DNA of 64,000 bases from Polyangiales bacterium (GTDB lineage: Bacteria; Myxococcota_A; Polyangia; Polyangiales; Polyangiaceae), in the NCBI GenBank assembly GCA_038231275.1, contig JBBRLQ010000025.1:1-64000 (forward strand), given 5' to 3'. The notes beneath the pieces are model-generated. The model saw nothing but the letters and a program-made list of their open reading frames with translations, did not search any database and had not been told where the DNA came from. Made by a program: the position numbers and the translations under genes. Positions 1-64,000 of the stretch are shown here, piece by piece; position 1 is the stretch's first letter; every line of letters starts with the position of its first letter.

Positions 1-1052
1 AGGTCCCGCAGATTGTCGAGCTACGAAAGCTCACCAAGCTCTACAAGAAGCAGCGCAACAAGCTAACGCGCGAGCAGGAGAAGAAGTGGAAGTCGCTCTC
101 CACCGATCTCGGCCGCGGAATTCGCCTGGCCGACAGCGACCGGCTTTGGGTCGCGCACGGCGAGGAGGTCGCGCGCAAGCTCGGCGAGCCGGACGAGGTC
201 GACGACGAGGCGCACAACAAAGAAGCTCCGCCTTCCGAGCCCGATACCGAGGTCGCGCTGGCGCCGGTCGCGGTGGCCATTCCAAAGCTCCCGGTGACGC
301 CGAGCTACCGTAAGTTTCTCGATCGCATGACGGAGACCTTGGCCCACAGCAAGATCGTGAAGAACAAGTTCGTCAAAGCGAACCTGCGCCTGGTGGTGTC
401 GATCGCGCGGCGTTTCAACTACGGACGGATGCCGCTGGCCGACCTGATCCAGGAGGGCAACATCGGCCTCATCAAGGCGGTCGAGCGCTACGACTACCGT
501 CGCGGCTACCGCTTCTCGACCTACGCGTCGTGGTGGATTCGTCACGCCATCAGCCGCGCCTTGGCGGACAAGGGTCGAGCGGTGCGCATCCCCGTCCACA
601 TGCTCGACACGCACAACCGCGTCGCGCGCGCGACGCAGGCCGTCATCGCGCGGACCGGCCGCGATCCGACCCTCGAGGAGCTCGAGAAGGAGACCGGCAT
701 CCCGCAGGAGAAGCTCGACAAGGTGAAGGGCTCCTGGGCGGAGACCCCGTTCTCCCTCGACCGCCCCGTCGGCGACGAGGACGGCCGCAAGTTCATCGAC
801 TTCTTGCAGGACGAGAACATGCTCTCGCCCTACGAGTCGCTCATCTCGCAGAAGTGGGGCGAGGAGGTGCGTCGCTTGCTCGGTACGCTGACGCCGATCG
901 AGTCGCGCATCATTCGCTGGCGCTTCGGCCTCGACGACGAGGACGAGCTCACGCTGAAAGAGATCGGCGACAAGTACAACCTGTCGCGCGAGCGCATTCG
1001 TCAGCTCCAGGAGCAGGCGCTCGGCAAGATCCGCAAGCACATGCGCGAATAG
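1..1052 (+). CDS. Sigma-70 family RNA polymerase sigma factor (RpoD/SigA-like), 5' end outside the window
   Basis: Frame open from position 3; region 2 [45 protein letters not shown]; region 4 [18 protein letters not shown]. Confidence 0.93.
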
Positions 1053-1062
1053 ATTTTCCATC

Positions 1063-1860
1063 GTGGCCTTCTCTCGAGGGGCACCGTTCGTCGCGCTACC
1101 GCTGCTCTTCGCGGCCGGCTGCAACTCGTGCGCGGAGAGGCACGCCCTCGTCGAGGTGCTCGACGCCGCGCCGCCTCCACCGAAGCCCGACCCGCTCTGC
1201 CCCGAAGAGACGGCGCTCGTCACGTATCAGCACGGTCAGATCTGCGTCGACAAGTACGAGGCGGCGCTCGAGGGTCTGCCTGCGTCGCACGCCGTCGACG
1301 CGCTCGACGCGGGACTCCTGCGCGCGATCCCGGCGAAGGGGATCAAGCCGCAGGTGAACGTGAGCATGTACCAGGCGGAGGCCGCCTGTAAGAACGTCGG
1401 CAAGCGCCTCTGCACCGGCGCCGAGTGGATGGCGGCGTGCCGCGGCCCCAAGAACAACGTGTACCCGTACGGCAACGAGTACACGAAGGGGAACTGCAAC
1501 GAAGCACGCCCCAGCCCGATGCACGCGGTCTTCGGTCCGGCGGGCTGGGGTCGCCACGACGATCCGCGCCTGGCGGAGGCCGAGAACACGATCGAGCCTG
1601 GCGGCGCCTTCCCGAAGTGCGTGACCGCGTACGGCAACTACGACATGCACGGCAACGTGCACGAGTGGATCAGCGACGCGGCCAAGCCCTTCGACTGGCG
1701 GTACGGCGTCTTCGTCGGCGGCTACTTCGCGGACGCGCAGGGCAACGGCTTCGGCTGCTTCTACCGGACGACGGCGCACGTGCGCGAGTACCACGACTAC
1801 TCGATCGGATTTCGGTGCTGCAAAGAGCCGAAGCCGGCGCTCGAGCTCGATCTCAAGTAG
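1063..1860 (+). CDS. FGE-sulfatase (SUMF1/EgtB/PvdO) domain lipoprotein
   Basis: Lipobox FAAGC; motifs GKRLCTGAEW, YDMHGNVHEW, IGFRCC. Confidence 0.85.
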   Translation: MAFSRGAPFVALPLLFAAGCNSCAERHALVEVLDAAPPPPKPDPLCPEETALVTYQHGQICVDKYEAALEGLPASHAVDALDAGLLRAIPAKGIKPQVNVSMYQAEAACKNVGKRLCTGAEWMAACRGPKNNVYPYGNEYTKGNCNEARPSPMHAVFGPAGWGRHDDPRLAEAENTIEPGGAFPKCVTAYGNYDMHGNVHEWISDAAKPFDWRYGVFVGGYFADAQGNGFGCFYRTTAHVREYHDYSIGFRCCKEPKPALELDLK

Positions 1861-1885
1861 GTCCTTCGAGCGGCGCGGTTAGGGG

Positions 1886-2332
1886 CTAGGGCAAGTGCGC
1901 GTCGCGTCGCTCGGCCCTGTACCGCGCGCGGTGCTCGTCGTGGCAGGCCTTGCACGCGCGCCGGCAGCCTTCGATGTCGCTCTTTTTGGCCGCGGCGGCG
2001 CCGTCGCGCGCGATCTCGTCCCACTTCGCGTAGGACGGCGGCGCGATCGCCGCGATGTGAACGAAGACCCGTTCGAGGCGCGTCGCGTCACGAGCCGCCA
2101 TCGCGGTTCCGGCGCTCGCCTTCATCCAGGCTTGGAGCGGGCATTCGGGCAGGCCAGGCGCGCCGCACGTCGCGGCCATCGGGATCGCCTCGGAGTCGAG
2201 ATGGCCGACGGCGATCTCGAGGCGCGCCGCGGCCGGCACGCCAGCCGCTACGCCCAGATCATGAGAGCACCCGAGCGACGCTGCGAGCGTGATCGCCACG
2301 GGCCAGAGGGCCGACGAACGACGCCCGATCAT
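1886..2332 (-). CDS. Small c-type cytochrome lipoprotein (C-terminal CxxCH, cytochrome c'-like)
   Basis: ATG at 2332 overlaps the peroxidase stop (ATGA); lipobox ASLGC; CRRACKACH near the C-terminus. Confidence 0.7.
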   Translation of the reverse strand: MIGRRSSALWPVAITLAASLGCSHDLGVAAGVPAAARLEIAVGHLDSEAIPMAATCGAPGLPECPLQAWMKASAGTAMAARDATRLERVFVHIAAIAPPSYAKWDEIARDGAAAAKKSDIEGCRRACKACHDEHRARYRAERRDAHLP

Positions 2333-3426
2333 TGCGCGCCGCCTTTCGCGCCGTAGGGCACCGGCTTCGCGATGTACGCGCTCGGGAGCTCGCCGGTGAG
2401 CGATTCGAGCCAGGCCACGATGGACGAGACCTCGGCGTCCGAGAGCTCGAGGCCAAGCTGGTGCTTGCCCATCATGCGAACTGCGTCGGGGAGCGACTCG
2501 ACCGACCCGTCGTGGAAGTACGGCGCCGTCTTCGCGATGTTGCGGAGGGTGGGCACCTTGAACATCATCGCGTCCTCTTCGGCGCCCGTGACCTTGGCGC
2601 GCCCGCGGTCGTTCTGGTTCGGCCACGGCTCGACGGCGCCGACGCGCTCGAACATCGAGCCTCCGAGGTAAGGACCCGTATGGCAGACCATGCACCCCAC
2701 GTTGAGAAACGTCTTGAGCCCTTCCCGCTCCGCCGCCGTCAGCGCGCTCTTGTCGCCGCGCAGGAACGTGTCCCAACGTCCGGGCGTCAAGAGGCCTCGC
2801 TCGAAGGCGCCGATGGCCTTGCTCGTGTTGTCGAAGGTCACCGAGTCCGCCACGTCGGGGAAAGCTTCACGGAAGGCCGCCTGGTACTCGGGGACCGATT
2901 TCAGGAACGCCACGACCTGCTTGGCGTCCGTCATCGCCATCTCGGCCGGGTTCAGGATCGGGCCCTTGGCTTGCTCCTCCACTGTGGGGGCGCGGCCGTC
3001 CCAGAACTGCGCGAAAAAGCCAGCGGCGTTGTAGACGGTCGGCGCGTTGCGCTCTCCGGTTTGGTTCTTGTGGCCTCTCGAGGTCTTCTGGTGGTCGACG
3101 CCGTACGACGGGAGATCGTGGCAACTGTTGCAGGACAGGTCGGCGTCCTTCGAGAGGCGAACGTCGTAAAAGAGGCGGCGTCCGAGATCGACCTTCGCGA
3201 CCGTCGACGGGTTGGTGCTCGCCTGCGTGTCGGCGATCGGCTGGAAGCGGCGGAGGAGGCGAGGGTTGATCTCGGCCTCCGCGGGCGCGGCGGCTGCGAG
3301 CGGCGCAGGCGCGGGTACAGGTGCGGTCGGGGCCGGCGCCTTGTCCTTGGGGTCGGAGCACGCACCCACCCCGACGAGTGCGGTCATGGCAGCGAGGCTC
3401 ATTGCGGTCCAGACGCGGCGATTCAA
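2329..3426 (-). CDS. ccpA: Di-heme cytochrome c peroxidase (CcpA/MauG family), lipoprotein
   Basis: CNSCH and CMVCH heme motifs, RNAPTVYN, QFWDGRA, FKVPTLRNI..TAPYFHDG; TTG at 3426 follows a GAGGGAG RBS (start uncertain). Confidence 0.9.
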   Translation of the reverse strand: MNRRVWTAMSLAAMTALVGVGACSDPKDKAPAPTAPVPAPAPLAAAAPAEAEINPRLLRRFQPIADTQASTNPSTVAKVDLGRRLFYDVRLSKDADLSCNSCHDLPSYGVDHQKTSRGHKNQTGERNAPTVYNAAGFFAQFWDGRAPTVEEQAKGPILNPAEMAMTDAKQVVAFLKSVPEYQAAFREAFPDVADSVTFDNTSKAIGAFERGLLTPGRWDTFLRGDKSALTAAEREGLKTFLNVGCMVCHTGPYLGGSMFERVGAVEPWPNQNDRGRAKVTGAEEDAMMFKVPTLRNIAKTAPYFHDGSVESLPDAVRMMGKHQLGLELSDAEVSSIVAWLESLTGELPSAYIAKPVPYGAKGGAQ

Positions 3427-3542
3427 TGTGCTCTCCCTCTCGTTCGGCGACGTGGCGACGTCTGATGAACGGTCGCGCGCCGCCAAAGTTGAAGTGCACC
3501 TTCAGTCCCGCCCCTTGGACGCCGTTCTAGCGCTTGACGAGC

Positions 3543-5744
3543 ATGCGATCCTCGACCTCATCGATCCAAAACAAGGTCTTCGGCGTCATCTTCGGGCTGA
3601 CCTTCTCGCTGGTGGCGTTCCTGGCGACCTACTTCCCGGCGCGACAGATCGAGTCCGTGAGACACGGGCTCGAGACTCGCGCCCTCTCCTACGCGACGTT
3701 GCTCTCGAAGGAGACCGAGAGCGCCGTCGCGTTCGACGACCGGGAGACCGCGCGCGAGGTCTTCGCGGCGCTGTCGGAGGACCCAGACGTACGTGCGATT
3801 GCACTCTACAAGTCCGACGGACAGGTGCTGCACGCGCTGGGCGAGCTCTCGCCGAACGGCATCGGTCCTGGCGCCCAGGGAACCGCGCCGCGGTTGGTGC
3901 CGGCGACGGGGGCGATCACGGCGGTCGCCCCCGTGGTGTCCAAAGAGGGGCCGCGCGGCACGCTGCTCCTCGAGATGTCCACGGAGTCGATCGACGTCGA
4001 GAGCGCGCGCATCGGCCGAACGGCCGCCGCCGTGGGGCTGGGCGCGCTCGTAGCGGCGGCGCTGGCGGCGTTCTGGATCGGGCGGTCGCTTGCGCGGCGC
4101 CTCGGGACCATCGCACGCGCGACGCACGCGGTGGCAGCCGGCAACCTCGACGTGTCGCCGATCTCCGACGACTCCGGTGACGAGGTCGGGCAGCTCGCGC
4201 GCTCGTGCAATCGAATGCTCGAGAACTTGCGAGGCCTCGTCCTTCAGATCCGGGAGACGGCGGAGAAGGAGCAGGTCCGCCTCGACGATCTCGTCCGGCT
4301 CCGTACGCAGGAGCTCGATGCTCGCAATCAGGACATGCGCCTGGTGCTCGACCACGTCTCTCAAGGCCTCTTAACGGTGGACTGCGCAGGCACGATTTCT
4401 CCGGAGCACTCGCGCGTGGTCGAGGAGTGGCTCGGCGCTCCGCGCCCTCACGCGACGTTGTGGGAGTATCTCGCGGGCGCGAGCCGTAGCGTCGCGGAGT
4501 GGTTGGAGCTTGGCTGGTCCGACCTCGGCGACGGACCCCTTCCTCTCGCGGTGTCGCTCGATCAGCTCCCGAAAAAGCTCTGCGTCGGCAAGCGCGATCT
4601 CGCGCTGGCGTACACCCCCATCCTCGAAGGCGATCGTCTCCAGAAGGTGCTCGTCGTCGTCTCCGACGTGACGAGCGAGATCGCTCGACAGCGCGCGGAG
4701 GCCGAGCAGCGCGAGACCCTCAACGTCTTCGAGCGCGTCGCCAAGGACCGGGCGGGCTTCGTCGAGTTCGTCACCGACGCGAAGCAGCTAATCGCGCGGA
4801 TCGTCGAGTCGAAGCAGGAAGGCGCGCGGTGCCTCCGCGACGTCCACACCCTGAAGGGCAACTGCGCGATGTTTGGCCTCACCCGCGTCGCCGCGGTCTG
4901 CCACGAGATCGAAGGGCGAATGGTGGGCGGCGGCGGTGCGCCGACCGCGGCGGAGCTCGACGCCCTGGTGCAGCGATGGGAGGAGGTCTCGTCGCGGATC
5001 ACTTCGTTCCTGGCCGAGCCGCGCGGCGATCGGCTGGAGGTCGCAGAACGTGATCGCGTGGCGCACGTGCAGGCCATTCTGAGCGGCACTCCACGCCAAG
5101 AGCTTGCGCGCGCGGTCGCCCGATGGAAGCTGGAGTCGGCGTCCGATCGCCTCGCGCGGCTCGCCCTCCAGGTCGAAGCGACCGCCCAGCGGCTCGGAAA
5201 GTCGGTCGTCGTGACGACCGAAGGAAACGACCTCCGCTTCGACGGCGCCCGATGGAGGAGCTTTTGGGGCGCATTCACGCACGTCATTCGCAACGCGGTG
5301 GACCACGGCGTGGCGAGCGATGACCAGCAGAGCTCGGCGAGCCCCGCACCGGGCAACATCACGCTGCGGACGGCGCGCGAAGGAGACGAGTGGGTCATCT
5401 CGATCGCCGACGACGGACCCGGCATCGACTGGGAGGCCGTGGCCGAACGTGGCCGCGCGCTTGGCCTCCCGACCACCACACACGCCGAGCTGGTCGACAT
5501 CTTGTTCCGCGACGGCGTCTCCACGAGGACGACCGCTACCGAGGTCTCTGGACGCGGCGTAGGGCTCGGAGCGGTTCGTGCCGAGTGCGAGGCCCGTGGG
5601 GGAAAGGTGCTCCTCGCGAGCACCCTTGGCGTCGGAACGACCTTCTTCTTCAGGTTCCCCGCGTCGACGATGTACGACGCGGCGGACGTGGCGCGGGCAC
5701 GCATCTCCGTCGCTCCGCGGCAGGACGTTTCGGCGGCCTCCTAA
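3543..5744 (+). CDS. Membrane sensor kinase: TM-periplasmic-TM-HAMP-(PAS-like)-HPt-CheA-type HATPase, no CheW domain
   Basis: Two hydrophobic segments, HAMP DEVGQLARSCNRM, HPt DVHTLKGN, CheA-type boxes HVIRNAVDHG, IADDGPGID, VSGRGVGL. Confidence 0.85.
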   Translation: MRSSTSSIQNKVFGVIFGLTFSLVAFLATYFPARQIESVRHGLETRALSYATLLSKETESAVAFDDRETAREVFAALSEDPDVRAIALYKSDGQVLHALGELSPNGIGPGAQGTAPRLVPATGAITAVAPVVSKEGPRGTLLLEMSTESIDVESARIGRTAAAVGLGALVAAALAAFWIGRSLARRLGTIARATHAVAAGNLDVSPISDDSGDEVGQLARSCNRMLENLRGLVLQIRETAEKEQVRLDDLVRLRTQELDARNQDMRLVLDHVSQGLLTVDCAGTISPEHSRVVEEWLGAPRPHATLWEYLAGASRSVAEWLELGWSDLGDGPLPLAVSLDQLPKKLCVGKRDLALAYTPILEGDRLQKVLVVVSDVTSEIARQRAEAEQRETLNVFERVAKDRAGFVEFVTDAKQLIARIVESKQEGARCLRDVHTLKGNCAMFGLTRVAAVCHEIEGRMVGGGGAPTAAELDALVQRWEEVSSRITSFLAEPRGDRLEVAERDRVAHVQAILSGTPRQELARAVARWKLESASDRLARLALQVEATAQRLGKSVVVTTEGNDLRFDGARWRSFWGAFTHVIRNAVDHGVASDDQQSSASPAPGNITLRTAREGDEWVISIADDGPGIDWEAVAERGRALGLPTTTHAELVDILFRDGVSTRTTATEVSGRGVGLGAVRAECEARGGKVLLASTLGVGTTFFFRFPASTMYDAADVARARISVAPRQDVSAAS

Positions 5745-5789
5745 ACGCACGCGGTCTTTGGCCGTTCACATTGGGGTAGGGGAGAACAC

Positions 5790-6170
5790 ATGCTGGCCGA
5801 TGGCACGATCAAGAGAGTCCTGGTGATCGACGACTCGCGCATCGCGCGCCAACAGGTCATCAACGCATTGAAGGGCGCCTACTTCGAGGTCGTCGAGGCA
5901 GTCGACGGGAGCGACGGCATCCAGAAGCTGGACGCCGACCCCGAGCTCTGCCTGGTCATCTGCGACGTCAACATGCCCCGGATGAGCGGAATCGAGGTGC
6001 TCGCCACGCTTCGCGGGCGCACGAAGGCGCCGCCGCCGTTTCTGATGTTGACCAGCGAGGCGCAGCCCGAGCTCATCGCCGAGGCGAAGAGGCAAGGCGC
6101 GGCCGCGTGGATGCTGAAACCCTTCAAACCCGAGCACCTCATCGCCGCGGCGACGAAGCTCGCGGTGTAG
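5790..6170 (+). CDS. Single-domain response regulator (CheY-like)
   Basis: VLVIDDS, ICDVNMPRMSG, MLTSE, WMLKPF. Confidence 0.92.
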   Translation: MLADGTIKRVLVIDDSRIARQQVINALKGAYFEVVEAVDGSDGIQKLDADPELCLVICDVNMPRMSGIEVLATLRGRTKAPPPFLMLTSEAQPELIAEAKRQGAAAWMLKPFKPEHLIAAATKLAV

Positions 6171-6214
6171 GAGGTTCCCGTGGACGCGCTGCTCGATGAG
6201 GCGAGGGGGGGCCT

Positions 6215-7231
6215 ATGAGGGTTCTCGTCGTCGAGGACGATCCGACGGTCGCCAAGCTCTTCGCGAGCGTATTGGCGAAGGTGGGGCACGACGTGTGCGT
6301 GGTCTTCGACGGCCCGAGCGCGCTCGAGCGCGTCAGCATCGAGGACTTCGACGCGGTCGTCTGTGACTGGATGCTGCCGACCCTCGACGGAACGACCGTC
6401 GTCCGAGAGGTGCGGAAGCGCCCCGGCCGGCAGCCCGCCTTCGTGCTCACGTCCGGTGCGCTCGGCGCCGTGGTCCGCGCGCACGCGTCGAGGGCCGGTG
6501 CGGACGAATTCCTCCCGAAGCCGCTGACCGCCGCGAGCATCGTCGCGGCGGTGAACAGCGCCGTGGACAAGCGGGCGAAGGCCAAGGCACCGGCACACCC
6601 GATCGTCGCCACCGCGGCGTGGACAGGGCTCGCCTCGCTCCTCGCCGCGAAGCTCCAGGAGTGCACGGGGCTCGCCTTCGCTCCCGAGCCCGCCGGAGAG
6701 ACCCCGGTGCGCCACCGCGCGTCGCTCTCCATGCTCGACGTCGCGCGCGACACGGACCTGTGCGTCGCGCTCTTCGCGGAGCACGATACGGGCCTCGCGC
6801 TCACGAAGGCGATCCTCGGGACGGAGGCCGCGAGCGACGCGGAGGTCGCCGAGGTCCTCGCCGAGCTCTGCAACAATGCGTGTGGGATGCTGAAGACGGC
6901 GACGCGCGGCGATGGGTTCGCCTTCACCCTCGGGCTCCCGACGTTCGATGCTCCCGCGCCCCGCGAGCTCGAGAGCACGCTCCTCGTCTCCCAGCGCTGC
7001 GCGCTCCGCGCCGGCGACCTCCGCCTCGACGCGGTGATCGGCGTGCATTCCTCGATGATTCGTTCGATCGCGACCGCGCACCTCGACGAGTCGATGGTGC
7101 TCGCCGAGGACGTCCACAACGAGACGGGGCTCCTGGTCGCCGCCAAGGGCCTGCGCCTCACCTCCGTGACGGCGGAGCGAATCGCCCGCCACGCGCCGCG
7201 GCGCTTCGTTCGCGTGTGCTCCTTCGGATAG
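6215..7231 (+). CDS. Response regulator with REC, CheX/CheC-like phosphatase domain and small C-terminal domain (copy 1)
   Basis: REC VLVVEDD/CDWMLP/FLPKP; CheX-type ExxN motif AELCNNACGMLK; paralog of 10273..11325. Confidence 0.8.
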   Translation: MRVLVVEDDPTVAKLFASVLAKVGHDVCVVFDGPSALERVSIEDFDAVVCDWMLPTLDGTTVVREVRKRPGRQPAFVLTSGALGAVVRAHASRAGADEFLPKPLTAASIVAAVNSAVDKRAKAKAPAHPIVATAAWTGLASLLAAKLQECTGLAFAPEPAGETPVRHRASLSMLDVARDTDLCVALFAEHDTGLALTKAILGTEAASDAEVAEVLAELCNNACGMLKTATRGDGFAFTLGLPTFDAPAPRELESTLLVSQRCALRAGDLRLDAVIGVHSSMIRSIATAHLDESMVLAEDVHNETGLLVAAKGLRLTSVTAERIARHAPRRFVRVCSFG

Positions 7232-7237
7232 GAGCGC

Positions 7238-8752
7238 TCACTTCTCCGCGCGGTCGGCGAGCTTGTCGACCAGCTTGTCGATGTACGGGCGCGCGTTGCC
7301 GGGCGACGCCTTGTTCACGAGGATCGAAAACGCGATCGTCCCCTTCCCGTTCGAACCGAGCACGTACCCGCTGAGGGCCACGGCGTCCTCGAGCGTGCCG
7401 GTCTTCGCGCGGATGACGCGCTCCTGGCGGTGCTCGCGGAAGCGCTTGTGGAGCGTGCCGTCGACGCCGCCGATCGCGAGCTGCGCGAGGTACTCCGGCT
7501 GGATCGCCGGGTCCTTGTAACATGCACGCAACAGCTGAACGACGCCGGCGGCGCTCGTCCGGTTGGCGTCGAAGAGGCCCGAGCCGTTCTTGATGACGAG
7601 CCCGGCGTCGGCAGCTCCGATCTTCTGCGCCCACTTGGTGACGAGCTCCGCCGCTTCGGCGCTCTTGGCGGGGCGCTGCTTCACCTCGCCGGCGAGCGAT
7701 TTGAAGATCATCTCGGCGTAGAAATTGTCGCTGTGCTTGCCGACCTCGTAGAGGAGCGTGGAGAGCGGCGACGACTCGTGGCGGGCGATCGTCGTCCCCT
7801 TGGCGTGGCCGGCCTTCACGTCGCCGCTGAATTTGACGTCGAGCTTGTCGAGGAGGTGCTTGAGGACGTACCCGCCGAGGAGCGTCGGATCCTCGACGCG
7901 GCGCGTGTAGCGCACGAGCTTCGCGTCGCTGCCCACGGTCCCCGAGAGCTTCGCCGCCATCCGCGTGCCGCTCGGCGTCAGCGCGAGAATGACGTTGTCC
8001 GCGCCCTCGTCGCCCGTCTTGACACTGCCTTCGACGTCGACGAACCCGGGCGGATCGAACCACGCGTTCGCGGTCTGGTCGAGCGACGTCGGGCGAACCG
8101 TGAGGGTCACCGTGTTCTCGTTGATCGCCAAGGCGCTCACCGGCGCGCGGAAGGCCGCCCACTCGTTCGGCTGCTGGTCGAAGGCGGGCGGCGTCGTCTG
8201 ATCGTCGTGGAAGCGCTGGTCGACGAGGATGTCCCCCTCGACCTTGCGGACGCCGTGCGCGCGCATCTCCTGGACCATCGCGAAGAGGTCCTCGGTCTGG
8301 AGCGACGGATCGCCGTGGCCGCGCAGGGTGAGGTTCGAGACGCTGGTGCCCTTCACGGTGCCGGAGAGCGTCGTCTCGTAGCGGTGGTCGCCGTGGAGGA
8401 GGGCGAGCGCGGCGCCTGCAGTGAAAAGCTTTGCGTTCGAGGCGGGATTCAACGCAAGGTGCTCGTCGTGGACCGCGAGGTAGCGTCCGGTGTCGACGTC
8501 GAGGATGGCCACCGAAGCGGTCGCGTCTTTGAGGTTCGCGACGAGGCTCCGAACGAGCTGCTCGATCTCGGGGTTGCGCCCCTCCGGGGAGGTCGTGAGC
8601 GCAGGCCCGCCGGACGCGCCAGCTGCGCCAGCGCCGCCAGTGCCTGGGCCGGAGGACGCGGATGCGGACGCGGGGACTTGCGGCTCGGTCGACGCGTCGG
8701 CCGCGACGAGGAGCACCGTGAGGGCGAGCGGGAGCGCGCGACGTCGGAACAT
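7238..8752 (-). CDS. dacB: D-alanyl-D-alanine carboxypeptidase/endopeptidase (PBP4, peptidase S13)
   Basis: PASNAK (SxxK), SDNFYAE (SxN), AKTGTL (KTG), NGSGL; ATG 8752 begins a signal peptide. Confidence 0.93.
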   Translation of the reverse strand: MFRRRALPLALTVLLVAADASTEPQVPASASASSGPGTGGAGAAGASGGPALTTSPEGRNPEIEQLVRSLVANLKDATASVAILDVDTGRYLAVHDEHLALNPASNAKLFTAGAALALLHGDHRYETTLSGTVKGTSVSNLTLRGHGDPSLQTEDLFAMVQEMRAHGVRKVEGDILVDQRFHDDQTTPPAFDQQPNEWAAFRAPVSALAINENTVTLTVRPTSLDQTANAWFDPPGFVDVEGSVKTGDEGADNVILALTPSGTRMAAKLSGTVGSDAKLVRYTRRVEDPTLLGGYVLKHLLDKLDVKFSGDVKAGHAKGTTIARHESSPLSTLLYEVGKHSDNFYAEMIFKSLAGEVKQRPAKSAEAAELVTKWAQKIGAADAGLVIKNGSGLFDANRTSAAGVVQLLRACYKDPAIQPEYLAQLAIGGVDGTLHKRFREHRQERVIRAKTGTLEDAVALSGYVLGSNGKGTIAFSILVNKASPGNARPYIDKLVDKLADRAEK

Positions 8753-8782
8753 GAGCACTCCTCTAGTAAGACGCCTGGCACC

Positions 8783-10252
8783 GTTCGCAAAGTCCTTCTT
8801 TTCGCCGCCCTTTTGCTTGCAGGATGCACGCGTTCCGACGGCGCGGCGACGGCGCGGCCGATCGAGATGCTGGTCTCGACGGACATCGAGACGCTCGACC
8901 CACGGCACGCGACCGACGCCGTCTCGCTCCGGGCCACGCGCCTCCTGCACGCCGGGCTCGTGCGCTGCGATCCCGACACCCTGGCGCCCGTGCCGTACGC
9001 CGCGAAGGGATGGGCGTGGCAAGGACCGCAGACGCTCCGCGTCGAGCTGCGCGACGACGTGACGTTCCGATCCGGCAAGAAGCTGACGCCGGCCGACGTG
9101 GTGGCGACGCTGCGCGCGTTTGCGTCGAAAGAGATCGGGTCGCGCCACGGGCGGGTGGTGGAGGCGATCGAGGAAGCGCGCGAAGACGGCCCGGCCGCGG
9201 TGGTCATCACCCTGAAGCGTCCGCACGCCACGTTGCTCACCGATCTCGAGCTCCCGATCCTCCGCGCCGACGAGGCGATGAGCGCGCCGCGGCCGAACGG
9301 CGATCTCGATGGGCTCGGTCCGTACGGCGTCGTTCACTTTACGCGCGGCGAGCTCGAGCTCGTCCCTCGCGCGGGGTCACCGCTGCACACGCCAGCGCGC
9401 GCGCTCCGGCTTCGCGCCGTTCACGACGAGAACGCGCGCGCGCTGCGCCTGCATGCGGGGAAGGCCGACGTCGCGCTGAACGTGCTCTCCCCGACTCTTC
9501 TGCCGGCGATGGAGACCGAGGCGCTCCACGTCACGTCGCGGCCGGGCGCGAACCTGACGTACCTCGTCATGCGCGCCGATCGCGGAGCGCTCGCCGATCC
9601 GGAGGTGCGGCGCGCGCTCTCGTTCGCGATCGATCGCGCGCTCATCGCGCGGACCATGCTCGCCGGTCGCGCGCAGCCGGCCGCGGCGCTGGTGGCCCCG
9701 ACGCACTGGGCCCACACCGACATGCCCGCGTTCGCATACGACGTCGCCGAGGCGCGGCGCGTGCTCGGACCCAAGCGGCTTCACCTCTCGCTGGTGACGT
9801 CCACGGATCGCCTGCGCGGCGCCATCGCGCGCGCGATCGCGCAGGAGCTCGGCGACGCGGGGGTCGAGGTCGAAGTGACGCCCCTCGAGCTGGGGACGAT
9901 GCTCGCGCGCTTGGGGGCCGGCGACTTCGAGATGGCGACGATGCAGCTCCCCGAGATGACGGAGCCGAACGTGCTGCGCGTTTTCTTGCATAGTGCAAGC
10001 ATCCCCCCGGCCGGAGCGAACCGCGGACGGGTTCGGGACGCGGAGGTCGACCGGCTGCTCGACCTCGGCGACGCCGTGACCGACCGCTACGCGCGCCGCG
10101 CGATCTACGCGGAGCTCGAGGCACGCGTCCGGGAGATGGGATGGATTCTGCCGCTATGGCACGAGGACCAAGTGGCCGTCACGAGCGTGCGTGCGCGGGG
10201 GTTCGTGCCGAGCGCGGAAGGTCGTTGGCTCGGGCTCGCCGCGCTGCCGTGA
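8783..10252 (+). CDS. ABC transporter substrate-binding protein, family 5 (peptide/nickel), lipoprotein; start uncertain
   Basis: TLDP, LRDDVTFRSGKKLTPADV, GLGPY, EVRRALSFAIDR; lipobox LLAGC preceded by GTT rather than a canonical start. Confidence 0.85.
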   Translation, partial: VRKVLLFAALLLAGCTRSDGAATARPIEMLVSTDIETLDPRHATDAVSLRATRLLHAGLVRCDPDTLAPVPYAAKGWAWQGPQTLRVELRDDVTFRSGKKLTPADVVATLRAFASKEIGSRHGRVVEAIEEAREDGPAAVVITLKRPHATLLTDLELPILRADEAMSAPRPNGDLDGLGPYGVVHFTRGELELVPRAGSPLHTPARALRLRAVHDENARALRLHAGKADVALNVLSPTLLPAMETEALHVTSRPGANLTYLVMRADRGALADPEVRRALSFAIDRALIARTMLAGRAQPAAALVAPTHWAHTDMPAFAYDVAEARRVLGPKRLHLSLVTSTDRLRGAIARAIAQELGDAGVEVEVTPLELGTMLARLGAGDFEMATMQLPEMTEPNVLRVFLHSASIPPAGANRGRVRDAEVDRLLDLGDAVTDRYARRAIYAELEARVREMGWILPLWHEDQVAVTSVRARGFVPSAEGRWLGLAALP

Positions 10253-10272
10253 TCCCCGCGAGGCGAGCGACC

Positions 10273-11325
10273 TCAGCCGAACGAGCAGACCCGCACGAGG
10301 TCGCGCTGCGCGTGACGGGCGATTCGTTCGGCCGTGAGGCCGGTGAGGCGCGTACCCTTCGTCGCGACCAGAACTCCACCCGAGTCGTGTACGTCCTCTG
10401 CCAGGACCATCGCCTCGGAGAGGCTCGCGATCGAGACCGACTGAACGGGCGCAGGAAGAGCGCCGACGATGGCGTCGAGGCGATGACCGCCGACGCGTAG
10501 GACGCATCGCGTGGCCACGGGAAGCCCGGCCTCGAGCTCGTCCGGCGACACGACGTCGACCGTCGGCAAGCCGACGGTGAAGGAGTATCCGTCCCCGCGC
10601 GCCGCCATCTTGAGCGCGCCGCAGATGTTGTTGCTCAGCTCGCTCAGGACCTCCGCGACGAGCGTGTCCGTCGGCGGAGTCGTTCCAACCAGACTCTTCG
10701 CCAGCACCACCCCGGCGCCGTCCTCCGCGAAGAGTGCGACGCGCAGCTCGGTGTCACGGACCACGTCCATCATCGAGAGCGAAGCGCGGTGGCGGAGATC
10801 GCAGGCGTCGTCCGCCGCCATCACCTCGATCTCGAGATTCGTGCATTCGCGGAGCTTTGCGACGACGACGCCTTCGACGGTCCGCCATGTCGTCGTTTCC
10901 GCCATGGGGTGCGCGGCGCAGCGCAGCCGTGAGCGCCGCTCCATGGCCGCGAGCAGCGACGCGAGGATCGCTGCGGAGGACGAGGGCTTCGCGAGGAACA
11001 CATCGGAGCCTGCGCGCTCCGCGTGGGCACGGACACCCGGCCCCACCGCGCAGGACGTCAGGATGATGGCCGGCTGCGTACCGGGGCGCTTGCGAAGCTC
11101 CCGCACGAGGGTCGTGCCGTCGAGCGTCGGCAACATCCAGTCGCAGATCACGACATCGAACGGCACCTCATCCACCCTCTCTAGCGCCGCCGGGCCATCG
11201 GTCACGAGCTCGACCGCGTAGCCTGCCCGCTCGAGGACGTTCGCGAGCATCTTCGCGAGGAATACGTCGTCCTCCACCACGAGGACGTTCGCGCGGGCGA
11301 CGGGGCTGCGGGCGGTGTTCGCCAC
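10273..11325 (-). CDS. Response regulator with REC and CheX-like domain (copy 2)
   Basis: Same architecture as 6215..7231: CDWMLPTLDGTT, SELSNNICGALK, identical end RVCSFG. Confidence 0.8.
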   Translation of the reverse strand: MANTARSPVARANVLVVEDDVFLAKMLANVLERAGYAVELVTDGPAALERVDEVPFDVVICDWMLPTLDGTTLVRELRKRPGTQPAIILTSCAVGPGVRAHAERAGSDVFLAKPSSSAAILASLLAAMERRSRLRCAAHPMAETTTWRTVEGVVVAKLRECTNLEIEVMAADDACDLRHRASLSMMDVVRDTELRVALFAEDGAGVVLAKSLVGTTPPTDTLVAEVLSELSNNICGALKMAARGDGYSFTVGLPTVDVVSPDELEAGLPVATRCVLRVGGHRLDAIVGALPAPVQSVSIASLSEAMVLAEDVHDSGGVLVATKGTRLTGLTAERIARHAQRDLVRVCSFG

Positions 11326-11452
11326 CGCCTACACTCCCGCTTTCATGCGGCACCGACGAAGTGTCAGGAGGTGCCGTTGCCGTCGGTTGAACACCTCGTG
11401 AAGAACGGCCAGCGGAGGCACAGTTGAATGCCCTCCTACCGTCGCGGCGTCG

Positions 11453-12280
11453 TTACTGTTTTACGCAGGTCGCGTACGCCGGGTTCTGGTCGATGTGCAG
11501 GTGCGTGCCGCTCTCGAGGTACGCGAACTTGAAGCCGCTCGTGCACGCGACGTCCTCGTCGTGCGCCGTGTAGAAGGCCAGCGGCAAGTCGAACGCGTCG
11601 CCCCACATGTGGCGCGAGCTGTTCGCGCACGTGCCGGGGCAGCCGAGCGGATCGCCGCACAGGCTCTTGCACACCGCCTCTTGATGGAGCGGGCTGCGGA
11701 AGCCGCTGTTGACGCCCACGCTCACCCCGACCGAATCGCGGAATTTCTCGAGCGAGGCGACAGCGCTAGGGGCAAGGAGCACGTGGTGGCCGTACCCCTG
11801 CGCGATCTCGGTGCCGACCAGCTCGGTCATCTGGAAGTGCGCGGCGACGTCCACCGAGAGATCGTAGATTTTGCCGGTGTCGGGATCCTCGAGGTTGGTC
11901 GTGTCGAGGAAGCACTTCGGCGCCGTCTGCCCGGACGCGAGGTGGTGCGTGTAGGTCGCGGTCGTCACGGGGTCGAGGAAGGTCTGGATCTTCACCCCCG
12001 ACGGGAAGACCAGCGCGGGGCACGGGTTCGGAGGGCCGCTGTCGTGACCGGCGTCGTGGCCCGAGTCGGTCCCGGCGTCGTGCGACGGGCCGGGCGTCAC
12101 GCCGGCATCGGTCGTCGGCGAGGGCGCGCCGGCGTCGTCGGAGGGAGGCGGCGTCCCGATCGGGGTGCCGGAGGTGGGGTTGGCGGGATCGGGCGGCGGC
12201 TCACCCCCGCCATCGGGCGGCGCGCTGCACGCGGCGGCGGCGGCGAGCAGAGACACGGCGGCGATCGCGAGGAGGCGCAT
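11453..12280 (-). CDS. Peptidase M15A-like Zn D-Ala-D-Ala peptidase lipoprotein
   Basis: Lipobox AAAAC, Pro-rich linker, NSGFRS, SSRHMWGDAFD, HLHID. Confidence 0.82.
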   Translation of the reverse strand: MRLLAIAAVSLLAAAAACSAPPDGGGEPPPDPANPTSGTPIGTPPPSDDAGAPSPTTDAGVTPGPSHDAGTDSGHDAGHDSGPPNPCPALVFPSGVKIQTFLDPVTTATYTHHLASGQTAPKCFLDTTNLEDPDTGKIYDLSVDVAAHFQMTELVGTEIAQGYGHHVLLAPSAVASLEKFRDSVGVSVGVNSGFRSPLHQEAVCKSLCGDPLGCPGTCANSSRHMWGDAFDLPLAFYTAHDEDVACTSGFKFAYLESGTHLHIDQNPAYATCVKQ

Positions 12281-12293
12281 GGCATGGCCCTCA

Positions 12294-12311
12294 TCGCGAG
12301 AACCGCGCCAG
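12294..12311 (-). promoter_or_regulatory. Putative sigma-54 -24/-12 promoter
   Basis: Minus strand TGGCGCGGTTCTCGC (GG-N10-GC); -12 C lies 16 nt before ATG 12280. Confidence 0.45.
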
Positions 12312-12415
12312 CGCCGGTCGTCGAGTTCTCCCGAGAAAAACGCCGAGTCGCGGTGACCCCGGTCGCGCCCCCGCGCGAGGCCGCTCGCGTCACGTCGCGA
12401 GCGAGATGAACCGCC

Positions 12416-13594
12416 TCAGGGGGCGGCGCGCCACGAGTCGTGGTAGCCGGCGTCTTCGATGTTGGCCGCCTGCGCCGTCGGCATGAGCGGCGCGTACGTG
12501 TCGCACATCACCGCCATTTCGTCGGTCCGCGTGCTCCCGATGCTCGCCTCGTACGCGCCGGGATGCGGCCCGTGCGCGATGCCCGACGGGTGCAGCGAAA
12601 TGGCGCCAGGCCCGACGCCGCGCCGGCTCGTGAAGTTGCCGCGGAGATAGAGGATGACCTCGTCGCAGTCGACGCTCGAGTGCGGGTACGGACACGGGAT
12701 CGCGTTCGGGTGCGTGTCGGTCATCCGCGGCACGAACGAGCAGATCAAAAACCCGCGGCTCGCGAACGTGGAGTGGATCGTCGGCGGCAGGTGAACGAGG
12801 CCGGTCTTGGGCTGGTACTTGGAGATGTTGAACGCCCACGGGTAGACGAAGCCGTCCCACCCGACGATGTCCATCGCCGGCCGATCGAGCAAGTACCGCG
12901 TGAAGTTCCCGTGGCGCTTCACGACGAGCTCGCGCGGCCCGTCCTGGATCTTCTCGGGCGTGGAGATCGGCCCGGTCGGCCGCACGAAATCGCGATGCGT
13001 GTAGGGTGCATCCATTCGCAGTTGCCCCACCGGGTTACGAAAGTCGCTCGGCACGACGATGCCCTCGGGCGACTCGAAGCACATCATCCGCATCGGCTGC
13101 GTGACGTGCCAGCGGTGGATCATCGCGCGCGGGACCCAGACGTAGTCGCCGGGCGTCACGTCGAGCCAACCGCACATCGACTCGAGCCGCGCGCTCCCCT
13201 CTTGCACGAACCAAAGCTCGTCGGCGTCGCCGTTCGCGAAGTACGCGTCGTCGGTGACGGACGGCCGCGCCAGCAAGATGGTGACGTCCTTGTTGAAGAG
13301 GATCGGCGTGCGCGCGTCGAGGAGCTGCCCGCCCGCCGGGATCTTGTCGGAGCCGTACAGGCGCCGCCGCAGCGGATCGATCGCGCGCGCGTCGAGGGTC
13401 GGCGGCGCCCAGCCGCGCGTGCACTTGGCGACCTCGCGGTGCGCAGCGACCGGGAAGCGATGGTAGAGGTACGTGAACGGCCCGCCGAAGCCGCCGCGCG
13501 TGTGCATCTCTTCGTAGAAGAGCTCACCCTTGGCGTCGCGCATCGCGGTGTGCGGCTTGTCCGGCAATAGCCCCGCCCACGCGCGATCGATCAC
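12416..13594 (-). CDS. hmgA: Homogentisate 1,2-dioxygenase
   Basis: GTG 13594 overlaps hppD stop (GTGA); NGDADEL, VGWDG..YPW, HLPPTIH, CSFVPR, YPHSSVDCDEV, HGPHPG. Confidence 0.92.
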   Translation of the reverse strand: MIDRAWAGLLPDKPHTAMRDAKGELFYEEMHTRGGFGGPFTYLYHRFPVAAHREVAKCTRGWAPPTLDARAIDPLRRRLYGSDKIPAGGQLLDARTPILFNKDVTILLARPSVTDDAYFANGDADELWFVQEGSARLESMCGWLDVTPGDYVWVPRAMIHRWHVTQPMRMMCFESPEGIVVPSDFRNPVGQLRMDAPYTHRDFVRPTGPISTPEKIQDGPRELVVKRHGNFTRYLLDRPAMDIVGWDGFVYPWAFNISKYQPKTGLVHLPPTIHSTFASRGFLICSFVPRMTDTHPNAIPCPYPHSSVDCDEVILYLRGNFTSRRGVGPGAISLHPSGIAHGPHPGAYEASIGSTRTDEMAVMCDTYAPLMPTAQAANIEDAGYHDSWRAAP

Positions 13595-14736
13595 GGCGTG
13601 CCCTCGCTCTGCGCGCGCTCGATGCTCTCGAAGAGCGCGCGGAAGTTGCCGTAGCCGAAGCCCTGATCCCCGGCGCGCTGGATGATCTCGTAAAAGAACG
13701 GGCCGGCGCGCGTCTCGTCGTACATGATCGACGCCTCGCGCATGAAGATTTGGAGCATGTACTTGTCGCTCGCGCCGTCGACGAGGATCTGCAGGCGCTC
13801 GAGCTCCTTCAGCTCCTCCTTGACGTTGTGGATGCCGAGCTTGGCGAGGCGCTCGGGGAGGTAGCGGTAGTATTCCGGCGGGGTGGAGAGGAACTCGACA
13901 CCCCGACGGTGTAATTCCTCGACGCTCCAGATGATGTTCTTCACCGCGAAGGCGACGTGCTGCACGCCGTTGCCCTGGTTGTCCTCGACGAACTTGGTGA
14001 TTTGGCTGTCCTTGAAGTGCGGTCGAAGCGGCTCGTTCGTCGCGAACTTCACGCCGCTGACCGGATCCCACATCACGATCGAGCGGAGGCCCGAGCCACT
14101 GGCGCGCCCGGACGCGACGTCCTGCGTGTGGAAGCTGATCTCCCAGAACGGCTCGAAGCCGAGCACCTCTTTGTACCAGCCGATGATCGGCTGCATCGTG
14201 AGTCCGTTCGACGTCACGTGATCGACCTGCTGGATGCCGAAGACGTTCTCGGGACGGCCCGCGTCGCCGACGCCCGAGTCGACGAAGCCGGGCGCAAAGG
14301 CGCGGTAGTCGCTGCGCTCGATGAAGCGGAAGCGCACGTCGCCGAGCGGCGTCGCGATCTCCACCGAGCGGTACGTGCCGCCGCTCGCGTCCTTGTCCTC
14401 GAACGGATCGGCCATGAGCGTGCCGCCGCGCTGCTCGAGGAACGCGATCGTCTCGTTCAAATTCTTCACGCGGAAGGAGAGGCTCATCACGCCGGCGGGG
14501 TGGCGCTTCAAGTAGCGCGCGGCCTTCGAGCTCTGGTTGAGCGGGCTCGACACGCACACGCGCGCATCTCCGGCGCCGAACACGACGGCTTGCTGGCCGC
14601 TTCTCTGGGTGAGCTCGTCGCTGGCGCGCGCGACCTCCTTGAAATCGAGCTTCTGCGTGTAGAACGCGCGCGACCGCTCGAGATTTTCGACGACGAAGTG
14701 GAACGAGTCGTAGCCCAGGATTCCGATGTTGCTCAT
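13591..14736 (-). CDS. hppD: 4-hydroxyphenylpyruvate dioxygenase
   Basis: VDHVT, SQITKF...GVQHVA, LQIF, FFYEIIQR, GFGYGNFRALFESIER. Confidence 0.95.
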   Translation of the reverse strand: MSNIGILGYDSFHFVVENLERSRAFYTQKLDFKEVARASDELTQRSGQQAVVFGAGDARVCVSSPLNQSSKAARYLKRHPAGVMSLSFRVKNLNETIAFLEQRGGTLMADPFEDKDASGGTYRSVEIATPLGDVRFRFIERSDYRAFAPGFVDSGVGDAGRPENVFGIQQVDHVTSNGLTMQPIIGWYKEVLGFEPFWEISFHTQDVASGRASGSGLRSIVMWDPVSGVKFATNEPLRPHFKDSQITKFVEDNQGNGVQHVAFAVKNIIWSVEELHRRGVEFLSTPPEYYRYLPERLAKLGIHNVKEELKELERLQILVDGASDKYMLQIFMREASIMYDETRAGPFFYEIIQRAGDQGFGYGNFRALFESIERAQSEGTP

Positions 14737-14848
14737 GACCAAAGACCCTCCGGCGGAGACGACGACCAATGTACGCCGCGTGAAGGAAGCGGACTACATC
14801 GCTTGTGCGGCGCCATCAAGTTAGGCTCGAACGTGGAGGGTTTTGCGC

Positions 14849-16663
14849 ATGTACTTGTACGGGGATTCCACGGCATCGCCGCTGCGATCGAACTTCCTCG
14901 AGTTCCTCCGCGACGCGCTCGACTTCAGCGCCTTCGTGCTCAAGGCCGACGGTGAGATCGCGCAGGGGAAGCGCGAAATCGTGAAGCTGCAGAGCGCGGC
15001 GAGCCAAGAGATGGGGCGGCTCGAAGCGCTCGGCGAGCTCACGTCGAACGCCATCTCTCAAGCGCCGTGCGGCGCGGGCGACTCCGCGACGAGCCGATGC
15101 GCGCTCGCGCTGAAGCGGCTCACCGACACGACGATCCAAGACGCGATCGCCGGCGTGCGCGCCAACCTCGCGCGCTCGATCGACGAGGTCGACGCGAAGG
15201 ACGCCGCCGAGCGTGACGCGTGCCGGAAGGCGCTCGAGCGGCTGCTCCTGCCGCACGATCCTTGGGACGCGCTCGGCGATCGTCAGGTCGTCCTCTCCGG
15301 CGACTCGCCGATGGCGATGAGCTACAGCGGCCGCGCAGTCGGCGCGTCGGGCTGCGGTTGGGCGTGGACGATCGAGCTCGCGGTGGGCCACTCGCATCCG
15401 TTCTCGGAACCGATGCGCCTCGAGCGCGTCGTGCAGGTCCTCGAGATCTCCGTCCCCGACATGAGCGGCTGGCTCAAGAAGGAGGTCAAGGTGAAGCCGG
15501 TGCGCCTCGAGCGCATGGTGCTCACCGAGCTCTTCGTCGACGACGACGTCGTGCGTACGAAGCTCCGTATGGAGCCGGGCAGCGACGCCGGCTACGATCT
15601 CGAGGTCACCACGCAGGGGCAGGTCACGATGGCCCGCACTGGCGCGAAAGAAGCGCAACTGAACGGCGCGTTCGACGTGCGCGCCGAGGACGAGCCCGCG
15701 CTCATGGAGCTCGCGCAGCGCCTGCGCCAGGTCATGGGCGACATGACGCGCAAGCGCATGGTCGAGGCGACGTTCGACGATCAGCCGTTCGAGTCGCACC
15801 CCTTGCTCAAGGAGATCGTCGAGCGCCTCGTGCAGGCGATGGCGCCGATCGTGCGCGACATCAACGATCACAGCCTGACGCCCACCGAGCTCGTCATCAA
15901 GCGCCTGCTCGGCGACGACCGCCGCGAGGAGATCTTCGTGTCGAAGGCCCAGCTCCGCGAGAAGTACGCGGACCTGCCCGACGAGATGAAGCGCGTCTTC
16001 GATCCGCTCGCGCTGATCCCGGCCTTGCCGCAGAACTCGGTCGTCCACCATTCGGTGGTGCCGATGATCCCGGTGCAACCGGCCAAGCCCGAGTCCATCC
16101 CCGTGACGAAGCCGTCGGCGCCGCCGGTGGCCGCGGCGGTCGCGCGCACGTCGGTGTCGCCGCTCGAAGCGTTCGTCGCCAAGTCGCCGCCTCCGCCCGC
16201 GTCGAGCCAGGTCGTTCTTCGGAGCGACTCGGGCAACCCGTCGACGGCGTCGACCGCGAACCCGGATCTGGTCGCGTCGATCAAGAAGATCGTCCAGCTC
16301 GCCAAGCGCGGCAATTCTGAGGAGGCGTTCGGGGCCTACGCCGATCTCTTCTCGAGCGAGGCGTTCTCCACCTACCAGCCCGAGCACCAGCGGCAGACCC
16401 TGAAGCTCCTCGTCTTGAAGAGCCCTGCGGCGGTGACCGACTCGGTGCGGAAGGCGCACCGCGCGGCGTCCGAGCGCCTCCGCGGCCTCATCGCGCAGCA
16501 AGGTCACCCGGCGGACTACGAGATGCTCGGAATCTGCCACCTCCTTCTAGAGGACCAATCGTCGGCCTCGGCGACGTTCTCGGCGGGCCTCCAGATCGAG
16601 CGAACACGCGACCCCCAGTCGGAGCTGTGCGGGAGCCTCATGCGACGCGTCGCGGCGCTGTAG
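14849..16663 (+). CDS. Hypothetical protein, Pro/Ser-rich linker and helical TPR-like C-terminus
   Basis: Long ORF with GC3-biased codons; no family recognised. Confidence 0.7.
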   Translation: MYLYGDSTASPLRSNFLEFLRDALDFSAFVLKADGEIAQGKREIVKLQSAASQEMGRLEALGELTSNAISQAPCGAGDSATSRCALALKRLTDTTIQDAIAGVRANLARSIDEVDAKDAAERDACRKALERLLLPHDPWDALGDRQVVLSGDSPMAMSYSGRAVGASGCGWAWTIELAVGHSHPFSEPMRLERVVQVLEISVPDMSGWLKKEVKVKPVRLERMVLTELFVDDDVVRTKLRMEPGSDAGYDLEVTTQGQVTMARTGAKEAQLNGAFDVRAEDEPALMELAQRLRQVMGDMTRKRMVEATFDDQPFESHPLLKEIVERLVQAMAPIVRDINDHSLTPTELVIKRLLGDDRREEIFVSKAQLREKYADLPDEMKRVFDPLALIPALPQNSVVHHSVVPMIPVQPAKPESIPVTKPSAPPVAAAVARTSVSPLEAFVAKSPPPPASSQVVLRSDSGNPSTASTANPDLVASIKKIVQLAKRGNSEEAFGAYADLFSSEAFSTYQPEHQRQTLKLLVLKSPAAVTDSVRKAHRAASERLRGLIAQQGHPADYEMLGICHLLLEDQSSASATFSAGLQIERTRDPQSELCGSLMRRVAAL

Positions 16664-16770
16664 ACTTGCGGCGGATTCCGTGGCCACAAGGGCACGGATC
16701 TTCTTCAAATTGTCGCGAACATCGAGGAGCGGGCGCGTCGTGGGTCGCGCCCGCTCTTTCTATGTGCTAA

Positions 16771-18462
<1,692 letters not shown>

Positions 18463-18464
18463 GC

Positions 18465-19049
18465 GTGAGCGGCGTCGTCGTCGAAGGGGTCACCGGCACC
18501 GGGAAATCCCAGACGATCCGCGCTCTGCTGGCGCGCGTGGGGATGCGCGACGCGGTGCTCGTGCCCGAGGAGGAGACGCTCGGCGAGCTCATGGACGAAG
18601 AGCTCGGCGACGCGGCGATGCCGCCGGCCGCGAAGCTTTGGCGCCTGGACCGTGTCCTCGCGCGCGTGCGCACGTCGAGCGACGAGCGCTTCGTGCTCGA
18701 ACGGTTCCACCCTACGTACTACGCGCTCATGGGCGACTGGCCGCTCGTGTCGCCCATCGACGAGGAGCTCGCGGCGCGGGGCTTTCGACTCGTCCTGCTC
18801 ACCGTCGCGGTGGACGCGCTGGCCGCGCGTAGCCTCCACCGCGTCGACCGCGCCGGGACGTCGTGGACCTCCGAGATGGTCGCGACGTTCGGGTCGGAGG
18901 AGGCCGCGCTCGCAGCCATCGCCGCGTCGCAGGACAAGCGAATCGAGGCGCTCGGGCGGACCCGCATGCCGTGGCTCCGCGTCGACACGACGGACATGCG
19001 ATGGGACGGGCACGCGGGCGAGATCGAGACCTTTCTCGGGCGTGCGTGA
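18465..19049 (+). CDS. P-loop nucleotide kinase-like protein
   Basis: VVVEGVTGTGKS Walker A, VLERF; TTG 18459 or GTG 18465 abuts the pyrG stop. Confidence 0.7.
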   Translation: MSGVVVEGVTGTGKSQTIRALLARVGMRDAVLVPEEETLGELMDEELGDAAMPPAAKLWRLDRVLARVRTSSDERFVLERFHPTYYALMGDWPLVSPIDEELAARGFRLVLLTVAVDALAARSLHRVDRAGTSWTSEMVATFGSEEAALAAIAASQDKRIEALGRTRMPWLRVDTTDMRWDGHAGEIETFLGRA

Positions 19050-19178
19050 GGACCCTGCGCACACGAACCCACGGCAGCTCAAGGTGTCGTGGCGGTGGCC
19101 GCAACATGGTTGAACGCGTTGTCCACGAAGCAACACGGGAACCGCGCGAAACCAGGTCCGCCGTGTGGAATTTTACGG

Positions 19179-19194
19179 CGGTACTGCGCTTGCA
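19179..19194 (+). promoter_or_regulatory. Putative sigma-54 -24/-12 promoter
   Basis: CGGTACTGCGCTTGCA (GG-N10-GC with TTGCA); -12 C lies 14 nt before ATG 19207. Confidence 0.5.
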
Positions 19195-19206
19195 CTAGAG
19201 ACCGGC

Positions 19207-19839
19207 ATGAAGCGCGACGCCACAGCCGCTGTCGAGTGCCAGGAGACAGAGGACGCGATTCACCGGGTGGACACGGTGCCCCCGCCGGACAGCGGGGACG
19301 CCTACAGCGCCGCCACCCAGGTGCGAGAGCTCCCCGAGGGCATCATCGAGCTCCTGAAGAGCCTGAAGAGCGACCGCGACGCGGACCTCGTCGAGGCCGT
19401 CGCTTCGACGCCGGCCAAGCCCCCCGTGACCGTCCCGCCGGAGAGCGGAGTGGTCGCGAAGAATGCAATGTACACGCAATGGGAGGAGGGGGACGCCGAC
19501 GAGGATCCGCCGACGCGCCTCTGCGCCGGAGTCGTGACCGACGTGCTCGCGGACTCCGAGCGCGCGCCGAGCCCCACGCCGGAGCGTCACGTGACGATTC
19601 GACCGTCGGCGCCGCCGCCCCACGTCTCCGCGCCGCTCGGCGCCGCCACTGCGCTGTTCTCGATCGCGCCGCTGCCGCCGCTCCCGCCCGTCGATGATCC
19701 GATGACCGCCGTCGCGATTCCGCCGAGCGCCCCGAAGCGGCATGGCGGCGCTCGCCCGCTCTACACCGACGCGCTCATCTTCACCGCCGCCGCGCTGCTC
19801 AGCGCGGGCGTCGCGACGATCATCGCCTTCGCGTACTGA
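19207..19839 (+). CDS. Hypothetical Pro-rich protein with C-terminal membrane anchor
   Basis: Low-complexity acidic/Pro sequence ending in ALIFTAAALLSAGVATIIAFAY. Confidence 0.6.
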   Translation: MKRDATAAVECQETEDAIHRVDTVPPPDSGDAYSAATQVRELPEGIIELLKSLKSDRDADLVEAVASTPAKPPVTVPPESGVVAKNAMYTQWEEGDADEDPPTRLCAGVVTDVLADSERAPSPTPERHVTIRPSAPPPHVSAPLGAATALFSIAPLPPLPPVDDPMTAVAIPPSAPKRHGGARPLYTDALIFTAAALLSAGVATIIAFAY

Positions 19840-19851
19840 CGATGTAGCCGG

Positions 19852-20838
19852 TCAGGGGCCTGCGGCCTTGGTCGCGCGGAGCTGATGGCCGACGCGGACC
19901 TCCACGCGCGGGTGCTTCGCCACGAACGCACGGAGCCGCGCGAGGCTCTCTGCGCTGCGTTTTTGGTCGGCCGAGAAGCTGCCGGGCTCGACGCCGTTGT
20001 CCCATCCCCAGGTCGTGTGCGACGCGTCGCCTGTGAGGAGCACCGGGCCGGACTTGGTGCGCGCGAGGTACGCGGTGCTGCCGGCCGTGTGACCGGGGAC
20101 GTGAAGCGCCCAAAACGTTCCGTCGCCGAACACGTCGAGGACGCCGGCGAACGCGCCGTCGGGATCGGGCGCGAACTTCCACTCGCGCAGCGCACCTTTT
20201 CCGGAGAGCGCCTCGTCGGTCGTCGATTGGATGAACAAGTTGAGAAAGCCCGTCTCCGCTGCCTCGCCGGGCCCCGTGAACACCGTCGCGTCCTTGGGGA
20301 CGTCGCGCATGCCGGTGACGTGATCGAGATGCAGGTGCGTGAGGAAGACGCCCTTGACCGGCTCGCGCTGCGCCGCGACGAACGCGGCGGTGTCGGTTCG
20401 CACCTTCAGCTTTTCGGCGTGCATCGCGGAGGCGATGAGCCCATCACCGATCACCGACGCCTGCGGATCGTCCCGGATCGCCTTTTCGACGCCCGTATCG
20501 ACGAGGAAGAGGCCGGCCGTCGGGTGGCGAACGGCGTGGAGGAGGATGACGATCGGCTCAGGCCCGTCCTTGAGCCCCGCCGCCTTTGCCTTCGGGTGAT
20601 CGAGGTTGATGAGGCCGCCGCGCGGCACCTCCCAGTCGGCGCCGACCACGGTTTCGACGGTGATGGGGCCCGGCTCGTCGACCACGGCGTCGAGCGACGA
20701 GGTCGCGCGGGCGACGCCGAGATCGGCCGGGGAGGAGGCGTGGGTCGTGGGGCGGCAACCGGAGAGTGCCGCGACGGCGCTGGCGCCGGCGACGAGTGCG
20801 AGGACGAGGAGGCGTGAGCGCGTCTTCATGGCCTTCAT
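19852..20838 (-). CDS. Metallo-beta-lactamase-fold hydrolase (AHL lactonase-like), lipoprotein
   Basis: LVDTG, THLHLDH (HxHxDH), DVFGDG, PGHTAG, TGDA, GH; lipobox LSGC. Confidence 0.85.
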   Translation of the reverse strand: MKAMKTRSRLLVLALVAGASAVAALSGCRPTTHASSPADLGVARATSSLDAVVDEPGPITVETVVGADWEVPRGGLINLDHPKAKAAGLKDGPEPIVILLHAVRHPTAGLFLVDTGVEKAIRDDPQASVIGDGLIASAMHAEKLKVRTDTAAFVAAQREPVKGVFLTHLHLDHVTGMRDVPKDATVFTGPGEAAETGFLNLFIQSTTDEALSGKGALREWKFAPDPDGAFAGVLDVFGDGTFWALHVPGHTAGSTAYLARTKSGPVLLTGDASHTTWGWDNGVEPGSFSADQKRSAESLARLRAFVAKHPRVEVRVGHQLRATKAAGP

Positions 20839-20895
20839 CTTGGGTCATGCAGATTCATTGTGGAAGTGGCTAAATTCAAATAGACCCATACGAGA

Positions 20896-21813
20896 ATGCA
20901 TATCCCGTGGGACGACGTGAACGTGCTCCTCGCCGTCGCCGAGACGGGGAGCCTCAGCGCCGGCGCGGCGCGCTTGCGGGTGACACAGCCCACGGTGAGC
21001 CGGCGTGTCGCCGAACTGGAGGCGCGCGTGGGCGAGGCGATCTTCGTCCGCAGCGCGGCCGGCGCGACGGTCACGCCGTTCGGTGAGTCGCTCCTCGAGC
21101 CCGCGCGGCGAATGGCCGAGTGGGCGGCGGAGGTGGAGCGCGCCGCCGAGCGCGCGGAGACGACGCCGCGCGGCACCGTACGAGTCACGGCGCCGCCGGG
21201 CATCGCGTTCGACTTCGTCGCCCCCTTCGCGGCGTGGGCGAAGGGGCGCCTTCCGGACGTGCAGCTCTCCGTGCGGGCGACCACCGAATACCTGGACCTC
21301 TCGCGCGGAGGCGCCGATCTCGCGCTGCGCTTCGCGGCGCCCGCGCAGCGCGACGTCGAGACACTGGCGAAGGTCGAGATCGAGATCGGCGCGTTCGGTT
21401 CGGCGGCGTACGCCAAGACCCTGCCGCGTCGCGCCAAGCCGAGCGACGTCGCGTGGGTCGCGTGGGCGCCGCCCTTCGAGGACCTCGCGCCGAACCCCGA
21501 GCTCGCGCGCCTGATCCCTGGTTTCCGTCCGGTCTTCGCGTCCGATGACTATCTCGTGCAGCTTCGCGCCGCCGAGGAGGGGCTCGGCGCGATGTTTCTC
21601 GGACGCGCCCCGCATCGCTTCTCGCGTACGCGAATGGTGCCGCTCGACGTGGATCTCCCCACGATCCAGCGCACCCTCTACCTCGCCTGTCCCCGACGCG
21701 CCCTCGAGATCCCCCGCGTGCGCGCCGTCGCCGATCTGATCGTCACGGAGCTCGCGACGCTTCGTCGTCCTCCCGCGCGAGGTCGAGGAGCAGCGCGGTC
21801 GTCCCGCGGTTGA
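20896..21813 (+). CDS. LysR family transcriptional regulator
   Basis: N-terminal HTH GSLSAGAARLRVTQPTVSRRVAELE; divergent from the hydrolase gene. Confidence 0.93.
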   Translation: MHIPWDDVNVLLAVAETGSLSAGAARLRVTQPTVSRRVAELEARVGEAIFVRSAAGATVTPFGESLLEPARRMAEWAAEVERAAERAETTPRGTVRVTAPPGIAFDFVAPFAAWAKGRLPDVQLSVRATTEYLDLSRGGADLALRFAAPAQRDVETLAKVEIEIGAFGSAAYAKTLPRRAKPSDVAWVAWAPPFEDLAPNPELARLIPGFRPVFASDDYLVQLRAAEEGLGAMFLGRAPHRFSRTRMVPLDVDLPTIQRTLYLACPRRALEIPRVRAVADLIVTELATLRRPPARGRGAARSSRG

Positions 21814-22888
21814 TCCGGTTCGCGCGGTCGACCTTCCCGACGAAAAAATCGAACGTGCCGTGATCCCACGAGAGCGCGTGCCGGAGGACGTCGCGCGCGT
21901 TGCCGCCGGCGGGCACCGGCTCGACGTCGACGATCTCGCCGTCCCTGAGGAAGAGGATGCACCTCGCGAGGCCCCGATCGAGGCGGAGCTCGCCGCTCAT
22001 CCGCTCCATGTCGAAGAGCGACACGAGTGCCGAGAGGCGAACCCGTGCGAGCTGGCCGCTCATGTGGTTCGGCGTCCGGCGCTCTTGCTCGGCGGCCGGC
22101 GAAAGGACGAGCGCCGAGAGCAGGTCGTCGAGCGTGTCGTCGGTGATGCCCTGGAGCGCCTCACGCGTGGTCGACTTCGAATCGGGCGGCGTGCGCGCGG
22201 CGGCGGCGCGGGCGGCGTCGTCGAGCTTCACCGCGCGGAACGAGGTCGAGGAGCGGCGGCGCACGGGCCCGTCGACCTCCTCGTGCACGTCCACCTCGAT
22301 GAGGAAGCGGGCGCCCTTGTCGGGATCGTCGATCTCGCGGATCCGGCTCGCGCGACCGCGCACCGAGATGGGCCTTGCGATGCCGGGGGCCGAGATGTCC
22401 GCTCGCACCGTCTCTCCGCGCGCGACGCGCCAGCTCGTCTCCAGGGTGAACGAGCGCACCGTGAGGCGGCGCACCGCGACGTCGGGATTCACGCCCTCGG
22501 TCGGGGCCGGGGAGTATGCGTCGACGCGCGGCTCGATCGCTGGAGCGTCGCTCGCCTCGAGCGCGTGCACGACGAAGTCCTTGATCTTCTCGCGCGTCGC
22601 CTCGCTCTCCGGCATGAACTCGAAGGCGACGCCCCACCGTCGACCGTCGCCGTCATCGAGCGTGACGCGCCGCGCGACGTGCGCCATCAGGCGAAGCGAG
22701 CGCGTCCGGTCGAGCGAGCCCACGCGGATCCAGTGCACCGCCCCGATTTCGCCGGGGTCGCCGGTCGTCTCGAAATACGCGCCCGTCGCGCTGACGTTGC
22801 CCACGTGCGGGCTCGGCTCCGCGTCGATCCCCTCGATGGCCGCGAGGATCCGGGTCGTCACCCGTACGCTACGCCTCGACTCGTCCAT
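21743..22888 (-). CDS. PilZ domain(s) plus DUF4388-like protein
   Basis: RRSVR and NVSATGA PilZ motifs; C-terminal SGQL..LVSLFDMERMSGEL...LSWDHGTFDF. Confidence 0.75.
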   Translation of the reverse strand: MDESRRSVRVTTRILAAIEGIDAEPSPHVGNVSATGAYFETTGDPGEIGAVHWIRVGSLDRTRSLRLMAHVARRVTLDDGDGRRWGVAFEFMPESEATREKIKDFVVHALEASDAPAIEPRVDAYSPAPTEGVNPDVAVRRLTVRSFTLETSWRVARGETVRADISAPGIARPISVRGRASRIREIDDPDKGARFLIEVDVHEEVDGPVRRRSSTSFRAVKLDDAARAAAARTPPDSKSTTREALQGITDDTLDDLLSALVLSPAAEQERRTPNHMSGQLARVRLSALVSLFDMERMSGELRLDRGLARCILFLRDGEIVDVEPVPAGGNARDVLRHALSWDHGTFDFFVGKVDRANRINRGTTALLLDLAREDDEASRAP

Positions 22889-22954
22889 GCCTCGTCAGTT
22901 TTTCACGAAGCGAGCCCCGGGCGAAGCGAAGACGCCGCCGCTGCGAAATTCAGC

Positions 22955-24574
22955 TCATTTCCCGTGCGTGTACTTGTTCGCGCAGTCCGTCACGCGCTGC
23001 TTTGCCGCGTCGCCGCCCTGCGCCATCCCTGACGCCTTCAGCTGCGGCCGTCCTTCGTACCACCCCTTGCCGTCGTCCCGTGCAGGGTACGTCGGTCGTG
23101 AGAAGTCGAAGAAGTCGGTCATGTTCTCGGCGTTGGCGTCGCGCGACGAGAGCGCCGGCAGATCGAAGCGCGTCTCGATGAAGCGGAGGATGCTCGTGTG
23201 GTCGTACGTGACGTGCGAGACGTGGTGCGCCTTGACCCACGGCGAGATGACGAGCACCGGCACGCGGAAGCCGTAGCGGTCGAAGCCGTCGCCCGGGTGG
23301 TCCTTGGCGTACTCGGTGTCCTCGGAGCCGTGGAAGACCGGCTTGTTCCCGTCCGGCGCGCAGGCCTTGGGCGGCGTGACGTGGTCGTAGATGCCGCCGT
23401 TTTCGTCCCAGGTCACGAAGAGCGCGGTGTGGTTCCAGTCCTTGCCATCCATGAGCGCGTGGGTGACGCGGCTCACGTAGTCCTCGCCCGCCTGGATGTT
23501 GCTCGGCGGGTGCTCGTCGTTGGCCTGGCTCGAGCCGCCCGTCAGGTTCGGATCGACGAAGGCGACGTGCGGGAGGCGGCCGTGCTTGGCGTCGTCGTAG
23601 AACTCGTTCATCGAGTGGAACTTGAAGATGGTGCCCCAGCCCCAGTGCCCGTGCGGCCCGATGCCGTCGCCGACCGCCGTCGAGACGCCGACCTTGAGCT
23701 TCATGAGCGAGCTGATCTCCGGGAACGGACCGGGCAAATCCACGCTCACGCGGCCGTCGGTGTAGATGTCCCAGGAGATACCGGCCTTCTGGAGGCGGTC
23801 GAAGATGAGGCGCTCGCTGCTCTCGTTGTCGTCGTCGTACGGCGCGCGGAACGGCACGTGCGCGTTGTCGCGGGCCTGGAGGCCCGTCCAGTTGTAGGTG
23901 AGGCCCTTGCTCGTCGCCGAGTAGAGGAAATCACGGTTCGGGAACGTCGGCCCTAGGAGCGACGAGAAGTAGCGATCGCCGATGCCGAAGGTGGTGGCGA
24001 CGTCGTAGTAAAACGGGAGATCGCGATCGTCGTACCAATCGAGCGCGCGCTGGCCGCTCGTGAGCGAGTCATCGAGACCGAGCTCCGACTTGTGATTGTT
24101 CGCGAGGAAGAAGCCGTCGTTCTTGCCGCCGTTGAACTCCTCGTGCGCGCCGTACCACTCGTGGTTGGTGTCGGCGTGGCAAAGCTCCGGCGCGTGATGC
24201 CCGCTCAGCTTGCCGCCCTTGCCGTCGTCCTGCCCGCTCGCCTGTGCGCCGTCGACCTGCCAGCCGGAGTACTCGGCCTGGAGGCGCGCGTCGTTGCGGA
24301 CCTTCTTCGCGAGGTACGCGTTCAGCTGCCCGAAGTAGTGATCGAAGGAGCGGTTCTCCTGCATGAGGACCACGATCTTGTCGACCGTCCCCGACGGGAC
24401 CTTCGCGTTCGGCAATGTCGTGCTCGGCTTGTCGCCGCGCTTGAACGCGCACGCGGCGCGTCCTGACAGGGCCTGGTCCTCGGCCTGGCCGACGGATTCG
24501 TCGGGGGCGGAGCTGCAGGCGAGGGCGGACGAACCAGCGAGGAGCATGAAGAGGAGCGATCGGGTCGGGCTCAT
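22955..24574 (-). CDS. Phospholipase C / acid phosphatase (phosphoesterase family) lipoprotein
   Basis: VLMQENRSFDHYFG, GPTFPNR, TWDENGGIYDHV, GFRVP..ISPW, YDHTSILRFIE. Confidence 0.92.
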   Translation of the reverse strand: MSPTRSLLFMLLAGSSALACSSAPDESVGQAEDQALSGRAACAFKRGDKPSTTLPNAKVPSGTVDKIVVLMQENRSFDHYFGQLNAYLAKKVRNDARLQAEYSGWQVDGAQASGQDDGKGGKLSGHHAPELCHADTNHEWYGAHEEFNGGKNDGFFLANNHKSELGLDDSLTSGQRALDWYDDRDLPFYYDVATTFGIGDRYFSSLLGPTFPNRDFLYSATSKGLTYNWTGLQARDNAHVPFRAPYDDDNESSERLIFDRLQKAGISWDIYTDGRVSVDLPGPFPEISSLMKLKVGVSTAVGDGIGPHGHWGWGTIFKFHSMNEFYDDAKHGRLPHVAFVDPNLTGGSSQANDEHPPSNIQAGEDYVSRVTHALMDGKDWNHTALFVTWDENGGIYDHVTPPKACAPDGNKPVFHGSEDTEYAKDHPGDGFDRYGFRVPVLVISPWVKAHHVSHVTYDHTSILRFIETRFDLPALSSRDANAENMTDFFDFSRPTYPARDDGKGWYEGRPQLKASGMAQGGDAAKQRVTDCANKYTHGK

Positions 24575-24587
24575 GAAACCCAGGTAG

Positions 24588-24604
24588 AGCAATGTGTGCG
24601 CCAA
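24588..24604 (-). promoter_or_regulatory. Putative sigma-54 -24/-12 promoter
   Basis: Minus strand TTGGCGCACACATTGCT, near consensus; -12 C lies 15 nt before ATG 24574. Confidence 0.6.
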
Positions 24605-24798
24605 ACGCACCCGGGCCTACGTTAACGGGATGTTGGCTCTACTTTAAGGAACCATTCCAGGCAATTGCAGCGTCCGACGCGCGGGACACTGGTGTCCGAT
24701 CGCTCCATGGTCGCCGGCAATCCATCGTGGCGAATCGCGGGTCGCGAACGCGAGCACGCGCGGGACAAGCGAAGGGCTGCGTGCCCATCGCGCGTGAG

Positions 24799-25761
24799 TC
24801 AGAGCTTCGTGCCGGGAGGCGACCACGCGACCTCGCCGAGGTTGACGCCGCCCAGCGACGCCTTCGAATCGAGGATCGTGACCGGCTTCCCGCCGGCGGC
24901 CGGCACGACGTTCACGCTGTACATCGACGCGGCGTAGGCGAGCAAGCCCGCGGCGCTCCACGAGGGTCGCGACACGTCGTAGCGCGCGCTGGGGTCGAGC
25001 GAGTCTCCCGCGGCGCAGATGCTTCCGACGGCGCTCAGCGGCGCAACACGGACTCCGCAGTCGGACGCCACGGCGAGGTCCTCGCCGTCGGGCGACACCG
25101 TCGCGAACGGGCCGGTGCCGGTCCCGACCGAGAGGATCACGTGATGCTCGCTCCCGCTCACCGGCCCGATCTCGAGCGCGCCACGGCGATCGAAGATGAG
25201 GGATGCGCTGTCGTGGGTGAAGACGGGATGCCCGTAGTTCGCGTACCACGCCTCACCGGGCGGCGGTCCCTGGACGAACCGTCGCTCGCCGGTGCCGTCG
25301 GCGTTCACGATCCAGATGTCGACGTCCCGCGTGAAGGCCAGGAGCTTCCCGTCCGGCGACCACGCGGGGATGCTGTCGACGCCGTGGGTGATCTGCCGCG
25401 AGCTTCCGGTCGCGAGATCGCGGACCCATATCCCGCCCCTCCCCGCGTACGCGAGCGCCTCTCCGTTCGCCGAGAACGCCGGCGCTCCGGCGGGGCCGCC
25501 GAGATCGAGCTGGCGCAAGCCCGAGCCGTCGGCGCGCAAGATGTAGATGCCGTCGGCGGCGGGCCCCCACGTGGAGACCGCGAGCCACACGTCGCTTGGA
25601 TCGGAGGAAGGGCGCGCGGCGCGCTCGCTCGGCGGGGTCGAGGCAGGGTCGCCGGTGGGCTCCGCAGGCGCAGAGCCACCAGCGCCCTCCGCGTGGACCC
25701 TGCCGCCGCACGCGGAGACGACGAACGAGGTGACCAAAAAGACCCAGGTGCAAGCGCGCAT
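24799..25761 (-). CDS. TolB-like (PD40) beta-propeller lipoprotein
   Basis: Lipobox VSAC; repeated PAFSANG, PAWSPDG, VSPDG, VAWSP. Confidence 0.8.
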   Translation of the reverse strand: MRACTWVFLVTSFVVSACGGRVHAEGAGGSAPAEPTGDPASTPPSERAARPSSDPSDVWLAVSTWGPAADGIYILRADGSGLRQLDLGGPAGAPAFSANGEALAYAGRGGIWVRDLATGSSRQITHGVDSIPAWSPDGKLLAFTRDVDIWIVNADGTGERRFVQGPPPGEAWYANYGHPVFTHDSASLIFDRRGALEIGPVSGSEHHVILSVGTGTGPFATVSPDGEDLAVASDCGVRVAPLSAVGSICAAGDSLDPSARYDVSRPSWSAAGLLAYAASMYSVNVVPAAGGKPVTILDSKASLGGVNLGEVAWSPPGTKL

Positions 25762-25830
25762 ACCTTTGCTTGGTCGCAGCGGGTCACGCTCATTTGTTTT
25801 TTTCGGGCCGCGGCCTACCGGGGCGTGCGC

Positions 25831-25926
25831 TCAGGTTTCGCGTTTGGGCTTTTTTGGCGCGCCGGCGACGACTCGCCCGCCGCACGCCCCGATGAAACCG
25901 AGCAGCACGAAGAGACTCCGGCGCAT
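25831..25926 (-). pseudogene. 31-aa mini-ORF: lipoprotein signal peptide plus short tail (remnant or micro-lipoprotein)
   Basis: MRRSLFVLLGFIGACGGRVVAGAPKKPKRET; shares ACGGRV with the downstream lipoprotein. Confidence 0.45.
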
Positions 25927-25937
25927 GCCCCGACCAA

Positions 25938-25954
25938 CGCATCGCGCGTGCCAC
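25938..25954 (-). promoter_or_regulatory. Putative sigma-54 -24/-12 promoter
   Basis: Minus strand GTGGCACGCGCGATGCG; -12 C lies 13 nt before ATG 25926. Confidence 0.55.
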
Positions 25955-26044
25955 GTCGAATCGCAAAGAGTTCCTGCGGATGCTCGACCTCGGCGTGCGC
26001 AGGCTAACGGCGCCATGGCGGCGGTCTCCGACTGCGCGCGGGTG

Positions 26045-27064
26045 TCACTTCTGCGGCGGAAGCGTGTAGACGCAGGCGCCGACCTCGCTCGTCACCGCGG
26101 TGTACGTGGCGGTCGGCGGCCACGCGTAGCCGAAGAGCATGCACATCTCGTTGTCGCCGATGCCCTCGGTGATCGCCTTGTCGAACGTGTTCTTCCACGT
26201 GCACGCGAAGGTGACGCCGTCGCCTTGCGACAGATCGATCGGAGGGTCATACGCGCGGATGACGCCGTTGGCGGGATCGTAGCCCTTCGACGCGAGAAAC
26301 TCTTGCCCGTCCAGCGCGCCGCCAAGGAAGCCGGCGGTGAGCGCGGTGCCGAGCTTGTGCATGTGCGGCAGCACGTTCACGATGTGCATGCCCTGCGGGA
26401 TCCTGCACGTGCCGGTGATCGTCTTGGTCGCCTGCGGCGGGATCTGAAAATCGCGGATCGTCCAGATGAACGGCGCGATCTCGTGCACCACCGTGGACTC
26501 GTCGATCGTGTACCAGCTGTACACGGGCGCGAGCGTGAGCGGCGCCGTCGTCGTGTTGAGGTAGTGCATCCTCGCGACGATCTCGAAGCCGTCGCGGATG
26601 CGAAAGGCGTGGCCGTCGGGAAAGCTCTGCCACTCCGTGCCTTCACGTTGCGTCGACGAACCGAAGAGGACAGAGCCGCCCTGGAGCACGTCGAAGCCTT
26701 CGCCGCCGACGATGTTGGGATCCTTCTCGGTGTCGCACGAGCGGACGCCGTCACCGGTCTTCGGGCGCGTCGTGATGTTGCCGTGGTGCATGCCCTTGTC
26801 GACGGTGAGCGAGCCGCCGCCGACGAGGTGCGAAGGACCGTCGACGGTGAGCGGGAACACGAAGCACGGCTGGAGCTCGTCGCCCGGCTGGAGGGTGACG
26901 GACGGGAGCTGGATCGAGAACCCGCCGACGGTGTGGCTCGGCTGCGCGGCGCGCGGCGGCTCGCCTCGCGAGAACGCGGGAGGCGCGGGGCTCGATGTTG
27001 CGCTCGTCCCCTTGCCGCCGCATGCCGCGACCACCACGGCCACCGAGAGCACGAACCTGCGCAT
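26045..27064 (-). CDS. Copper type II ascorbate-dependent monooxygenase-like (PHM/DBH fold) lipoprotein
   Basis: MHHG, MHYLN, LPHMHKLG, NEMC copper-ligand motifs; lipobox VAAC; GGAGG RBS. Confidence 0.8.
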   Translation of the reverse strand: MRRFVLSVAVVVAACGGKGTSATSSPAPPAFSRGEPPRAAQPSHTVGGFSIQLPSVTLQPGDELQPCFVFPLTVDGPSHLVGGGSLTVDKGMHHGNITTRPKTGDGVRSCDTEKDPNIVGGEGFDVLQGGSVLFGSSTQREGTEWQSFPDGHAFRIRDGFEIVARMHYLNTTTAPLTLAPVYSWYTIDESTVVHEIAPFIWTIRDFQIPPQATKTITGTCRIPQGMHIVNVLPHMHKLGTALTAGFLGGALDGQEFLASKGYDPANGVIRAYDPPIDLSQGDGVTFACTWKNTFDKAITEGIGDNEMCMLFGYAWPPTATYTAVTSEVGACVYTLPPQK

Positions 27065-27142
27065 GCGTCCTCCGCCCAAATGGTTCGTACACCAAATATC
27101 GAGAGGGTCAAGGCGCGGAGCCGGGCGTTCCTGGCCCCCGCG

Positions 27143-27265
27143 CTACGTCTCGAACGTGATGACGTTGCCGCCGGCGAAGGGCATCATCGTCATCCCCTTG
27201 TCCGCGAGCTCCTTCGCGCCTCGCGTATAGACGGAACGTCTTGGAGACGCCGTTCGCCTTCGTGC
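27143..27265 (-). pseudogene. Frameshifted 3' fragment of a paralog of the Rhs immunity gene 30283..30795
   Basis: 27141-27220 matches 30281-30360 at 74/80 nt; upstream TKANGVSKTFR (vs TKASMIAKGFR) lies in a different frame. Confidence 0.85.
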
Positions 27266-27291
27266 GGCATGAAACGGAATCGTCGAACGGC

Positions 27292-27831
27292 TCACGCTCT
27301 CCTCGGTTTTCTCGGCGCGTACGCGAAGTAAAGGTTCGCCGTACGTCCGGCGAGGATGCGGCCCTCCGTCGACCATCGCACGGCGCCGGGCCCAAGCCAC
27401 ACGCCTTTCTCACGACCGAGACGAACGCCAGAGGCCGGATTGACGCGCTCCACCTCCGACGTGCAGAAGGCCTTCACCTGCTTCCAGACGCGCTCCACGA
27501 AGGCCTCCGCCTCCTCCTCGTGCTCGCCTCTCTCGAGGACGATCGCGAGACGCCCCGCGCGCATCTCGTGCTGGCCGGGCAAGAGCCGCGACGGGAGCAC
27601 GCGGCTACGCTGGAACTGGAGCTGCGGGGTGCCTCGCTTCGGCGTCTCCTCGGTGACGGGCACGGCGGGGATCCAAATCTGAACGGCGTCGCCGAGCTCC
27701 TGCACGCGCTTCACCGTGGCGCCGGCGTCGCGAAAGAGCGTGAGCCAGGGGAAGAGCGCGCCCACGTCGGCGAGCAGCGCGTGCTCGTCGTCCTCGGTGA
27801 GGAACACGGTGAGCTGCGTATTGTTCGGCAT
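27292..27831 (-). CDS. Putative orphan immunity protein
   Basis: Compact ORF in array downstream of Rhs; C-terminus VNPASG..EKGVWLGPGAVRWSTEG resembles the cognate immunity TNPGTK..AKGFRFTAGAKELADKG. Confidence 0.6.
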   Translation of the reverse strand: MPNNTQLTVFLTEDDEHALLADVGALFPWLTLFRDAGATVKRVQELGDAVQIWIPAVPVTEETPKRGTPQLQFQRSRVLPSRLLPGQHEMRAGRLAIVLERGEHEEEAEAFVERVWKQVKAFCTSEVERVNPASGVRLGREKGVWLGPGAVRWSTEGRILAGRTANLYFAYAPRKPRRA

Positions 27832-27841
27832 CGTTCGCGGC

Positions 27842-28456
27842 TCAGGCCTTCTGCTTCGCGGCCGGCTGGGGCTTCGCCGGCTTCGCCCCCGGGTTGGCGA
27901 CCAGCGGCACCTTGCTCCCGTTCGGATACACGAGCTCGGCGTCGCCGTTCTCCCATCTCTCGGCAAGGTGCGCCGCGACGAAGAGCGGCAGTTTCCCTTC
28001 CGTCACGAGGGGGCTCTCCACGCGAATCTTGCGGAATAGCTCTTTGAGCGGCTTCTCGACGAGCAACGCGGCGGGCGTGGCTGGCTTCATCGGCTCGAAG
28101 AAGAGTCTTGCCACACTGGCGCCGCCCACGACGTAGCCACCTGGGCTCTTCTCTTGCGTTCGGCCCCATTCGAAGTAGCAGCCCGCCGCATCCGGTGTGG
28201 CCGTCACCGTTCGGCCGTCGAACGCTTTCGCGCGGGCGACTCCGGCCATGACCAGCTTCGCGTTGGACACGGGAAAGACCACCAAGCCGCGACCATCGAC
28301 GTCGCGCCCGCGCGTCGTCGCTTCGCGCAGCGGTCGCGCCGTCGGAGGAGCGTCGATGATGCGCGGAAGGTACTCCCACGCGCAGAGGTCCTCGAGCCAG
28401 CCCACGAGAGCGAGCTCGTCCTGGTGGTCCTGCGCGACGGCAATCTGCAATGGCAT
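27842..28456 (-). CDS. Putative orphan immunity protein
   Basis: ATG 2 nt after the stop of a toxin-tip-like remnant; same strand as the array. Confidence 0.55.
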   Translation of the reverse strand: MPLQIAVAQDHQDELALVGWLEDLCAWEYLPRIIDAPPTARPLREATTRGRDVDGRGLVVFPVSNAKLVMAGVARAKAFDGRTVTATPDAAGCYFEWGRTQEKSPGGYVVGGASVARLFFEPMKPATPAALLVEKPLKELFRKIRVESPLVTEGKLPLFVAAHLAERWENGDAELVYPNGSKVPLVANPGAKPAKPQPAAKQKA

Positions 28457-28458
28457 CG

Positions 28459-28572
28459 CTAGGTCTTGCCCCAACTCGGAAGGTCTTGTGGATTCATGAT
28501 CGGCGTCTGGTTTGGTCCAGGCGTCTTGTCCCAAAAGTAAACTGTCTGACCGTTGTAGTCCGGCGAGTCCAT
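28459..28572 (-). pseudogene. Possible orphan toxin C-terminal remnant
   Basis: Lower-GC tract encoding MDSPDYNGQTVYFWDKTPGPNQTPIMNPQDLPSWGKT*, stop adjacent to next ATG. Confidence 0.45.
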
Positions 28573-28616
28573 CACCACGGGAAGTGCGCGACGAGGTCGG
28601 CGAGGAACGCCACAGT

Positions 28617-29099
28617 TCACCAGCGATCCAGCGAACGCTCGACTTCCCAACTCCAGGTGCTCGCCAAGACCTCCGCGACCACGTCGTGGCCGAGCGCGAT
28701 GAAATGCTTCAGACCCCTTGCCGCGCGACCAAGCCCCGCGAGCCACTCGCTGTCCTGCACCTCGTACATTCGAGGATCTGGCGGCGAGCGGCCCGAGTGT
28801 GCGGGCGCGAGACGCGCCCACGCGCCGCCAGGACGAAAGGTCGCTCGAACGAGCCGGTAGGGCGCGTCGGGCGCGGCGGCGCGGCTCGGCGCGCTCGCGT
28901 ACGGGGAATCGACGACCTTGACGCTGTCCGAGCCGCCGGCCGGTTCGCCGTCGTGACGCACCCGGAACTGAGCTGCAAAACGCAAGACAGCCTCCTCTCC
29001 TTCGGCCGCTTCGAGTCGAAGGTAGGGGGTCGATGCGTCGATCATCCAGGGCACGGTAACGGGGATCAGCTGTGGCTTCGGGCTGCTCATGACGCTCAT
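28617..29099 (-). CDS. Putative orphan immunity protein
   Basis: Motif YEVQDSEWL...LKHFIALGHD..AEVLA; ATG 29099 overlaps the upstream remnant stop (ATGA). Confidence 0.6.
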   Translation of the reverse strand: MSVMSSPKPQLIPVTVPWMIDASTPYLRLEAAEGEEAVLRFAAQFRVRHDGEPAGGSDSVKVVDSPYASAPSRAAAPDAPYRLVRATFRPGGAWARLAPAHSGRSPPDPRMYEVQDSEWLAGLGRAARGLKHFIALGHDVVAEVLASTWSWEVERSLDRW

Positions 29100-29280
29100 T
29101 TCGGCCGAGGCAGGGTTACGACAGCCAGCACGGTATCGTCGTTCTTTCCAGGTGTGATCGGGATCGAGTCGCCAGGAATCGTGAAAACCTGCCCTCGGTA
29201 ACGGCGGCTCCATGTCCGCCATCGCGAGTGACCTCGCCTGGGTTCACTGGACCAGCGATTGCTGGAAATTCGCCTCTCTC
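29096..29280 (-). pseudogene. Possible degraded toxin C-terminal remnant
   Basis: Lower-GC tract ending GQVFTIPGDSIPITPGKNDDTVLAVVTLPRPK* with ATGA coupling to the next gene. Confidence 0.4.
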
Positions 29281-29384
29281 GGTGCGGGGCAGCGCGGCCC
29301 GTGCGACTTCGCGGACCGGGACAGTCGGGCCTCGACGACGCAAGAACTGGCGGCGAAGGCGCGCGAAATGCGCGTTCGCGCGAG

Positions 29385-29400
29385 AGGTACGCGCGTTGCA
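29385..29400 (+). promoter_or_regulatory. Putative sigma-54 -24/-12 promoter
   Basis: AGGTACGCGCGTTGCA; -12 C lies 15 nt before GTG 29414. Confidence 0.5.
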
Positions 29401-29413
29401 CCGAGCGCATGAG

Positions 29414-30124
29414 GTGCCTCGACCTCGCGTCGCACATCTGCTCCTCGTCCTCGTCGGCGGCCTCGCGCCGTTGCTGCAAATGCGAACGGCGGAGGCGGCG
29501 CCGCCCGATGGTCGCACCGGCGCGCAGACCACCGCGCGGGAGCGCGAGCAGAGCTCGGTGGAGCTCGCCTTCGGGTTCATCGGCGGCACGGTATCGGTCG
29601 GGGCCGCGAGGTTCCGTGCGTCGGGCGTGAACGGCGCGTATGTGCGCGCCTCGGGGGCCGAGCTCGGGAGCACGCAGCCGTTGGTCTTGGGCGCGGCGGC
29701 GCATGGGCTCTACTTCCCGACGCGGCGCTTCGCCCTCGGCCTGTACGCCGAGGGCGCGGTAGGACCCGGCGGCGGCTCCCCCGTGTCCCCGACGGTGGCC
29801 GCGGCGTCGCCGACCTACGTGAGCACGCTCTCGTTCGGTCCAGGCGCCGAGGTCGTCGTGCTCGAAGGGCGGACCTCGCTGCGCCTCGGCGCCGTCTTCG
29901 GCCTGCGCGCCTCGAGCATCACGCTCGACGCCAAGGATTTTCGAAACGCCAGCGGGCACGCGGGAAGCGCGGCCGCGGCGGATTTCTTCGTCTCTCCGCG
30001 CGTGACGCTGATGCACCGCTGGGGTGACCTGTCGAACGTGGGCGTGTACCTCGGACTCGAGGTCGTGAAGTCCGACGTGCTCGCCCCGGGGCTCGGCGCT
30101 GGCTTCGTCGTCGCCATTCGATGA
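29414..30124 (+). CDS. Exported outer-membrane beta-barrel-like hypothetical protein
   Basis: Signal peptide ending TAEA; alternating Gly/aromatic beta-strand pattern. Confidence 0.55.
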   Translation: MPRPRVAHLLLVLVGGLAPLLQMRTAEAAPPDGRTGAQTTAREREQSSVELAFGFIGGTVSVGAARFRASGVNGAYVRASGAELGSTQPLVLGAAAHGLYFPTRRFALGLYAEGAVGPGGGSPVSPTVAAASPTYVSTLSFGPGAEVVVLEGRTSLRLGAVFGLRASSITLDAKDFRNASGHAGSAAAADFFVSPRVTLMHRWGDLSNVGVYLGLEVVKSDVLAPGLGAGFVVAIR

Positions 30125-30282
30125 CGCAGGCGCTTCGCACGGAATGGTAGACTGGAGAGCGTGAGGCCCCTGGTTCGACGCTTGGCCCTGCAAGTCGGAG
30201 ATGATCTGCGACGCGTCGATGGGCCTCGTCGCGCGAGCCTTCGCGATGAGCGCCCGTGTGTCGCCAGGCCGGGGTCGCCTCG

Positions 30283-30795
30283 CTACGTCTCGAACGTGAT
30301 CACGTTGCTGCCGGCCGAGGGCATCATCGTCATCCCTTTGTCCGCGAGCTCCTTAGCGCCTGCGGTGAAACGAAATCCCTTCGCAATCATGCTCGCCTTC
30401 GTACCAGGATTCGTGACCTTTACGCCGGCGGAGGTCATCTTGCGGACGTGACCGCTCACCAGTTTCCAAGCTTTCAGTACCGCGGGCTTGTCGGAGATGA
30501 TTCCAACCGAGGATTGCCGCAGTTGATTGTTCGCCGGTCGCTCGACACCAAAATGAATGACGTCGTCGGGCTCACAGTTCGTCTCCGTGGCCTTCGTCAC
30601 GCCGATGACGAACTTGAATTGGAGAAACTTCTCGTTCTCGAACGTTTTCGCGATCTCAGTAATGGGCACGAGGAAGGCCCTGGACGGGGGAAATTCCTCG
30701 CAAACGACCGTGCAGTCCACCGCTCCGGCGATCCACTGCGCGAGTGTGCGCAGCTCCGCGGGCGCCGCGTGGAATTGAATGGTCGAACTGCTCAT
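30283..30795 (-). CDS. Putative cognate immunity protein of the Rhs toxin
   Basis: ATGA overlap with Rhs stop; lower GC than flanks; 170 aa. Confidence 0.75.
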   Translation of the reverse strand: MSSSTIQFHAAPAELRTLAQWIAGAVDCTVVCEEFPPSRAFLVPITEIAKTFENEKFLQFKFVIGVTKATETNCEPDDVIHFGVERPANNQLRQSSVGIISDKPAVLKAWKLVSGHVRKMTSAGVKVTNPGTKASMIAKGFRFTAGAKELADKGMTMMPSAGSNVITFET

Positions 30796-33700
30796 ACCTT
30801 TCCTCGTATGCCATAGGGGACGAACGGATCCATCGGCAAGCCGCCGGGTCCACTGAGGTCGGCCATCGCGGTGACCTCGCGCGGGACGGGAGTGACGCCG
30901 TCGGCCAGGGTCAGTCCAACGTTGACGCCACGCAGCTCGCTGTCCGGCGGGGGCGTGCGGTAGATGATGTCGGGGCGGCGGGTTTCTCGATCGCCGCCAG
31001 GGGTCGGGATGACTTTCTCGTCCTTGACTCCCCCCCCCGCCACGATCTTGTTGCCGTCAGCCTCAAGCGCGATCGCCGTCTCTCGGATCTTCTTGTTGTG
31101 CGGGCTGTTGGGGTCCGTCTTGGGGCCGCGCTTCTTCGGGATGCTGCCGTCTTTGTTCCGCTTGGTCTTGCAGAGGCCGTACGGATCGCTCTCGTTCGTC
31201 GGCGAGCCGTCGAAGCCGCTCAGATTCTCGCCGCCCGCGATGCCCAAGGGGTCCGGCGAGATCCAGCGACCGTGTGCCGGATCGAAGTAGCGGTAGCGCG
31301 TGTACGCGAGGCCCGTCTCCTCGTCGTGGTACTGCCCGAGGAGGCGGAACGGCGAGCTCACGACCTTGGTGCCAGGACCCCGCCACTCTTCGACGACCGC
31401 GCCCCACGCCGAGTGCGCGGCGCTCCACGCCACGCGGCCGCTCGCGTCGAGCAGCTCCTTCGGCGTGCCGAGGTGGTCGTTCACGTACGTGAAGACCTCG
31501 CCCTGCTCCTCTTGCAAGAGCGGCACGAGCGAGCCGCGCGGGCCGTGCACGAAGACGCGCTTGCCCTTCTCCGTGTCGATCTCCTGCACGAGAGCGTCGC
31601 CGTCGTAGAGGAACGTGACCACGCGCACGCGCTCCGGCTCCGCTGACGGCAGCGCGCCGGGCTTCTCCGCCGGCACGAGCTCTTTGCGCACGCGACGGCC
31701 AAAGGCGTCGTACGTGTAGAGTGCACGCTTTCCGTCCGCGAATTCGACCTCGCGCAAGCGATCGCGGCAGTCCCAGAAGTACTTGGTGACCCTCCCGTCG
31801 GCGGATTTTTCGCTGACGCGGCGGCGGCGGACATCGTACTCGATGTCGCCCGCTTCCGTCTGGGCGAGGAGGTTGCCTTCCCCCACCGTCCAGGGCACCG
31901 CGCGGGCGGTGAGGCCCTCGACCGCGGCGCTCAGAGAGCCGGCGGCGTCGTAGTAGAAGACCTCATGGCGCTTGCCCCGCTGCGCTTCGATGAGCTGGCC
32001 GATCTCGTCGTAGCCGAAGCGCGTCGCGCCCCAGCGGGCGTCCTCGATGCCGGTCACGCGGCCGATGGCGTCGTACGACCACGCGCGCTCGCTCAAGGCG
32101 CCGTGCGCGACGCCGCCCTCGCGATGAGCGACCTTCGCGATGCGGCTCTCGAGGCGGCTCATCGCGTCGTAGGCCGAGAGCACCTCCACGGCGCGGCCGG
32201 ACGTCGTCTTCGTCTCTCGTCCGAGCGTGTCGCGCGTGATCGTCACCGCGTGGCCGTCGTGCGTGAGGCCGATGAGCGCGCCGCCGCGGTCGTAGCGGTA
32301 CGTCGTCGTCTCGCCGCCGGGCAGCTCGCGCTTGGCGAGGCGCCCATATGCGTCGTACGTCGACGACACCGCGAGGCCGTTCTGGATCTCCTTCACCGCG
32401 CGGCCGAAAGCGTCGCGCTCGAACTGGACGACCGTCTTCCCGTTGTGCTCGATCACCGCGGCGGCGAGGAGGCGCCCCAGCTTGTCGCGCCCGTATTTCT
32501 GCGGGCCGTGCGGGGTCTTCTCCTCGAGCACGTTCCCGAGCGGATCGTAGGTGAGCTCGCGGTAAGTCTCGTCGGGGAAGTCGACGCGGCGGAGGCGATC
32601 GGCCTTGTCGTAAGCGTACCGCAGCACGCGGCGATCGAAGGTGCGCTCCTCCACGACCCGCCCGCCGCGGTCGTACGTGAACTCGTACTCTTCTTTCTTG
32701 GGGTTCGTGACGGTGCGGAGGCGCTCCATCCCGTCGTACTCGAACGTCCACACCTGGCCGTTCGGCATCGTCTGGCGAACGAGGACGCCGGTGCCCGCGT
32801 ACTCCATCCGCGTGACGCGCCCCATGGGATCGGTCTGACGGACCACGTTGCCCATCGCGTCGTACGCGAACTGGAGGCGCGCGCCGTCGCAGCGTCGGAC
32901 GGCGACCGGCCGACCGAGCGCGTCGTACTCCGCGCGGCGCACGTGATCGAGCGCGTCCGTCTGCGAGACCGGACGACCCATGGCGTCGTACGTGTAGGTC
33001 GTGACCGCGCCGCGCGCGTCGGTCTCCTTCACGAGGTCGTGCTTCTCGTCGTACGACCACGAGCCGATCATCCCCTCGGACGCATAGAAGTAGACGACGT
33101 GGCCGGCGCCATCGTAGCCGAATTGGTACGTGAGCCCCGTCGCGTCGTGGACCTCGATCGGGAATCCTTGCGAGTTGTTCGTGAGCGACGTGACGAGGCC
33201 GTCGGCCGTGATGCGGCGCACCAGGAGATCGCCGCGGTACACCCAGGTGGTCTCGTTTCCCGCCGGATCCTTCAGCCTCACACGGTTGCCGCGCTCGTCG
33301 TAGGTCGTCTCCCACGTCTCCCCGGCGGCGTTCGTCTCGGTGAGGACGAGGCCGTCCTCGTCGTACGTGTACTCGGTGGCGAGATCGCCTTCGGGCGTCT
33401 CCTCGCGGAGGAGCGCGCCGTTCTTCCACGTGTAGACCTTGACCACCTCGCCGGCCGCGACGGTGGTGCCGGCGTCGAGATCGTAGGTCATCTGGACGTC
33501 GTGGATGCCGCCGTCGCCCCAGGTGTGCACGCAGCGGCCGGTCTCGTCGTCGTACGTGTAGTAAAAAGAGACGCCGTTCTCGAGCGTGCTCTTCACCAGG
33601 CGGTGGAGCGCGTCGTACGCGAAGTGCTGCGCGTGACCGAGCGCATCGGTCGCGCGGGCGAGCTCACCGTACTTCGTGTACGCGTACGCCATCGCCTGCT

Positions 33701-34415
33701 GCGCGGCCCCGTCCGCCCAAGCCTCGGCGCGCACGACGTGGCCCTTCGCGTCGTACGTGAGGCGGAGCTCGCGCGTGAAGGCGCGCACGGTGGAGAGACG
33801 GCCAGAGACGTAGACGAGCTCGACGGCGTTGCCCCACGTGTCCTTGATCTCGCGAAGCATCGACTTTCCGCCGCGATCGAGCGACTGGAAAACCTTGGTC
33901 GTGCGCGCCTCGAGGTCGAGCAGCTCGTAGCGCTCGTCGTGCGTGCGCGTGACCGAGAGGTGCTCGCCGCGGAGGAGCGCGGTGGCGCCGACCTCGACGT
34001 CGGGGAGGCCGAGGTTTCGCCCCTCGGGCAGGCGCAGGGTGAGCTCGCCTTCCAGGACCGCGATCCATTGATCCAGGGCGTGCGTCCAGCCACCGCGACC
34101 AAGCGGCGACGTCTCGTCGAAGAACGACGACCAGTAGCTGCGGCTCCAAATGACGGGAATCGGGCCCGGGAGAACGAGCTCCTCCGCCTCGTCGGTGACT
34201 TGTCCGGTGATGACCTCGACGGGGTGAGCGACCTTCCTCTCGTTCTTCCCCTTCTTCTTCCCTTTGCCCTTCTTGCCTTTCGCGCCAGAGCCGCCGCCGC
34301 CGGCTCCGACCGCCTTGTTGTTGGTCGCACCCGGCCCCTTCCCCGAGGCCGTGTTCGCGCCGCCCGTCGACGCGAGCGTGGCGGTCATGTTGCCTTTGCC
34401 GGTCTTCGGCGGCAT
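30792..34415 (-). CDS. Rhs/YD-repeat polymorphic toxin (DUF6531-like, RHS core, C-terminal toxin)
   Basis: HPVEVITG, many YDxxGR repeats, PFRLLGQYHDEETGLAYTRYRYFDP..GRWISPDPLG, DPYGL cleavage motif then a variable tip. Confidence 0.95.
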   Translation of the reverse strand: MPPKTGKGNMTATLASTGGANTASGKGPGATNNKAVGAGGGGSGAKGKKGKGKKKGKNERKVAHPVEVITGQVTDEAEELVLPGPIPVIWSRSYWSSFFDETSPLGRGGWTHALDQWIAVLEGELTLRLPEGRNLGLPDVEVGATALLRGEHLSVTRTHDERYELLDLEARTTKVFQSLDRGGKSMLREIKDTWGNAVELVYVSGRLSTVRAFTRELRLTYDAKGHVVRAEAWADGAAQQAMAYAYTKYGELARATDALGHAQHFAYDALHRLVKSTLENGVSFYYTYDDETGRCVHTWGDGGIHDVQMTYDLDAGTTVAAGEVVKVYTWKNGALLREETPEGDLATEYTYDEDGLVLTETNAAGETWETTYDERGNRVRLKDPAGNETTWVYRGDLLVRRITADGLVTSLTNNSQGFPIEVHDATGLTYQFGYDGAGHVVYFYASEGMIGSWSYDEKHDLVKETDARGAVTTYTYDAMGRPVSQTDALDHVRRAEYDALGRPVAVRRCDGARLQFAYDAMGNVVRQTDPMGRVTRMEYAGTGVLVRQTMPNGQVWTFEYDGMERLRTVTNPKKEEYEFTYDRGGRVVEERTFDRRVLRYAYDKADRLRRVDFPDETYRELTYDPLGNVLEEKTPHGPQKYGRDKLGRLLAAAVIEHNGKTVVQFERDAFGRAVKEIQNGLAVSSTYDAYGRLAKRELPGGETTTYRYDRGGALIGLTHDGHAVTITRDTLGRETKTTSGRAVEVLSAYDAMSRLESRIAKVAHREGGVAHGALSERAWSYDAIGRVTGIEDARWGATRFGYDEIGQLIEAQRGKRHEVFYYDAAGSLSAAVEGLTARAVPWTVGEGNLLAQTEAGDIEYDVRRRRVSEKSADGRVTKYFWDCRDRLREVEFADGKRALYTYDAFGRRVRKELVPAEKPGALPSAEPERVRVVTFLYDGDALVQEIDTEKGKRVFVHGPRGSLVPLLQEEQGEVFTYVNDHLGTPKELLDASGRVAWSAAHSAWGAVVEEWRGPGTKVVSSPFRLLGQYHDEETGLAYTRYRYFDPAHGRWISPDPLGIAGGENLSGFDGSPTNESDPYGLCKTKRNKDGSIPKKRGPKTDPNSPHNKKIRETAIALEADGNKIVAGGGVKDEKVIPTPGGDRETRRPDIIYRTPPPDSELRGVNVGLTLADGVTPVPREVTAMADLSGPGGLPMDPFVPYGIRGKV

Positions 34416-34733
34416 CTACATCATCCCGATCTTCTGGTTGACGACCAAGGTGACGAGATCGTGCATGGGCGCCGGGTTCGACGGCGCGTTGCCGGGCGAC
34501 GGCATCACGTCCACGACGCTCTGATCGGTGACCGCCTCACCTCCGCCGACGATGACCTTGGACGCCGTCGAGGAGCCCGACGACGACTGCGCCATGTACG
34601 GAAAGGGCGCCGGGACGCCGATCGGCGTGGCCGGCGTCATCGGCGGGATGTTGCTGACCGCGGGGGGGCCAACGTACTGGTGGCTCGACGTCGTCGAAAT
34701 CGCGGTCTTGTTCTTGATGACGGTCATCCCCAT
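34416..34733 (-). CDS. PAAR-like (DUF4150-type) domain, in frame with Rhs but separated by TAG; appears C-terminally incomplete
   Basis: GVPAPFPYMAQS..SKVIVGG pattern; TGATG overlap with upstream gene; TAG at 34418-34416 directly followed by Rhs ATG. Confidence 0.65.
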   Translation of the reverse strand: MGMTVIKNKTAISTTSSHQYVGPPAVSNIPPMTPATPIGVPAPFPYMAQSSSGSSTASKVIVGGGEAVTDQSVVDVMPSPGNAPSNPAPMHDLVTLVVNQKIGMM

Positions 34734-35215
34734 CACGGAAGCTCCACGCGCGCCGAAAGAATTCGGAGCAGCGCCGCGACGTCCATCACCATCCGCCGAC
34801 CTTCGAGGCGCACCGCGCCGTGCTTGTCGAGCTTGAGCATGCTCTTGCCGACTTGGATCTGCACCTCTTCGCTCGCGCGAATGCGGATCGTCTTGCCCTT
34901 GAGATCGAGCGAATCCTCTTCGCCGCCGGGAAGCTCGCGCGGGGCATGCAAGGCGCCCATGATCTCCGGGCCGCGCGGCGTGTCCATCAGCAGCATTTTC
35001 TGTCCGGTGCGCATGCACTTCTCGACGAAGCGCGGCGAGAGACCCTTCTCGACGCGCGCCCGCACGTGGCCGCCGGCGGCGAGGGCGACGCGGTACGTCC
35101 CGTCTGCGACGAGCTCCACCGTGCCCGCATGCATGCCAGGGCCTAGCGATTTTTTGACCGCGACCCGCCTGCTCTCCGGTGCCTCTGCGCGCTTGCCCAT
35201 GGACTTCTCCTTCAT
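34733..35215 (-). CDS. DUF6484-like T6SS-associated small spike-like protein
   Basis: PEIMGAL then LKGKTIRIRASEEVQIQVGKSMLKLDKHGAVRLEG beta-helix-like tail; ATGA overlap with vgrG. Confidence 0.6.
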   Translation of the reverse strand: MKEKSMGKRAEAPESRRVAVKKSLGPGMHAGTVELVADGTYRVALAAGGHVRARVEKGLSPRFVEKCMRTGQKMLLMDTPRGPEIMGALHAPRELPGGEEDSLDLKGKTIRIRASEEVQIQVGKSMLKLDKHGAVRLEGRRMVMDVAALLRILSARVELP

Positions 35216-37395
35216 GCGTACGTCTCGTCGCCGTCGTCGACGGCGCCTACCGATCCGTCGTATTTCCCGTCGATTTTCACGCTGCTGCTGGTGATGGTGA
35301 TGGTGAGGCCGTCCGCCTTCACCGTGATCTTGTCGGACGCGACGACGATGACGTCCGCTCCCTTGATCTTCGCCGCGCCGCTGATCTCGATCGTGGACGA
35401 CGCTTCGCAGACGTCGACGATCTTGCTGCCGCCGGTCGCCTTGCGCGAGGCGAGCGTCTGGCGGAGGTTGCCCTTCACCGTGAGCGCGTAGTCCTTCTTC
35501 GTCTTGACCGACTTGGGGCCGCCGATGGTCTCGTTGTTGACGCCGCCGACGGAGACCCCCGCGTGCTTGCCGGCGATGCACGCCCACGTGCCGCCGACGA
35601 CGATGGTCGACGCGCCGGTGACCGCGCGCGTCTGGTGCTCGATCGCCGACTCGATCTTGGCGCCGCCGATCGTGCGCGACAACGTGGCGCACTGGATGCT
35701 GGAGTCGCCGCCAACCTTGAAGATGCGGGCCGCTCCGATCGTGATCGACTCCGCGGCAGCGCTCACGTTCATGTTCGCGCTGACGGTGAGGTCGCGGCTC
35801 GCGCCGACGGTGTGCGTCTGGCTTCCAACGACCGTGAGCACGTGCGCCTTGCCGACGATGTGCGTGCGGTTCACGCCGACCTGATCGACCTCGTTGCCCT
35901 TGATCTGGACGAGCTTGTCGTTCTCGGTCTTCTCGTTGAGATCGTACGACGCGACGACGTCGAACGCCTCGGAGCCGGCGGCGTCGTCCATGCGGATCAT
36001 GTTCTTGGTGCCGCCGCCGGGAGTCGTCAGCGAACCGAAGCCGCTCATCGTCTTGCTCTTCGGCAAGCCTTCGGGCGGCACGGCGACGCCGTTGGGGAGG
36101 CGGCCGAGGACGACGGGCGCGTCGGCGGAAGTTCCGACAAAGCCGAGCAGCACCTCCCACCCGACGCGCGGGAGCATGAAGCCGCCGGAGGTCGGAGGCT
36201 GGAGCGTGCGGACCCAAGTGGAGCTCTTGTCGTCCTTCTTTCCGAGGCGATCCCATCGGAGCTGCGCTTTGACGCGCGCGTACTGATCGGTGTGGAGATC
36301 TTGCGACGGCGGTCCGGTGGTGATCGCGTTCTCGACGCCTTCCATGCGCGGCGGCGCGATGCGGTCGGGGCGGTACGGCGTCGCCTTGGGGATCGCGACG
36401 AAGCGCGCGGTGTACGGGCGCCGGGCGTGCTCGGCGTCGTCCTCGTCGCGGGCGTCGAGCGTGTCGTGCCCTTCATGCGCGACCTGGAGGACGAGCCAAT
36501 CGCCCTCCACCGCGCCCGAGAGCGAGACGATCGAGCCGGCGGAGACATCCCGCGCAGTGGTCTCGCCGGTAAGGACGCGCTCCCTGGCGCGAAGCTCCTC
36601 GAGGCGCAGCTTGGCGCGGGTGCGACCCTCGGTGGGCGTGGCGAAGCGGCCGGGGTAGTCGTACGCCTCGAGATCGCCCGAGCCGGACGACGCGCGCAGC
36701 TCGACGAGCGGCGTCTCGAAGTTGTAGTCGCCGAGCGTGACCTTGTCGGGGACGACGCGGTTCGCGACGGTTGCACCATGCACGGATCTCTCGCCGACGA
36801 GGCCACCCGATTCGGCGACGTCCATGCCGGTGGCGACGACCGTGTAACCGTTGGCGTCGTCGGTGGCGACGACCACGTCCTCTTCGTCGGGCGACACGAA
36901 CCATGCGACGCCCTCGTCGGCGAGGATGCGCGAGACGAAGGAGAGATCGCTCTCGAACGCCTGCACGCACTGCGCGAGCTTGGGCAGCGTGCGCGTGACC
37001 TTCGCGTCGAGGCGGATCTGGTGCTCTTGGAGGACCTCGGTCGCGATCGCCACCGCGTCCTTCTCGAGGAAGACCTTGTGATCCACGCAATCGGCGAGCA
37101 GCGCCACGCGCGGGACGACGACGATCTCGTAGTCGACGGCGTCGCGCGAGACCTCCTCCACGACGCCGTCGATCGTGCGCGAGTCCATGCCCGATGACCA
37201 CGTGAGGTGCGCCTTCTTCGTGATGAGGTCCTCGAGCTTGAGGTCGGCCGGCTCGCCGCCCGTGAACGCGCGCGCGATGACGACGTGACGCGACGGCGCG
37301 TGCACGCGCTCCATCCCCTGGAGTCGCGAGATTTTCCAAGAGACCGCCTCGGTCCCTTCGATCTCGAGCGTGAAGAGGACGACGGGGCCGCTCAT
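35212..37395 (-). CDS. vgrG: Type VI secretion spike protein VgrG (copy 2)
   Basis: CVQAFESDLSFVSRIL, HTDQYARVKAQLRWDR, LPRVGWEVL, gp5-like beta-helix; ATG 37395 overlaps upstream stop. Confidence 0.92.
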   Translation of the reverse strand: MSGPVVLFTLEIEGTEAVSWKISRLQGMERVHAPSRHVVIARAFTGGEPADLKLEDLITKKAHLTWSSGMDSRTIDGVVEEVSRDAVDYEIVVVPRVALLADCVDHKVFLEKDAVAIATEVLQEHQIRLDAKVTRTLPKLAQCVQAFESDLSFVSRILADEGVAWFVSPDEEDVVVATDDANGYTVVATGMDVAESGGLVGERSVHGATVANRVVPDKVTLGDYNFETPLVELRASSGSGDLEAYDYPGRFATPTEGRTRAKLRLEELRARERVLTGETTARDVSAGSIVSLSGAVEGDWLVLQVAHEGHDTLDARDEDDAEHARRPYTARFVAIPKATPYRPDRIAPPRMEGVENAITTGPPSQDLHTDQYARVKAQLRWDRLGKKDDKSSTWVRTLQPPTSGGFMLPRVGWEVLLGFVGTSADAPVVLGRLPNGVAVPPEGLPKSKTMSGFGSLTTPGGGTKNMIRMDDAAGSEAFDVVASYDLNEKTENDKLVQIKGNEVDQVGVNRTHIVGKAHVLTVVGSQTHTVGASRDLTVSANMNVSAAAESITIGAARIFKVGGDSSIQCATLSRTIGGAKIESAIEHQTRAVTGASTIVVGGTWACIAGKHAGVSVGGVNNETIGGPKSVKTKKDYALTVKGNLRQTLASRKATGGSKIVDVCEASSTIEISGAAKIKGADVIVVASDKITVKADGLTITITSSSVKIDGKYDGSVGAVDDGDETYA

Positions 37396-39557
37396 TCGAT
37401 CTTCGTCTCCCCCTGGCGCTTGATGGTGCCCTTGACCTTCGTGGTCCCCTTCGTCGCCTTGAACGTGGAGCCGGCGAGGGACAGCGCTCCGGCGGTGAGC
37501 GAGCCGGAGACCTCGAAGGTCACCTCGGTTGCCTTGAAGACCACCGGACCGCTCGCCGACATGTCCAAGCTCGCCGCCGTGAGGGACGACGCGCCAGTGG
37601 ATTTCGTCACGAGGTCCTGCGCCGCCTTGTCGCTCGTCGCGCCGGCGGTGATCGTCTTGGCGCCGGTCACGTTCTCCACGTAGCCGGTCGTCGCGATGAC
37701 GCGGGCGCCGCCGACCTGCTCGGTGCGCATCGCCGCGACGTTCTCGCCGACGCTCATTCCGCCCGCGATGCTCATCGAGCCGCCAACCGCCTGGGAAAAT
37801 GCGCCTTTCACGGTGGTGTTGGCCTGATTGCACTCGAGGCCGTGCAGCGCGCCGACCGTCTCGGTGTACGACGACTTCGACACGACGCTGAGGTTGCCGG
37901 TGACGTCGATGCGCTCCATCGCGCCGATCGACTCGGTGCGCGAGCCTTGCACGGTGAGGACGTGCTCGGTGCCGACGGCGATCTTCTGCTTGGCGCCGAC
38001 CAGGTGCTTGTGTGAGCCCTTTACGCCGACCGAGTGCGACAGGCCGACGTCGTAGATCTCGTCGTTGCCGATCTTGGTCGTCGAGTTGCCGCCGACCTGG
38101 ACCGTCTGATCCTTGCTCGCGTGGACGAAGACCTCCTGCTTGCCGCCGGAGTCGTCCATGCGGATCTCGTTCGTGCTGCCGCCGCCAGGCGACGTCGCGG
38201 ATTGGAGCGTCGTCTTCATCGCGGCGGCGGGGAGGCCGTAGGGGACGACCGCCTTCGCGTTGTACGAGCGGCCGAGGACGATCGGGACGTCGGGGTTGCC
38301 GTACGCGAAGGCGACGGGGACCTCCCAGCCGACGCGCGGGAGGAGCATCGATCCGCCCATGCCGATTTGCAGGCAGCGCACCCACGCCGAGGAGTGATCG
38401 TCGGCGACGCCCGAGCGATCCCAGGGCATTCGAATTTTCACGCGGCCGAGATCGTCGACGTGGATCTCTTCGCCGGCCGGGCCGGTGGTGACGGCGGGCT
38501 CGAGCTCGGAGAAGCGAGGCGAGCGCGGCGCCGCGGGGCGATACGTCTGCGTGTCGAGCGGTACCATGACGACGCGCGACTCGTAGGGGTGCGGGCGCGG
38601 GTCGCCGGGGATCGGCTTTTGGTAGTCGTGATCGACCGACACGACGAGGAGCTTTCCGTCGGCGTCGGAGTCGGAGCAGCCCTCGATCTCGATCCAGAAC
38701 CCCGCGCGTGGGCGCAGCGTGTCGCCCTGGCCGATGAGGCGGTGCTCGTCACGACGGAGCTGCTCGAGGCGAACCTTCGCGCGCTTCTTCGCCGCGCCTT
38801 CGTCGAGCACGTTGGCCGGGAACTCGAAGACCTCGAGGTCTCCGGTCCCCGATTTCCCTTCGATGAGCACAGTGGGCTGGCGAACGTCGAACTCGCGCAG
38901 GTGCGTCGCGGTGCTGGTCACTTCGCGCGTCGATTCGAGATCGAAGAACGTCGCCGCGCCGCTCATGCCCGTCGCGCCGCGGTAGCGGATGGGGCCGCCC
39001 TCGATGCCGTCGTGCGAGCCGGGAGCGTCGGCGAGGACCAAGACCGGGCCGTCGTCGGTCGTGTCCCAGTAGTAGGCGATGCCCTCGTCGGCGAGAAGGC
39101 GCTCGATGAACGTCCACTCGAGCTCGTTCATCTGCACGCACTGGAGGCGCTTCATGTATGCGCCCGTGAGGCGCCACTTGAGCGGTACGTGCGCACCGGC
39201 CGCGAGCTCGTCGACGATTTCGCGGGTCGTCTTTTCGACCCAGACTCGGCTCGCGCTGCGCTTCGAGAAGAGCCAGCCCGGGGGCATCAGCGTGAGGGTG
39301 TAGCGATGGCCACGAGGCTGCGACCCTTGCGCCTCGATGTCGGCGATGACGAGCGCAAGGCTCCGGCCGCTCCCCTCCTCGTCATCGGCGAGGCGAAGCG
39401 TCGCACCCTTGCGGACCAAATCGGCCTCGGTGGCCGGCTCTGGCAGCATGATCTCCGCAAAAAGCGGCGTCAGCGCGTTCATCGCCTCCCGACCGCGGAG
39501 GGCGACGACGTCGACGACACCGATCCCGGCGGTTTCGACGCTCACGACATGGGTCAC
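37392..39557 (-). CDS. vgrG: Type VI secretion spike protein VgrG (copy 1)
   Basis: FIERLLADEGIAYY, GEEIHVDDLGRVKIRMPWDR, LPRVGWEV, NEIRMDD. Confidence 0.93.
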   Translation of the reverse strand: MTHVVSVETAGIGVVDVVALRGREAMNALTPLFAEIMLPEPATEADLVRKGATLRLADDEEGSGRSLALVIADIEAQGSQPRGHRYTLTLMPPGWLFSKRSASRVWVEKTTREIVDELAAGAHVPLKWRLTGAYMKRLQCVQMNELEWTFIERLLADEGIAYYWDTTDDGPVLVLADAPGSHDGIEGGPIRYRGATGMSGAATFFDLESTREVTSTATHLREFDVRQPTVLIEGKSGTGDLEVFEFPANVLDEGAAKKRAKVRLEQLRRDEHRLIGQGDTLRPRAGFWIEIEGCSDSDADGKLLVVSVDHDYQKPIPGDPRPHPYESRVVMVPLDTQTYRPAAPRSPRFSELEPAVTTGPAGEEIHVDDLGRVKIRMPWDRSGVADDHSSAWVRCLQIGMGGSMLLPRVGWEVPVAFAYGNPDVPIVLGRSYNAKAVVPYGLPAAAMKTTLQSATSPGGGSTNEIRMDDSGGKQEVFVHASKDQTVQVGGNSTTKIGNDEIYDVGLSHSVGVKGSHKHLVGAKQKIAVGTEHVLTVQGSRTESIGAMERIDVTGNLSVVSKSSYTETVGALHGLECNQANTTVKGAFSQAVGGSMSIAGGMSVGENVAAMRTEQVGGARVIATTGYVENVTGAKTITAGATSDKAAQDLVTKSTGASSLTAASLDMSASGPVVFKATEVTFEVSGSLTAGALSLAGSTFKATKGTTKVKGTIKRQGETKIE

Positions 39558-39606
39558 GGCACCTCCACGAGACTCTTCAACCTAACCCGACCTGGAAAGA
39601 CCCCAA

Positions 39607-39624
39607 GTCGTCCATTTGGACGAC
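39607..39624. promoter_or_regulatory. Perfect dyad in the divergent vgrG intergenic region (candidate operator)
   Basis: GTCGTCCA-TT-TGGACGAC. Confidence 0.4.
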
Positions 39625-39737
39625 AAGCGCGCCCCCCATCGCAGGCCTACGACGAAGGGGATGATATGGCATCATGACGCCGGGAGCACACGCAGCAGAA
39701 GAATGAGACGCCAGACACACGAGAAGTCGGCGGCCTG

Positions 39738-42281
39738 ATGCCGGTCTCGCTCGTTTTCGAGAACGACGCAGCGACGGTGCGGTGCCTGGAGGTGTCCGGG
39801 CGCGAGCGCCTCGGCGAGGCCGACGCCTTCGAGATCCTGGCGGCCGCGAGCGAGCCGATCGACACCAAGGCCATCCTCGGAAAGGCCTGCGCGCTCGGGA
39901 TCGACACGCCGCAAGGGCATCGGTGGATCCCTGGCATCGTCTGGTCGGCGACGACGCGCCTCCAGTCGGGCGCCGACGCCGCGCGCGAATACCGAATCTC
40001 GATGCGCTCGCGTTTCGCGCGGCTCGAGCTCGCGCGGCGGTCGGATGTCTTCCAGCACTTGAGCGTGCCGGACATCGTCAAGAAGGTGCTCGAGGGCGGC
40101 GGCTATCTGTCGAGCGACGTCGAGACGCACCTGACGGGAACCCACCCCAAGCGCGAGTACGTCACGCAGTACGACGAGACCGACGCGGCGTTCGTGCGGC
40201 GCATCTGCGAAGAAGAGGGGCTCTACTTCCGCTTCGCGCTCGTCGACGACCACGAGCATTTCATCCTCGAGGACAGCTCCCCCAAGGCCAAGGCTGCGCA
40301 GAAAGATCCGCTCGTCGTCGAGGAGCGCGAGGGTGTCGAGACCGAGCACGGGCATGTGTACGACGTGCGCGAGGCGCGGCGGCGGCGGCCCGGGAAGATC
40401 ACGCTGCGCGCGTACGATCCGATGAAGCCGGCGCTCGCGCTCGAAGGGGTCGCGACAGGGGGGACGTCGATCGAGAAAGGCGTCGAGATTTACCGCGGGG
40501 CGGCGAGCTTCCTCACTTCGGACGCCGGCAAGAAAGACGCCGCGACGCGGCTCGAGGCCGAGCGCGCGACCGCATCCGTGGTGACGTTCCGCACGAACGT
40601 CCCCGTGCTGCACCCCGGCGCGCGCTGCACTCTCGAAGCAGCGCCGAGCTACAAAGGCATCGCGCCGCCGACGGGCGATCTGTTCCTCGTGCAGGTCGAG
40701 CACGCGTGGAACGCCGAGGACAACGCGCACCGCCTGCGCATCGAAGCGATCCCGCTCGCCACGCCGTACCGGCTGCCACTCCTTACGAAGCGCCCTCGCG
40801 CGCTCGGCGTGCACTCGGCCGTCGTGACCGGCCCGCCTGACGAGGAGATTCACACCGACGCGCAGGGACGCGTGAAGGTTCGCTTCTACTGGGATCGGCG
40901 CGGTCCCACCGACGACAAGAGCAGCCTCTTCGTGCGCGTGATGCAGTCGAGCATGCCTGGCTCGATGGTGATCCCGCGCGTTGGGTGGGAGGTCCTCGTG
41001 ATGTTCGAGGACGGCGATCCCGATCGCCCGTACGTGCTCGGGCGAACGTACAACGCGCGTCAACCGCCGCCGGTGTCGCTGCCCGCGAACAAGACGATGA
41101 CGGCGATTCAAACCGCCAGCTCCCCCGGCGCCAAAGCAAAGAACGCGATCACGTTCGACGACGCCTCGGGCCGGCAGCACATGGTGACGGTCGCGGCGAA
41201 GAACCAGACGGTGACCGTCGCGCACGACGCGCACATCCAGACGGCGAAGGTGGAGAACCACAGCGTCGGCGGCAACCTCTCGCGCTCGGTCGGCGCCGAG
41301 GAGTCGCTGTCGGTGACGCAGGCGTACTTCACGCAGATGGCGTCGCAGACGGCGACGGTCGGCGCCGAGCAGCACATCTTCGTGAAGGGGAACTTTGCGA
41401 CAGCCGTGGCGAGCGACACGATCACGATCGGCGCGGCGCTGCTCGAGCAAGTCGGCAATCCGGTGACCGGCATCCAGAACCTCGCGACGGCGGCAGCGCT
41501 GTCCGGGCTGGGCGGCATCAAAGGCGTCGGGCCGTATTTGTCGGCGGCGGGAGGCCTCGCGCTCGGCGCGTACCAGGGATACAAAGCCGGCGGCGTAAAA
41601 GGCGCGGCGCAAGCCCTCGGAATGGGCGCCGTCGGAATGGCGGCGGGGATGGTGCCGGGCGGCGAAGCGTTGCTGGGGAGCGTACAAGACGCCGCGGCGC
41701 CCGCGCCGTGGAAGGACAAGCCGGGTCCTGCGGGCAGCGCAGAAGCAGGCGGCGGCGCCGGCGCGGCGGTCACCGACACGAGCGCCGCGCAAGGTCCGGG
41801 ACCGGGGCACAGGAATCAGATGGTCAAGGGAACGATGACCGAGATGATCGGCGCGGCCTACGGCGTCGTCACCCCGGGCAACGTTGGTTGGAAGACCACC
41901 GGCGCGTCTTCGTTCGTGATCGGCGGCAGTCACCTCACCAAGACGAAGGCGTACGTCCAGAACATCAAAGGCGCGTCGGCGGAGACCCTCGGCGCGCTCC
42001 ACGTGAAGAGCGACGGCAAGATCCAGCGCGTCGTCACCGGCACGCTCACCACCTCGATCGCGGGCGCGTTGAAATCGAGCTCGGACGGACCGCATCACGT
42101 GGTCGTTGCCGACAAGCTCACGCTCAAGGTCGGCGGCGCGCTCACGATGGAAGGGTCGACCGTGACCTTCATCGTCGGGAGCTCCAAGGTCGCGGCCTCG
42201 CCGGGTGGCGTGCTCGTCGAGGCGAGCGACATCACGATCACCGGCGACTCGAAGCAGTCGTCGAAGACCGTCCACTCATGA
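39738..42281 (+). CDS. vgrG: Type VI secretion spike protein VgrG (copy 3) with Gly/Ala-rich insertion in the needle
   Basis: QYDETDAAFVRRICEEEG, EIHTDAQGRVKVRFYWDR, IPRVGWEVL..FEDGDPDRP. Confidence 0.93.
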   Translation: MPVSLVFENDAATVRCLEVSGRERLGEADAFEILAAASEPIDTKAILGKACALGIDTPQGHRWIPGIVWSATTRLQSGADAAREYRISMRSRFARLELARRSDVFQHLSVPDIVKKVLEGGGYLSSDVETHLTGTHPKREYVTQYDETDAAFVRRICEEEGLYFRFALVDDHEHFILEDSSPKAKAAQKDPLVVEEREGVETEHGHVYDVREARRRRPGKITLRAYDPMKPALALEGVATGGTSIEKGVEIYRGAASFLTSDAGKKDAATRLEAERATASVVTFRTNVPVLHPGARCTLEAAPSYKGIAPPTGDLFLVQVEHAWNAEDNAHRLRIEAIPLATPYRLPLLTKRPRALGVHSAVVTGPPDEEIHTDAQGRVKVRFYWDRRGPTDDKSSLFVRVMQSSMPGSMVIPRVGWEVLVMFEDGDPDRPYVLGRTYNARQPPPVSLPANKTMTAIQTASSPGAKAKNAITFDDASGRQHMVTVAAKNQTVTVAHDAHIQTAKVENHSVGGNLSRSVGAEESLSVTQAYFTQMASQTATVGAEQHIFVKGNFATAVASDTITIGAALLEQVGNPVTGIQNLATAAALSGLGGIKGVGPYLSAAGGLALGAYQGYKAGGVKGAAQALGMGAVGMAAGMVPGGEALLGSVQDAAAPAPWKDKPGPAGSAEAGGGAGAAVTDTSAAQGPGPGHRNQMVKGTMTEMIGAAYGVVTPGNVGWKTTGASSFVIGGSHLTKTKAYVQNIKGASAETLGALHVKSDGKIQRVVTGTLTTSIAGALKSSSDGPHHVVVADKLTLKVGGALTMEGSTVTFIVGSSKVAASPGGVLVEASDITITGDSKQSSKTVHS

Positions 42282-43285
42282 GCGTCGCCATCGTCGGCAT
42301 GGGCTTGGTGACGCCGTTCGGCGCGACGCCGGCCGAGCACGCGTTTTTCTTGCGCGCGAGCGTTCCGTCGCCGCCTGCGTCGCCGTTCGAGACACACGAC
42401 GGCGTGCGCGTGGACGTGAATTTTTGCAGGTGGCTGGGCGCCGCGGCGCCGCTCGAAGACCGACTCGCCGCGCTGGGAGAGCGTGCGATCGCGTCGGCGC
42501 TCGCGAGCATCGCCGCGTGGGCGACGCCGCGCGAGACCGCGGTGCTTCTGTGCACGAGCAAGCCGCGGCCGGGCCTCGATGCGCTGGCGGCGGCGCGGCT
42601 CGAGAAGCACGCGTCGGTGCACGGCGACGTGAAGAAGTACTTCGGCGACGCAGGAGCCTTCGGGGCCTTGCGCGAGGCGAGGGAGCTGATCGCCGGAGGA
42701 ACGCGCGCGGTCCTCGTCGTCGCGGTCGACTCGTACGTCGCGCCGGCGGCGCTCGAGGAGCGCGTGCGTTTTCCGCCGAGCTATTGGGACTTCGATCCGC
42801 CGCCGCTCTCGGAGGGCGCGGCCGCGATGGTCCTCATGGATCCGACCGAGGCGCGTCGACGTAGCGCACCACTGCTCGGCACGATCGACGGCGCGGCCAT
42901 CGCGGCAGGGACGTCGCACGACGACAACGACGAGGCCGTGGACGGCGCGGCCATGGTCGTCGCGCTGCGACAGCTCCCCGAGAAACCGCGCCCGCGCGCC
43001 GCGTATGGGCCGTGGCGTGTGGATCTCCTTCGGCGCGACGAGTTTCAGCTCGCATCGGCGCGCGCGTCGGATCGGTTCGTGCTCGACGCCGATTTTCGGT
43101 GCCTCGAGCTTCACGTCGGGCGGCTCGGCGCCGCGTCGGGGCTCGCCAACGCGGTGTACGGCGTTGCGGTGCACGCCCACGCGGCGACCGATCGCAGCGA
43201 GGTGGCGACGGCGCCCTTCCTGGCGTGGGCGATCTCGCCCGACGGTGTGCGCGGCGCCGCGCTCCTCACAGGAGGCCGCCCGTGA
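42278..43285 (+). CDS. T6SS-associated thiolase/beta-ketoacyl-synthase-like protein (PRK06147-like)
   Basis: VAIVGMGLVTPFG, VLVVAVDS, SEGAAAMVL, VGRLGAASG; no catalytic Cys seen; ATGA overlap with vgrG. Confidence 0.75.
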   Translation: MSVAIVGMGLVTPFGATPAEHAFFLRASVPSPPASPFETHDGVRVDVNFCRWLGAAAPLEDRLAALGERAIASALASIAAWATPRETAVLLCTSKPRPGLDALAAARLEKHASVHGDVKKYFGDAGAFGALREARELIAGGTRAVLVVAVDSYVAPAALEERVRFPPSYWDFDPPPLSEGAAAMVLMDPTEARRRSAPLLGTIDGAAIAAGTSHDDNDEAVDGAAMVVALRQLPEKPRPRAAYGPWRVDLLRRDEFQLASARASDRFVLDADFRCLELHVGRLGAASGLANAVYGVAVHAHAATDRSEVATAPFLAWAISPDGVRGAALLTGGRP

Positions 43286-44766
43286 CCGACCACCGCGCGC
43301 ACGCGCTCGCGACCCTGGCGAGACGGACCGCGCGCGCTGCGCCGTTCCATGCGACCCGCGAGCGCGCGCAGCTCCTCACGCCCGCGCGGGACGCGTTCGA
43401 CGGCACGTTTCCGGATCCGACCGCGCTCCTCTCCGCGAAGGCCGACGACGGCGACGCCGTGCCGGACGTCGCACCGCTCGTTTTTCCCGGCGTGAAGGCG
43501 AAGCGCCCTGCCGACGGTCCGTTCATCGTCCGAAAGGGCGCAGGCGCCGCCGAGCCGGAGGGCGTCGTGCGCGGCGAGATTGTGCTCCAGTGCGCCGACA
43601 CGATCGGAATGCTCACGCGCCACCGCGTCGAACGTCCGATGCACGAGCTCGCCGACAACGAGGCGCAGCTCTTCACGCAGCTCGACGCGCTCGCGATTTC
43701 CGGCGGCGACGTCGTGCGATCGCTCGTCTCGTTCTGGCGCGAGAACGCCGAGCATCCGTGGAAGGCGCAAGGCGTGGCCCTCGCGCTTGCGTGCCTCGAC
43801 GGGATCGACGTTCTCGAGGCAATTTTTCGAGAAATCGAGGCGCTCCCGCCGGACCAAGACGGACTCGTGATTCCGCTCGCCGAGGCGCTCCTCGTCGCGC
43901 CGCACTCCAACGTGCCCGATCTCGCGCGCGACCTGCTCGCGTCGCCGAGCCCAATTTCGCGCGCCGTCGCCCTTGAGGCCCTCGCGCGCCGTGCGCCCTT
44001 GTCCGTCGAAGAGATTCGCCCGCACTTGGCCGACGCGCACCCCGCCGTCGTGGGGGCCGCGGTTCGCGCGTGCGCGGCGATCCCGCCTCCCGTGGGCTTG
44101 CCGCTCCTGATGCCGCTCGTCGGCCGTCCGCAGATGGGCGTCGCGTGGCCGGCCGCGCGGCAGCTCCTCGTGTGGGGGCGGCCCGAGCCGTACTTCGAAG
44201 TGCGTAGCGGTCGCGCGGCCGGGCTGGGGCCGTTCGCGCTCGAGGTGCTCGTCCTCGCAGGAGGCATGGAGGATCTCGAGCTCTTCGATCAGCTGGCGGC
44301 GAAAGAGCCCGCGTCGCCCGCGCTCGTCTCGGCGATCGCGCGGTTCGGCGCGCCGACGGCGTGGGCGCTCCTCTGCCACCACCTCGGCGACGACGAGCTC
44401 TCGGACGCGGCCGCCCGTGCCCTCGCGACGGTGTTCGGCGATCGGGTGCCGCTCAAAGAGGTCAAGAAGCCCGCTGCGTGGCGCGCGGCGATCGCGAAGG
44501 GCCGCTTCGATGGGAAGGTGCGGACGCGTCGCGGCGAGCCGTGGCGCCCGCGCACCGTCGTCGCCGAGATGCGCCGCGGCGACTTCCCGCGTGTCGAGAT
44601 GCGCGCCCGCATCGACGAGCTGATGGCGCGCACGGGCGCCCGCGTCGACGCCGAGCTCGGTCGCTGGGCGCCGGACACCTGGTCCGCGATCCACCTCTCC
44701 ATCGAGGCGTTCGACAAGGCCGACGCCCACTACCCGCCCGGCACGTGGACCACGCGCGCGCGCTGA
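43282..44766 (+). CDS. TIGR02270-like HEAT-repeat protein (T6SS effector-cluster associated)
   Basis: GGAGG RBS, GTGA overlap; EAQLFTQLDAL, HEAT-like helices, RTRRGEPW. Confidence 0.65.
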   Translation: MTDHRAHALATLARRTARAAPFHATRERAQLLTPARDAFDGTFPDPTALLSAKADDGDAVPDVAPLVFPGVKAKRPADGPFIVRKGAGAAEPEGVVRGEIVLQCADTIGMLTRHRVERPMHELADNEAQLFTQLDALAISGGDVVRSLVSFWRENAEHPWKAQGVALALACLDGIDVLEAIFREIEALPPDQDGLVIPLAEALLVAPHSNVPDLARDLLASPSPISRAVALEALARRAPLSVEEIRPHLADAHPAVVGAAVRACAAIPPPVGLPLLMPLVGRPQMGVAWPAARQLLVWGRPEPYFEVRSGRAAGLGPFALEVLVLAGGMEDLELFDQLAAKEPASPALVSAIARFGAPTAWALLCHHLGDDELSDAAARALATVFGDRVPLKEVKKPAAWRAAIAKGRFDGKVRTRRGEPWRPRTVVAEMRRGDFPRVEMRARIDELMARTGARVDAELGRWAPDTWSAIHLSIEAFDKADAHYPPGTWTTRAR

Positions 44767-44784
44767 TTCGCCTATTTTTAAAGC

Positions 44785-45726
44785 CTATTTCTTGCCGCGC
44801 TCGTCGCTTTCGAGCGTGCGCGTCGTCGGATCCCAGAGCACGGTGAGCGCCGCACGGAACGCAATCGCGTTCGCCGACGACGGGTAGAGCGGGTCGGCGA
44901 TCGTCGACACGAACGAGAAGCACGGCTGCACCACCGGCGTCATGAGGCGGAGGCTCGGCGACACGGCGAAGAAGGCGCGCGCGTCGTCGAGCGCCTGCCC
45001 CTCGATGAAGTAGAGCTCGAAGGCTTCGAGGCCGACGCCGAGCACGTCACCGAATTTGTAGCCGACGTAGAGCGCCGTGATCGCCGAGAGCGAGCTGCGC
45101 GTCGCGCTCCCGCGAAGGAATGACCAGTCGAGGCCTTCGCGAAATTGGACGACGAAGCGACCGTCGAGGAGGCGAAGGTCGATGAACGGGCGCGCGGTGA
45201 GGGCGTCCTTCTCGAAGAACTGGAAGTCCCATGGCCGCACCGCCGCGGCGCCGCCGGTGACGCGCGACGCCGGGCTGTTCTCGTCGAACGCGGTGACGGG
45301 GAACATGAAGCCGAGGCCGCCGCCGAACGACAGGCCCGTGCGCGTCGCCCACACGGTGCGCCCATACGCCTCGAGGTTGCCGCCGACCAGCTTGGCGGGG
45401 CCACCGCGCGACGGGTCGGAGCCGAGCGCCGTCTCGTACGTAGAGCCGACGAACCACCGGCGAAGGCCGAGCGGGACCTCGACGTTGAGGCGCTGCACGT
45501 ACTCGGTCGCCGGCTTCGTCCAGCCCGGGCCCGCCGCCGGCTTGGGGTAGAGCACCCCGACGGTCGCCTCGATCGTCGCCTCGACGTCCCGGTGCGTGAG
45601 CTCCGGCAACGTCGGCGGACGCGGCGCCTCCGGCAGATCGTACGGGTCCTCGAACGGCGTGGCGGCAAAACCGGCCTTTGGGGCCCCGAGGAGGACCGCC
45701 ATCGCGAGCACCACGCGAAGGCGCAT
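44785..45726 (-). CDS. Exported hypothetical protein, likely beta-barrel
   Basis: Signal peptide MRLRVVLAMAVLLGAPKAGFA; aromatic alternating strands. Confidence 0.65.
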   Translation of the reverse strand: MRLRVVLAMAVLLGAPKAGFAATPFEDPYDLPEAPRPPTLPELTHRDVEATIEATVGVLYPKPAAGPGWTKPATEYVQRLNVEVPLGLRRWFVGSTYETALGSDPSRGGPAKLVGGNLEAYGRTVWATRTGLSFGGGLGFMFPVTAFDENSPASRVTGGAAAVRPWDFQFFEKDALTARPFIDLRLLDGRFVVQFREGLDWSFLRGSATRSSLSAITALYVGYKFGDVLGVGLEAFELYFIEGQALDDARAFFAVSPSLRLMTPVVQPCFSFVSTIADPLYPSSANAIAFRAALTVLWDPTTRTLESDERGKK

Positions 45727-45786
45727 GGGCAGGGAATACCCGAAACTGGCCCACATTTGTTGACCCGTGTTAACCGCTGGAAGGTG

Positions 45787-48672
45787 ATGGGTAGCGACGA
45801 ACGATTCCTCGCCGAAGGCGACCCTGGGCTCGAGGCCTCCCTCGCCGAGCGCATCCTCGTCTTGCGCGCGGCCGTCCAGGCCCTGCGTGAGGCCCCCGAC
45901 TCGCCATCTACGCGCTCGCGGGTGCAGCGGCGCCTGCACGCGCTCGGGGCGGCGGCGCGGACGGTGGGCTTCTTCACGATGGCCGTGCGCATCTGCGACG
46001 CGCAGAGCGTGCTCGAGGCGGCCGACGAGCTCACGACGTTCGATCTCCAGACGCTCGACGAGCTCCTCGACGAGCTGCCTACGCTCACGCAGAAAGACGC
46101 GCTTCCGCTCGCGGGGATGCCGCGCCTCGACGGGACCGAGCCGATCACGGCGATCGTCCTCGGGGACGCGACGATCGAGGATCTCTTGCGGCCCGAGCGC
46201 GTCGCGACGACGTCGTTCGCCTCGGCGCGCTTCGAGGATCCGAGCCACGTCTGGGCGACGCTTCACCCGATGATTCCCGATGTTTTCGTGATCGATGCCG
46301 ATCTTCCCGGCGCGTACGCGTTCGTCGCGGCGCTCGTCGAGGACGCGCGAACCGAGCTCGTCCCGATCCTCGCGATCGGGCGCTTCGAGACGCGCGACGA
46401 CGTGGCGAGATATCTGGCGCTCGGGGTCACACGCACCTTCACCAAGCCGGCGACCGGCTCGGCCGTGCGCGGCGCGGCGCAAGACGCGGTCGAGCAACGC
46501 CGCGGGCACACGGTGCCGAACGAGCTGCGCATCGGGACGCTCCCGCCGCCGCCGGTGCGCCGCGCAGCCCCCAAGGCGGCACCGGTCGTCACGACCGCAG
46601 CCTCCGGACCGCCGATCCCCACGCCGATGCTCTTCATCGCGCGGCGCCTCGTCGCAGGAGACGACGATCCGGTCGTCGCCTGGTTCGTCGCGGACCACTT
46701 TCGCAAGATGGGCGCCCACGTCGACGAGGCGCTGAGCGGCCAAGCGACGCTCGCGCGCGCGCTCGACGTCGATCGGAGCGTGCCGGATCTCGTGTTCGCC
46801 GACCTGGGAATGCGCGATCTGGACGGCGGCGCGCTCGTCCGTGCCTTGCGCTCCGATCCGGCCGCGCGCGATGTTCCGGTGCTCCTGCAATCATGGAAAG
46901 AGGAGCGGCTCGAAGAGGCTCGTGAGGCGGGGATTACCGCCGCGCTGCTCTCCAAGTCGGCGACGCCCGAGGAGCTCACGACGAAGGCCGCGGAGCTGCT
47001 GGCACCGCACGCCCGACTTCGCGCCCGCCTCCGCGCCGGCGGCACGCTTACGGGCTCGCTCGAGTCCGTCACCGTTCTCCGTCTCCTCGGCATGGCGCAA
47101 GAGACCGCGCGCAGCGTGCGCATCGCCATCCGTGACGGCGCGTTCACCCACGAGCTCTTCGTGATGGGCGGCGCCCTGCGGCGCGTGATCCGGCGCTCGC
47201 CCGACGGACGCATCGAGCACGGCGCGCGCGCGATCGCGACGGCCCTCGGCGTCTCGAGCGGCACCTTCACGATCGAGGACGCGCGCGCCGAAGCGGTGAG
47301 CCCTTGCGGCGTCGCGTTCGTGGTCGACGCGGTTCGTGCCTCGCGCGCGCTCGCAGCGGCGGCGCGCGGCGCCCATTTGCCGAACGTCGCCGAGGTCCGC
47401 TTCGATCAAGACGTCGCCCACGCGGTCGCACGATTGACGGGAAAATCCAAGGAGATCGCGCAGCGTCTCACCGGCGGCTCGTCCCCGCGCGCGATGATTC
47501 ATCGCGCCGACTGCGACGCCGCCGCGCTCGAAGAGGTCCTCGTCGTCCTCTGCCGCCAAGGCTTCGTCACCGCGGTGCGCGAAGAGAGCCCGCACCTCCA
47601 CGAGCCACGTCCGGCGATGCTCCTCGAGGCCGCGCCGACGCTGCCGACGCACGCGACGCTCCCGACGCCGCCTGCGACGCCGGAGCCGCCCGCGACCGTC
47701 GCCGTGCAGGAGACGACGCTCCCTCTTCTGCTCCGTCGCCAGCGCGCGATCCTCGCCGCGCCCGCGCCGATCGTCGTCGAGAAGGCCGCACCGCCTGCAC
47801 CGGTGCCTTCGCCGGGACTCGTGACCCTCACACCTCTCTTGCCGCTCCCGATCTCCGCGCCCCCGACCGCGATCGCGACCCTGACCGCGACCGCGACCAT
47901 GACCGCGTCCGCGATCCGGCACGACATGCCCGACATGTTCGCCGTGCCAGAGCCTTCGATCTCCGTCCCGATCACCTTCGAAGACCCGCAGCACTCGCGC
48001 CCTCTCGTCGTGGCGCCGCCGCCACCTCCCCCGGCGCTTCTCCTGCCGCCGCCTGCGCCACCGCCGCCGCCGCCGACCTTCGCGAGCCCTCTCCCTTCCC
48101 TCCCCCCTCCTCCGGCGACGCCCTTCACCCTCTCGCCTCCTCCGGGTCTGCCCAGCTTCGGCAGCCTTTCGATGCCCGTGGCGCCTTCATCGGCGTTCGA
48201 CGTGCCGATGCCGGCGATGCATCTCCGCGAGGGTCGCGACGGCGACGCTGCGCCGCCCGCGACCAGCGTGACCAACAGGCCGCCGAGCCCCGAAACGCGC
48301 CGCAAAGTGAAGCGCATCGGCGTCGCGGTCGCCGTCGCCACGGTCGCCGTCGTCGCAGGTGCGGGCGTGCGCTGGACCGTCGCAGCACCTCCGCCGCGCG
48401 CCGCCGCCGCTCGCCCCGCGACGACCCTCTCGCAAGCCTCCGTGCCGGCCCAGGGCCTCCTCGACGTTTCCGCCGCCGACGGCCTCGAGATCCAAGTCGA
48501 TGGCGCACCGCGCGGACACGGCCCGAAGCTCAGCGTGAGCCTCCCCGAAGGCACCCACGAAGTGAAGACCGACGGCCCCAACGCGAAGACGCGCCTCGTC
48601 GAGATCGCCCGCGGCAAGGTGACCCATGTCGACCTCGCGTGGCGTCCGGCGCCGATCCCACCAACTCGTTGA
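45787..48672 (+). CDS. Multidomain signalling protein: HPt-like, degenerate REC, REC, DUF4388-like, Pro-rich linker, TM, PEGA-like
   Basis: RRLHALGAAARTVG; PDVFVID; AGDDD..PDLVFADLGMRDLDG; GSLESVTVLRLL; TM IGVAVAVATVAVVAGAGV; IQVDG..LPEGTHEV. Confidence 0.7.
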   Translation: MGSDERFLAEGDPGLEASLAERILVLRAAVQALREAPDSPSTRSRVQRRLHALGAAARTVGFFTMAVRICDAQSVLEAADELTTFDLQTLDELLDELPTLTQKDALPLAGMPRLDGTEPITAIVLGDATIEDLLRPERVATTSFASARFEDPSHVWATLHPMIPDVFVIDADLPGAYAFVAALVEDARTELVPILAIGRFETRDDVARYLALGVTRTFTKPATGSAVRGAAQDAVEQRRGHTVPNELRIGTLPPPPVRRAAPKAAPVVTTAASGPPIPTPMLFIARRLVAGDDDPVVAWFVADHFRKMGAHVDEALSGQATLARALDVDRSVPDLVFADLGMRDLDGGALVRALRSDPAARDVPVLLQSWKEERLEEAREAGITAALLSKSATPEELTTKAAELLAPHARLRARLRAGGTLTGSLESVTVLRLLGMAQETARSVRIAIRDGAFTHELFVMGGALRRVIRRSPDGRIEHGARAIATALGVSSGTFTIEDARAEAVSPCGVAFVVDAVRASRALAAAARGAHLPNVAEVRFDQDVAHAVARLTGKSKEIAQRLTGGSSPRAMIHRADCDAAALEEVLVVLCRQGFVTAVREESPHLHEPRPAMLLEAAPTLPTHATLPTPPATPEPPATVAVQETTLPLLLRRQRAILAAPAPIVVEKAAPPAPVPSPGLVTLTPLLPLPISAPPTAIATLTATATMTASAIRHDMPDMFAVPEPSISVPITFEDPQHSRPLVVAPPPPPPALLLPPPAPPPPPPTFASPLPSLPPPPATPFTLSPPPGLPSFGSLSMPVAPSSAFDVPMPAMHLREGRDGDAAPPATSVTNRPPSPETRRKVKRIGVAVAVATVAVVAGAGVRWTVAAPPPRAAAARPATTLSQASVPAQGLLDVSAADGLEIQVDGAPRGHGPKLSVSLPEGTHEVKTDGPNAKTRLVEIARGKVTHVDLAWRPAPIPPTR

Positions 48673-48703
48673 GCACGCGTTGAGCCGTGATACCTTCGGT
48701 CCC

Positions 48704-50161
48704 ATGAGCGAGGGCGAGGGTTGGCTGCTGGTCGGTCTCGAAGAGAAGGTTGCGCGACGTCAGGGGGTCCCCGCGAAGATCCCGGTCCCGAGCAAAGCCG
48801 AGTTCGAGGCGATGGCCGAAAAAGGCCTCCAGCCCGACCAACTCAAGAAGTGGGTCACCTCGTTCCTTCAGGTCGCCCCCGCCTCGTGGCGCACCGAGAA
48901 TCCGGACCTCGCCAAGTCGTACGATCGGTACCTGAGCAAGGTGGATTTGTGGACGAAAGCCCACAACGCGTTCGCAAAGGAAGACTTCAAGACCGCGATC
49001 TCGACGCTCAAGCTGATCATCAACCTCGATCCCGACGACCACGCCGCGAAGATGAACCTCGGCTCGACGCTCGCGTCGACGGGCGACCACGCCGGCGGGG
49101 TGAAGCTCCTCGAGGGCATTCGCCCGACGTTCGAGGGTGAGGCCGATTACCACTCGACGCTCGGGCAGCTCCACGCCGCGATGGGCAAGCGGGACGACGC
49201 CGTCGATGAGCTGGTCCTCGCGCTCGAGGCCAAGCCCGATCATCAAGCGTCGCTCGACATGCTGAAGCAGCTCGGCGTGCTCGTGGCCGTCTACGAGAAC
49301 CCGAAGGACGCGGCGTCACTGACGTACGTGCGCGCCGACTCGCTCGTCGACTACTTGCAGACCGTGTGGGACGCCGCGCCGCGCGACACCGCGTATTACC
49401 TCGAGCAAGCCGGCTATCACTCCACCGAGGGTCGCCACGCCGTCGCCCTCGCTGCCGCGGAGCGCGCCGCAGTCGCCAGCCAAAAACCGCACGAGCGCGC
49501 CGAGGCCGCGCGCGTCCAAGCGCTCCGCGCGCTCGGCAAGATCGACGAGGCGATCGCCGCCGCCAAGGCGTTCGCCGAGCACGATCCGCAGTCCTCGATC
49601 GCGCGCGTCGAGCTCGCGCAGGCGCATTCGGCGAAGGGGCAATTCGACGAGGCGAAAGCGGAGGTGCAAAAGGCCCTCGAGCTCGATCCCGGCAACCTCG
49701 TCGCCCTCGACCTTGCGTTCTGGCCGGTTGGCAAAGATCGCGACGACATCTCCAAGGTGCAAGAGTGCATCCCCGCCCTCTTCGCGTTCGCCGACAAGCA
49801 CGGCAGCTCCGCCGGCGCATGGCGCTCGCTCGCCCGCGCCAAGCTGCAGGTGAACTCGTACGACGAGGCGTTCGAGCTCTACAGGATGGCGATCACCCTC
49901 GCGCCCGAGGACGACGAGCTCCGCGCGGAGTACTGGACCGAACTCGGTCGACAGACCAAGTACGAAGAGATCATCAAGGACTCGCAGGCCATGAAGGACA
50001 TGGGCGCGCGTGACTGGAAGCTGCGCTGGAACGAAGCCGAGGCGTACGCGCGCACCGGCAAGAAGGTGGAGGCCCGCGCCTCGTTCACGCAAATCCAGGG
50101 CGACCCGTCGCTCCACGTCGACGTTCGCAAGCGCGCGAAGCGGGCCGCCGGCGCGGTGTAG
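48704..50161 (+). CDS. Tetratricopeptide repeat protein
   Basis: Repeated helix pairs ending LDPDD, AKPDH, DPQS, LDPGN, LAPED. Confidence 0.85.
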   Translation: MSEGEGWLLVGLEEKVARRQGVPAKIPVPSKAEFEAMAEKGLQPDQLKKWVTSFLQVAPASWRTENPDLAKSYDRYLSKVDLWTKAHNAFAKEDFKTAISTLKLIINLDPDDHAAKMNLGSTLASTGDHAGGVKLLEGIRPTFEGEADYHSTLGQLHAAMGKRDDAVDELVLALEAKPDHQASLDMLKQLGVLVAVYENPKDAASLTYVRADSLVDYLQTVWDAAPRDTAYYLEQAGYHSTEGRHAVALAAAERAAVASQKPHERAEAARVQALRALGKIDEAIAAAKAFAEHDPQSSIARVELAQAHSAKGQFDEAKAEVQKALELDPGNLVALDLAFWPVGKDRDDISKVQECIPALFAFADKHGSSAGAWRSLARAKLQVNSYDEAFELYRMAITLAPEDDELRAEYWTELGRQTKYEEIIKDSQAMKDMGARDWKLRWNEAEAYARTGKKVEARASFTQIQGDPSLHVDVRKRAKRAAGAV

Positions 50162-50250
50162 TAGCGGCTCGGAGTCAGCATCAAGACGGACCGTCGCGCT
50201 CGAGGCTCGCGGCAACGGTCAGAGGCCGGCTGCGCCTCTTGGAAAGCCGA

Positions 50251-50514
50251 TCATGACGAACCGTATTCTCGCGCCTCGTACAGGCGTTGGAGACCGAAGC
50301 GGTCGAATGCCTCCCGCGCCGAGATGTCGCTGGCCGAGCTCGCCGGATCCGCCCAGAGGCGCTTGCCGTCCGTGAAGTAACGCAGCGTCGATCGCCCCGC
50401 GATCGACTGGATCTCCGGCGCAGGCACCTCGACCTGCATGTCCGCGTTCGACAACGCTTCGGGCAGCGCGGCCGAGCCGAACGCATGGATGATCATCCAG
50501 AGGGGAGAACTCAT
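50251..50514 (-). CDS. Putative immunity protein for the PAAR effector
   Basis: 87-aa ORF starting 10 nt after the effector stop on the same strand. Confidence 0.5.
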   Translation of the reverse strand: MSSPLWMIIHAFGSAALPEALSNADMQVEVPAPEIQSIAGRSTLRYFTDGKRLWADPASSASDISAREAFDRFGLQRLYEAREYGSS

Positions 50515-50523
50515 GACGTGGGG

Positions 50524-52962
50524 TCACCTGCCATTGTAGGGCATGACGGGCCGTACTTTGATCCCCGCGGCCTCGAAGACTTCGATCGTTGCAGCCCACT
50601 CTTCGGGGCTTCGAGGCCCATAGCGACCAGAACCTCCGTTGATGATCGCTTCGGGTTGTGCGCCAGGTTCGTGGACAAATCGCATTTCCCCGGCGGAAAA
50701 CGCGCCCTGGTCCGGGGGACTCAGGTTGCTGTGGACGACGTTCCCGCGCGGGGTGGTAAACGGAATCCCTTCGCGAGCGATGTTCAGGCCGCCTTGGTCC
50801 ACCGTGTAGAGGTAGACGCCGTTGGGGTCTGCCCGGTTTGTGACCGTGAGATCGCCCTCCGGAACCGGGGACCTCACCACGTCGTCGGGGACGGGGCTGT
50901 CAGGACTGACGCGGAACGCTTGCGACAGCTCCTTGTTCGTGCCCTGTTCGACGAGCGCATCGAGCTCGCCGGGCGGCATGTCGGGATTCGCCTTCGTGAG
51001 GTTCGCCCGCAGCCGCGCGGCCACCGCAGCGCGCCCCTCGGCGGAGAAGAGGGCGACGTCTTCGTTCGGAAGGATCTCGCGGTTCGGCGCGCGCGGCGCG
51101 CCGCCAACGGCCTCTTGCAGCGCGTTCATGCGCGCGGCCAGCTTCGTCGGGGCGGGCGGCGTTGCCTCGGCGGCCGTAATCTCGCTGGCCTTCGGCGCCG
51201 TGGCGGCGCCCTCGCACGTCGCGCAGGCGTTTTCTTTCGCGCCTCCGCCACCGCCAAGAGCGTCCTCTAGCCCCTTCGGCACTTCGGGGAGCTTCGGTCC
51301 GATCTCGCCCTTCCAACCCGGCGGCCGATAAATCTCGTGAACGTACCCCTTGCCGTACACCTCACCGATCGCAAATTCGTCGATCGGAATCCCCTCGGGA
51401 GCCGCATCGTGAGGGAAGCGGATGACGCCCTTCTGCCCGTTGAGGCCGACTCCAGGCTCGCCCCCCAGCTCGATGAGTCGCGCCTTGGGGATCGCGAGGA
51501 CGATGCCGTCACGGTAGAACGGCGTTCCCTCGGCGAACCAGATGTTGTCCGCGTTGACACCTTGCTTGCCGAACGCGCGGCCGGACTTGAGACCCCCCTC
51601 GAGCACACCCGGCAGCGCTTCGTCCGGAATGACCGAATAGGCCATCTCCGGGTTGACCGCCGTCGGATGCCCGTCGGCGTACAGCTGCTCGAACACTGCG
51701 TCCTGATCCGAAGCGCGTCGCACGTTGTTGGCGTTCGCGAGCATCTCTTCGGCGCTTGGCCGCGGAGTAGGCGCCACTTCTCCGGCGACGGGCTCGGGTG
51801 AACCGCCCTCGAGAAGCTTGGGGCCGGTTCCGCCCTCCAGAAGCTTGGGGCCGGTTCCGCCTTCGAGAAGCTTGGGTCCCGTTCCGCCCTCGAGAAGCTT
51901 GGGGCCGGTTCCGCCCTCGAGAAGCCGGGGTCCGCCTGTGCCGACCGGCTCGGTCCCCTTCATGACCCAGACGCCTTCCGAGTTCTGGACCATCTCGATC
52001 GGCTCGTTCACCCGCGCCGCGGGTCCTTCGAGCATCGGCCGTGCTTCGGGCGAGAGCACTTCGACGCCGGGCTTGCCGCCGCCGGTGAACCCTTCGAGAA
52101 GCTTGCCGCCCCCCTCCATGAGCTTGCCGCCTGCCGCACCCGCGACGAGACCGCCGCTCGTATGGAAGAACTGCTCGAAGCGATGGTCGCTGTAGCCCGC
52201 GGCGCTGTCGATCGCGGCGCCGCCTACCCCGCCGAGGTACGAGCCGCCCTTGAAAATTCCGAACCCCGCGCCGAGCTGGAGTGCCCCCTTGAAGAACGCG
52301 CCGAGACCCGTGCCGATGCTGCCCGCCGTCATCCCCGCGGCGACGCCGCCCACGACCACGGTGAGCGCCGCGGCGCCGAGGCCGATCATTCCGAAGATCA
52401 TTCCGACGTCGTGCAGCGCGGTGCCGATGTTGTGGAGCTTGGACGCGAACGTCTCCTCGTAAGGAACGTCGCTCGCGACCTTGGGGCCGTTCAAATACGT
52501 GTACTGCGTCTGCGGCAGGCACTGGCCGGTGCACGTGACCGTGTCCGTGTGACGCGCCGCCGGGAGCTGCCCGATGCCGATGAACTTCGCGCCCTCTTTG
52601 ATCTGGCTGCTGGAGCTGCATCCGGCCGGATCGGTCATTCGCGCGGCCATCTTGTTTTCGATGAAGACGGTCTCCAAACCCTTCTTGATCGCGCCGCAGA
52701 CCGAGCCGCTGACGTGATCTTCGTCGAAGTGCTCGCCGAGTCGCTCGCCGGCCCAGCCGCCCAAATAGAATGCGGACACCGCTCCAGCGCCTACGGCGAC
52801 GGCCGCGAGAATGGTGAGGCTCACCGGCGCGGTGATGATGATGACCGCCGCGATGATGGCCCCGAGGATGAGCCCGCCGACGAGACCCCAGAACGCGCCC
52901 CAGCCGGACGAGTGGCTCCCGACGTTGTCCCCCATGCGCGCGGCGAAGAGGACGTCGCTCAC
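50524..52962 (-). CDS. prePAAR-TMD-PAAR-TMD T6SS effector with C-terminal toxin domain(s)
   Basis: AARMGD prePAAR, hydrophobic hairpin, MAARMTD and PAARHTD, second Gly-rich TM region; adjacent DcrB/Eag gene. Confidence 0.88.
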   Translation of the reverse strand: MSDVLFAARMGDNVGSHSSGWGAFWGLVGGLILGAIIAAVIIITAPVSLTILAAVAVGAGAVSAFYLGGWAGERLGEHFDEDHVSGSVCGAIKKGLETVFIENKMAARMTDPAGCSSSSQIKEGAKFIGIGQLPAARHTDTVTCTGQCLPQTQYTYLNGPKVASDVPYEETFASKLHNIGTALHDVGMIFGMIGLGAAALTVVVGGVAAGMTAGSIGTGLGAFFKGALQLGAGFGIFKGGSYLGGVGGAAIDSAAGYSDHRFEQFFHTSGGLVAGAAGGKLMEGGGKLLEGFTGGGKPGVEVLSPEARPMLEGPAARVNEPIEMVQNSEGVWVMKGTEPVGTGGPRLLEGGTGPKLLEGGTGPKLLEGGTGPKLLEGGTGPKLLEGGSPEPVAGEVAPTPRPSAEEMLANANNVRRASDQDAVFEQLYADGHPTAVNPEMAYSVIPDEALPGVLEGGLKSGRAFGKQGVNADNIWFAEGTPFYRDGIVLAIPKARLIELGGEPGVGLNGQKGVIRFPHDAAPEGIPIDEFAIGEVYGKGYVHEIYRPPGWKGEIGPKLPEVPKGLEDALGGGGGAKENACATCEGAATAPKASEITAAEATPPAPTKLAARMNALQEAVGGAPRAPNREILPNEDVALFSAEGRAAVAARLRANLTKANPDMPPGELDALVEQGTNKELSQAFRVSPDSPVPDDVVRSPVPEGDLTVTNRADPNGVYLYTVDQGGLNIAREGIPFTTPRGNVVHSNLSPPDQGAFSAGEMRFVHEPGAQPEAIINGGSGRYGPRSPEEWAATIEVFEAAGIKVRPVMPYNGR
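51803..51931. repeat. 27-bp coding tandem repeat, 4 full plus 1 partial unit (LLEGGTGPK)
   Basis: Unit CCGCCCTCGAGAAGCTTGGGGCCGGTT at 51803, 51830, 51857, 51884, partial 51911. Confidence 0.95.
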
Positions 52963-53031
52963 GTGGAGCTCCTCTCGCCGAGGACGACGACGCACGCATG
53001 GAGGTGGGAGGGGGCTTGGGTCATTCGTTCT

Positions 53032-53589
53032 TCAGCGGCGACCGCCGCGGTAGCCGGGCATGGGGACGAGGGGCGGCGCGGACGGGTCTTGTGGGGTCTG
53101 ACTGGGTCGCGCGACGCTGGGCGGCGGACCGCCCGACGGCACGGGCGGCGGCGTGTCGAAGCGGACCGTCTTCAGGATCTCGTCGAAGAGCGGCCGCGAC
53201 GAGGCACCGTCCTTCGCGGGCGCCGTGGTCGTGAACGACGTCGCGACGCGGCCGGTCTCGATCGTGCGCTCCACGAACGTCACGGTTTGCTCGAGCTGCC
53301 CCGTGTGACCAATCCAAGTGTACCGGAGAAAAATTGCCGGCTGCCCGCCGAGCTGGGTCTCTTTGCTCTCGAGGAGATCGAAATCCTTCAGGTGCCGTCC
53401 GAGCTGGAGGAGCTGGCGGTCGGCGTGGCTCCGCAACGAATCGGCTTCCCGAATCGCCTCGCGCGTCATCACGAAGTTCGGCGCCGCGTCGCTAGAGGGT
53501 CCGACAGGAGCGGTGTAGGCCACGATGGTTCGGTCGACCCAGTTCGCAGGTGTTTCGAAGAAGGCATCTCGATCTTGGTGACGCGGCAT
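53032..53589 (-). CDS. DcrB/DUF1795 (Eag-type) effector chaperone
   Basis: PANWVDRTI, NFVMTRE, DRQLLQL, LGGQPA; directly upstream of prePAAR effector. Confidence 0.85.
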   Translation of the reverse strand: MPRHQDRDAFFETPANWVDRTIVAYTAPVGPSSDAAPNFVMTREAIREADSLRSHADRQLLQLGRHLKDFDLLESKETQLGGQPAIFLRYTWIGHTGQLEQTVTFVERTIETGRVATSFTTTAPAKDGASSRPLFDEILKTVRFDTPPPVPSGGPPPSVARPSQTPQDPSAPPLVPMPGYRGGRR

Positions 53590-53789
53590 GAAGTGGTCGT
53601 CCTCCTCGGGTTTCCTTGATCCCCCATGGTAGCGAGGGAGGGCAGATCTAGGGACGACGAAAAATCTGCCCGACCTCTAATGGATACGCCGGCCGAGGTG
53701 CGCCGCTCCCCTCCCCGTTCGAGGCGGGCGCGGGTCGACGCGGGCGCGTTCCGTTAAGAGAAGTAATTTTGAGTAGATAGCCGACGATT

Positions 53790-55010
53790 TCAGCGGCCGT
53801 GGATCGTAAAATACGAGAGCGGGCGCGTGTCGTTCGCGGCGTAGGTCACGAAGAGCTCACGCTTGTCGAACGGATAGACGGCGGTGGCGAGCGGTGCGTC
53901 GAAGAGGTCGACGTAGTGCGGCACACCGAGCCCGTACCAACGCGATAGGTCGTAGTGGCTCAGTTGGAACCTCGGAACGAGGATGACGCGCGGCATCAGG
54001 TGGTTCGCGCCGAGCACGGGTTCCCGGAGCTCCACCCACGAGAAGGGCCCCTCGTCGAGGAGCGCCGCGCGCACCGAGAGGAACGGATTTTCGACGACAA
54101 GCGGGCGCGGCGCGAGCTCCACCTCGAACGTCCGGCCGATGCTCTCGACGTCGATTACCGGGAGCCCGCGAATGCGCTCCAGCACGTCGAGAATGTCGGG
54201 GGTCAGCGTCCCCGGAACGAGCGTCTGCGGAGGGACGAACGCCTTCGCGAGGTTGTCGGCGAGGAGCGGCCCCTCCGCGTCGCGAAAATTGCGCGCGAGC
54301 GGGCCGTCGGGCGAGAGGCCGATGGCGTCGATCGCGAGCGGGAGCGGTTCGCCGTTGCGCCGGAAGATGTCGAACGCCTCGACCTGCATCCCACGAAGCC
54401 CGGGGCCGCCGATGTCAGGGCCGCCCGCGAAGAGGATCTCGTCACGGACGATGGCCTGCTCGAGCGCGGCGTGTCCCCAGCGGCGCATCAGGAATACTGC
54501 GTTGTCGTGCAAGAAGGCGGGCGAAGCCGGATCGAGCGCAGGCAGCGGGTCGGCGACCACGTTCGCGTACGCGATGGAGTGGACGAGGCGCCCCGTGAAG
54601 GCTCCGCGCGATCGCGCATCCAGTGAGATCGTGTGCGGCCCTTTGCGGCACCCGGCGCCGAAGCCGGACGCGGCGAGCTCCACGACCCAACCGGCGCGCA
54701 GGGCCTGATCGAGCAGCCGAACGAACGTCCCCGATCGCCGCGCGAGGCCGAGCGCGAGACCGACGTCCGGCGGTCCCGACGGCGCGGCGACGGGCGGGTC
54801 GGCGAGATCCCAGCGGATCGGCCTATAATTTTCGGCAGATCGTGCCTCGGCCGGCCTTCCCTGGGAGTCGATACGGCCGCCCGTGGCGCTGAAGTACTCG
54901 GCGCTGGGGCCGCGTGGGTTGCTGGGCTCGCCTTGTCCGCGTTTCAGCTTCAGCCGGGGGCGGCCTTCGGAATCCGCGATGAGGCGCGGCGGCGTGCGGG
55001 GCGACCCCAT
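53790..55010 (-). CDS. Two-domain hypothetical protein: degenerate zincin-like domain plus immunity-like domain
   Basis: GWVVE..GFGAGC..ISLD..LVHSIAYA..RDEILFAGGPDIG followed by a distinct ~135-aa alpha/beta domain. Confidence 0.55.
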   Translation of the reverse strand: MGSPRTPPRLIADSEGRPRLKLKRGQGEPSNPRGPSAEYFSATGGRIDSQGRPAEARSAENYRPIRWDLADPPVAAPSGPPDVGLALGLARRSGTFVRLLDQALRAGWVVELAASGFGAGCRKGPHTISLDARSRGAFTGRLVHSIAYANVVADPLPALDPASPAFLHDNAVFLMRRWGHAALEQAIVRDEILFAGGPDIGGPGLRGMQVEAFDIFRRNGEPLPLAIDAIGLSPDGPLARNFRDAEGPLLADNLAKAFVPPQTLVPGTLTPDILDVLERIRGLPVIDVESIGRTFEVELAPRPLVVENPFLSVRAALLDEGPFSWVELREPVLGANHLMPRVILVPRFQLSHYDLSRWYGLGVPHYVDLFDAPLATAVYPFDKRELFVTYAANDTRPLSYFTIHGR

Positions 55011-55062
55011 GCGCCGGAGGATAACAGCTGCAGACTCCGAGGGGGGAGGTTACCCTGGCCGC

Positions 55063-55656
55063 GTGAGCGCCGCCGATGACGAGGTCGACACGTCGCAGCA
55101 AGCCGGCGTCGGGCCGCTCAACTACGACGAGCTCCCCGGCCTGGAAGACATCCTGCTCGAGGACAGCCTCGTCCGCGAGATCGTCGAGTCGCCGAGCTCG
55201 CTCCGCTTCGTCCTCGCCGCCGCGCTGAAGCGGGCCCATCCCTTCTACCAGCGCCCGCGCGCCGGCGATCGTCACTGCTACCGCCCCGCGACGCTGACGT
55301 TCCACGGCGCACAAATCGTGTGGTCGAAGAAGACGACGCTCCGCTTCACCGACGCGGCCGCAGCCGTCGATCTCGGCAACATCGACACATTCGTCGCCCC
55401 ACCCGAAGGCGGCTACCACCTCGAAGGGGATTTTGGCGTCGTCGACGTGCGCCGCTCGCGCGCGCCGGTCTTCACGGTCCTCGGCGCGGCACCGGAGGAG
55501 CGCGCATACTTGCGCGAGGCGATCTCGGCGTGGGTCGCCCACCGTCCCCCGACGCTCGAGCGCCCCGCCGGGATGGCCGGTGCCGACGAGGGGCGCGACG
55601 GAGTGGAGCACGGCCACCTCCACCCCCACGGCCACCATCACCACCATCGGCACTGA
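55063..55656 (+). CDS. Hypothetical (immunity-like) protein with His-rich tail
   Basis: LEDSLV..HPFY..CY..LTF..DLGNID..LEGDFG; ends HGHLHPHGHHHHHRH; start uncertain. Confidence 0.6.
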   Translation: MSAADDEVDTSQQAGVGPLNYDELPGLEDILLEDSLVREIVESPSSLRFVLAAALKRAHPFYQRPRAGDRHCYRPATLTFHGAQIVWSKKTTLRFTDAAAAVDLGNIDTFVAPPEGGYHLEGDFGVVDVRRSRAPVFTVLGAAPEERAYLREAISAWVAHRPPTLERPAGMAGADEGRDGVEHGHLHPHGHHHHHRH

Positions 55657-55665
55657 GCCCGAGCG

Positions 55666-56094
55666 ATGACGCGGCACGTCTTCGACGACACGACGCTGGA
55701 GTGCGGCGACGACTTCGTCCTCACGACGATCGTCGCGCAACGCGCGAAAAAGGGCGATTTCGCCCCAAATTTGGTGCTGACACGAGGCCCCCTTCGCGAC
55801 GAGGAGACCCTCGAGACCTACGTCGCCCGCCAGCTCGTGGAGCTGGCCAAGAGCCTGAAGAGCTTCAAGCTGCACGGGCGCACCGAAGTAGAGCTCGCGG
55901 GCCGACCGGCCCGTCGCATCGCGTGCGGATGGCAAGGCACGCAGGGTCACGTCGAGCAACGCATGACGATGGTCGCGATCGACGGGCGCGTCCTCACGTT
56001 CACCGTCACCGTGCCAAAGGCCAAGGCCGACGAGCTCTTTCCGCTGTTCGACGGCATCCTCGCGACCGTCGCCATCGGCGCGATCGCCGGCTGA
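55666..56094 (+). CDS. DcrB/DUF1795-like protein (second copy)
   Basis: PNLVLTR..TLETYVARQLVELAKSL..LAGRPA, similar to 53032..53589. Confidence 0.8.
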   Translation: MTRHVFDDTTLECGDDFVLTTIVAQRAKKGDFAPNLVLTRGPLRDEETLETYVARQLVELAKSLKSFKLHGRTEVELAGRPARRIACGWQGTQGHVEQRMTMVAIDGRVLTFTVTVPKAKADELFPLFDGILATVAIGAIAG

Positions 56095-56186
56095 CGCCCA
56101 AGCAAGGGGCATTCCGGAGCACATCGCTCACCATGGGTGCTTCCGAGGGGGGCGTCGCGCCTGGTTGGGAGTATCATTAAGGAAGA

Positions 56187-58022
56187 ATGGCGCGCTCGCT
56201 CTCCATCGCTCCCTGCGAGTCGTTCAGCCCTGCCCTATTGCGCTCCGAGCCGGCCGCGCTCGCGTCGTGGATCCGCTACCGCCTCGCGAAGTGGCTGCTG
56301 AACGCCCCCGTGCGCAAGTCCGGGTGGACCTACCCGAGCACGTCGCACTACGCGTCCGGCAACATCCTGGTCGGCCGCGATCAGGCGACGTTCGCGCTCG
56401 AGCGCGAGGACCAGAAGGTCGAGATCGTCTACCACTTCGCCGGCGCCGGCTTCATGATCGGCTCGCGAATTCCGTTCACGATGATGCAGACGATGCCGAG
56501 CCCCAAGGGCTCGAACGATCTCTTCATCCTGGGCGAAGTGACCGGTGACGGCGATCAGGAGAACCTCGATCGGCTCGGCATCACGAACAAGAACTGCATG
56601 CTGATCGATCTGCGCACGCTCCTCGACGCCGAGGTGACGCATCGCGGTCACGGCATCGCGGGCTCGGCGCTCCTCCTCGGCGTGTCGCCGTCGCTCCAGG
56701 CGGATTTCTCACGCCTCGCCGCGTACTCGCGCCGCCTCTCGAACCTCGCGAACCAGCCCATTTCGCGCCAGACCGTCTACACCCCGGGCCTGCGCTCGGA
56801 GTGGAATCCGACGAACGTGATGGGCATGGGCGGCGTCGACCCGCGCGCCATCTACGAGGACGTCGAGATCATCTTCAGCCACCACGACTTCCGCGCGGTC
56901 CTCTTCTTCGGCGGCCTCCAGGGCACGGCGAACACCGGCTCCGTCGCGTTCATGGGCCAGATCACCAACGCCGCGAACGACGACAAGGGCGCGCTCCCGA
57001 AGGCCGTCAGCACCATCGGCAAGGCGCTGCTCGCCAACCTCAACCAGGGCAGCAAGGGCCTCCAAGCCGGCCTCATCGATCAGGCGAAGGGCATGGTCGC
57101 CAAAGCCATCCCCGACGCGAACGTGCGAAAGGCCGTCAGCTTCGGCCTCGGCGAGATCGGCAAGAGCAAAAAGGAGATCGAAGCGGACCTCATCGGGAAG
57201 GGTAAGGGGTTCATCGACTCCAAGCTCCCCGACGGCTTCGGCAAGAAGGCGTTCGACTTCGCCGTCGATCACATCGGCAAGAGCAAAAAGGAGATCGAGA
57301 AAGATCTCTTCCACGACGTCGTCGGCGGCTTCAAAGGCAAGATCGACGGCAAGCTCCCCGATGGGTTCATGAAGAAGGTGGTCGATTTCGGTATCGACCA
57401 CGCCGGCGAGAACCTGAAAGAGCTGAAGGCCTCGGCCGTCGGCGTTCTCAAGGACAAGGCGTCGGAGCTCGGCAAGGCGTACTGGGACGCCCACCAAGAC
57501 CAGCTCCTGCAGTACAAATTCCCGGCCCTCGCGACTGCCGCGATCGCGATCGCGTCGAACAAGAACGCGCGAACGTTGGCCGGTCAGTTCCCGTCCGTCG
57601 AGCGCGCGATCTTCAGCGAGCTCGGCGACAAGCTCAACCTGCCGCCGGTCGCCAGCACGTTCCTCAAGGACAACGCGGCCGCGATCGTCTCGGGCGACTG
57701 GAAGGGCGTCGCGCAGGTCGCGATCAGCAACGAGCTCGGCGGGGGCGGCTTCGGCAACCAGGCGGCGGCCGTCGCCCTCGAAAAATTGACCGGCCAGCCA
57801 GTGACGTCGACGGCGCTGAAGTTGCTCGGCGGGCAAGGGCTCAAGACACTCTTCGACGGCGGCGCGCCCGTGGTCGCGTCGGGCAAGGCGGGCGACGCCG
57901 CGGTAACCGGAGTGTCCGCGACCCACGTCAACGTGAAAGGGCCGACCGGTCTCGCCAAAGTGCTGTCCCACGGGGACTTCTTCGGGGCGTACGATATGGT
58001 TGCATCGCCTGGCGTCCAGTGA
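56187..58022 (+). CDS. Hypothetical protein with ~40-aa internal repeats (candidate effector)
   Basis: Repeats IGKSKKEIE.DL and KLPDGF.KK..DF..DH; lies between dcrB and vgrG. Confidence 0.7.
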   Translation: MARSLSIAPCESFSPALLRSEPAALASWIRYRLAKWLLNAPVRKSGWTYPSTSHYASGNILVGRDQATFALEREDQKVEIVYHFAGAGFMIGSRIPFTMMQTMPSPKGSNDLFILGEVTGDGDQENLDRLGITNKNCMLIDLRTLLDAEVTHRGHGIAGSALLLGVSPSLQADFSRLAAYSRRLSNLANQPISRQTVYTPGLRSEWNPTNVMGMGGVDPRAIYEDVEIIFSHHDFRAVLFFGGLQGTANTGSVAFMGQITNAANDDKGALPKAVSTIGKALLANLNQGSKGLQAGLIDQAKGMVAKAIPDANVRKAVSFGLGEIGKSKKEIEADLIGKGKGFIDSKLPDGFGKKAFDFAVDHIGKSKKEIEKDLFHDVVGGFKGKIDGKLPDGFMKKVVDFGIDHAGENLKELKASAVGVLKDKASELGKAYWDAHQDQLLQYKFPALATAAIAIASNKNARTLAGQFPSVERAIFSELGDKLNLPPVASTFLKDNAAAIVSGDWKGVAQVAISNELGGGGFGNQAAAVALEKLTGQPVTSTALKLLGGQGLKTLFDGGAPVVASGKAGDAAVTGVSATHVNVKGPTGLAKVLSHGDFFGAYDMVASPGVQ

Positions 58023-58978
58023 GGCCCGGCATGCCCGGCCTGCAATCCACGATGACCTCGACCGACCTCGTCGCAAAGATCGCGAGCGCCAAAGAAGGCG
58101 CGACGGTGGTTCTGCCGCCGGGCCGGCATGACGTCTTCTCGCCGATCGTCCTCACCAAATCGGTGCGCGTGCGCGGCGCCGACGATGGGTCGACGGTCCT
58201 CGACGGTGGCAACGAGGGTGCGATCTTCATGCTCCTCGGCAACCGCAACCGCTACGGCTTCGAGACGCTCACGTTCCAGTCGGCGGGCGGGAGGCAAGGC
58301 GGCGCGATCGTGGCCCCCAACCGCAACGAGGTGGAGTTCGAGGGCTGCCGCTTCGCCGACAACCACACGACGGTCGGCGGCGGAGCCGGCGTCCTCTATC
58401 ACGCGCGCGGCGTCTTCCGTCGCTGCGTCTTCGAGCGCAACGTGTCGATGTGCGGCGGCGCGCTCGGCATCGGCAAGGACTGCGACCTCGCGCTCGACCG
58501 CTGCGTCTTCATCGACAACCGCGCGGACGCTGGCGGCGCGCTCTTCGTCGACGACACCGCGGCGCTCGAAATCAAGAGCTGCACCTTCGTCCGCAACGTC
58601 GCCATCCAAGAGGCGTGCGGCGCGGCGCTCTACGTCTTCGGCACCGCGCAGGAAGGGCCCAGCGCCTTCATCGCGAACACCATCTTCACCGAAGAGGGCG
58701 CGCTGTCGGGCGACACCGGCGGGGGCATGGTCTTCGTGACGCACTCGGTCGTCCCGAAAGACGCGTTCCCCCGAAAAGGGTTCAAGGACGTCGGGGGCAA
58801 CCACGCCGGCGCCGTGGAGCTCGTCGACCTCGGCGGCGGCGCCTTCGCCCTCTCGCGCTCGAGCCCCGCCGCAGGTATCGCCGATCTCAAACGCCTCGAC
58901 CCCCGCGCGATCGACATCCGTGGGGAACCGCTGATCCAGGGCAGCCGCGCGAGCCCTGGCGCCCTCGCACCCGCGTAA
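58019..58978 (+). CDS. Right-handed parallel beta-helix protein (GGA/FxxN repeats)
   Basis: Repeated C.F..N....GGA(L/I); GTGA overlap with upstream gene (ATG 58031 alternative). Confidence 0.8.
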   Translation: MRPGMPGLQSTMTSTDLVAKIASAKEGATVVLPPGRHDVFSPIVLTKSVRVRGADDGSTVLDGGNEGAIFMLLGNRNRYGFETLTFQSAGGRQGGAIVAPNRNEVEFEGCRFADNHTTVGGGAGVLYHARGVFRRCVFERNVSMCGGALGIGKDCDLALDRCVFIDNRADAGGALFVDDTAALEIKSCTFVRNVAIQEACGAALYVFGTAQEGPSAFIANTIFTEEGALSGDTGGGMVFVTHSVVPKDAFPRKGFKDVGGNHAGAVELVDLGGGAFALSRSSPAAGIADLKRLDPRAIDIRGEPLIQGSRASPGALAPA

Positions 58979-59126
58979 CTCGGCGGAGAGAGGTAGGACC
59001 TCCTGCGCCCCAGTACGGCGATGGCACGTCTGCGGGGGAAAGCCGGCACCGGCGACGTATATCCTTAGTAGACCCCTTCTATTTCACGTTCGGGAGACCG
59101 CCGCCGCGTACCAATGAGGGAGCCGA

Positions 59127-61823
59127 GTGTCCGTCACGTCCAATAACCTCAAGCTGGCGTTCGCCAATGGGAACGAGTCGCTCGACGTGCGGCAGTTCTC
59201 CGTGCACGAGGGGATGAACGAGCTCTTCGAGGTGACGCTCCTCGCGATCTCGGACGACGCGGACGTCGACATCAACGGCATCGTCGGCAAGGGCGCCGCG
59301 TTCAAGCTCGAGACGCCAAACCACCTCGCCGCGCACAGCGTCCGCGTCTGGGCCGGCGTCGTCGCGCAGATGTCGCAGGTCCACTCGGAGCGCGCGCCGG
59401 GCCAGTCGATGTACCAGCTCACGATCGTCCCCGACGTGTGGCGGACGACGCTTCGCAAGAACAACCGCATCTACCAGCACAAAGACACGCCGACGATCGT
59501 GAAGGAGCTGCTCACGGAGTGGCAGATCACACCCGTCGACAAGCTGAAGAACAAATACGCGTGGCACGAGTACGTCGTGCAGTACGGCGAGACCGACTTC
59601 GCGTTCATCTCGCGCCTCCTCGAGGACGCGGGCATCTCGTATTATTTCAGCCACGACAAGACGAGCGGCAAGGGCGCCGACATCACGAAGCTCGTCTTGT
59701 CCGACGAGCCGACGAACAAAGAGAACCTGCGGAGCGGCCCGCTCTCCTACGCCGGGCATCAAACGCCGCGCTTTGGCGCGGACATGGACTTCTGCGCGAC
59801 GGTCACGCTCACGCAGCGCATGAAGCCCGGCAAGCAGACGATCCGCGACTACAACTTCCGCACGCCCCTCCTCAAGTCGTACAAGACGTCGAAGTCCGGC
59901 AAGAAGGACGAGGACAACTACGAGGAGTACCGGTACCAACCCGGCGGCTTCTGGTGGGACACGAAGAAGCCCGAGAAGGACGTCGCGGATCGCGATCACG
60001 CGCCGAACAACGACGAGCCCGGCGAGGGTCAGGCGCTCGCGAAGCGCACGATGGAAGCAGAGCGCCGCCGGCGGCTCCTCGTCGCCTTCCACACGAACGC
60101 GCTCGATCTCGCGCCTGGCAAGATCGTCGGCATCAACCAGGAGTCGGAGCACAAGAACCATCCGCGCAAGGATCTGGCGCCCGACAAGAAGATCCTCCTG
60201 CTCGAGACGAACCTCGAGGGCGAGCACAACGGCGACTGGTCGATGACGTCGACCGGCGTCTTCGCCGACGTCCCGTACCGCCCCGAGCGTAAGACCCCGC
60301 GGCCGAAGGTCTACGGCCTGCAGAGCGCGTTCGTGGTCGGACCCCAGGGGCAAGAGGTCTTCACCGACGAGTACGGCCGCGTCCGCGTGCAGTTCCACTG
60401 GGACCGCGAGGGCAAGTACGACGAGAACAGCTCGTGCTGGGTACGCGTGAGCCACGGCTGGGCGGGCGGCAAATTCGGCATGATGGCGATCCCGCGCGTC
60501 GGCCACGAGGTGCTCGTCGAGTTCTTCGAAGGCGATCCCGATCACCCGGTCATCGCGGGGCGTGTCTACAACGAGACGTCGCCCGTTCCGTGGACACTGC
60601 CCGCCGAAGCGACCAAGAGCGGCTGGCGCACCAACTCGCTGCCGTCGTCGCAGCCCGGCTACAACGAGCTCGTCTTCGAGGACGCGGCGGGCAAGGAAGA
60701 GATCCACTTCCAGGCGCAGAAGACGCTCTCGTCGATCATCAAGAACAACCAGTCGTCGAACATCGGCGGCATGCGCACCGCGGCGATCAAGACCGCCGAC
60801 TCTCTCGACGTCGGCGAGACGATGACGGTGCACGTCGGCGAGAACTACACCGAGGGCATCGGCCAGCACTACACGCTGTCGATCGGCAAGACGACGGGGA
60901 TCGAGATCTCCGATCAGAAGATCGTTCTCTCGACCGGCGACGCCAGCCTTCAGCTCGAGAAGGACAAGATCACCATCCAGGCGAAGGGCAACCTCCACTT
61001 CCACGCCGGGACCGGGATGGAGATCGGCTCCAAGAAGCCGGGCATGGTCATCCTTCAGGGGGGCAAGAACATTCGCGTGAATGACGGCACGGCAGGCCCG
61101 AAGCCGACCGTCGCCACGGTCCCGCAACGCGATCCGCCGAAGCCCGCGACCGGCGGTCCGGACGGCACGCCGCCGGTCATCCCGAGCGGCGGTGGCAAGA
61201 TCGACCCGCCCGGCAAAGTCGACGACGTCAAGGTCGACATGCCCGAGGAGAAGACCAGCGCGGCAAAGCAAGACGAGGCCGCGAAGAAGGGTCCGAAGCC
61301 GCCGCCCGCGGCGCCGGACACATGGGTCAAGGACCACCCCGACGACATCAATGCGGCGCTCAAGGCGCAGCGCGACCTCTTGACCGCGAAACAGACCGAG
61401 CTGAAGACCTGGGACGACCCCGCAAAGGCGAATTTCAAGAAGTACTTCGGCACGACCTCCGACGAGGCGAAAACGAAGATCTCCGACCGCATCGACAAGG
61501 AGCTGGATCTCAACTCCAAAATGACGAAGGACAACTTCCTCCAGGCGGAGAAGCACGAGGACGGGACGTTCGCGTACGTCTACCCCGACGACGCGACGCA
61601 CAAGGTCTACCTCGACAGCGCGTTCGAGAGCGCGCCGCTCACCGGCAAGGACTCGAAGGCCGGCACGCTGGGCCACGAGATGAGCCACTTCAACGACATC
61701 GGCGGCACCAAGGACGTGATCTACGGCATCGGCCCCGCCATCAAGCTCGCGAAGAAGGACCCGACCAAGGCGCTCAATAACGCGGACAGCTTCGAGTACT
61801 ACCTCGAGGGAGCGAAGTGGTGA
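59127..61823 (+). CDS. vgrG: Evolved VgrG (copy 4) with C-terminal M35/aspzincin metalloprotease domain
   Basis: VQYGETDFAFISRLLE, TDEYGRVRVQFHWDR, IPRVGHEV; tip FAYVYP, GTLGHEMSHF, GGTKDVIYG, ALNNADSFEY. Confidence 0.93.
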   Translation: MSVTSNNLKLAFANGNESLDVRQFSVHEGMNELFEVTLLAISDDADVDINGIVGKGAAFKLETPNHLAAHSVRVWAGVVAQMSQVHSERAPGQSMYQLTIVPDVWRTTLRKNNRIYQHKDTPTIVKELLTEWQITPVDKLKNKYAWHEYVVQYGETDFAFISRLLEDAGISYYFSHDKTSGKGADITKLVLSDEPTNKENLRSGPLSYAGHQTPRFGADMDFCATVTLTQRMKPGKQTIRDYNFRTPLLKSYKTSKSGKKDEDNYEEYRYQPGGFWWDTKKPEKDVADRDHAPNNDEPGEGQALAKRTMEAERRRRLLVAFHTNALDLAPGKIVGINQESEHKNHPRKDLAPDKKILLLETNLEGEHNGDWSMTSTGVFADVPYRPERKTPRPKVYGLQSAFVVGPQGQEVFTDEYGRVRVQFHWDREGKYDENSSCWVRVSHGWAGGKFGMMAIPRVGHEVLVEFFEGDPDHPVIAGRVYNETSPVPWTLPAEATKSGWRTNSLPSSQPGYNELVFEDAAGKEEIHFQAQKTLSSIIKNNQSSNIGGMRTAAIKTADSLDVGETMTVHVGENYTEGIGQHYTLSIGKTTGIEISDQKIVLSTGDASLQLEKDKITIQAKGNLHFHAGTGMEIGSKKPGMVILQGGKNIRVNDGTAGPKPTVATVPQRDPPKPATGGPDGTPPVIPSGGGKIDPPGKVDDVKVDMPEEKTSAAKQDEAAKKGPKPPPAAPDTWVKDHPDDINAALKAQRDLLTAKQTELKTWDDPAKANFKKYFGTTSDEAKTKISDRIDKELDLNSKMTKDNFLQAEKHEDGTFAYVYPDDATHKVYLDSAFESAPLTGKDSKAGTLGHEMSHFNDIGGTKDVIYGIGPAIKLAKKDPTKALNNADSFEYYLEGAKW

Positions 61824-62251
61824 GCGACACGCAGCCCAACGTCCACGTCACGCTCTCGCTGCACTCCTCGGAGCAGCAGCTGGTGGCCACGCTCGTCTAC
61901 AAGAACGCCGGGACGAACGTGGCGTTCATCGATCTCATCAACGGGTGCATCAAGGGCGAGCTGAAGAACGACGTGTTCGAGATCGTCGCGCAAGTGGCGG
62001 GCGCACCGGCGAAGGAGCCGATTCGTTACAAGGGGCCGCGCCTGAAGCGTCGCCAGCCGACCCTCCCGGATTTTTTGCGCCTCGAGGCGGGCGCGGCCGC
62101 CGAAGCCAACGTCCGCCTCGACACGGGCTACGCGTTCCCGGCCGGCCGCGGCACGTACAAGATCGTCTACTCGTCTGTCCACCAATTCCCGCACAACGAC
62201 GACTATTGGGAGCTCACGTCGAACGAGCTCACCGTCACGTTTCCGAAGTGA
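61820..62251 (+). CDS. Putative immunity protein resembling an M35 protease propeptide
   Basis: GTGA overlap with vgrG stop; YKNAG..LKNDVFEI..IRYKGPRLKRRQP..DFLRLEAG..VRLDTGYAF..GTYKIVY. Confidence 0.7.
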   Translation: MSDTQPNVHVTLSLHSSEQQLVATLVYKNAGTNVAFIDLINGCIKGELKNDVFEIVAQVAGAPAKEPIRYKGPRLKRRQPTLPDFLRLEAGAAAEANVRLDTGYAFPAGRGTYKIVYSSVHQFPHNDDYWELTSNELTVTFPK

Positions 62252-62277
62252 GAGTCCCCGGAGCGAGCACCTAGAAG

Positions 62278-64000
62278 ATGACCGCCACGTCCAACAACCT
62301 GAAGCTCGCGTTCGCCCACGGCGAAGACGCGCTGGACGTGCGTCATTTCTCCATCCACGAAGGGATGAGCGAGCTCTTCGAGGTGAGCGTCCTCGCCATT
62401 TCGGACGACGCGAACATCGACATCGACGATCTCGTCGGCCAAGGCGCCGCGCTGACCATGGTGATGCCGAACTACCAGGCGCTCCACAAGAAGCGCGTCT
62501 GGACCGGCGTAGTGGCGCACGCGTCGCAGGTGCACGCCGAGGAGCACCCCGGCCAGTCGATGTACCACGTGATGATCGTCCCCGACTTCTGGCGGACGAC
62601 GCTCCGGCGCAACAGCCGCATCTACCAGCACAAGGACGTGCCGACGATCGTGAAGGAGATGCTCCTCGAGTGGGGGATCACGCCCGACACGAGCAACCTC
62701 AAGGCGAAGTACCCGCAGCTCGAGTACTGCGTGCAGTACGGCGAGACCGACTTCGCGTTCATCTCGCGCCTGCTCGAAGAGGCGGGCATCACCTACTTCT
62801 TCAAGCACGACGGGACGAGCGGCACCGGCACGAGCATCACGATCCTGATGCTGAGCGACACGCCGACCGACAAGGCGAACGAGCGCGGCGGCGTCCTCGC
62901 CTACGCGGGGCACCAGACGCCGGCGTTCGGGCGCGACAAGGACTTCTGCTCGACGGTGCTGGTCACGCAGCGCATGAAGCCGGGCAAATTCACGGTCCGC
63001 GACTTCAACTTCCGGACGCCGCTCCTCAAGTCGTACCAGACGGTCCCCTCGGGCAAAGCCGACGAGGACAAGTACGAGCAGTACGACTACGTCCCCGGCG
63101 CGTACTGGATCGATACCAAGCGCATCGAGAAGCCGGTGGCCGACGGCGGCACCGGACCGAACAACGACGAGCCGGGCGCAGGCAAAGACTTCGTGCAGCA
63201 CGGCATGGAGGGCGAGCGCCGCCGCCGCCTCCAGGTCGCCTTCAACACGAACGCGACGGATCTGGCGCCCGGCAAGATCATCGGCATCAACCAGGAGTCG
63301 GACTCCAAGGACCATCCGCGCAAGGATCTCGCGCCCGCGAAGAAGATCCTCCTCATCGAGACGACCCTCGAGGGCGAGGCGACCGGCGAGTGGACGATGA
63401 CGTGCAGCGGCGTGTTCGCGGAGTTCCCGTACCGCCCCGAGCGCCGGACACCGAAGCCGCGCATCTACGGCGTGCAGAGCGCGTTCGTCGTCGGCCCCGC
63501 CGGGCAAGAGGTCTACACCGACGAGTACGGCCGCGTCCGCGTTCAGTTCCACTGGGACCGCGAAGGCAAGTACGACGAGAAGAGCTCGTGCTGGATGCGC
63601 GTCAGCCAGGGCTGGGCGGGCGGCAGCTTCGGCATGGTCAACCTGCCGCGCGTCGGTCACGAGGTGATGGTCGAGTTCTTCGAGGGCGATCCCGATCGTC
63701 CGATCGTGACCGGCCGCGCGCACAACGAGACCTCGCCGGTCACGTGGACGCTGCCTGAGCAGCAGACCAAGAGCGGCTGGCGCACCAACACGCTGCCGTC
63801 GTCGGCCAAGCTCGGTTACAACGAGATGGTCTTCGAGGACGCGGCGGCGAACGAGCTCATCCACTTCCAAGCGGAGAGCCTGCTGTCGTACGTCGTGAAG
63901 GACAGCGAGTCGGCGAGCATCGGCAAGGGCCGCTCAGTGACCATCGGCGGTCCCGACAAGAACGGTCAGCCGGTCGGCCTCGATACGCTCGACGTCGGCA
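62278..64000 (+). CDS. vgrG: VgrG (copy 5), close paralog of copy 4, runs off the window
   Basis: ATG 62278 MTATSNNLKLAFAHGEDALDVRHF; VQYGETDFAFISRLLEE; TDEYGRVRVQFHWDR; no stop before window end so absent from the ORF track. Confidence 0.93.
   Translation, partial: MTATSNNLKLAFAHGEDALDVRHFSIHEGMSELFEVSVLAISDDANIDIDDLVGQGAALTMVMPNYQALHKKRVWTGVVAHASQVHAEEHPGQSMYHVMIVPDFWRTTLRRNSRIYQHKDVPTIVKEMLLEWGITPDTSNLKAKYPQLEYCVQYGETDFAFISRLLEEAGITYFFKHDGTSGTGTSITILMLSDTPTDKANERGGVLAYAGHQTPAFGRDKDFCSTVLVTQRMKPGKFTVRDFNFRTPLLKSYQTVPSGKADEDKYEQYDYVPGAYWIDTKRIEKPVADGGTGPNNDEPGAGKDFVQHGMEGERRRRLQVAFNTNATDLAPGKIIGINQESDSKDHPRKDLAPAKKILLIETTLEGEATGEWTMTCSGVFAEFPYRPERRTPKPRIYGVQSAFVVGPAGQEVYTDEYGRVRVQFHWDREGKYDEKSSCWMRVSQGWAGGSFGMVNLPRVGHEVMVEFFEGDPDRPIVTGRAHNETSPVTWTLPEQQTKSGWRTNTLPSSAKLGYNEMVFEDAAANELIHFQAESLLSYVVKDSESASIGKGRSVTIGGPDKNGQPVGLDTLDVG

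Follow-up and report, generated by a model that had tools for sequence, protein, structure and literature searches.

How polymorphic toxin systems obtain new immunity genes is an open question, given that a new toxin would kill the cell that makes it as long as no antidote is present. We consider this question at one locus in a 64,000-nucleotide stretch of a Polyangiales bacterium contig (JBBRLQ010000025.1; hereafter, the window), where a VgrG spike protein ends in a protease of the M35 (aspzincin) family and is followed by a small gene, called the partner below. Secreted M35 proteases such as deuterolysin and peptidyl-Lys metalloendopeptidase carry an N-terminal prodomain with inhibitory/chaperone roles. 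A first-pass annotation of this DNA had noted a likeness between the partner and that prodomain and proposed that a zymogen was split, its propeptide being reused as a cytoplasmic immunity protein. The features of the locus are collected in Table 1.

Table 1. Features of the VgrG-M35 locus (positions in the window; residue numbers refer to VgrG unless stated)
Feature	Position	Strand	Basis
Specialised VgrG, 898 aa: gp27-like hub, OB fold, gp5 C-terminal spike, Pro/Lys-rich linker, protease	59127..61823	+	
Aspzincin catalytic domain (M35, LysN/AsaP1-like), not preceded by a prodomain	61419..61805	+	PF14521 E 7.5e-29, E 1.4e-29
HEMSH zinc-binding/catalytic motif, H850-H854 (H850, E851, H854)	61674..61688	+	invariant, 49/49 rows of alignment A4
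GTxDxxYG motif, GTKDVIYG 860-867; third zinc ligand D863, Y866	61704..61727	+	
NADSFE segment (NADS 885-888; D887, E890)	61779..61796	+	Asp 48/49, Glu 47/49
Ribosome-binding site and GTGA stop/start overlap	61806..61823	+	sequence; overlap also in L001
Stand-alone M35-prodomain homologue, 143 aa, Ig-like beta-sandwich, without export leader; predicted immunity protein	61820..62251	+	
Predicted inhibitory loop, partner residues 69-80, K76 at 62045-62047	62024..62059	+	model interface
Next VgrG of the tandem array, ending in a Peptidase_M91 domain; context	62278..64000, on to contig 65067	+	

The spike part of VgrG comprises Phage_GPD (residues 27-365), OB (414-481) and gp5 C-terminal (498-598) domains, and residues 765-893 match Aspzincin_M35 at 101 bits against a curated cut-off of 30 (Pfam E 7.5e-29). 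The best PDB matches of the tip are AsaP1 (2x3a, E 3.8e-25, at AsaP1 residues 208-338) and LysN (1g12, E 4e-22). The aspzincin signature that had been annotated at the VgrG end, namely HEMSH, GTKDVIYG and NADS, is read directly from the sequence; with HEXXH, GTXDXXYG with Asp as the third ligand (the motif as defined in PMC12924839) and a profile score above the cut-off, the tip is an M35 aspzincin. In alignment A4, the third-ligand Asp is kept in 49/49 rows and the Tyr in 47/49. By analogy with LysN, D887 and E890 would form the acidic lysine (S1') pocket, and the tip is expected to cleave with Lys at P1'. A secreted M35 pro-enzyme was also considered and rejected as the identity of VgrG: signal peptide and prodomain in cis are absent, and the protease is preceded by VgrG domains.

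This cassette is the first of three tandem VgrG cassettes, of which the tips differ and each is followed by its own small gene; the partner thus sits in the immunity slot, as had been supposed. In a relative with a 77% identical tip (L001), the same gene pair with the same overlap is present, and the second cassette carries a different tip. Furthermore, T6SS core components (TssA/B/C/F/G/K/L/M, Hcp and a ClpV-like ATPase) are encoded at 79-97 kb of the same contig, and judged by those components (the scan used 14 proteins, with TssE and TssJ outside the 14) the cluster appears to be complete.

The stop codon of VgrG (TGA, 61821-61823) overlaps the start codon of the partner (GTG, 61820-61822), suggesting that the two genes are translationally coupled via GTGA. 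While an alternative GTG is found at 61817, the start at 61820 is favoured because GAGGGAG lies 7 nt upstream of it. The GC3 of the partner (0.91) is like that of VgrG, and no hydrophobic leader was found in the window's copy by a hydropathy heuristic (not SignalP), in agreement with the earlier description of a coupled ORF of about 143 residues without a signal peptide. No family in Pfam or NCBIfam was assigned to the partner.

Two profiles were used to trace its descent: A1, of 117 stand-alone homologues, and A3, of eight genomically verified partners. In the PDB, A1 matches residues 26-149 of AsaP1, an enzyme reportedly inhibited by its own propeptide, at E 1.2e-18 with the runner-up at E 0.72, and A3 matches the same prodomain residues at E 2.7e-12. 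As a single sequence, the partner reaches AsaP1 in the PDB only at E 0.16, a match to BurrH repeats in that search being spurious (summed repeat noise), and a word-indexed homologue search returned only two proteins. In a single-sequence search of 1.84 billion proteins, the partner matched two complete M35 pro-enzymes in their N-terminal portion (P0045, E 1.2e-10; P0129, E 8.9e-5). The predicted model of the partner (pLDDT 95.5) has the AsaP1 prodomain as its top fold (Z 14.6, rmsd 1.8 A over 119 aligned residues; next Z 9.3), and AsaP1 chains were the only Foldseek matches at E<=0.001 (E 1e-6). The partner-family profile also matches the N-terminus of a eukaryotic LysN-type protein (P0188, 4e-11), and none of the 117 family members matched fungal deuterolysin PF02102 at E<=0.01. 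The partner is thus genuinely homologous to the M35 prodomain, with a likeness far beyond chance, and the resemblance noted in the first-pass annotation is borne out by profile and model alike.

It is hardly credible that this likeness arose instead by convergence on a common Ig-like sandwich (Ipi/BsuPI, ApaG) without descent from the prodomain. The second-best fold is the Bacillus subtilis intracellular proteinase inhibitor Ipi (3isy, Z 9.3), and the closest named ESM Atlas cluster is BsuPI at 0.89, under the lead threshold; the sequence-level match (E 1.2e-18), however, spans the entire domain with shared motifs including the Lys-Arg loop, and the Z scores are well apart (14.6 versus 9.3). 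With the direct single-sequence matches to pro-enzymes and the profile match to AsaP1, we consider convergence to be effectively refuted. Membership in the BsuPI/Ipi family (PF12690) was rejected as well, as 0/117 members match at E<=0.01 and the likeness is in fold only; the ESM Atlas names for the partner ("copper chaperone" and BsuPI) were set aside as automatic or sub-threshold.

How might such a domain act on the tip? As had been anticipated, a complex of the two is predicted, with a score of 0.93 against 0.35 for the best control and with the active site blocked; among solved complexes 116 of 157 attain the mark for this score, and among mismatched pairs 2 of 215 do so. Contacts agree by at least 97% among the runs, with partner pLDDT of at least 92. 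Because a like complex, the AsaP1 pro-enzyme, has already been solved, the score may reflect that likeness rather than binding, and this may explain why the mark was passed. In the model, K76 enters the active site and reaches H850, E851 and D887; this loop Lys is kept in 106/117 family rows, and presumably the AsaP1 prodomain uses it in the active site in the same way. Among 59 tip-partner pairs, the pocket Asp and the Lys are both kept in 54 and both lost in four, which make up one enterobacterial lineage, and in one pair the Lys is replaced by Arg with the pocket Glu changed.

The pairing holds among relatives. In a survey of M35 genes that lack a prodomain, most of them fused to PAAR or VgrG and all with DNA readable beyond the gene, the partner domain came next in 55/57, including 23/23 PAAR fusions and 7/7 informative VgrG fusions, as the co-occurrence expected at the outset; a prodomain-like gene is downstream of 1/8 cis pro-enzymes. 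The loci were gathered for their resemblance to this tip, with 80 of 302 metagenome hits retained, and fall mostly into one clade and one smaller lineage, and the 55/57 therefore amounts to about two independent events. This tally leaves out four duplicate own-genome loci, L011 and 15 rows with <300 nt downstream. L011 has a frameshifted protease with the partner present downstream, and three of the 15 short-flank rows are frameshifted cis forms. Prodomain-less M35 genes without a partner are those of L089 and L094, and another is found in Burkholderia (L113) inside a T6SS cluster; L147 and L148 gave no match to the partner domain. The genome of the window itself has two M35 matches and two prodomain-profile matches, adjacent in each case, with both of the latter being separate genes. 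A tip match was found in 5/301 genomes of a phylum sample and 9/400 of a gammaproteobacterial sample, so the system is patchy. The partner family ranges over Acidobacteria, myxobacteria-like genomes, Neisseriaceae and enterobacteria, the carriers being mostly environmental bacteria, and the pair is found with a VgrG of the Cronobacter sakazakii plasmid pESA3 and with an E. coli VgrG.

Small inhibitors encoded beside their enzymes have precedents, namely emfourin/protealysin, Inh/serralysin and Ipi/BsuPI, the last of which shares the sandwich fold (Z 9.3). To our knowledge, however, none of emfourin, Inh and Ipi is homologous to the propeptide of its enzyme, nor are these enzymes fused to a spike. 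The best PDB match of both halves of the present pair is the AsaP1 pro-enzyme of Aeromonas salmonicida (2x3a/2x3b/2x3c; compare LysN/GfMEP, 1g12), which combines signal peptide, prodomain and protease in a single secreted chain, whereas here two genes are found in reversed order with the protease on VgrG. Also, 42/49 tips of this clade have 0-1 Cys residues, in contrast to 2-5 in 15/15 cis enzymes.

M35 toxins of the T6SS are already known. According to bioRxiv 10.64898/2026.09.28.754971, T6EC12 is an Aspzincin_M35 T6SS effector that kills E. coli in cytoplasm and periplasm, and yeast, and its neighbouring immunity protein, T6IC12, is predicted to occlude the cleft. T6EC12 is distant from this tip and is there described as a cargo effector with its own N-terminal domain, predicted to be Hcp-borne. 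Two loci, L129 and L133, match its published numbering exactly (H301, D312, E341), with the tip profile at E 5e-4 to 1e-3, and the gene downstream of them gave no A1 match and no BLAST alignment to the partner at E<=100. With T6EC12 equated with L129/L133 by residue numbering, a T6IC12-like identity of the partner was rejected, and the locus matching T6EC12 uses an unrelated immunity family. The words "propeptide", "prodomain", "pro-domain" and "zymogen" are absent from the main text of that preprint, and our literature search, with little coverage of subscription journals, returned no T6SS immunity protein tied to a protease propeptide. VgrG tips that bear a HEXXH metallopeptidase and are followed by a small immunity gene are described for VgrG2b/PA0261, Tpe1/Tpi1 (PMC6899460) and "M35" effectors (PMC10673891); VgrG2b is there a gluzincin with E983 as third ligand and toxic in the periplasm only, in contrast to the aspzincin tip with D863. 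A Tpe/Tpi identity was thus rejected on the third ligand (D863 versus E983), and the VgrG2b structure 6H56 is not matched by the tip profile at E<=10.

We consider it probable that the protease is a T6SS toxin and that the partner, derived from the prodomain, is its immunity protein. The LysN-like protease on VgrG would be injected by the T6SS of this genome and would cleave before lysines in many proteins of the target cell. In the producer, the partner is predicted to place loop 69-80 in the cleft, where the loop adds a strand and Lys76 mimics the substrate; by blocking the active site, it would silence the protease before firing and neutralise copies arriving from sister cells, and non-kin cells would have no partner. 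Regarding compartments, an export leader was detected by the hydropathy heuristic in 38 of 54 partners (L001 excluded), 35 of which have an internal start also. The immunity protein had been described as cytoplasmic, which stands for the leaderless copy in the window and fails for the family. Most relatives would then likely produce an exported and a cytoplasmic form from one gene with two starts, and the window's copy the cytoplasmic form only.

Prodomains can also act as folding chaperones, and the present data can be fitted by chaperoning as well as by inhibition. The partner might be mainly a folding chaperone in trans or a loading adaptor, possibly travelling with the spike, with kin protection secondary or absent; the tight GTGA coupling and the cytoplasmic-only copy in the window suit such a role. 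According to PMC11985622, furthermore, the pro-peptide sequence influences how well these peptidases are expressed and how active they are, and inclusion bodies form when mature PKM is expressed in E. coli. We nonetheless regard this role as unlikely, since the leader in 38/54 partners would place them outside the compartment where spikes are loaded and the partner occupies the slot held by other small genes behind other tips. Also, tandem extra copies of the partner domain (L032, L078) and a four-domain protein (P0106), in which it occurs twice in alternation with the domain found downstream of T6EC12-like toxins, fit an immunity-like behaviour, namely stockpiled immunity, and not a dedicated chaperone.

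Quite unlikely, too, is that the protease targets eukaryotes or digests prey and that the partner is a self-protection latch of the producer, not kin immunity. Secreted M35 enzymes do serve as virulence factors towards fish, insects and plants (PMC12924839), T6EC12 kills yeast too, and the partner in the window has no exported form. The array of polymorphic VgrG proteins, in which each tip has its own small gene behind it, nevertheless speaks against this reading, as do the mostly environmental carriers and the exported forms in most relatives, which suit defence against an incoming toxin.

With immunity as the preferred reading, the origin of the partner can be considered. The first-pass proposal of a split zymogen holds in that the partner is homologous to the prodomain; the literal split, however, is one of two routes, because stand-alone prodomain copies adjoin intact pro-enzymes in 12 of 36 cis pro-enzyme ORFs (not de-duplicated and several with short flanks). 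In the other route, a duplicated stand-alone prodomain gene beside a secreted pro-enzyme came first as a protective inhibitor; a VgrG/PAAR gene later took the place of the signal peptide and prodomain and thereby acquired the inhibitor that lay downstream, the function being the same. We give these two steps together about an even chance. Pro-enzymes with an adjoining copy include the Aeromonas caviae asaP1 orthologue (L114, downstream, E 8e-15) and one of Pseudoalteromonas (L146), and three of the 36 ORFs have an extra prodomain copy at the C-terminus. The protease-then-partner order and the export leaders follow directly without rearrangement, whereas a plain split would leave the prodomain upstream. 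In the domain tree, the partners of L098-L100 fall on the pro-enzyme side; 53 partners, on the other hand, group together with support of 98, away from classical prodomains and the copies beside them, and several adjoining copies stem from recent duplication of their neighbour (L079, 97; L139, 99). Because the trees are quick IQ-TREE runs, unrooted and long-branched, on a 140-residue domain, they are compatible with the duplicate-first route as well as with a split. The cis proteins P0045 and P0129 (leader, domain, protease) sit on long branches within the trans forms, perhaps as a result of re-fusion.

Taken further, and tentatively at slightly under even chances, the partner would represent a widespread, unnamed T6SS immunity family, in which an M35 propeptide was freed at least twice, co-evolves with the protease via the substrate-mimic Lys and works from two starts in two compartments. 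The inhibitor would be periplasmic (often a lipoprotein) as well as cytoplasmic because the protease is dangerous in both, and the module would be stockpiled as tandem copies and poly-immunity proteins. If true, the birth of an immunity gene could here be traced to the ancestral gene of the toxin itself, and the partner would be a tight inhibitor that nature provides against LysN-type proteases. The family offers a clean test of immunity from two starts in two compartments, and an inhibitor so small and free-standing could aid the production of poorly expressed LysN-type enzymes for proteomics. Toxin and antidote each go back to one half of a secreted pro-enzyme of solved structure, so that the pair would have come ready-made. 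The protease is thus likely plugged by a partner that would protect the producer and its kin, which suggests that an antidote gene can arise from the protease's own parts.

In the tandem array of three VgrG cassettes, of which the pair examined here is the first, the M35 protease domain at the VgrG tip (Aspzincin_M35, residues 765-893; Pfam, E 7.5e-29) retains HEMSH, GTKDVIYG, and NADS, and the intact signature described in the first-pass annotation was thus confirmed by sequence reading. The stop and start codons overlap in GTGA, and a ribosome-binding site precedes the partner's start by 7 nt, so that translational coupling is likely; no family in Pfam or NCBIfam was matched by the partner. 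The closest relative (L001), whose tip is 77% identical, has the same gene pair with the same overlap. The second VgrG of the array ends in Peptidase_M91 and the third in an unnamed domain, and a T6SS core cluster is located at 79-97 kb of the same contig. The unnamed tip contains HTHP and is, by eye, what we take to be a JAB-like domain; in L001, the second cassette has another HEXXH tip. M35 and the prodomain family are each matched twice in the genome, and both times the two matches are neighbors; in the second pair, the partner is 34% identical to that of the window, and the M35 protein is likely a cargo effector.

Positions of the gene pair and of the neighboring or related features
Feature	Position	Remarks
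VgrG, 898 aa	window 59127-61823	hub, OB, and gp5 domains, C-terminal Aspzincin_M35 (domain matches)
Partner ORF, 143 aa	window 61820-62251	GTG start inside overlap with VgrG stop
Two further VgrG cassettes (L109)	window 62278 to contig C25:69196	each with own small gene downstream; DUF2169 adaptor afterwards
Region of a PAAR-tipped protein (823 aa)	window 50524-56094	repeat linker, unnamed C-terminal domain
Small ORF	window 50251-50514	downstream of PAAR-tipped protein
DcrB-family genes (two)	window 53032-53589, 55666-56094	
Second pair of the genome (L015)	G000 C3:510255-511511	without VgrG or PAAR; downstream of gene read as DcrB-like
VgrG with M35 tip, Cronobacter sakazakii pESA3	L111:1571-5157	Tyr for pocket Asp; partner without Lys
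VgrG with M35 tip, E. coli	L112:1598-4924	Tyr for pocket Asp; partner without Lys
Prodomain paralogue downstream of Aeromonas asaP1 orthologue	L114:2919-3446	stand-alone, unannotated or hypothetical; candidate dedicated inhibitor
Prodomain paralogue downstream of Pseudoalteromonas M35 pro-enzyme	L146:2608-3063	as in L114

The partner is a homologue of the M35 prodomain, as had been proposed from a motif pattern. As a single sequence, it matched among solved structures residues 75-126 of AsaP1, the Aeromonas M35 pro-enzyme, at only E 0.16; when 1.84 billion proteins were searched exhaustively, 142 matches were obtained, and in two of these, both complete M35 pro-enzymes, the N-terminal part was matched (P0045, E 1.2e-10; P0129, E 8.9e-5). 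When the partner and 116 of those matches, selected as stand-alone proteins of 126-192 aa, were combined into a profile (A1), AsaP1 was hit at residues 26-149 with E 1.2e-18 (runner-up, E 0.72), and a smaller profile of eight partners only, each seen in its locus, also hit AsaP1 (E 2.7e-12). The AlphaFold model of the partner is a beta-sandwich (pLDDT 95.5) that, among 48,161 chains, most resembled AsaP1 (Z 14.6, rmsd 1.8 A, 119 residues), followed by the Bacillus inhibitor Ipi (Z 9.3); the suggested Foldseek comparison with M35 pro-enzymes returned AsaP1 chains only at E<=0.001. The best solved relatives of the tip are AsaP1 (E 3.8e-25) and LysN (E 4e-22). We also noticed a prodomain-like domain at the end of large fn3-containing proteins (P0073, P0115, P0121, and P0125), one of which retains the Lys-Arg loop, and tandem doubles of the domain in P0072 and P0139.

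In the predicted complex of tip, partner, and zinc, another check suggested at the outset, the score was 0.93 versus 0.35 for the best control, passing a mark that 116 of 157 solved complexes attain, as do two of 215 mismatched pairs; runs shared at least 97% of contacts, with the partner's pLDDT at least 92. This pass may nonetheless echo the structure of AsaP1 with its prodomain, which has already been solved, and hence indicates likeness, not binding. In the model, partner residues 69-80 run along the protease cleft, where K76, a Lys in 106 of the 117 aligned family rows, contacts H850, E851, and D887; an equivalent lysine presumably acts in the AsaP1 propeptide. That propeptide is reported to inhibit AsaP1 (Bogdanovic 2016). 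D887 and E890 are conserved in 48 and 47 of 49 aligned tips and, from their motif position, would form the same lysine pocket as in LysN, in which changing Glu157 is described to shift P1' specificity (PMC11985622). Among 59 toxin-partner pairs (not de-duplicated), both Asp and Lys are retained in 54 and both lost in four of one enterobacterial lineage (L007, L074, L111, and L112), while the remaining one has Arg for Lys together with an altered pocket Glu. Specificity of the L111 and L112 tips may thus differ from that of Asp-bearing tips. Pairwise identity among the toxins correlates with that among the partners (rho 0.55), a relation that would likewise arise from common descent by itself.

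The proposed survey beside VgrG/PAAR-M35 genes covered 13 genome loci, the best 80 of 302 metagenome matches, and four phylum matches; 99 M35 matches were reduced to 80 at 90% identity. With readable downstream DNA, the domain follows 55 of 57 M35 genes lacking a cis prodomain (L089 and L094 have no following partner) and one of eight cis pro-enzymes. By carrier (50 of the 80 loci scanned, plus L001 and the window), it accompanies PAAR in 23/23, VgrG in 7/7 informative cases, and the eCIS core in 1/1. Since these loci are kin in the protease tree, where most partner-bearing loci form one group apart from classical pro-enzymes and a smaller lineage (L099, L100) falls outside, the 55 cases would represent about two independent events. 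Partners were also found at L111 (WP_133053117.1, E 2e-15) and L112 (E 2.5e-11), and none at L113 (Burkholderia, T6SS cluster), L147, and L148 among the eight plasmid-collection loci opened. L032 and L078 have additional tandem copies behind the partner.

The first-pass annotation further envisaged a split zymogen. Descent of the immunity domain from the prodomain family holds either way, but splitting is about evenly balanced with a route via a stand-alone prodomain copy beside a pro-enzyme. Among 36 cis pro-enzyme ORFs, 12 have such a copy as their neighbor, one of them the asaP1 orthologue of Aeromonas caviae, and a second copy is C-terminal in three of the 36; compared with a split, this layout is the simpler explanation of both the leaders and the gene order, in which the protease precedes the partner. 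In the domain tree, however, a 98-supported set (53 partners, three cis rows, and the second copy of the genome) stands apart from classical prodomains and the stand-alone copies beside them, with the L098-L100 partners on the other side, and the tree favors neither route. P0045 and P0129 are leader-prodomain-protease fusions with both domains grouping with the T6SS clade, possibly as re-fusions into pro-enzymes.

The notion of a cytoplasmic, signal-less partner applies to the window's copy, one of 16 without a hydrophobic leader by our heuristic, but is correct only locally, because 38 of 54 partners carry a hydrophobic leader in frame, 14 of them showing a loose lipobox. In 35 of the 38, an ATG occurs 2-18 codons ahead of the first strand, versus about 18% expected from the domain's Met frequency, and we infer that such genes would make both exported and cytoplasmic forms. 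The same two-start pattern, in which an internal Met follows a hydrophobic leader, occurs in an unrelated immunity family downstream of several T6EC12-like M35 genes from one genome family (L125-L133).

Metallopeptidases borne on VgrG or PAAR are already known: VgrG2b/PA0261 (PMC6899460), 'M35' effectors (PMC10673891), and 'M35_like' PAAR toxins (PMC8651086). VgrG2b is, however, a gluzincin while our tip is an aspzincin, and the tip profile did not match VgrG2b in the search of solved structures. The accessible text of Zhang 2012 (PMC3482391) gives no immunity for Tox-MPTase1-5. According to a 2026 preprint (10.64898/2026.09.28.754971), T6EC12 is a validated Aspzincin_M35 cargo effector, toxic in both the cytoplasm and the periplasm as well as in yeast, and its neighbor gene protects. 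The L129 and L133 proteins fit its residue numbering exactly (H301, D312, E341) and probably correspond to T6EC12; by alignment and the A1 profile, their downstream genes are unrelated to our partner. In P0106 (501 aa), a T6IC12-like (T6EC12 immunity) domain and a prodomain-like domain alternate twice; this build suggests poly-immunity to M35 toxins, which backs the immunity reading of the prodomain-like domain. In the literature searched, mostly outside subscription journals, no T6SS immunity protein was found tied to a protease propeptide. The VgrG-protease/partner pair is real and well supported by comparison, and it quite probably comprises a T6SS toxin and an immunity protein that derives from the prodomain and would block the active site.
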